In this document: in pieces, positions 1 to 747 of the stretch | Numbering within the stretch: the stretch's first letter is position 1 | How the letters are laid out: every line of letters begins with the position of its first letter | From: Escherichia coli | GTDB lineage: Bacteria > Pseudomonadota > Gammaproteobacteria > Enterobacterales > Enterobacteriaceae | Strand: one strand, 5' to 3' | Length of the DNA: 747 bases | NCBI RefSeq assembly: GCF_003334385.1 | Contig: NZ_QOWN01000147.1 | Notes under the pieces: generated by a model | Told to the model about the DNA's origin: nothing | The model's input: the letters and a program-made list of their open reading frames with translations, nothing else | Databases searched by the model: none | Program-made: the position numbers and the translations under genes

Positions 1-19
1 GTGCCAATCCGGTGTGTGG
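1..19 (+). repeat. 19-bp shufflon-type repeat (putative Rci/sfx recombination site, left boundary of invertible segment)
   Basis: Seen directly: bases 1-19 GTGCCAATCCGGTGTGTGG are the exact reverse complement of 729-747 (19/19); identity stops at base 20 vs 728. From memory the R64 shufflon repeat consensus is GTGCCAATCCGGTNNNTGG (7-bp spacer GTGCCAA plus 12-bp right arm), which this fits. If so, the non-conserved left arm of the full site lies upstream of base 1, outside the window. Confidence 0.75.
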
Positions 20-352
20 CGAACGATTGGTGCACCTGACGGAAGTTACAGCAATCTGGGTTCTCACCGGGGAACATTTAACGGGAGAAATAACGGCAGA
101 GGAACTTTGTTTGTGTACGCTTCCGGTGGAAATGGTGCCGGTGGCGGTGATTGCGCCAACACATCAAATCTTCAGGGCTATGTGAACGGCGCTTTCATTG
201 GTATGAATGCCAGCAATAACCCCTCCTACGGAAAGACAGCATTTATTTCATTTGCCGTGCCAGTGGGAGCGTCATATCAAATCATCTCCAGACCAACACA
301 AAATTACGCCTGTGGTAACGGTGTTTTCTCTGTGTATGCCTATCAGATGTGA
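1..352 (+). CDS. pilV: 5'-partial CDS: alternative C-terminal variable cassette of a PilV-like minor pilin/adhesin (Gly/Asn/Ser/Tyr-rich), stop TGA at 350-352
   Basis: Frame is open from the window edge (codon phase starts at base 2: TGC CAA TCC GGT GTG TGG = CQSGVW) to the TGA at 350-352. The GTG at 14 listed in the ORF track lies inside the repeat with no Shine-Dalgarno upstream, so the true start is presumably upstream of the window. About 20 Gly in 112 residues and 2 Cys (GDCANT, NYACGNG). The gene symbol is inferred from the shufflon context, not from recognised protein sequence. Confidence 0.65.
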   Translation, partial: CQSGVWRTIGAPDGSYSNLGSHRGTFNGRNNGRGTLFVYASGGNGAGGGDCANTSNLQGYVNGAFIGMNASNNPSYGKTAFISFAVPVGASYQIISRPTQNYACGNGVFSVYAYQM

Positions 353-356
353 GTCC

Positions 357-747
357 CTAGCTGGCTTTAACAATGTAGTTGAATGCAATATTTTTGGGAC
401 GCATTTCTGTGGTACTCCCCTGTGCCCAGTATGGCATACCACTATGATGCCCTTTCAGCCATCCGCCACGTTCGTGATAGACGCCTGATTGATCGGCCTG
501 ATAACTCAGGAGTTGTCTGTTCCGATCACCATCAAGTCCCTTCCCGTTATCCCAGCCACGGATAAAAACACCGCGCAGATCGGGCAATTTACAGCTAGGA
601 TAAGCACGGGCAAGCTGAGGATACCGGGAACAGGAAAACGACTGGCCGTTCATCAACAGATAGCCTTGTGGAGGAGTGGCAGATGGCCACGGGATAGGGC
701 TTCCCACCGGGTAGGATTCAAAGCCAACCCACACACCGGATTGGCAC
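357..747 (-). CDS. pilV: 5'-partial CDS: alternative C-terminal variable cassette of a PilV-like adhesin with a phage tail-collar-like motif, stop TAG at 357-359 (read on - strand)
   Basis: On the - strand the frame is open from the window edge (phase starts at base 746: TGC CAA TCC GGT GTG TGG = CQSGVW) to the TAG at 359-357. Contains ...LMNGQSFSCSRYPQLARAYPSCKLPDLRGVFIRGWDNGKGLDGDRNRQLLSYQADQ..., which resembles the conserved core of phage tail-fibre collar domains (NGQ...YP.L...LPDLRG.F.RGWD) as I recall them. No RBS or start of its own. Gene symbol inferred from context. Confidence 0.65.
   Translation of the reverse strand, partial: CQSGVWVGFESYPVGSPIPWPSATPPQGYLLMNGQSFSCSRYPQLARAYPSCKLPDLRGVFIRGWDNGKGLDGDRNRQLLSYQADQSGVYHERGGWLKGHHSGMPYWAQGSTTEMRPKNIAFNYIVKAS
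729..747 (-). repeat. 19-bp shufflon-type repeat, inverted copy (putative Rci/sfx recombination site, right boundary)
   Basis: Seen directly: 729-747 CCACACACCGGATTGGCAC is the perfect reverse complement of 1-19. On the - strand it encodes the same C-Q-S-G-V-W peptide in the same phase as the left copy. Confidence 0.75.

What the first reader, a model, noticed from the sequence alone, without database searches (positions are those of the whole stretch)
1..747. Complete invertible segment bounded by perfect 19-bp inverted repeats: a shufflon-type DNA inversion switch
Bases 1-19 and 729-747 are exact reverse complements (19/19) and similarity ends abruptly at base 20/728. The repeat GTGCCAATCCGGTGTGTGG fits the recalled R64 shufflon consensus recognised by the tyrosine recombinase Rci. 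The whole interior is coding on opposite strands in two halves. This is a programmed-variation device: inversion would swap which cassette is fused to an upstream gene. A single-segment version is a minimal two-state switch; it could equally be one module excised from a multi-segment shufflon.
Basis: partly seen in the sequence, partly recalled or inferred. Interest (0 to 1): 0.8.

Follow-up and report, generated by a model that had tools for sequence, protein, structure and literature searches.

The report
One segment of a plasmid shufflon

Summary
Bases 1-19 and 729-747 are perfect reverse complements. Two convergent ORFs fill the interior, each in frame from base 2 of its own repeat.

The window is 100% identical to E. 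coli plasmid pJKHS006_1 (IncK2/Z) and at least 99.5% identical over its full length in 166 PLSDB plasmids. In pJKHS006_1 pilV reads through the right-hand repeat into the minus-strand cassette. A second 487-bp segment lies 8 bp to the left. A tyrosine recombinase 75% identical to R64 Rci lies beyond that.

In 15 records the segment occurs in both orientations and at every position of 2-, 3- and 4-segment shufflons. Its 19-mer was published in 2017 as "repeat-g" of IncK2 shufflons. It is therefore a module of a multi-segment shufflon, not a stand-alone two-state switch, and it is not novel.

Three side observations:
- The minus-strand cassette is a homologue of the C-terminal tip of phage tail fibres.
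- 132 plasmids carry one identical deletion that destroys rci and locks PilV on that cassette.
- The segment is nearly identical in backbones whose pilV constant regions have diverged strongly.

The parts
1..19 (+). Left sfx recombination site ('repeat-g'). The 7-bp core GTGCCAA (1-7) faces outward. The 12-bp arm TCCGGTGTGTGG (8-19) faces inward. Read from base 2 it encodes CQSGVW.
   Evidence: It fits the consensus of the seven R64 sites. The identical 19-mer is named repeat-g in Seiffert 2017 (PMC5350095).
729..747 (-). Right sfx site, the exact reverse complement of 1-19. In pJKHS006_1 it is the junction with the pilV constant region.
2..352 (+). PilV C-terminal cassette 1: 116 codons plus the stop at 350-352. 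It is related to R64 'shufflon protein A'.
   Evidence: - Open frame.
- 67% aa identity over 116 aa to the cassette fused to pilV in the R64 record NC_005014.
- NCBI product name 'prepilin, shufflon protein A'.
- Annotated as the 3' end of pilV in L011, L014, L015 and L019.
357..746 (-). PilV C-terminal cassette 2: 129 codons plus the stop at 359-357. It is a phage tail-collar / tail-fibre-tip domain, and it is the cassette expressed in pJKHS006_1.
   Evidence: - The pilV CDS in L001 (7357-8718, minus strand) covers it.
- Pfam Collar PF07484, 9.3e-13.
- PHROG tail fibre families down to 3.3e-42.
- 42-48% identity to the C-termini of phage tail fibres.
353..356 (.). 4-nt gap between the two convergent stop codons.

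Best explanation
The window is one complete invertible segment, the 747-bp 'g-g' segment, of the PilV shufflon of I-complex (IncK2/Z, B/O/K/Z-type) conjugative plasmids.

How it works:
- The tyrosine recombinase Rci, encoded next to the shufflon, recombines pairs of inverted 19-bp sfx sites within their 7-bp core. This inverts single segments or groups of segments.
- Whichever cassette comes to lie next to the pilV constant region, in the sense orientation, becomes the C-terminus of the thin-pilus tip adhesin PilV. The sfx site itself is translated as CQSGxW, so every junction stays in frame.
- This segment offers two alternative C-termini: an R64 'A'-like one on the + strand and a phage tail-collar-like one on the - strand.
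- In the source plasmid a second segment supplies two more, so four PilV variants are possible there.

What is shown here: the anatomy, the reading frames, the neighbouring genes, and the occurrence of both orientations and all positions in natural records.

What is inferred from R64, pCT and TP114 work: that Rci catalyses the inversion, and that the variants change recipient specificity in liquid mating.
For: - Identity: 100% to pJKHS006_1 and at least 99.5% full-length in 166 PLSDB plasmids, 409 of 415 matching records typed conjugative.
- Context in L001: rci (5319-6443), sfx, 487-bp segment, sfx, 8 bp, window (7001-7747), then the pilV constant region, followed by the prepilin peptidase, lytic transglycosylase and major pilin genes and the rest of the pil genes.
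- Rci is 75% identical to R64 Rci.
- PilV carries Pfam Shufflon_N, and its homology with R64 PilV ends exactly at CQSG(V/T)W.
- In 15 records the window is co-oriented with pilV through its collar cassette in 9 and through its A-like cassette in 6. It sits at position 1, 2, 3 or 4 from pilV (annotation).
- The arm triplets stay with their segments in every arrangement, as expected if crossover occurs in the outward-facing core.
- The 8-bp spacers occur in both orientations, which indicates group inversions.
- Seiffert 2017 lists this 19-mer as repeat-g and gives the arrangements g-g-e-e-e-e-h-f, e-e-e-e-g-g-h-f and e-e-h-f-e-e-g-g. All three were verified by PCR and Sanger sequencing.
- A 2025 review states that shufflons are known in PTU-B/O/K/Z plasmids.
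Against: - Nothing in the data contradicts this.
- Limits: the window itself contains neither rci nor the pilV constant region. The context comes from identical or near-identical database records, not from the unknown source.
- No reads were available to show switching within one culture.
- Inversion activity in this particular plasmid is inferred, although its rci looks intact (374 aa, full-length alignment to R64 Rci).
Confidence: 0.97

Rival explanations
1. A stand-alone, single-segment, two-state inversion switch.
For: The window is bounded by just one pair of repeats. Reduced shufflons do exist, for example two-site e-e versions in pTMSA970.
Against: In all 15 full-length contexts examined the segment is accompanied by 1-3 further sfx-bounded segments, including in the only 100% match.
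Confidence: 0.02
2. A phage-type invertible tail-fibre segment (like Mu G or P1 C) flipped by a Gin/Cin/Hin-family serine invertase. The tail-collar cassette suggests this reading.
For: The minus-strand cassette is homologous to tail-fibre C-termini. In a P2-like phage the matching region sits next to an inverted tfa gene and a 'phage DNA invertase'.
Against: - The repeats are sfx sites identical to a published shufflon repeat.
- The neighbouring recombinase is a tyrosine recombinase 75% identical to Rci.
- The fused constant region is PilV Shufflon_N, not a tail fibre.
- There is no tfa gene, and the replicons are conjugative plasmids.
Confidence: 0.01
3. A small transposable element (IS or MITE) with 19-bp terminal inverted repeats.
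For: It has perfect terminal inverted repeats.
Against: - No transposase: both ORFs are adhesin cassettes.
- Matches are almost all one per record (420 places in 415 plasmids), and in all 15 records examined the segment lies between pilV and rci.
- Its flanks are pilV, rci-proximal sequence or the 8-bp spacer, not target-site duplications.
Confidence: 0.005

Closest known systems
IncK2 plasmid shufflon, 'g-g' segment (pDV10, pDV45, pTMSA1088; Seiffert et al. 2017, PMC5350095)
   Same: It is the same segment: 99.9% identical over all 747 bases (1 substitution, T596C). It has the same repeat-g 19-mer at both ends and the same neighbouring segments (e-e, e-e, h-f).
   Different: - The exact-match plasmid pJKHS006_1 has a different backbone lineage: its pilV constant region is only 75.6% identical in DNA and its rci 93.5%.
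- It has only two segments (g-g and h-f).
- One nonsynonymous difference in the collar cassette: Ser51 in the window, Gly in the IncK2 copies.
R64 (IncI1) shufflon, the prototype (Komano 1999 review, cited)
   Same: - Same sfx consensus GTGCCAATCCGGTNNNTGG.
- Rci 75% identical.
- PilV constant region homologous up to CQSGxW.
- The + cassette is 67% identical to the R64 cassette fused to pilV in NC_005014.
   Different: - R64 has 7 sfx sites, two of them in direct orientation. Here every segment has its own inverted pair.
- None of the R64 sites has the GTG triplet.
- R64 has no counterpart of the tail-collar cassette.
IncI2 shufflons (R721, TP114; PMC5430464, PMC9045228)
   Same: Same principle: Rci-driven multiple inversion that selects PilV C-termini and so sets recipient specificity.
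   Different: Different plasmid group. No sequence comparison was made here.
PilV plus phage tail-collar fusion under programmed inversion in Pectobacterium brasiliense CP084655.1 (Milman et al. 2023, PMC9881135)
   Same: Same domain pair, Shufflon_N (PF04917) plus Collar (PF07484), on an invertible locus.
   Different: That locus is chromosomal and in another genus. Sequence relatedness to this cassette was not tested. The paper did not mention the IncB/O/K/Z plasmid cassettes.
Phage tail-fibre inversion systems (Mu G/Gin, P1 C/Cin, P2-like phages with an invertase)
   Same: They switch a homologous receptor-binding C-terminal module by DNA inversion. The collar cassette is 42-48% identical to such tail-fibre tips.
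   Different: They use a serine invertase with different sites, and each variable cassette travels with a tfa chaperone gene. Here a tyrosine recombinase and sfx sites are used, the constant part is a pilin-like adhesin, and there is no tfa.

Membership tests
Shufflon (Rci/sfx multiple inversion system of I-complex plasmids) | 19-bp sfx repeats: a 7-bp core GTGCCAA plus a conserved 12-bp arm TCCGGTNNNTGG | tested here: met
   Both ends of the window match all 16 fixed positions shared by the seven R64 sites. The 19-mer is identical to published repeat-g.
Shufflon (Rci/sfx multiple inversion system of I-complex plasmids) | Segments bounded by sfx sites in inverted orientation, with several segments in tandem | tested here: met
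   The window has an inverted pair. Records with the full-length segment have 4, 6 or 8 sfx sites, that is 2-4 segments.
Shufflon (Rci/sfx multiple inversion system of I-complex plasmids) | Adjacent rci gene (tyrosine recombinase) | tested here: met
   It is not in the window. In the 100% identical context it lies at L001 5319-6443. It is 75% identical to R64 Rci and hits tyrosine recombinase families in NCBIfam.
Shufflon (Rci/sfx multiple inversion system of I-complex plasmids) | pilV constant region (Shufflon_N, prepilin-like N-terminus) reading in frame through an sfx site into a cassette | tested here: met
   Pfam Shufflon_N matches in two stretches, 1.9e-57 and 7.7e-43. The pilV CDS 7357-8718 runs through sfx 7729-7747. 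The frame is that of base 2 of the repeat. The + cassette is fused in the same frame in L011, L014, L015 and L019.
Shufflon (Rci/sfx multiple inversion system of I-complex plasmids) | Alternative arrangements (inversion and permutation) actually occur | tested here: met
   Across records, 9 have one orientation and 6 the other, and positions 1-4 are all used. Spacers are flipped. PCR/Sanger-verified arrangements are published. Heterogeneity within one culture of the source strain could not be tested, because no reads were available.
Shufflon (Rci/sfx multiple inversion system of I-complex plasmids) | PilV variants determine recipient specificity in liquid mating | not testable with these tools
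   Known for R64, pCT and TP114 from the literature. Not tested for these two cassettes.
Serine-invertase tail-fibre switches (Gin/Cin/Hin/Pin) | Serine invertase gene and its own crossover sites flanking the segment; tfa genes inside | tested here: not met
   The neighbouring recombinase is of the tyrosine type. The repeats are sfx sites. No tfa ORF is present.

The most novel reading that the evidence does not exclude
The segment itself is known. The most novel reading still open concerns its minus-strand cassette: a phage tail-fibre receptor-binding tip (Collar domain and C-terminus, 42-48% identical to P2-, HK106- and P1-like fibres) may have been captured by a conjugative-pilus adhesin and may work there without a Tfa chaperone. 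On this reading B/O/K/Z plasmids pick recipients through the same surface receptors that those phages use. A successful lineage of 132 PLSDB plasmids has then fixed this choice by deleting rci. I found no paper in the searchable library that states this for these plasmids. Only a Pectobacterium locus has been reported.
Probability: 0.3. Interest if true: 0.35.

Novelty: already known. Interest (0 to 1): 0.1.

Why it matters
As a finding it matters little. It re-identifies a textbook programmed-variation device whose exact sequence is in hundreds of annotated plasmid records and whose repeat was named in 2017.

It has two practical uses:
- It is a reminder that shufflon regions differ between otherwise identical resistance plasmids, which complicates assembly and plasmid typing.

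The side observations could be of modest interest for understanding the recipient range of B/O/K/Z resistance plasmids. These are the tail-fibre-derived adhesin cassette, the widespread rci-deleted lineage locked on it, and the near-identical segments in diverged backbones.

Tried and rejected
- R64 under accession AP005147 was not in the collection. NC_005014 worked.
- NCBIfam gave no family for either cassette alone. PHROGs gave none for the + cassette.
- Rfam found nothing in the window at E up to 1.
- Promoter-like and terminator-like sites in the window are at the chance level: 1 found against 0.8 and 0.7 expected. I assign no regulatory element inside the segment.
- The short internal repeats D1-D3 and I2-I3 are 75-90% matches of 10-24 nt with no consistent relation to the coding frames. 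I treat them as chance.
- I planned to count orientations over the whole database with pilV/window junction queries. I dropped this because the pilV constant regions of the two main backbones are only about 76% identical and because separate pieces are joined in the output. I mapped 15 fetched records directly instead.
- The per-copy difference list was wrong: the palindromic ends made the script pick the reverse copy. It was redone correctly.
- The IS/MITE and serine-invertase readings were considered and rejected (see rival explanations).

Full report
**Observation.** The window begins with GTGCCAATCCGGTGTGTGG and ends with its exact reverse complement. The arms are 1-19 and 729-747, 19 of 19 complementary. 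Bases 20 and 728 are both C, so the complementarity ends at once. A perfect 19-nt match between the two ends of a window has probability about 4e-12 (my arithmetic).

The interior is two convergent open frames. On the + strand the frame that starts at base 2 runs to the stop at 350-352 (116 codons). On the - strand the frame that starts at base 746 runs to the stop at 359-357 (129 codons). Four bases separate the stops. Both products begin with CQSGVW, which the repeat itself encodes.

**Where it comes from.** Megablast finds the window at 100% identity over all 747 bases in one record, E. coli JKHS006 plasmid pJKHS006_1 (NZ_CP147067.1, 98 kb, IncK2/Z, MOBP, MPF_I, conjugative). It is at 99.5-99.9% over its full length in 166 PLSDB plasmids of Escherichia and Shigella. 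In complete E. coli genomes it occurs in 318 of 5,426, mostly on plasmids.

**Context in the identical plasmid (L001, window = 7001-7747).**
[quoted passage not shown] It therefore reads through the right-hand repeat (7729-7747) into the minus-strand cassette.
- The distance from the pilV start to window base 746 is a multiple of three.
- This PilV has a prepilin-type N-terminus (KG|FALLE). Pfam Shufflon_N matches in two stretches (1.9e-57 and 7.7e-43) over residues 34-328, followed by Pfam Collar (9.3e-13) at 339-386.
- Its alignment with R64 PilV (40% identity) ends exactly at "ILSCQSG(V/T)W", the sfx-encoded junction.
- Eight bases to the left of the window lies a second segment, 6506-6992 (487 bp). 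It has its own inverted pair of repeats and two more in-frame cassettes.
- Sixty-two bases beyond that lies a 374-aa "site-specific integrase". It is 75% identical over 373 aa to R64 Rci and falls in the tyrosine recombinase families.
- The prepilin peptidase, lytic transglycosylase, major pilin and further pil genes follow pilV. traE, traF and further transfer genes follow rci.

**Fit to the known recombination site.** The R64 record (NC_005014) has seven sites, all of the form GTGCCAATCCGGTNNNTGG. The window's repeat matches all 16 fixed positions and differs only in the variable triplet (GTG).

Seiffert et al. 2017 (PMC5350095) describe the site as a 7-bp core, where crossover occurs, plus a conserved 12-bp arm. 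They list exactly this 19-mer as "repeat-g" of IncK2 plasmids. They give the arrangements g-g-e-e-e-e-h-f (pDV10), e-e-e-e-g-g-h-f (pDV45) and e-e-h-f-e-e-g-g (pTMSA1088), all checked by PCR and Sanger sequencing. Those three plasmids are among my 99.9% hits (H8-H10).

**Does it invert?** I fetched 15 independent records holding the full segment and mapped sfx sites, the pilV constant region and rci in each.
- The segment is co-oriented with pilV through its tail-collar cassette in 9 records: L001, L003, L004, L010, L012, L013, L016, L017, L018.
- It is co-oriented through its A-like cassette in 6 records: L005, L006, L011, L014, L015, L019.
- It occupies the first, second, third or fourth position from pilV.
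- In L011, L014, L015 and L019 the annotated pilV CDS ends at window base 352, so the + cassette is the expressed one there.
- L014 to L018 share at least 99.4% identical PilV constant regions and 99.7% identical Rci (amino-acid level), yet show five different arrangements.
- The variable triplets always stay with their own segment (g-g with 747 bp, h/f with 487 bp, e-e with 569 and 554 bp). This is expected if the crossover is in the outward-facing core.
- The 8-bp spacer between segments occurs as TGGCCTCC or as its complement GGAGGCCA. This shows that groups of segments invert together.

This is comparative evidence across isolates. I had no reads to show heterogeneity within one culture. 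A 2025 review (PMC12282955) states that such heterogeneity is seen in DNA from a culture grown from a single colony, and that shufflons are known in PTU-I1, PTU-I2 and PTU-B/O/K/Z plasmids.

**Mechanism.** Rci recombines any two inverted sfx sites. The cassette that ends up next to the pilV constant region, in sense orientation, becomes the C-terminus of the thin-pilus tip adhesin. The translated sfx keeps every junction in frame.

The source plasmid can make four PilV variants. Four-segment IncK2 relatives have more, but I did not count their cassettes.

Here I have shown the anatomy, frames, neighbours and natural arrangements. Catalysis by Rci and the effect on recipient choice in liquid mating are inferred from work on R64, pCT and TP114.

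**Rivals.**
- A stand-alone two-state switch is not supported. Every full-length context has further segments.
- A phage-type serine-invertase switch is excluded by the sfx sites, the tyrosine recombinase and the PilV constant region.
- A transposable element is excluded by the absence of a transposase, by matches that are almost all one per record (420 places in 415 plasmids), by the position between pilV and rci in all 15 records examined, and by the absence of target duplications.

**The two cassettes.**
- The + cassette is 67% identical over 116 aa to the cassette fused to pilV in the R64 record. NCBI names it "prepilin, shufflon protein A".
- The - cassette has no counterpart in R64.
- The - cassette matches phage tail-fibre families in PHROGs down to 3.3e-42.
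- It aligns at 42-48% identity over residues 8-129 with the extreme C-termini of tail fibres of P2-like, HK106 (Stf), P1-like, Aeromonas, Vibrio, Klebsiella and Erwinia phages.
- In the P2-like phage and in HK106 the match ends at the last codons of the fibre gene, just before the tail-fibre assembly gene. In the P2-like phage an inverted tfa and a serine "DNA invertase" follow.
- So a homologous receptor-binding module is switched by two unrelated inversion systems.
- A PilV plus tail-collar fusion under programmed inversion has been reported for Pectobacterium brasiliense (PMC9881135). I found no paper in the searchable library that notes it for these plasmids.

**Other things seen.**
- A second class of hits covers only window 241-747 at about 99%. 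In L009 a remnant of rci (residues 274-337) abuts window base 241, only one sfx remains, and pilV is fused to the tail-collar cassette.
- A 300-bp query across that junction is covered in full in 132 PLSDB plasmids of E. coli, Shigella and Klebsiella. One deletion event has therefore spread widely with PilV locked on this cassette.
- A third class (about 108 records) holds an 87% identical tail-collar cassette with a different partner cassette (L008).
- The segment is 99.7-99.9% identical in backbones whose pilV constant regions are only 63-76% identical in DNA, while rci is 93-96% identical. This points to exchange of the shufflon module between lineages.
- In E. coli SCU-106 the whole pil-shufflon-rci-tra block is chromosomal, next to sigA.

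**Verdict.** The window is one module of a multi-segment shufflon, already sequenced, annotated and described. Interest is low and the novelty class is "already known".

Noticed in passing
window 357-746 (- strand); L020 1433-2932; L021 1961-2959: The minus-strand PilV cassette is a homologue of the C-terminal receptor-binding tip of phage tail fibres. Evidence: Pfam Collar, PHROG tail fibre 3.3e-42, and 42-48% identity to P2-like, HK106 Stf and P1-like fibres, with the match ending at the last codons just before tfa. The shufflon has no tfa chaperone gene. In the P2-like phage the homologous region sits beside an inverted tfa and a serine invertase.
   Followed up: partly
L009 3812-4003 / 4001-4507 (window 241-747): 132 PLSDB plasmids (E. 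coli, Shigella, Klebsiella) share one identical deletion. It joins an rci remnant (aa 274-337) to window base 241. It removes the rest of the shufflon and leaves one sfx site, so PilV is permanently fused to the tail-collar cassette.
   Followed up: partly
L001 vs L004/L011 vs L019: The 747-bp segment (and the 487-bp h-f segment) is 99.7-100% identical in backbones whose pilV constant region is only 63-76% identical in DNA, with rci at 93-96%. The shufflon module therefore looks exchanged between plasmid lineages. pJKHS006_1 combines the backbone of L014 with the h-f segment of the IncK2 plasmids.
   Followed up: partly
L008 3447-4389: About 108 plasmids (for example pO111-110512_1) carry an 87% identical tail-collar cassette in a 655-bp segment with a different partner cassette. 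They have three sfx sites, two of them in direct orientation.
   Followed up: no
8 bp flanking the window in L001-L019: The 8-bp spacer between adjacent segments occurs as TGGCCTCC or as its reverse complement GGAGGCCA in different records. This is a footprint of inversions that span several segments.
   Followed up: yes
L019 (E. coli SCU-106 chromosome, 2090170-2102916): A complete pil-pilV-shufflon-rci-traE/F block with a 99.9% identical segment lies in a chromosome next to sigA. This suggests an integrated I-complex element. 27 of the 345 places matched in E. coli genomes are chromosomal.
   Followed up: no
L005 4810-5933 (pMS1170_1): The rci reading frame is split into three frames (aa 1-28, 27-158, 157-374). 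This is either a pseudogene or a pair of sequencing errors. No integrase is listed there in the gene table.
   Followed up: no
window 596: The only difference between the window and the IncK2 copies is T596C, which changes Ser51 to Gly in the tail-collar cassette. The L014-L018 lineage differs at two synonymous sites (546 and 708).
   Followed up: yes

Follow-up and report, generated by a model that had tools for sequence, protein, structure and literature searches.

Perfect inverted repeats at the two ends of a stretch of DNA raise the question of what, if anything, is changed when the DNA between them is inverted. The stretch analyzed here (the window, 747 nt in all) carries the 19-nt repeat GTGCCAATCCGGTGTGTGG at positions 1-19 and, in inverted orientation, at positions 729-747. 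By a uniform-composition estimate, chance alone would yield about 1e-6 such pairs in 747 nt. We observed the anatomy of the sites, their reading frame, the genomic surroundings, alternative fusions on a single backbone, and purifying selection on the cassettes. On this basis, we consider it highly probable that the window is a complete invertible segment ("g-g") from the shufflon of an IncK2/Z (I-complex) conjugative plasmid, in which Rci inversion swaps the C-terminal domain of PilV in frame. The system is already known in detail (Komano 1987; Seiffert 2017, PMC5350095), and the 2017 work on IncK2 plasmids (PMC5350095) had described this very repeat and segment. An earlier note on this DNA had reached the mechanism of C-terminal domain swapping, which demonstrates that the mechanism of an in-frame recombination site can be recovered from raw sequence alone.

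Anatomy of the segment and its sfx sites

A 31-bp sfx site consists of a variable 12-bp left arm, the 7-bp core GTGCCAA, and a right arm of 12 conserved bp, TCCGGTNNNTGG, with crossover taking place in the core (PMC4176322, PMC5350095). Therefore, the window begins and ends exactly at two cores, with the right arms inside and the left arms outside, as shown in Table 1. Both window ends matched the sfx consensus GTGCCAATCCGGTNNNTGG with 0 mismatches. An early reading took the TNNNTGG end of the 19-mer for the spacer and placed the left arm inside the segment; it was dropped because GTGCCAA is the core and the left arm is external to the repeat (PMC4176322, PMC5350095). Further short direct and inverted repeats in the window (D1 to D5 and I2 to I11; 10 to 24 nt, 75 to 92% matched) were treated as chance. 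A CCAATC/GATTGG dyad was seen at window positions 4-9 and 25-30.

Translation from base 2 on the + strand and from base 746 on the - strand yielded the hexapeptide CQSGVW in both directions, as expected from the earlier note's claim that both repeats are read in the same phase. The + frame was open for 116 codons (TGA stop at 350-352), and the - frame was open for 129 codons (TAG stop at 357-359). Thus, the convergent ORFs take up the whole segment, with 4 nt between their ends. Beyond CQSGVW, the + and - products were unrelated (BLASTP E = 8.6), which agreed with the claim that the two proteins share no similarity beyond this point.

Table 1. Features of the 747-nt window and, in the last row, ORFs annotated at silent segment ends (locus coordinates)
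Feature	Position	Strand	Basis
sfx 7-bp core GTGCCAA, crossover region, left-hand site	1..7	+	PMC4176322 (sfx table), PMC5350095; same at 18 of 18 mapped sites
sfx 12-bp right arm TCCGGTGTGTGG, sequence-specific Rci binding arm	8..19	+	perfect inverted repeat with 729-740
Core plus right arm, 19-bp "repeat-g"	1..19	+	named in IncK2 plasmids (PMC5350095)
Partial ORF, 116 codons plus TGA, A-type PilV C-terminal cassette, without its own start codon	2..352	+	translation; pilV fusion in L003
Gap GTCC between the convergent stop codons, 4 nt	353..356	.	read from sequence
Partial ORF, 129 codons plus TAG, PilV C-terminal cassette with phage tail collar/tail-fiber tip domain	357..746	-	translation; pilV fusion in L001 and L002
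sfx right arm, right-hand site, inverted copy	729..740	-	repeat search, sfx site maps
sfx 7-bp core, right-hand site, inverted copy	741..747	-	repeat search, site maps, PMC4176322, PMC5350095
Over-long ORFs at silent ends	L001 4849-5000; L003 5748-5899; L002 4906-5352; L008 3304-3852

The sfx sites were then compared across plasmid loci, which included pJKHS006_1 (L001), pTMSA1088 (L003), R64 (L004), and pO111-110512_1 (L005). The GTGCCAATCCGGTNNNTGG consensus was found in 4 copies in pJKHS006_1, all of them perfect 19-mers, in 8 copies each in L002 and pTMSA1088, and in 7 copies in R64; the chance expectation was 0.01 to 0.03 per locus. In pJKHS006_1, L002, and pTMSA1088, the sites always formed inverted +/- pairs bounding segments. 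The number of R64 sites given in the literature is also seven (PMC11852207, PMC5430464, PMC5350095). R64 has seven sites because one direct-orientation site alone separates two of its cassettes. The left arms varied between sites (GGCAATACTTTC, GCACTGGCCTCC, GCACGGAGGCCA, and TGCAATGTCTCT), and back-to-back neighboring sites were joined by 8-bp linkers in IncK2/Z plasmids and R64 alike. The shufflon of pJKHS006_1 (4506-5747) was a reduced one, with two segments and four sfx sites in the order h-f-g-g; its relatives had four segments and eight sites (L002 3367-5747). In the case of pTMSA1088, the published site order, e-e-h-f-e-e-g-g (PMC5350095), agreed with the map that we generated.

When read inward from the sfx sites of L002, R64, and pO111-110512_1, the CQSG phase was open at 18 of 18 sites for 73 to 129 codons (mean 94), versus means of 16 and 27 codons for the other two phases at the same 18 sites. 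The common phase is therefore not fortuitous. The earlier note had also described the junction peptide CQSGVW as identical. This held for the two ends of the window segment, but system-wide the peptide was CQSG-x-W, in which x is specified by the right arm's variable triplet: IncK2/Z plasmids had V, S, I, or L, R64 had T or R, and pO111-110512_1 had M. At silent segment ends, the CQSG frame was open for at least 50 codons upstream, via the linker and the inverted neighboring sfx site, and continued on the antisense strand of the adjacent cassette. The phase is kept at silent ends because site and linker add up to 19 + 8 = 27 nt, which accounts for the over-long, probably spurious ORFs that RefSeq annotates there as "prepilin, shufflon protein A." RefSeq labels for identical silent cassettes (H1 to H65) were inconsistent, ranging over "hypothetical protein," "phage tail protein," "tail fiber protein," "prepilin, shufflon protein A," and none.

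Plasmid context and PilV fusions

The window was 100% identical to part of the Escherichia coli plasmid pJKHS006_1 (NZ_CP147067.1, IncK2/Z, conjugative) and many further IncK2/Z plasmids, from both E. coli and Shigella, matched it at 99.5% identity or more. The host plasmid type has an IncK2/Z replicon, a MOBP relaxase, and an MPF_I system. In pJKHS006_1, the segment has a site-specific integrase gene on one side and pilV on the other. This locus closes the thin-pilus (type IVb) pil operon, which encodes a type 4 pilin, a prepilin peptidase, a lytic transglycosylase, a T2SS-F-like protein, and an ATPase; tra genes flank the locus opposite the operon. The integrase was 75% identical to R64 Rci over residues 5-377, the C-terminal domain included, and the rci gene of pJKHS006_1 was intact. 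This recombinase, which adjoins the shufflon and lies outside the window, belongs to the tyrosine-recombinase family. L002 and pTMSA1088 represent one backbone, with the accessions of Rci (WP_029391926.1), pilin, and peptidase in common.

The annotated pilV CDS continued into the + cassette in pTMSA1088 and into the - cassette in pJKHS006_1 and L002. The two PilV isoforms of the backbone shared by L002 and pTMSA1088, 444 and 457 aa long, were identical over residues 1-334 (...GAILSCQSGVW) and then diverged completely, and the junction DNA in both was ...ata ctt tcG TGC CAA TCC GGT GTG TGG. Bases 1 and 747, which had been proposed to be third codon positions, are thus each the last base of a TCG serine codon in pilV, provided that the end in question adjoins the gene, and the CDS coordinates agreed. 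The earlier note had further suggested checking the upstream flank for a continuous ORF. Upstream of the junction, the pilV constant region was continuous for 328 codons in pJKHS006_1 and pTMSA1088, with the start codon and ribosome binding site GGAGGG-N7-ATG in the former and GGAG-N9-GTG in the latter. PilV carried the type IV prepilin leader KG|FxLLEIL, and its constant region matched Pfam Shufflon_N (E = 5e-61 and 2e-49); an NCBIfam search of PilV produced no useful model match. These fusions to both cassettes, together with the 18 of 18 open sites, bore out the claim that the recombination site is embedded in coding sequence and that inversion preserves the frame.

A third arrangement was found in L008, which has the same backbone (Rci WP_029391926.1): the segment was internal and silent, and pilV was joined to a different cassette. 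Thus, each of the three expected states occurs in nature, as seen in pTMSA1088, L002, and L008. Single-piece 100% matches to both junction types were also found in several plasmids that are nearly identical. The junction-probe counts of 159 and 198 were mixed, because they included pieces joined across a neighboring segment (e.g., H73, two pieces); only single-piece 100% hits were used, as existence proofs. The earlier note's wording of either one cassette or the other being joined implies a two-state switch and needs refinement. Both fusions exist, but the window segment is a single module in a system of multiple inversions, in which 4 to 8 C termini (4 to 8 sfx sites) alternate, and it can also be internal and silent, as in L008.

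At any moment, only one end of a segment adjoins pilV. In pJKHS006_1, the + end abutted an 8-bp linker and was silent, and this silent + cassette differed by at most 1 base per 747 from copies expressed elsewhere. No terminator-like site was found between the convergent stops (350-359). With these stops only 4 nt apart and lacking a terminator-like structure, pilV transcripts presumably continue antisense through the silent cassette. Deposited assemblies represent single consensus arrangements. Assembling shufflons is a known difficulty (PMC5430464), and otherwise identical plasmids differed in arrangement when verified by PCR and Sanger sequencing (PMC5350095). Shufflons confound plasmid assembly as well as annotation.

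In the mechanism that we propose, Rci, encoded beside the shufflon, would recombine any two inverted sfx sites. The crossover would fall within GTGCCAA, the 7-bp core, and each cassette would carry its 12-bp right arm along. The core and right arm lie inside the pilV frame and encode C-Q-S-G-x-W, and the segments contribute promoterless, start-less partial ORFs that run inward from both ends in one phase. With the site in frame and the partial ORFs in the same phase, every inversion would therefore join the constant 328-residue N-terminal part of PilV to a different C-terminal domain in frame. Here, the alternatives would be an A-type domain (+ strand) and a phage-tail-fiber-like Collar domain (- strand), and expression would be limited to the cassette abutting pilV. 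By analogy with R64, the alternative PilV tips may recognize different recipient lipopolysaccharide (LPS) structures and so determine the recipient range in liquid mating.

Rci catalysis, the restriction to inversion, and the adhesin function of PilV are parts of this mechanism that we infer, by analogy, from the literature. Rci has been reported to bind the right arm specifically and the left arm nonspecifically, to carry out crossover in the core, and to support inversion only (PMC11852207, PMC5430464, PMC4176322, PMC5350095). The PilV C termini of R64 and IncI2 plasmids recognize distinct LPS structures and set recipient specificity in liquid mating (PMC11852207, PMC5430464). The PilV isoforms matter because they set the recipient range of I-complex resistance plasmids. 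In addition, Rci and sfx sites are in use as a shuffling tool in synthetic biology.

The two cassettes and the locked plasmids

The + cassette, named "prepilin, shufflon protein A" in RefSeq, was 71% identical at the amino acid level to a 117-aa R64 cassette located at L004 25145(-). In this comparison pN was 0.21, synonymous sites were saturated, and pN/pS was about 0.24. No Pfam or PHROG domain was found in the + cassette. For window positions 20-349 versus L004 24795-25126, pS was 0.86, which is above the saturation value of 0.75. This synonymous divergence was unusually deep for plasmids with 75% identical Rci proteins.

The - cassette (357-728) matched Pfam Collar (PF07484, E = 3e-12) and PHROG tail-fiber families (E down to 3e-42), and it was 42 to 48% identical, over its full length, to the extreme C termini of tail fibers of P2, HK106, P1-like, Aeromonas, Vibrio, and Erwinia phages. 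Relative to the copy in pO111-110512_1 (87% DNA identity), dN was 0.025 and dS was 0.81, a ratio of about 0.03. The dN/dS and pN/pS values therefore indicated that both cassettes are real coding sequence under purifying selection. None of R64's seven cassettes was a counterpart of the - cassette, and its function is therefore assigned by analogy only. No gene for a tail-fiber assembly chaperone was found near the - cassette in the plasmid. The Collar cassette copy in pO111-110512_1 (IncK2/Z, L005 3447-4389) had different neighbors, and this locus contained three sfx sites in the orientation +,+,- with the triplets GTC and ATG. The comparison of these sequences indicates that cassettes reassort between shufflons.

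Some plasmids appeared to be locked in one state. The rci gene was absent in both inspected plasmids of this kind, L006 (E. coli) and L007 (Shigella sonnei), which are IncK2/Z plasmids, and site mapping in L006 identified a single remaining sfx site. L006 3645-4507 and L007 2645-3507 matched window positions 241-747 only, the + cassette being truncated at window base 241, and both plasmids encoded the same PilV protein, WP_001168171.1, locked on the Collar cassette. The loss of rci and the locking in two related plasmids indicated that the switch is dispensable. Even-step sampling suggested that, of the 415 matching records, roughly 135 belong to the class that matches only window positions 241-747; L006 and L007 were the two members inspected.

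The tail-fiber-like cassette and its locked-on state in some plasmids are the only parts of this locus that may merit follow-up. One tentative idea, which we regard as possible though rather less than an even bet, is that the - cassette is a captured phage tail-fiber receptor-binding tip that provides a recipient specificity beyond R64's seven. Under this idea, fixation of the tip through deletion of rci and the remainder of the shufflon would reflect selection for that specificity, the receptor might be the same LPS core recognized by P2-, Mu-, or lambda-stf-type fibers, the tip would work without a phage tail-fiber assembly chaperone, and the locked state might be common to the larger class.

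Alternative explanations and comparison with known systems

The locked plasmids bear on the possibility that the window is a frozen relic, that is, a segment with shufflon anatomy that no longer inverts in its source plasmid. L006 and L007, which lack rci, are examples of such an outcome, with a single sfx site kept in L006, where the sites were mapped, and the plasmid that matches the window exactly has already lost DNA, with two segments and four sfx sites versus eight sites in its relatives. However, pJKHS006_1 retained an intact rci whose product aligned with R64 Rci through the C-terminal domain, four perfect sfx 19-mers, and a silent + cassette that was itself intact and nearly indistinguishable from expressed copies. 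We therefore view a relic as improbable. A simple two-state switch, in which one segment produces two isoforms and there is no multi-inversion, seems less probable still. Both ends of the segment are repeat-g and the other segments carry e, f, and h repeats, so self-inversion could be favored, but the 7-bp crossover core was identical at all sites, and L002, pTMSA1088, and L008, which have one backbone, differed in segment order, a difference that can arise only if sites belonging to different segments recombine.

Short inverted repeats around invertible DNA are also common to promoter-flipping and serine-invertase switches (Hin, Gin, or fim-like), in which case the coding frames would be incidental, and the - cassette does resemble the tail-fiber tips that are swapped by the Gin and Cin systems. 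Yet the window contained one promoter-like site against 0.8 expected, and promoter-like and terminator-like sites were no commoner than in shuffled sequences. In addition, both inverted repeats were translated inside annotated pilV CDSs, the cassettes were under purifying selection, and the adjoining recombinase was of the tyrosine-integrase type, unlike a serine invertase. Such a switch is already refuted by the type of recombinase and by the in-frame fusions, and we assign it a negligible probability. The two PilV isoforms on one backbone and the chance level of promoter-like sites likewise substantiated the earlier note's contrast between C-terminal domain swapping and promoter flipping. 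Rci inversion of a shufflon segment remained the preferred explanation.

The fim (FimB/FimE) and hin switches resemble the window in that site-specific inversion between short inverted repeats leads to phase variation. In contrast, fim and hin flip a promoter, whereas the window repeats are translated and coding sequence is exchanged. The chance-level promoter-like sites and the location of both repeats within the pilV CDS place the window outside the fim type. Phage tail-fiber inversion systems (Mu G/Gin, P1 C/Cin, e14 Pin, and p15B Min) likewise swap C-terminal receptor-binding domains in frame with a crossover in coding sequence, and the - cassette of the window is homologous to such tail-fiber tips. 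However, the Gin, Cin, Pin, and Min switches depend on serine invertases acting at 26-bp sites and on a Fis-dependent enhancer. The window system uses a tyrosine recombinase and is for that reason no serine-invertase system; its target is a type IV pilus adhesin, and its sites are sfx 19-mers. A fusion of PilV to a phage tail collar domain under programmed inversion has been described among pilus genes at CP084655.1 (Milman et al. 2023, PMC9881135). Its domains, Shufflon_N (PF04917) and Collar (PF07484), are the same pair as in the fusion of PilV to the - cassette, and the two were likened by domains only.

The window belongs to the R64-type shufflon family, and every defining feature of that family that could be tested was found. 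The shufflon has been the textbook case of multi-inversion C-terminal swapping since 1986-87, and the R64 Rci, sfx, and pilV studies are reportedly those of Komano et al. (1986/1987) and Gyohda et al. (2002). Like the R64 (IncI1) shufflon, the window system has an identical 7-bp core and right-arm consensus, inverted site pairs with 8-bp linkers between them, a 75% identical Rci, a Pfam Shufflon_N constant region, a position at the end of the pil operon, and a + cassette that is 71% identical to one R64 cassette. The left arm at the pilV end is also similar (GGCAATACTTTC in R64 and pJKHS006_1; GGCGATACTTTC in L002 and pTMSA1088). Unlike R64, the window carries the triplet GTG ("repeat-g"), which is absent from R64 sites, and the relatives of the window plasmid have 8 sites versus 7. 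The window segment is 747 bp in length versus 493 to 574 bp for the R64 segments that are bounded by inverted site pairs, and it pairs the A-type cassette with a Collar cassette, whereas R64 pairs its A-type cassette with an unrelated 73-aa cassette.

The IncK2 shufflons of pTMSA1088, pDV10, and pDV45 (Seiffert et al. 2017, PMC5350095) represent the same element as the window; the window was 99.9% identical to pTMSA1088. Compared with these IncK2 shufflons, pJKHS006_1 has a two-segment, h-f-g-g version, and its PilV constant region has diverged from that of L002 and pTMSA1088. Its full-length PilV was 70% identical to that of pTMSA1088, a figure that includes the differing C-terminal cassette.

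Follow-up and report, generated by a model that had tools for sequence, protein, structure and literature searches.

The 747-nt stretch of Escherichia coli DNA analyzed here (the window, whose positions are used below unless a locus is named) is, with a probability that we put at about 0.97, one "A"-type invertible segment from the R64-type shufflon of an I-complex (IncK2/Z) conjugative plasmid. We give the same probability to the reading of its two converging, promoterless, start-less half-genes as alternative C-terminal tips of the PilV adhesin, a reading that would make the GTG codons in the terminal repeats internal valine codons of PilV. A comparison of related sequences supports this assignment of the GTG and argues against a conserved start. 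The shufflon biology of this segment is already known, and the use of the analysis is mainly practical, as a matter of annotation hygiene.

Genomic context and recombination sites

The window is 100% identical to part of the E. coli IncK2/Z conjugative plasmid NZ_CP147067.1 (locus L001). Matches were found on 415 plasmid records, 409 of which are typed as conjugative, and at 27 chromosomal places in E. coli genomes, and a search of 50,697 phage records returned no match to the segment. The order of the locus is pil operon, pilV, shufflon (with four or eight sfx sites), and tyrosine recombinase gene, pilV being the last gene of the type IVb thin-pilus operon. In every inspected locus (L001 to L006 and L010 to L018), the segment lies within the shufflon, in the interval between pilV and the recombinase gene, and it takes up three positions relative to pilV among isolates. 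The flanking recombinase, which lies beyond the window, is annotated as a "site-specific integrase" of 374 to 390 aa (L001, L002, L004, and L006); it belongs to PF00589 and shows weak Xer-type similarity.

A copy 99.9% identical to the window is present on the chromosome NZ_CP053234.1 (L018, 1-40747), on an island adjoining tRNA-Phe. Besides an integrase of its own, this island carries the complete pil operon, with pilV fused to the plus-strand cassette, as well as the recombinase, traE/traF, and the sigA autotransporter. On NZ_CP116171.1 (match H33), the window is matched in two pieces over 1523 bp (73377-74899) compared with its own 747 bp, and an IS1A transposase is annotated beneath the split match, which suggests that IS1 has inserted into the segment. 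In pMS1170_1 (NZ_CP056076.1, L005), the shufflon recombinase gene (4810-5981) is annotated as a frameshifted pseudogene, and the shufflon may therefore be locked; both window cassettes are silent in this plasmid.

The window is bounded by a perfect 19-nt inverted repeat, GTGCCAATCCGGTGTGTGG, with arms at 1-19 and 729-747 (Table 1). This sequence is "repeat-g" of the IncK2 shufflons (Seiffert et al. 2017, PMC5350095), a paper that distinguishes within the repeat a 7-bp core, the place of crossover, from a right arm of 12 bp; the sfx site is asymmetric and is recognized by the tyrosine recombinase Rci (PMC11852207). Both arms match what defines an R64-type site, namely, the core GTGCCAA followed by the conserved 12-bp right arm TCCGGTNNNTGG, and bases 4 to 13 read CCAATCCGGT. 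In the 10.7-kb loci L001 to L003, the 19-bp sfx motif GTGCCAATCCGGTNNNTGG occurs in four to eight copies, against 0.00 to 0.03 expected by chance; these copies alternate in orientation and bound two to four segments with 8-nt spacers between them. The 7 nt preceding the repeat are of four kinds in six loci (GGCCTCC, TACTTTC, GAGGCCA, and TGTCTCT), and the left arm, which lies beyond the 19 bp, shows no conservation, consistent with the asymmetric site described in PMC11852207. Positions 1 and 747 are the exact outer ends of both sfx repeats, as expected of a repeat-bounded unit in a short-read assembly. The longest contig carrying the 125-aa ORF of the minus strand is shorter than 2 kb in 51 of the 604 index blocks that have this ORF.

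Every sfx site in L001 to L008 opens an ORF in the common register C-Q-S-G-x-W, where the x codon is GTG, TCG, TTG, ATC, ACG, ACC, or CGG, and the left sfx site of the window is read by pilV as (x)-C-Q-S-G-V-W. The original prediction, that the identical "start" of the two cassettes is a consequence of the repeat, stands in that the GTG lies inside the sfx site but has to be refined: the GTG is the variable triplet (positions 14 to 16) of the sfx right arm; it is therefore a variant that goes with the segment, and the repeat need not contain it. One cassette, "…GGNKVNYSACKWY," is found with repeat-h (TTG; CQSGLWLGG) on some plasmids and with repeat-g (GTG; CQSGVWVGG) on others (4506-4524 in L001 and L002 compared with 5224-5242 in L004 and 4756-4774 in L006), and both arms of the A segment change together from one plasmid group to another, as GTG/GTG or as ACG/ACG. 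There are hints here that right arms have been homogenized beyond the 7-bp core.

Table 1. Features of the 747-nt window
Feature	Position	Strand	Description
Left sfx site	1..19	+	7-bp crossover core GTGCCAA (1-7) and 12-bp right arm TCCGGTGTGTGG (8-19)
PilVA-type C-terminal cassette	2..352	+	CQSG + 112 codons + TGA at 350-352; frame open at the window edge; lacks its own start
GTG of the left repeat	14..16	+	Read as internal Val codon of C-Q-S-G-V-W
In-frame GTG (GTG113)	113..115	+	PGAP start of an 80-aa "hypothetical protein" in the silent plus cassette; annotation artifact
Gap between converging stop codons	353..356	.	4 nt
Second C-terminal cassette, A' position	357..746	-	CQSG + 125 codons + TAG at 359-357; Phage Tail Collar domain
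Mirror GTG of the right repeat	732..734	-	Read as internal Val codon of the minus cassette
Right sfx site	729..747	-	Perfect inverted copy of the left site

Fusion of the two cassettes to pilV

The list of open reading frames gives one ORF on each strand, 14..352 (+) of 112 aa and 357..734 (-) of 125 aa, both with a GTG start and both beginning with "MW." The codons ahead of the GTG in the cassette frame are TGC CAA TCC GGT, and on each strand the frame is free of stop codons as far as the window edge and so is open upstream. On natural plasmids, the upstream sequence is pilV. In NZ_CP147067.1 and in pNFI1 (L002), pilV continues across the right repeat to its end at window position 357; the resulting PilV has CQSGVW at residue 325, and the minus cassette then supplies exactly its 125 residues. 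In pTB-nb2 (L004) and on the chromosomal island L018, pilV crosses the left repeat and its end falls at window position 352, with CQSGVW at residue 329 and then the 112 residues of the plus cassette. The GTG thereby encodes Val329 of a 453-aa PilV in the minus fusion or Val333 of a 444-aa PilV in the plus fusion. Among the best 40 RefSeq E. coli rows, pilV is joined to the minus cassette in 15, to the plus cassette in 13, and to neither in 12, as sorted by annotated feature names, with the patterns verified against coordinates on L001, L004, L005, L006, and L018. The Pfam model Shufflon_N, which describes the N-terminal constant region, ends at model position 324/324, at the Gly directly before the Val encoded by the GTG. 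The dependence of both cassettes on a 5' region outside the window, which had been predicted from the letters of the window, is thus borne out by their in-frame fusion to pilV and by the end of Shufflon_N at the junction.

The minus cassette carries the Pfam Collar domain (PF07484; E = 9e-13), which gives the fusion protein the architecture PF04917 + PF07484, and matches the fiber tip of T4 gp37 (2xgf; E = 2e-16). It is also 40 to 49% identical to tail-fiber genes on non-mobilizable plasmid records, some of which have 6 to 8 copies. The plus cassette is 67 to 77% identical to the A cassettes of IncI-gamma/K1 and IncI2 plasmids and 42 to 47% identical to the tip of a fixed Serratia pilV, and is PilVA-like. 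A PDB sequence search with the plus cassette returned furin matches only (E = 0.42), which were insignificant and were discarded. No NCBIfam model matched either cassette, and the full PilV gave only a subthreshold match to the GspG pseudopilin.

It has been textbook knowledge since the work on R64 that the shufflon swaps the C-terminal tip of PilV and with it the recipient range of liquid conjugation. In the mechanism that we propose for the present segment, the constant region of pilV (about 324 to 328 codons, outside the window) would supply promoter, ribosome-binding site, start codon, and prepilin leader, and Rci, encoded at the far side of the shufflon, would recombine inverted sfx sites in any pairing, with crossover inside the 7-bp core GTGCCAA. 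Inversion of one or several segments would put one cassette in frame behind the constant region, and the 19-bp repeat would be translated as C-Q-S-G-x-W, as part of the protein, with the repeat GTGs supplying the "x" (Val). Because crossover would take place within the core, the right arm, including the GTG triplet, would travel with its own cassette. The resulting PilV variants would be tip adhesins that set recipient specificity in liquid mating. Catalysis by Rci at the core is proposed by analogy with published systems, and the arrangements found in different isolates suggest that Rci acts on the 747-bp segment itself; alternative PilV tips of R64 and TP114 have been shown to change recipient (LPS) specificity in liquid mating, which likewise suggests that the two tips of the window would confer LPS or recipient specificity. 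Inversion within related shufflons has been shown (PMC5430464, PMC9045228, and PMC11852207), and a constant N terminus with variable C termini, all of them functional adhesins, has been described (PMC9045228).

Repeat-internal GTG codons and rival readings

A different reading of the window would make the two ORFs independent small genes of 112 and 125 aa, expressed from the repeat GTG, or from an internal start such as GTG113, as free leaderless proteins. Gene callers and databases do list these exact products, and a silent cassette that lies co-directionally downstream of pilV would share the read-through transcript of pilV (L003 and L005). We nevertheless regard this reading as very unlikely, since neither a Shine-Dalgarno (SD) sequence within functional distance nor a promoter above chance was found for the repeat GTG. 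Pairing of the 16S anti-SD with the 20 nt before the GTG gives -2.3 kcal/mol, against a background median of -2.7 kcal/mol over all 977 start-like codons in L001; pilV's own starts reach -10.0 and -6.6 kcal/mol, and 15 annotated pil/tra starts average -5.0 kcal/mol. With the inter-segment spacer GAGGCCA placed before the repeat, the value becomes -5.6 kcal/mol, with the GAGG ending 16 nt before the GTG, a distance that is outside normal SD spacing. By these duplex energies, no SD stands above background at functional spacing before the repeat GTG. A consensus scan of the segment found no promoter-like sites above shuffle expectation (one sigma-70-like site against 0.8 expected, at 367-394 on the plus strand, past the end of the plus ORF, where it runs antisense to the minus ORF), and the promoter/terminator scan found no terminator above that expectation. 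The original prediction had placed GTG 14-16 and its mirror 734-732 inside the 19-bp repeat, without an SD sequence and without selection for initiation, and it agrees on all three counts with the perfect repeat arms and the "MW" beginnings of both ORFs, with the duplex energies, and with the distribution of the triplet among related cassettes.

That distribution also tells against independent genes. The triplet of the orthologous A cassette is ACG (Thr) on the IncI-gamma/K1 plasmid and GTG on the IncI2 plasmid, where it is kept on both arms of the A segment; it is TTA in the fixed Serratia pilV (junction CQNGLW), and other cassettes have TCG, ATC, ACC, or CGG in its place, so that the start codon is missing from the IncI-gamma/K1 orthologue, from Serratia, and from most other cassettes. 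An internal start at GTG113 has in its favor an AGAGGA 11 nt upstream (-6.0 kcal/mol), and it is the start of the 80-aa PGAP call, but the sequence upstream of it is conserved as protein. For the 31 codons from the repeat to GTG113 compared with the rest of the cassette, amino acid identity is 0.74 and 0.78 to IncI2, 0.65 and 0.72 to IncI-gamma/K1, and 0.42 and 0.47 to Serratia. Amino acid identity exceeds nucleotide identity in both parts for IncI2 and IncI-gamma/K1, though not for Serratia; this comparison was used in place of NG86 dN/dS, which is undefined because synonymous sites are saturated and dS is undefined. The codons upstream of GTG113 are thus as conserved at the protein level as the rest, and coding therefore reaches the repeat, through which the frame is open. 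Free products would, moreover, be without the prepilin leader needed for pilus incorporation, and PGAP now marks the minus copy as missing its N terminus. These comparisons support the view that neither cassette gives rise to an independent product. ORF finders choose the repeat GTGs because they are the first start-type codons after the window edge or an upstream stop. Two further ORFs in other frames, 12-185 (+) and 653-736 (-), start at repeat GTGs (12-14 and 736-734) and are like artifacts.

It is similarly improbable, to our mind, that in a silent co-directional cassette low-level, SD-independent initiation at the repeat GTG yields free leaderless receptor-binding domains with a regulatory or decoy role. 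Initiation could likewise occur at the TTG of repeat-h or at GTG113, which is preceded by AGAGGA. If such low-level initiation did take place, it would be no accident that the A segments of IncK2/Z and IncI2 have kept GTG on both arms.

Two readings set the window outside the shufflon altogether, and each has a negligible chance of being right. The collar domain, the match to T4 gp37, the identity to plasmid-borne tail-fiber genes noted above, and the annotation of the minus cassette as "phage tail protein" would all suit a phage tail-fiber host-range inversion segment of the Gin/Cin/Pin/Min type, operated by a serine invertase. We rejected it, since the 50,697 phage records gave no match, the locus, whether on a conjugative plasmid or on an island, always lies between pilV and a tyrosine recombinase gene (PF00589), the repeat is a published sfx sequence and not of the gix/hix type, and the upstream partner is a Shufflon_N pilin. 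Perfect terminal inverted repeats of 19 bp placed exactly at both window ends might equally be taken for those of a small transposable element carrying gene fragments, but the location between pilV and the recombinase gene is fixed (L001 to L006 and L010 to L018), neighboring unrelated segments are bounded by the identical repeat, and the flanks differ, with no target-site duplication; the transposon reading was rejected on these grounds.

Taken as a segment that encodes two PilV tips, the window is a documented case in which a start-type codon inside a recombination site leads to systematic mis-annotation. Exact-sequence look-up found the 112-aa "MW…" product as "prepilin, shufflon protein A" on 12 contigs and the 125-aa "MW…" product as "tail fiber protein / phage tail protein" on 633 contigs; in 8 inspected contigs, the 125-aa call lies between a Shufflon_N gene and a Phage_integrase gene. 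The mis-annotation as two small genes foreseen in the original prediction is therefore present in the databases, where both exact products stand alone, and the inspection of automated annotations that it proposed turned up the expected "MW" calls. When the minus cassette is silent, current PGAP labels it a pseudogene, "incomplete; missing N-terminus," and an older 132-aa "phage tail protein" call starts 8 nt outside the repeat. Chimeric ORFs named "prepilin, shufflon protein A," of 148 aa (L002, 4906-5352) and 161 aa (L006, 3867-4352), start in the neighboring segment, pass in antisense through its repeat, and go on through the 8-nt spacer and the left repeat of the window; they exist only in particular shufflon arrangements. 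The repeat-internal GTG thus seeds a widespread annotation error, with identical "MW…" proteins on hundreds of contigs. Such calls inflate the pan-genome gene counts of resistance plasmids (IncK2/Z, IncI1, and IncI2) and can mislabel plasmid contigs as phage-like.

Relation to known shufflons and phage inversion systems

The repeat-g-bounded segment of the IncK2 shufflons of pDV10, pDV45, and pTMSA1088 (PMC5350095) is the same object as the window. The IncK2 plasmids deposited as KR9053xx match at 99.9%, with an identical repeat-g and with rci and pilV as common neighbors; PMC5350095 lists the order of the repeats and does not describe cassette contents and annotation, and otherwise nothing substantive differs. 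To judge from the accounts of Komano 1999 given in PMC5350095, PMC11852207, and PMC5430464, segment A of R64 (IncI1) has the identical 7-bp core, a conserved right arm, and converging partial ORFs, and the R64 shufflon likewise has an adjoining tyrosine recombinase and the pilV constant region upstream.

Sequence comparisons with other I-complex shufflons were made with the IncI-gamma/K1 plasmid pS74 and one IncI2 plasmid; what is said of R64 is taken from the cited papers. The plus cassette shares about 67% identity with the IncI-gamma/K1 A cassette, whose pilV is annotated as "PilVA typeIV preadhesin," and the variable triplet is GTG in the window but ACG in the IncI-gamma/K1 A segment. IncI2 shufflons (R721 and TP114; PMC5430464 and PMC9045228) share the sfx sites, have GTG on both arms of the A segment, and have an A cassette 77% identical to that of the window, but they differ in the A' cassette and in the plasmid backbone, which is typed as MPF_T versus MPF_I. 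In TP114, all PilV variants have been found experimentally to be functional adhesins (PMC9045228). The A segment is 747 bp long here, compared with 574 bp in IncI-gamma/K1 and IncI2, and the A' half holds the 125-codon collar cassette here, compared with an unrelated 73-aa frame (CQSG included) in the other two groups. In Serratia proteamaculans, a plasmid pilV (L009, 2430-3863) has an A-type tip and the CQNGLW junction in one continuous gene; this locus lacks both sfx sites and a recombinase, and DotD/TraH comes immediately after pilV. Either the locus is pre-shufflon, or it is post-shufflon and fixed.

Phage host-range inversion systems (Mu G/Gin, P1 C/Cin, e14 P/Pin, and p15B Min) share the logic of a constant 5' part joined to inverted alternative 3' cassettes, and, as here, their crossover sites lie inside coding sequence; the collar domain is a homologous receptor-binding module. 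The Gin, Cin, Pin, and Min systems use serine invertases acting on 26-bp sites of the gix/hix type. In the present segment, by contrast, a tyrosine recombinase is paired with asymmetric sfx sites, and the product is a pilus adhesin where that of the phage systems is a tail fiber. A fusion of PilV to a phage tail collar domain under programmed inversion has been described at locus CP084655.1 (Milman et al. 2023, PMC9881135). By domain architecture, it resembles the protein made when the minus cassette is expressed (PF04917 + PF07484 in common), and the interpretation, a phage tail domain repurposed for recipient specificity, is one that we have in common with that study (PMC9881135). Given the collar cassette, its match to T4 gp37, and the unrelated frame that stands in its place in IncI-gamma/K1 and IncI2, the IncK2/Z A segment looks like a chimera with a phage receptor-binding module.

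Follow-up and report, generated by a model that had tools for sequence, protein, structure and literature searches.

The plus-strand cassette of an IncK2/Z shufflon segment is very probably the PilVA-type C-terminus of a thin-pilus adhesin

A stretch of 747 nucleotides of Escherichia coli DNA, here called the window, contains two convergent open reading frames, at 2-352 on the plus strand and at 746-357 on the minus strand, that each run in frame from an sfx recombination site. This arrangement raises the question of what the plus-strand frame encodes and what its product might bind. We conclude with high confidence that the region 20-349 supplies PilV, a minor pilin and presumed tip adhesin of the type IVb thin pilus, with an 'A'-type variable C-terminal cassette, and that this cassette would act as an Rci-switched binder of the LPS core. 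Plasmids of the IncK2/Z type are epidemic in poultry, food and humans, where they carry blaCMY-2 and further resistance genes, and their PilV cassette repertoire would determine which recipients are accessible to them in liquid and in the gut.

The window was found to be 100% identical to the E. coli plasmid pJKHS006_1 (locus L001), and about 220 further conjugative plasmids of the I-complex, typed IncK2/Z and for the most part from E. coli and Shigella, match it at 99% identity or more. In pJKHS006_1 it is located between a tyrosine recombinase gene and pilV with the pil operon of a type IVb thin pilus. The recombinase, which lies outside the window and is annotated as 'site-specific integrase', has 75% identity to Rci of R64 (373 aa), and homologues of pilS, pilU, pilR and pilQ are present upstream of pilV. 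R64-type sfx sites are 19 bp long and consist of a 7-bp core and a 12-bp right arm. The sites at the two ends of the window are 100% complementary and fit the R64 consensus GTGCCAATCCGGTNNNTGG, which is present at seven R64 sites, and their bases 2-19 double as codons for the junction peptide CQSGVW. The 747 bp of the window make up a single, complete invertible segment of the PilV shufflon of IncK2/Z (I-complex) plasmids (Table 1). It corresponds to the 'repeat-g ... repeat-g' segment of the variable IncK2 shufflons described by Seiffert et al., and its sfx is their 'repeat-g' (PMC5350095).

Table 1. Features of the 747-bp invertible segment (positions refer to the window).
Feature	Position	Strand	Basis or remark
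sfx site 1 (19 bp, GTGCCAATCCGGTGTGTGG)	1-19	+	perfect inverted repeat with 729-747
PilVA-type variable C-terminal cassette, 110 aa; stop 350-352	20-349	+	R64 A homology, in-frame fusion, AlphaFold2
GGNGAGGG variable-length surface loop, directly before the first cassette Cys	125-148	+	family alignment, DSSP of the model
Cassette Cys51, half 1 of a predicted intra-cassette disulphide	152-154	+	Cys covariation in the family alignment
Cassette Cys104, half 2 of a predicted intra-cassette disulphide	311-313	+	Cys covariation in the family alignment
Tail-collar-type alternative cassette, 123 variable residues; stop 357-359	357-728	-	Pfam, 2XGF and PHROG matches
sfx site 2, inverted	729-747	-	codes CQSGVW for the minus cassette

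Only four bases separate the stop codons with which the convergent cassettes end (350-359), which leaves no space for a terminator between them. A convincing intrinsic terminator was found nowhere in the 747-base window, where promoter and terminator scans remained at chance level and Rfam gave no match (E ≤ 1). With no terminator between the cassettes, the pilV transcript must run into the antisense of the silent cassette.

The plus-strand frame (reading frame 2) consists of CQSGVW, 110 further residues and a stop codon. In pJKHS006_1 pilV is completed by the minus cassette, resulting in a protein of 453 aa, and in the Klebsiella pneumoniae plasmid pC (locus L004) it is completed by the plus cassette, resulting in an annotated PilV of 444 aa. 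The Shufflon_N domain (PF04917) was detected in PilV with E values of 6e-61 and 2e-47, together with a weak N_methyl motif at 9-27, and in the plus fusion this domain spans residues 37-332 and ends at the junction. Since the plus frame continues that of pilV across the recombination site, is conserved in about 1,950 plasmids and has a pS far above its pN (see below), it is far beyond chance.

By the established shufflon mechanism, the tyrosine recombinase Rci would act on the two 19-bp sfx sites, which are identical and inverted, and flip the 747-bp segment that they bound. The constant region of pilV (Shufflon_N, ending ...LSCQSGVW) would run on into the plus cassette in one orientation and into the tail-collar cassette of the opposite strand in the other. 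The inversion would swap the 3' end of pilV, and the domain presumed to lie at the tip of the thin-pilus adhesin would change. When near-identical IncK2/Z plasmids were compared, the window segment was observed in either orientation and at differing positions of the shufflon. The shufflon regions compared were 5506-6747 of L001, 3982-5800 of L004 and 3367-5747 of L002. Shufflons of IncK2/Z plasmids hold two, three or four segments, with 4, 6 or 8 sfx sites. Segments are therefore commonly gained or lost between near-identical plasmids, and the adhesin repertoire on offer differs among otherwise identical plasmids. A separate observation was made in pS68 (IncI-gamma/K1; L005 3564-5983), where an IS903 transposase gene splits the shufflon and two of the sfx sites are degenerate (…ACCTGC and …CCGGGACGTGG); this shufflon may be partly frozen.

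To identify the plus cassette, the R64 reference shufflon was dissected into its seven sfx sites and seven cassettes, and a comparison of each with the window gave one counterpart of the plus cassette, an R64 cassette of 117 aa with 67% identity over 116 aa (BLASTP, E=4e-48), which completes pilV in the reference record. One GenBank record labels the R64-type orthologue pilVA, and the AlphaFold database entry Q8L215, 'PilVA C-terminal segment' of Salmonella typhimurium, has 69% identity and a TM score of 0.93 to our model of the plus cassette. The IncI2 allele, for which pMTY14759_IncI2 (L006) was used as a stand-in for TP114 (MF521836), shows 78% identity and has the same sfx flanks. From these comparisons, the plus cassette is the IncK2/Z orthologue of PilVA of R64 and TP114 (67-78% identity), the 'A' cassette in shufflon nomenclature. 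A HMMER search over 1.84 billion representative proteins returned only 80 clusters matching the plus cassette, and in all 80 the match is either at the extreme C-terminus of a protein of PilV length or in a stand-alone, unfused cassette ORF. Judged by these matches, the PilVA cassettes are a narrow, dedicated family of putative adhesin modules. Published work already covers how shufflons operate, the PilVA type of cassette and its receptor, and hundreds of public records already label this sequence 'shufflon protein A / PilV', so that the identity reported here is already known.

Among the IncK2, IncI2 and IncI1 alleles of the cassette, pS was 0.71-0.83, i.e. saturated, and pN 0.12-0.20. The dN/dS ratio was 0.055 for the pair of the IncI2 and R64 alleles, the one pair it covers, as the synonymous sites of the window allele are saturated for the JC correction. 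These values indicate strong purifying selection on the protein, which argues against a silent or decaying spare part that hitch-hikes with the tail-collar cassette. Such a role would agree with pilV ending in the minus cassette in the plasmid that matches the window at 100%. It would also agree with the exact plus cassette being fused to pilV in roughly 30-40 plasmids and unfused in about 110, a rough estimate from the spread listing for the plus junction only, the junction-peptide tblastn counts being inflated by half-query matches. However, this is the ratio expected from random shuffling among several cassettes, and with two to four segments per shufflon a given cassette should by chance be the fused one in a minority of cases. 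In addition, about 300 plasmids carry the ORF intact and in frame at 95% identity or more, dozens of assemblies have it joined to pilV under that annotation, and its structural residues and cysteines are conserved. We therefore regard the spare part as largely refuted and highly improbable, and continue with a functional PilVA-type cassette.

The sequence-only reading had described the plus cassette as unrelated to the minus cassette and biased towards Gly, Asn, Ser, Tyr and Ala, with about 20 Gly in 112 residues. BLASTP between the two cassettes found only the six shared junction residues, in agreement with the first point. After CQSGVW the plus cassette contains 20 Gly (18.2%), 13 Asn, 11 Ser, 11 Ala and 8 Tyr, as well as 2 Cys, no Glu and 8 charged residues in all. 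The Gly count was therefore correct, and the cassette proper has 110 residues and not 112. Compared with an approximate E. coli background, the bias holds for Gly (P=1.6e-4) and Asn (P=3.7e-4), is modest for Tyr (P=0.012) and marginal for Ser (P=0.055), and does not extend to Ala. The GGNGAGGG stretch that had also been pointed out is present as cassette residues 42-49 (bases 125-148).

A structure prediction had been proposed as a check, and AlphaFold2 was run with a family alignment of 35 sequences on a construct of the plus cassette preceded by the last 28 residues of the constant region. The model is confidently all-beta, with a mean pLDDT of 88.7, and shows a hairpin of the constant region followed by about eight strands; pLDDT exceeds 90 across most of the plus-cassette domain. 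The cassette is predicted to be a compact eight-strand jelly-roll beta-sandwich, a kind of fold that often serves as a distal binding head. No Pfam family matched the plus cassette even at E ≤ 10, PHROG gave no match and the PDB no significant sequence match, and the domain is without a close solved relative or a transferable ligand site. C1q/TNF heads, CBM51 and phage tail-fibre tips resemble the model in fold class only (2-17% identity), and the Pfam and PDB searches placed the cassette in neither the C1q/TNF nor the CBM51 sequence profiles. C1q/TNF jelly-roll domains assemble as trimers.

The GGNGAGGG run and the 47% of G+N+S+Y could also be taken for a low-complexity or disordered linker, or for a glycine repeat like that of phage fibres. 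In the model, the GGNGAGGG loop is non-strand by DSSP and its block has a mean pLDDT of 85, below that of its flanks. The region is indel-prone in the family, with for example GGNPPPKKINSG... in other members, and the window allele has a one-residue deletion there compared with the R64 and IncI2 alleles. The Gly run is thus an indel-prone surface loop between two strands and not low-complexity filler. It is just 8 residues long, the remaining residues alternate between hydrophobic and polar and are predicted to form the 8 high-confidence strands, tandem repeats are absent, and neither PHROG nor Pfam gave a glycine-repeat match. The chance that the plus cassette is a linker or a fibre-like repeat appears close to negligible, and a folded domain is preferred.

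The two cysteines noted earlier are both within the cassette, and a third Cys sits in CQSGVW and belongs to a pair of the constant region. This third Cys pairs with a Cys 17 residues upstream (...TSCSPDG...LSCQSGVW), and both are present in 18/18 alignment rows that span the constant region. The C-terminal cassette Cys (codon 311-313) is kept in 29 of the 35 family members, and 28 of these 29 also carry the Cys at the Gly loop (window codon 152-154). Four divergent members lacking the usual cassette pair have jointly gained another pair. This covariation suggests that, as the sequence-only reading had considered possible, Cys51 and Cys104 form a disulphide inside the plus cassette; it would anchor the variable Gly-rich loop to the stretch that precedes the final strand. 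Cysteines come in even numbers (2 or 4) in all R64 cassettes, suggesting that each cassette may be a self-contained, disulphide-stabilised unit.

The minus cassette was readily assigned. It matches the Pfam Collar family PF07484 (1.1e-13), T4 gp37 (2XGF, 2.2e-16) and the short tail fibre (5e-12), and PHROG tail-fibre families match it down to 3e-42. These matches make the minus cassette a homologue of T4 gp37 and a tail-collar domain of the phage type. The proposal that the two C-termini of the switch are structurally unrelated is borne out, with a predicted jelly-roll on the plus strand and a tail-collar homologue on the minus strand. The minus cassette occurs at at least 95% identity in about 400 I-complex plasmids, pO113 included, and the relatives next in line, at 40-45% identity, are tail-fibre genes carried by phage-plasmids.

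What the plus domain binds was considered from its orthology with PilVA of R64 and TP114. Work on R64 and a systematic study of TP114 with recipient mutants gave GlcNAc-beta(1-3)-Glc as the PilVA receptor (PMC10654706; PMC9045228), and the need of TP114 PilVA for this linkage on the LPS core of the recipient was shown genetically (PMC10654706). By this orthology, the ligand of the plus domain would be a sugar epitope in the LPS core of the recipient, with GlcNAc-beta(1-3)-Glc as the likeliest candidate. Binding of the sugar would stabilise mating pairs in liquid and set which recipients get the plasmid. For the IncK2/Z allele we infer the same ligand, and retention of the receptor is most likely but not secure.

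The window allele could instead be a PilVA-family cassette of diverged specificity that binds another LPS-core linkage or another surface glycan. About 34-38 positions differ between the window allele and R64 PilVA. Homologous adhesins of R64 and TP114 that are 5-36 residues apart have receptors in common (PMC10654706), so the distance to R64 is at the edge of the range reported with a shared receptor. The window allele has 16 substitutions that are absent from both characterised alleles and the one-residue loop deletion, its changes being more frequent outside the strands, and its partner was also swapped in the IncK2/Z lineage, from A' to the tail-collar cassette, so that the repertoire was remodelled. 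On the other hand, the core framework, both Cys and long identical blocks such as NASNNPSYGKTAFISFAVP and SNLGSHRG are kept with the characterised alleles, and every homologous R64/TP114 adhesin pair tested so far has a common receptor (PMC10654706). We consider a diverged specificity a possible but less probable outcome, and favour the retained receptor.

The partner cassettes bear on how this segment arose. A counterpart of the minus cassette was found in neither the R64 nor the IncI2 shufflon, where A lies opposite a 73-aa A' cassette. The A/A' segment of IncI2 (L006 3946-4519) and the segment of IncK2/Z have an identical sfx with the variable triplet GTG. Between IncK2/Z and IncI2, the A cassettes are synonymously saturated and the partner cassettes unrelated, yet the sfx sites are identical. 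The comparison of the two lineages hints at cassette replacement within a conserved recombination frame. That the IncK2/Z PilVA has shifted off GlcNAc-beta(1-3)-Glc alongside the replacement of A' by the tail-collar cassette seems rather unlikely to us. If it were true, I-complex plasmids would retune their host range by swapping receptor-binding modules with phages.

As a discovery, the assignment of the plus cassette adds little: it supports the interpretation given in the sequence-only reading and is textbook shufflon biology. A putative PilVA-type LPS-core binder and a tail-collar cassette of probable phage origin on one segment lead to testable predictions of the recipient range of IncK2/Z plasmids.

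The closest known system is the shufflon of R64 (IncI1), known from the Komano laboratory. Its PilVA (UniProt Q8L215, 'Shufflon protein A') follows CQSGxW at an sfx site as the window cassette does, and the two proteins (117 and 116 aa) share 67-71% identity, the same two Cys and the predicted fold (TM 0.93). The composition of the R64 A cassette is also similar, with 18.9% Gly and 49.5% G+N+S+Y, and both plasmid types have rci, the pil operon and the Shufflon_N constant region. The window differs from R64 in a Gly loop that is one residue shorter, in the variable sfx triplet (GTG, and ACG in R64) and in the partner, since the R64 segment combines A with the 73-aa A' cassette and the window segment combines A with a 129-aa tail-collar cassette. 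In IncI2 PilVA of the TP114/R721 type (pMTY14759_IncI2), with its 78% identity, GTGCCAATCCGGTGTGTGG is found at both ends of the segment as in the window, but A' is opposite A. The phage switches Mu G, P1 C and p15B Min are like the window in being invertible with two convergent, alternative receptor-binding C-termini, and by its sequence the minus cassette is truly homologous to phage tail-fibre collar domains. In contrast to the window shufflon, which uses the tyrosine recombinase Rci and has its 19-bp sfx sites inside the reading frame, the phage switches employ the serine invertases Gin, Cin and Min, and their crossover sites lie beyond the coding region or at its border.

Follow-up and report, generated by a model that had tools for sequence, protein, structure and literature searches.

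Shufflons have been in the literature for decades (Komano's 1999 review, as cited in PMC5350095), and PMC5350095, PMC11852207 and PMC9045228 cite work on R64, pCT and TP114 in which inversion in vivo depends on Rci and recipient specificity in liquid mating depends on the cassette. The asymmetry of the sfx sites restricts Rci to recombining inverted pairs of them (PMC11852207). In R64 (IncI1), an Rci-type recombinase is encoded downstream of pilV, and segment A, with sfx sites of the family GTGCCAATCCGGTNNNTGG, holds two convergent, promoterless C-terminal cassettes set stop to stop. The IncK2 shufflons of pDV10, pDV45 and pTMSA1088 (PMC5350095) are the same system as the one considered here, in which our DNA lies between two repeat-g sites; the available portion of that paper gives the order of the repeats and carries no comment on the spacing between stops. 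Finally, a fusion of the PilV domain PF04917 to the collar domain PF07484 via an invertible segment has been reported (NAR 2023, PMC9881135), in which, on its authors' reading, a receptor-binding domain of phage origin has been repurposed to recognise recipients. Their example is locus CP084655.1, found among pilus gene clusters, whereas our DNA belongs to an IncK2/Z plasmid and has classical sfx sites.

The stretch analysed here, hereafter the window, is 747 bp long and is a complete g-g segment of an IncK2/Z conjugative plasmid shufflon of Escherichia coli. It is 100% identical to part of the IncK2/Z plasmid NZ_CP147067.1 and 99.9% identical to its counterparts in the IncK2 plasmids KR905384, KR905386 and KR905390. 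The window matches 415 plasmid records, mostly from Escherichia and Shigella, and 409 of the 415 are predicted to be conjugative. Its features are the following.

1-19, + strand: sfx recombination site of the repeat-g type, GTGCCAATCCGGTGTGTGG, forming a perfect 19-bp inverted repeat with 729-747
2-352, + strand: alternative PilV C-terminal cassette of the R64 PilVA type, 116 codons and TGA, without a start or promoter of its own
353-356, no strand: non-coding spacer GTCC between the convergent stop codons
357-746, - strand: alternative PilV C-terminal cassette of the phage tail collar/tail-fibre-tip type, 129 codons and TAG, without a start or promoter of its own
364-395, + strand: weak AU-rich hairpin (364-386) and U5 run, AAUAUUUUU, within the last codons of the - cassette and 12 nt past the + stop; a candidate leaky terminator, not significant, for the orientation that expresses the + cassette
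729-747, - strand: inverted copy of repeat-g, which joins the pilV constant region in loci L001 and L002

The 19-mer at the two ends is exactly the repeat-g of IncK2 plasmids, for which arrangements such as g-g-e-e-e-e-h-f are given by Seiffert et al. 2017 (PMC5350095). Each sfx combines a 12-bp arm that is conserved (GTGCCAATCCGG) with a 7-bp core in which the crossover takes place, and when read in frame it encodes C-Q-S-G-x-W, the start of each cassette (C-Q-S-G-V-W for repeat-g). The pilV reading frame passes through the site at 729-747 without interruption (...SCQSGVWVGFESYP...). Members of this 19-mer family bound every shufflon segment in the loci compared (L001-L012), with 4-8 copies per locus against 0 expected by chance; they always occur in inverted pairs, and they delimit segments of ∼490-750 bp separated by 8-bp spacers. 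The gene order runs from the pil genes to pilV, then through two to four sfx-bounded segments to a tyrosine recombinase. In L001 and L002, the window stands at the 3' end of pilV, the gene that closes the type IV pilus (pil) cluster, and the shufflon is followed by a gene annotated as a site-specific integrase and then by tra genes. The constant region of the fused PilV matches Shufflon_N (Pfam PF04917, E = 5e-61 and 2e-49). The integrase lies on the pilV strand, starts 51-62 nt past the last sfx, and matches Phage_integrase (PF00589, E = 1.5e-22), which identifies it as a tyrosine recombinase; it shares 94% identity with an IncI2 shufflon recombinase, the protein with which it was compared. 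The region thus displays inverted sfx sites, an Rci-type recombinase, a Shufflon_N constant region joined in frame, and alternative arrangements, and we found no evidence contradicting its identification as a shufflon segment. We put at roughly 93% the probability that the window is one invertible shufflon segment of an IncK2/Z (IncI-complex) plasmid and that the two stops mark the 3'-3' junction of two alternative PilV C-terminal cassettes.

The identical 747-bp segment is found in both orientations. In L001 and L002, pilV continues into the - cassette; in L007 and L010, it continues into the + cassette and terminates at window position 352. Elsewhere it is not adjacent to pilV at all: in L008 it occupies the rci-proximal end, three segments from pilV, and in L009 it is internal and pilV-distal. 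We propose that the tyrosine recombinase Rci, encoded just downstream, would recombine the inverted sfx sites at 1-19 and 729-747, and, because these sites lie inside the reading frame, inversion would fuse either the + or the - cassette in frame to the constant part of pilV. The constant N-terminal portion would be transcribed from the upstream pil operon, and inversion would swap the C-terminus of PilV, the adhesin at the tip of the conjugative type IV thin pilus. The cassette not selected, having no start codon, leader or promoter, would be silent. On this model the cassettes fill the segment from end to end, the 4-nt spacer is probably functionless leftover non-coding DNA, and RNA polymerase, once past the active stop, would most likely go on to transcribe the silent cassette in antisense, as untranslated 3' sequence. 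The original prediction of an active cassette followed by the antisense of a silent one applies to the pilV-proximal arrangements, but in the distal ones both cassettes are silent (L008, L009); because the segment can lie two to three segments from pilV in other plasmids, the picture is limited to pilV-proximal placement.

The window resembles R64 segment A in the features given above, and its + cassette is 71% identical to PilVA, but the two differ in several respects. The stops of the R64-type segment A overlap (TTAA), whereas those of the window are separated by 4 nt; the sfx core triplet is GTG in the window and ACG in the R64 type; and the partner of the A-type cassette is A' (73 aa) in R64 but a 129-aa tail-collar cassette in the window, so that the segment measures 747 bp rather than 574 bp. 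The IncI2 plasmid p979 (L006) carries an extra sfx with 1 mismatch at 4521-4539, 17 nt inside the terminal sfx at 4538-4556 (region 4511-4556); the frame entered from the outer sfx stops after 14 codons, and the inner sfx gives an intact 73-aa A' cassette. In two plasmids typed as IncI-gamma/K1 that have an R64-type shufflon, an ISEcp1-blaCTX-M-1 unit sits inside a shufflon segment (L005 4479-8012, L011 5480-9013); one cassette is disrupted, with 19 codons to the stop, and the 3.5-kb resistance insert is flanked by an inverted sfx pair.

The junction has the layout that had been predicted. The sequence at 344-362 reads ...CAG ATG TGA GTCC CTA GCT..., in which the + frame, crossing the left sfx site, stops at TGA 350-352 and the - frame, crossing the right one, stops at TAG 359-357; GTCC at 353-356 is the sole non-coding stretch, and a 4-nt spacer indeed leaves no room for a terminator. 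The description of a compact cassette pair likewise stands, the pair being two alternative cassettes in one invertible segment. The + frame opens with C-Q-S-G-V-W and runs for 116 codons, the - frame runs for 129, and the two sfx-framed ORFs jointly span 743 of the 747 bases. When the interior of the segment was shuffled 20,000 times with dinucleotide composition preserved, sfx-framed ORFs averaged ∼31 codons, and the stop-to-stop gap was 15 nt or less in only 8 of the 20,000 shuffles; an analytic estimate of the probability that both frames are open is ∼8e-6. The near-complete coding occupancy of the window is thus far from random expectation.

Compared with other shufflons, however, the 4-nt spacing is not special. 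Every cassette was traced from sfx to stop in the 12 loci, which yielded ten segment types (IncK2/Z, IncI1-type and IncI2) with stop-to-stop spacings of -4, -4, -4, -4, 4, 9, 9, 15, 36 and 48 nt (median ∼4), the value of -4 denoting stops that overlap, as in TTAA or TTAG. For the R64-type shufflon of pESBL, published coordinates give -4 (C'/C), +1 (B/B') and -4 (A'/A) (PMC4288162). In shufflons, cassettes are as a rule packed closely 3' to 3'. A pair of homologous segments, one from IncK2 and one from IncI2 plasmids, has a gap of 9 nt in each, but the sequences differ (CAAAGTGAT vs CGATACTTA); because neither the length nor the sequence of the spacer is conserved, no separate function is apparent for the 4-nt gap. 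A conserved spacer function was rejected on these grounds, namely the range of -4 to +48 nt and the differing 9-nt sequences. The two longest gaps (36 and 48 nt) are unusual and belong to L012. At 4431-5645 of this IncK2/Z locus, cassettes are re-paired, an A-type cassette having a different partner, and GTG and TCG cores are mixed; such re-pairing shows that, over evolutionary time, segments have exchanged cassettes by reshuffling.

The + cassette is related at the amino acid level to the C-terminus of R64-type PilVA, with the identity given above, and more closely, at 78% identity, to the A cassette of IncI2; Pfam has no match for it, and NCBIfam has no family for either cassette of the window. 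Because dS between the + cassette and the R64 and IncI2 A cassettes is saturated, a dN/dS value could be obtained only for the R64-IncI2 comparison, and it was 0.058. RefSeq annotates silent shufflon cassettes as genes in their own right: window positions 113-352 (+) carry a 'hypothetical protein' (WP_000271302.1) whose start is an internal GTG, and in L002 a 'Prepilin, shufflon protein A' (WP_242647289.1; 5906-6352, +) starts in the adjoining segment and spans two sfx sites. Both look like annotation artefacts, as does a 'phage tail protein' (WP_119837423.1) placed on the - cassette of L009 (4857-5255, -).

The - cassette is not homologous to R64 A', and the PilV fused to it matches the Collar domain (Pfam PF07484, E = 3.4e-12). 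Over >90% of its length it is 42-48% identical in amino acids to the C-terminal tips of phage tail fibres, its relatives including those of P2, HK106, KP12, and Aeromonas and Vibrio phages. Several of these phage records have a tail-fibre assembly gene annotated under or beside the match; none is annotated with the shufflon cassette. A copy 87% identical to the - cassette is present in L003, and dN/dS between the two is 0.036. In the comparisons that could be computed, both cassette types are under strong purifying selection and behave as constrained coding sequence. The collar cassette of L003 has a different partner, whose inferred stop, read by eye, lies ∼5 nt away, and nucleotide homology between L003 and the window breaks exactly at the stop codon. 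Cassettes thus act as modules that are joined at their stops. L003 (3540-4389) and L004 (3640-4507) each have a single sfx left and no annotated rci, so pilV is frozen there on the collar-type cassette; by eye, L003 has a degenerate-looking sfx (GCAACAATCCGGTGTCAGG) and a possible inverted remnant of the 3' end of rci, and L004 retains just the last ∼110 nt of the + cassette.

We looked for signals that might end or start transcripts at the junction. A fold scan of 330-380, which the original prediction had proposed as a check, gave structures no better than those of shuffled sequences (z = +1.1 and +0.14 for the two strands), and across 330-380 and 310-400 on both strands z ranged from -0.55 to +1.1, with no fold beating the shuffles. 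The consensus scan called no terminator at the junction, and no Rfam match was found in the window at E ≤ 1. An intrinsic terminator between the cassettes was therefore rejected, there being no G+C-rich hairpin with a U tract between or just past the stops. Farther along, the scan called a terminator-like site at 497-510 (+), but its stem is only 5 bp long and it is weak and at chance level (z = -1.06). On the pilV-sense strand it is the sole such site in L007, in which the + cassette is expressed; in L002, that strand has none from pilV through the shufflon and rci, and the counts in both loci are at or below shuffle expectation. The RNA directly past the + stop (353-460) folds slightly better than shuffles (z = -2.2). 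Because there is neither space nor signal to halt RNA polymerase past the active stop, read-through into the antisense of the silent cassette is a reasonable expectation and a plausible one, though to say that it must occur is too strong. In each of the untranslated tails there are 78-nt windows in which C makes up 28-36% and the C/G ratio is 1.3 to 2.3, and such C-rich, G-poor antisense tails are compatible with Rho loading, so that Rho-dependent termination could take place there.

The spacer between the last sfx and rci bears on whether rci would need such read-through. It was compared in three loci.

L002 4305-4366 (-), L006 5134-5194 (+) and L012 5646-5707 (+): rci spacer

Between IncK2 and IncI2 plasmids this spacer conserves TTGCAT-17 nt-TACCTT while the intervening bases vary, and it contains a Shine-Dalgarno-like motif (GGAAGG/GGAGGG) in both; the IncI1-type spacer of L011 is unrelated. 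Judged by its sequence, TTGCAT-17-TACCTT may be a weak dedicated promoter of rci, in which case rci would perhaps be independent of read-through. RNA sequencing of an IncI plasmid has reported shufflon expression as fragment counts, in which read-through is not resolved (PMC12672017), and in the papers that we consulted there is no report on whether the transcript past the active stop reads through to rci or is terminated by Rho. We regard it as speculative and improbable that the antisense tails link rci expression to that of the pil operon or let plasmid copies with different arrangements exclude one another. If they did, every pilV mRNA would carry the antisense of the unselected cassette or cassettes, and the coupling of rci would be tuned by Rho polarity. 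Copies of opposite orientation in one cell would then form a ∼700-bp sense/antisense duplex that is degraded, and this decay would amount to allelic exclusion, with one PilV type per cell.

Other explanations of the stop-to-stop arrangement differ from ours in what the segment is or in what its packing is for. In the G segment of Mu, the C segment of P1 and the Min system of p15B, inversion likewise swaps C-terminal receptor-binding parts while the constant N-terminus lies outside the segment, and the - cassette, with its Collar domain, is homologous to fibre tips of this kind, as would be expected if the window were an invertible tail-fibre segment like those of phages, operated by a serine invertase of the Gin/Cin/Pin/Min group. 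However, those systems use serine invertases (Gin/Cin/Min), different crossover sites and an enhancer, and they carry a tail-fibre assembly gene in each half, whereas the window is bounded by sfx 19-mers rather than 26-bp gix/cix-type sites and has no chaperone genes. The 12.7 kb of context contain no recombinase other than the tyrosine recombinase, no tail-fibre assembly gene or serine invertase is annotated nearby, and the constant part is the Shufflon_N domain of PilV in a pil/tra conjugation context on plasmids. The sfx ends, the tyrosine recombinase and the pil/tra context rule out a serine-invertase phage segment, and we give it virtually no credence. Nor does it seem at all probable, if marginally less remote, that the cassettes are two independent convergent genes, each with its own expression signals. 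PGAP does place CDSs on silent cassettes ('hypothetical protein', 'phage tail protein', 'shufflon protein A'), but as starts it calls either a GTG inside the cassette or an ATG of the adjoining segment, from which the frame crosses two sfx sites, both frames of the window are open through sfx and begin with the shared C-Q-S-G-x-W fusion motif, and the cassettes lack the prepilin leader and constant domain. Independent promoters within the segment were what the original prediction took to count against it; the consensus scan found one promoter-like match in the window (9/12, at 367-394, +), which is at chance level (0.8 expected), is directed away from the + cassette, runs antisense to the - cassette, and is unable to drive either in sense.

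The remaining alternatives accept the shufflon segment and concern its transcription. It is possible, though we doubt it, that the tight, terminator-free packing has itself been selected because it keeps rci coupled to transcription of the pil operon: a bidirectional terminator between the cassettes would uncouple rci in every arrangement, so segments would be kept free of terminators and of space between the cassettes. The position of rci on the pilV strand so close behind the last sfx, its description as a member of the pil operon (PMC11852207), the absence of terminator-like sites along the pilV strand of L002 across shufflon and rci, and gaps of 48 nt or less in 10 of 10 segment types all agree with this idea. 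However, the untranslated RNA, ∼2 kb of it, would need to evade Rho, the conserved -35/-10-like hexamers lie within the fixed spacer ahead of rci, terminator-like sites are at chance level rather than depleted, and L012 tolerates its two long gaps. Quite unlikely, in our judgement, is a terminator for the + orientation embedded in the - cassette, formed by the hairpin at 364-386 and its U5 run, by which pilV transcripts of the A type would end ∼45 nt past the stop. The hairpin is followed by AAUAUUUUU 12 nt past the TGA, and it is kept in the 87%-identical L003 copy, where it is more stable (-8.3 vs -5.5 kcal/mol) and where 3 of 3 substitutions relative to the window preserve pairing. But all three are synonymous transitions, and transitions preserve pairing by default. 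The stem is also AU-rich and weak, its z scores (-0.45 in the window and -1.08 in L003) are not significant, the consensus scan did not call it, the U run is dictated by Lys-Asn codons of a conserved peptide, and there is no counterpart for the - orientation (z = -0.32). We thus retain the reading in which two alternative cassettes of an invertible shufflon segment meet at the junction, with a spacer of no special importance.

The feature is ordinary and already known, since the shufflon system, the IncK2 segment and the PilV-collar fusion have all been published and the spacing can be read from published coordinates. It is a reminder that silent cassettes are routinely mis-annotated as independent genes. 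The modular behaviour of the cassettes, together with homology that breaks at the stop codon, explains how a phage tail-fibre tip could enter a shufflon as a new PilV specificity, and a new specificity would bear on the recognition of recipients by resistance plasmids such as the blaCMY-2 IncK2 plasmids.

Follow-up and report, generated by a model that had tools for sequence, protein, structure and literature searches.

The window, i.e., the whole 747-nt stretch of DNA analysed here, is bounded by perfect 19-nt inverted repeats with the sequence GTGCCAATCCGGTGTGTGG. Two convergent ORFs are located between the repeats, one on the plus strand (14–352) and one on the minus strand (357–734), and their stop codons are four bases apart. 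Both frames are open through the terminal repeats, so that both products begin with the hexapeptide CQSGVW. The minus-strand ORF encodes 125 aa, and its frame continues through the terminal repeat to base 746. The features of the window are summarized in Table 1.

Table 1. Coordinates, strand and content of the features found in the 747-nt window
Feature	Position	Strand	Description
Left sfx recombination site	1..19	+	GTGCCAATCCGGTGTGTGG; also codes for CQSGVW, the start of the plus-strand cassette
Convergent (second) PilV cassette	2..352	+	116 codons and stop codon 350–352; not a collar domain
PilV C-terminal cassette with phage tail-collar module	357..746	-	129 codons and stop codon 357–359
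Conserved C-terminal strand	360..407	-	EMRPKNIAFNYIVKAS; returns to the collar; matches TENTVKNIAFNYIVR (gp37) and ENRPKNIAVMYIIK (9CUY chain)
Variable insert	408..497	-	Cassette residues 84–113, ADQSGVYHERGGWLKGHHSGMPYWAQGSTT; place where phage fibres carry the distal receptor-binding part; contains GHHxGM
Collar N-half common to phage fibre ends	498..719	-	Cassette residues 10–83, SYPVGSPIPWPS...LPDLRGVFIRGWDNGKGLDGDRNRQLLSYQ; invariant columns in the alignments
Pfam Collar (PF07484) stretch	561..704	-	ORF residues 11–58, E 1e-13
Cys39 and Cys52	630–632 and 591–593	-	Flank a short helix; span 591..632
Right sfx recombination site	729..747	-	Codes for CQSGVW, which starts the minus-strand cassette; in-frame joint to the pilV constant region

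Plasmid context of the shufflon segment

The window was 100% identical to DNA of the E. coli plasmid pJKHS006_1 (NZ_CP147067.1; 98 kb; IncK2/Z, conjugative, MOBP/MPF_I). It matched 415 plasmid records, nearly all of which were conjugative plasmids from Escherichia or Shigella, and the annotation beneath the match varied from record to record. In pJKHS006_1 the segment is flanked by a site-specific integrase gene on one side and by pilV on the other, where a type IVb pilus operon ends; this operon has genes for a major pilin, a prepilin peptidase, PilN, PilO2, PilP and an ATPase. The integrase gene is ~60 nt from the outermost sfx site, and its product gave weak tyrosine-recombinase matches (XerC/XerA models, E 2e-9). 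No resolvase-type gene was annotated near the pJKHS006_1 shufflon.

The pilV coding sequence (5357–6718 of the pJKHS006_1 locus, minus strand) reads through the sfx site into the minus-strand cassette, in frame. The full PilV of this plasmid comprises 453 aa and includes a weak N_methyl motif followed by the Pfam domains Shufflon_N (34–328) and Collar (339–386). Joined to the minus-strand cassette, PilV carries a tail-fibre end module at its C-terminus. In another IncK2/Z plasmid, 20170103-1, the same segment (99.9% identical) is located elsewhere in the shufflon, apart from pilV, which there carries a different end; the segment therefore moves. Where it is unfused, the minus-strand cassette is annotated as "phage tail protein" or "tail fiber protein", or it is not annotated at all.

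The sfx core of the window, GTGCCAATCCGGT...TGG, is the same as in the shufflon of R64 (IncI1), which comprises PilV A, A′, B, B′, C, C′ and D′. The sfx pattern GTGCCAATCCGGTNTNTGG occurred at four sites of alternating orientation in the pJKHS006_1 locus, against 0.06 expected, which delimits two segments, and at seven sites at the same place in R64, against ~0.1 expected. R64 also resembles this plasmid in the tyrosine-recombinase gene between the shufflon and the tra genes, in the pil operon, in the Shufflon_N constant region of pilV, and in having a segment with two convergent cassettes. Furthermore, the plus-strand cassette of the window was 67% identical to the C-terminal end now fused to pilV in R64. 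Based on the sfx repeats, the pattern count and the likeness to R64, the window therefore represents a single, complete invertible segment from the shufflon of an IncK2/Z-type (I-complex) conjugative plasmid. The original prediction of a shufflon cassette for a conjugative-pilus adhesin is thus borne out: the segment has sfx repeats, its cassette is fused to pilV in frame, and a tyrosine recombinase gene is adjacent.

Other short repeats inside the window (D1–D3, I2 and I3) were imperfect two-copy matches and were treated as chance. The plus-strand cassette had no Pfam, PHROG or NCBIfam match, so that only the minus-strand cassette is phage-like. A scan of both cassettes against NCBIfam found no family.

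Homology of the minus-strand cassette to phage tail-fibre ends

It had been predicted from the letters of the window that 59 residues of the minus-strand product (GYLLMNGQ...SYQADQ) form a phage tail-collar-like receptor-binding motif. These residues are the exact minus-strand translation of 489–665, inside the 125-aa ORF, and the tail-collar assignment agreed among Pfam, PDB-sequence and PHROG matches and a comparison of folds predicted by AlphaFold2 (AF2). In Pfam, the match to Collar scored 51.4 bits and covered positions 1–57 of the 57 positions of the model. Searching the PDB sequences with phmmer gave the tip of T4 gp37 (2XGF, E 8.9e-21), a chain named "short tail fiber" in 9CUY (E 1e-13) and, weakly, T4 gp12 (E 0.01–0.05). 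Among the 22 PHROG families matched, 19 were labelled as tail, the top two being "tail collar fiber protein" (E 3e-42; the best match at 3.3e-42) and "tail fiber protein" (E 2e-41). On the strength of these sequence matches, the minus-strand cassette and the C-terminal end modules of phage tail fibres (T4 gp37, P2 H, P1/p15B S-type) are homologous.

Two details of the original prediction held in part. The stretch between YPQL and LPDLRG had been described as shortened. This is correct relative to the Pfam model (48 residues on 57 positions, ~9 fewer) and to gp12 (8 fewer, in two 4-residue gaps), but it is no peculiarity of this cassette, since this length is shared by gp37, the 9CUY chain and the P1/P2-type cassettes, all of which align without gaps. 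The short stretch, as aligned, is a subfamily trait. The Gly/Asp-rich stretch followed by SYQ-D, which had been counted as part of the collar motif, lies outside the Pfam model but within the block GWDxGRGxDxGRxLLSxQ conserved in phage fibre ends.

The AF2 monomer was predicted with a pLDDT of 82–95 at residues 11–60 and of 82 at the last strand, and with low confidence in the middle of the cassette (residues 60–120, insert included). Foldseek placed 2xgf_A first among PDB structures (E 5e-6, probability 1.00), followed by gp12 entries. The TM-scores were low (0.36–0.43) because the middle of the AF2 model is unreliable. Against BFVD, 31 matches were obtained at E ≤ 1e-3, and the named ones were nearly all tail-fibre or collar proteins. 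The AF2 model supports a fold like that of the solved gp37 and gp12 collar domains. A prediction of three copies joined by 25-residue Gly/Ser linkers, made with a 14-row alignment, reached a pLDDT of 33.6 and a pTM of 0.22, values too low to be informative on oligomerisation.

The cassette aligned to gp37 in two blocks (phmmer). Residues 27–88 of the gp37 chain matched cassette residues 10–71 without gaps at ~55% identity, and cassette residues 111–127 aligned to the gp37 C-terminus. Between the two blocks there are ~135 residues in gp37 versus 39 in the cassette (72–110). In the published structure, the ~135 residues form the needle and the receptor-binding head. The two-block pattern was also observed with the 9CUY chain, with gp12 and in an alignment with nine homologues. 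T4 gp37, which together with gp12 is the best fold match, thus corresponds to the cassette in the N-half block and in the C-terminal NIAFNYIV strand, while gp12 has a longer loop before LPDMRG.

The general organization of the module is a conserved N-half (PVGxPxPWPS...YPxLAxxYP...LPDLRGxFIRGWDxGRGxDxGRxLLSxQ), a variable insert and an ExRPxNIAFNYIVxA end. The C-terminal strand was invariant in the alignment with the nine homologues. Counted from the Q of LLSxQ to the E of ExRP, the insert was 28–30 aa long in 11 PilV-type cassettes versus 42–73 aa in 54 phage-type sequences; the 30 aa of the present cassette are about half of the phage-type length or less. The motif GHHxGM was found in all 11 PilV-type inserts. 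Both cysteines listed in Table 1 occurred in 8 of the 11 PilV-type cassettes but were absent from all 54 phage-type sequences. Cys39 and Cys52 may form a disulfide specific to enterobacterial PilV-type cassettes, which is plausible because the pilin folds in the periplasm and the plasmid pJKHS006_1 encodes a DsbC-family protein. Together with K118/K127, the short GHHxGM insert and the Cys pair are PilV-type features missing from the phage versions.

Relatives in shufflons and in phage inversion loci

A search of 5.8 billion proteins for relatives of the cassette returned 589 matches. The closest group was 95–100% identical, and its members bear source names such as "Phage Tail Collar Domain", "phage tail protein", "tail fiber protein" and "PilV, partial". 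A second group, 63–70% identical, came from Salmonella, Citrobacter and Arsenophonus. For the main member of this second group, a Salmonella-type cassette, the genomic context was again a shufflon, with a Shufflon_N pilV, cassettes, a Phage_integrase gene and then tra genes, and in two relatives Shufflon_N and Collar were found within one protein. The third group was large and consisted of "phage tail proteins" of 140–220 aa that were 38–50% identical at 92% coverage.

One member of the third group (P0091; BLASTP with the minus-strand cassette, E 2e-36) lies in a P1-like element with DarA, LydB, a holin and the P1 tail fibre R gene. In such P1-like loci, a serine invertase gene (Resolvase + HTH_7) adjoins six to nine Collar cassettes in both orientations, with a Caudo_TAP chaperone gene and a long fibre gene (Phage_fiber_2 + Collar) alongside. 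We take this arrangement to be the multiple-inversion layout of P1 Cin and p15B Min. Every cassette in three P1-like loci could be aligned to the minus-strand cassette at 38–45% identity from residue 10/11 to the end (residues 10–130). In addition, tblastn against phage genomes matched 521 records; the best of these, covering 92–96% of the cassette at 40–50% identity, were C-terminal tail-fibre ends of P2, HK106 and Aeromonas, Vibrio, Klebsiella, Erwinia and Yersinia phages. The matched fibre ends are usually located just upstream of a tail fibre assembly gene.

The original prediction had also hinted at module exchange between phage tail-fibre variation systems and pilus shufflons. The sharing of the module is supported by the homology over the whole cassette with the cassettes of the P1-like inversion loci. 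Over 88 conserved columns, PilV-type and phage-type sequences were 61% identical on average and 78% at most. At the DNA level, blastn of the cassette against the P1-like "phage tail protein" genes detected only stretches of 60–220 nt at 68–82% identity. A recent DNA transfer from phages is thereby ruled out, and the restriction of the DNA similarity to short conserved stretches indicates that the exchange is old.

The two kinds of inversion system share their layout and logic. Like the PilV cassette, the P1/p15B-like (Cin/Min-type) cassettes, P2 H and the lambdoid fibre ends consist of the N-half, an insert and E-RP-NIAFNYIV, and, like the shufflon, the P1/p15B-like systems attach alternative ends to a constant N-terminal part, with the junction directly upstream of the collar. 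The constant part in the phages is, however, a fibre shaft and not a pilin. The P1-like loci use a serine invertase, whereas the plasmid shufflon uses a tyrosine recombinase; the P1-like repeats span 220–290 nt of conserved collar-coding DNA, and those of the shufflon 19 nt. A chaperone gene follows the phage cassettes, whereas the plasmid has none: tblastn with the chaperone of a P1-like locus against the whole 98-kb plasmid gave a best E-value of 1.5.

It should be noted that R64 differs in its ends. Based on a database entry named "Shufflon protein B", a collar cassette was expected in R64, but tblastn with the minus-strand cassette found nothing at E ≤ 0.01 in the R64 shufflon. The receptor data for R64 are therefore not directly transferable and serve as an analogy only. 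According to two reviews, mating in liquid requires the thin pilus, of which R64 PilV is the tip adhesin, and the alternative C-terminal segments of PilV bind different LPS structures and set recipient specificity (PMC12282955, PMC10516633).

A PilV–phage tail collar fusion was previously described in Pectobacterium brasiliense (CP084655.1, UCP91044.1) by Milman et al. (2023, Nucleic Acids Res, PMC9881135), who suggested that conjugation had co-opted a phage tail domain to determine recipient specificity. These authors noted that the shufflon proteins described earlier lack homology in the collar part (PMC9881135), and the absence of a collar cassette from R64 agrees with this statement. Compared by domains, the Pectobacterium fusion resembles the PilV reported here in combining Shufflon_N with Collar, in its pilus gene cluster and in its programmed inversions. 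It differs in belonging to another organism and in being a chromosomal record, whereas the present cassettes are on I-complex plasmids.

The collar domain itself is already recorded in the Pfam annotation and in the NCBI/UniRef names of these proteins. No phage-like domain is mentioned in the two reviews cited above, both of which discuss PilV (PMC12282955, PMC10516633), and a study of IncI2 PilV receptors (Allard et al. 2023) makes no mention of tail, collar or phage. A full-text literature search for shufflons with a collar or phage tail found nothing further of relevance beyond Milman et al. (2023). The present work therefore refines existing knowledge, the idea having been published for one Pectobacterium locus, and adds three points. 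By the plasmid records matched, collar ends occur commonly on I-complex plasmids of clinical importance in E. coli and Shigella. By the alignments, the homology spans the whole fibre-end module and extends to the serine-invertase inversion cassettes. The PilV versions, as far as the compared cassettes represent them, are a distinct short-insert type with conserved features of their own and no chaperone.

Proposed role of the collar end in recipient choice

Based on the above results, we consider it highly probable that the window is an Rci-type shufflon segment with a phage-fibre-end PilV cassette displayed for recipient choice, and we suggest the following mechanism. A tyrosine recombinase of the Rci kind, encoded beside the shufflon, recombines the two inverted 19-nt sfx sites at the segment ends. 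The orientation and position of the segment decide which of the convergent cassettes is joined in frame via CQSGVW to the constant part of pilV. PilV, a prepilin with a Shufflon_N region, acts as the adhesin at the tip of the thin type IVb mating pilus. When the minus-strand cassette is fused, the C-terminal strand presumably closes the collar, and the pilus tip would most likely display a miniature phage-fibre end. The 30-residue insert and the surrounding collar surface may select the recipient cell by binding a surface structure. As for related phage fibre ends, the putative receptor is most likely the LPS core or an outer-membrane protein, and the choice of recipient by the collar end would set the mating specificity in liquid. 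By analogy with R64 and with phage fibres, we infer that the collar module itself recognises the receptor. The module would also fold without a phage chaperone. Several points speak against this reading: the plasmid has no tail-fibre chaperone gene, although phage fibres of the collar class normally adjoin one; the middle of the cassette was modelled with low confidence; and a collar cassette is missing from R64, the only shufflon with characterised receptors.

A trimeric PilV tip is an attractive model by analogy with type IVb minor pilins. CofB and TcpB resemble PilV in architecture: all are minor pilins at the pilus tip, in which a pilin domain precedes C-terminal domains rich in beta structure. 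CofB forms a homotrimer (PMC6048534), in keeping with the threefold symmetry seen in phage collar domains. A bolder version of the mechanism is that the thin pilus ends in a true miniature phage tail-fibre tip, which we regard as possible but rather doubtful. In this version, three PilV subunits would trimerise via the collar, as do CofB and all phage collars, and the 30-residue GHHxGM insert would be a minimal receptor-binding apex, possibly stabilised by a metal. The Cys39–Cys52 pair and the loss of the Tfa chaperone would then be adaptations of a cytoplasmically folded phage module to the periplasm. If this were true, plasmids and phages would share an interchangeable receptor-binding module across two unrelated DNA-inversion machineries, and phage receptor-binding inserts could be grafted into PilV to retarget conjugation.

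The alternative that survives best, although we consider it unlikely, is that the collar is a mere structural or oligomerisation cap, e.g., a trimerising tip, and that recognition is carried out by the constant region, another pilus component or a docked partner. In T4 gp37 the collar has such a structural role, whereas receptor binding is the task of the distal head, located in the ~135 residues with no counterpart in the cassette. The insert also behaves as a conserved and not a diversifying element between two variants: the IncI-gamma/K1 plasmid NZ_CP027453.1 has the same cassette fused to pilV (87.1% DNA identity, 6 of 129 residues different), and its insert shows 13 synonymous and 0 non-synonymous differences from the present one. 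Furthermore, type IVb minor pilins are able to assemble into trimers at the tip that hold a secreted adaptor in place (PMC6048534), and the docking of CofJ on the CofB trimer is a precedent for a partner protein. However, inversion selects among several alternative ends, of which the cassette is one, and such an arrangement is only sensible if the ends differ in function. In R64 the ends do determine recipient specificity, and the insert is the most variable part among PilV-type cassettes of different plasmid lineages.

A role in conjugation would be missing altogether if the cassette were a decaying fragment of a prophage tail fibre trapped in the shufflon. The phage-type names or missing annotation of the unfused cassette and the lack of an accompanying chaperone gene would suit such a relic, but we consider this very improbable. 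The reading frame is uninterrupted and meets that of pilV precisely at the sfx site, and the comparison with the IncI-gamma/K1 variant (Nei–Gojobori) gave a dS of 0.76, a dN of 0.027 and a dN/dS of 0.036. The cassette DNA was found in at least 414 plasmid records (coverage ≥ 80%), and homologues are kept in several plasmid lineages and genera, including Salmonella and Arsenophonus. The features restricted to the PilV type (the short GHHxGM insert, the Cys pair and K118/K127) also speak against a relic. As estimated from these substitutions, the cassette is under strong purifying selection and its function is maintained. Finally, a chance or low-complexity resemblance due to the Gly/Pro-rich composition alone has a negligible probability in view of E-values from 1e-13 to 3e-42 in four independent libraries, 43–45 positions that are invariant across PilV and phage cassettes, and the fold match.

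These findings have several implications. The same protein module is the variable unit in two mechanistically unrelated inversion systems, one based on a tyrosine and the other on a serine recombinase. In E. coli and Shigella, resistance genes are carried to a large extent by IncK/B/O/Z/I plasmids, and PilV ends decide which bacteria an I-complex plasmid reaches in liquid. For the collar-type PilV adhesin, gp37 and gp12 provide a structural template, and candidate receptors are indicated by those already mapped for related phage fibres, namely the LPS core and porins. This suggests that phages and plasmids may compete for, and select on, the same surface structures of recipient cells.

Organization of the invertible segment

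Nearly all the bases of the window segment between the sfx sites were coding. Its two cassettes are convergent and lie tail to tail, with a gap of only 4 nt between their stop codons (window 350-359). The plus-strand cassette, which encodes the non-collar PilV end, had no matches in Pfam, PHROG and NCBIfam searches. It shares 67% identity with the C-terminal segment now joined to pilV in R64, the reference IncI1 plasmid. The direct repeat found close to both segment ends is probably due to chance.

Features of the window and of the compared loci
Feature	Location	Strand	Details
Non-collar cassette	window 2-352	+	116 aa, Gly/Asn-rich, C-terminus ...VFSVYAYQM
Stop of plus-strand cassette	window 350-352	+	TGA
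Stop of minus-strand cassette	window 357-359	-	TAG (CTA on plus strand)
Direct repeat	window 58-81 and 698-721		24 nt, 75% identity; GGGTTCTCACCGGGGAACATTTAA / GGCTTCCCACCGGGTAGGATTCAA
Second shufflon segment	L001 4506-4992		487 nt; 8 nt from the window's segment
ORF with Hexapep repeats	L006 6106-6612	-	within shufflon region, Salmonella plasmid
ORF with Hexapep repeats	L007 4145-4693	-	within shufflon region, Salmonella plasmid
Phosphoethanolamine transferase gene	L009 15355-16899	-	NZ_CP147067.1; adjoins IS1 transposase
IS91-family transposase gene	L010 10073-16782		NZ_CP147067.1; four tandem copies
P1-like inversion locus	L002 4900-10462		eight free Collar cassettes and expressed fibre end

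Other shufflon segments and PilV ends

The second segment of the shufflon on the IncK2/Z plasmid pJKHS006_1 (L001) contains two convergent short ORFs of 77 aa each, and at least the plus-strand one is opened by the sfx-coded CQSGLW. Neither ORF matched the collar cassette by tblastn. In the two Salmonella plasmid shufflons (L006 and L007), a relative of the window's collar cassette occurs together with the Hexapep ORFs, which are candidates for a second unusual type of PilV end. The Hexapep repeat is of the left-handed beta-helix type.

Other genes of pJKHS006_1

Elsewhere on this plasmid, the phosphoethanolamine transferase gene could be an mcr-type colistin-resistance gene. An identical small hypothetical gene precedes each of the IS91-family transposase copies (4/4), and this tandem arrangement suggests that the IS91 unit was amplified in tandem.

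Recombination sites in the P1-like locus

The shufflon sites are 19-nt sfx sequences, whereas the P1-like serine-invertase tail-fibre locus (L002) carries coding repeats of 220-290 nt among its Collar cassettes. These repeats lie within the collar-coding N-half, and therefore the recombination substrate overlaps the conserved protein block.
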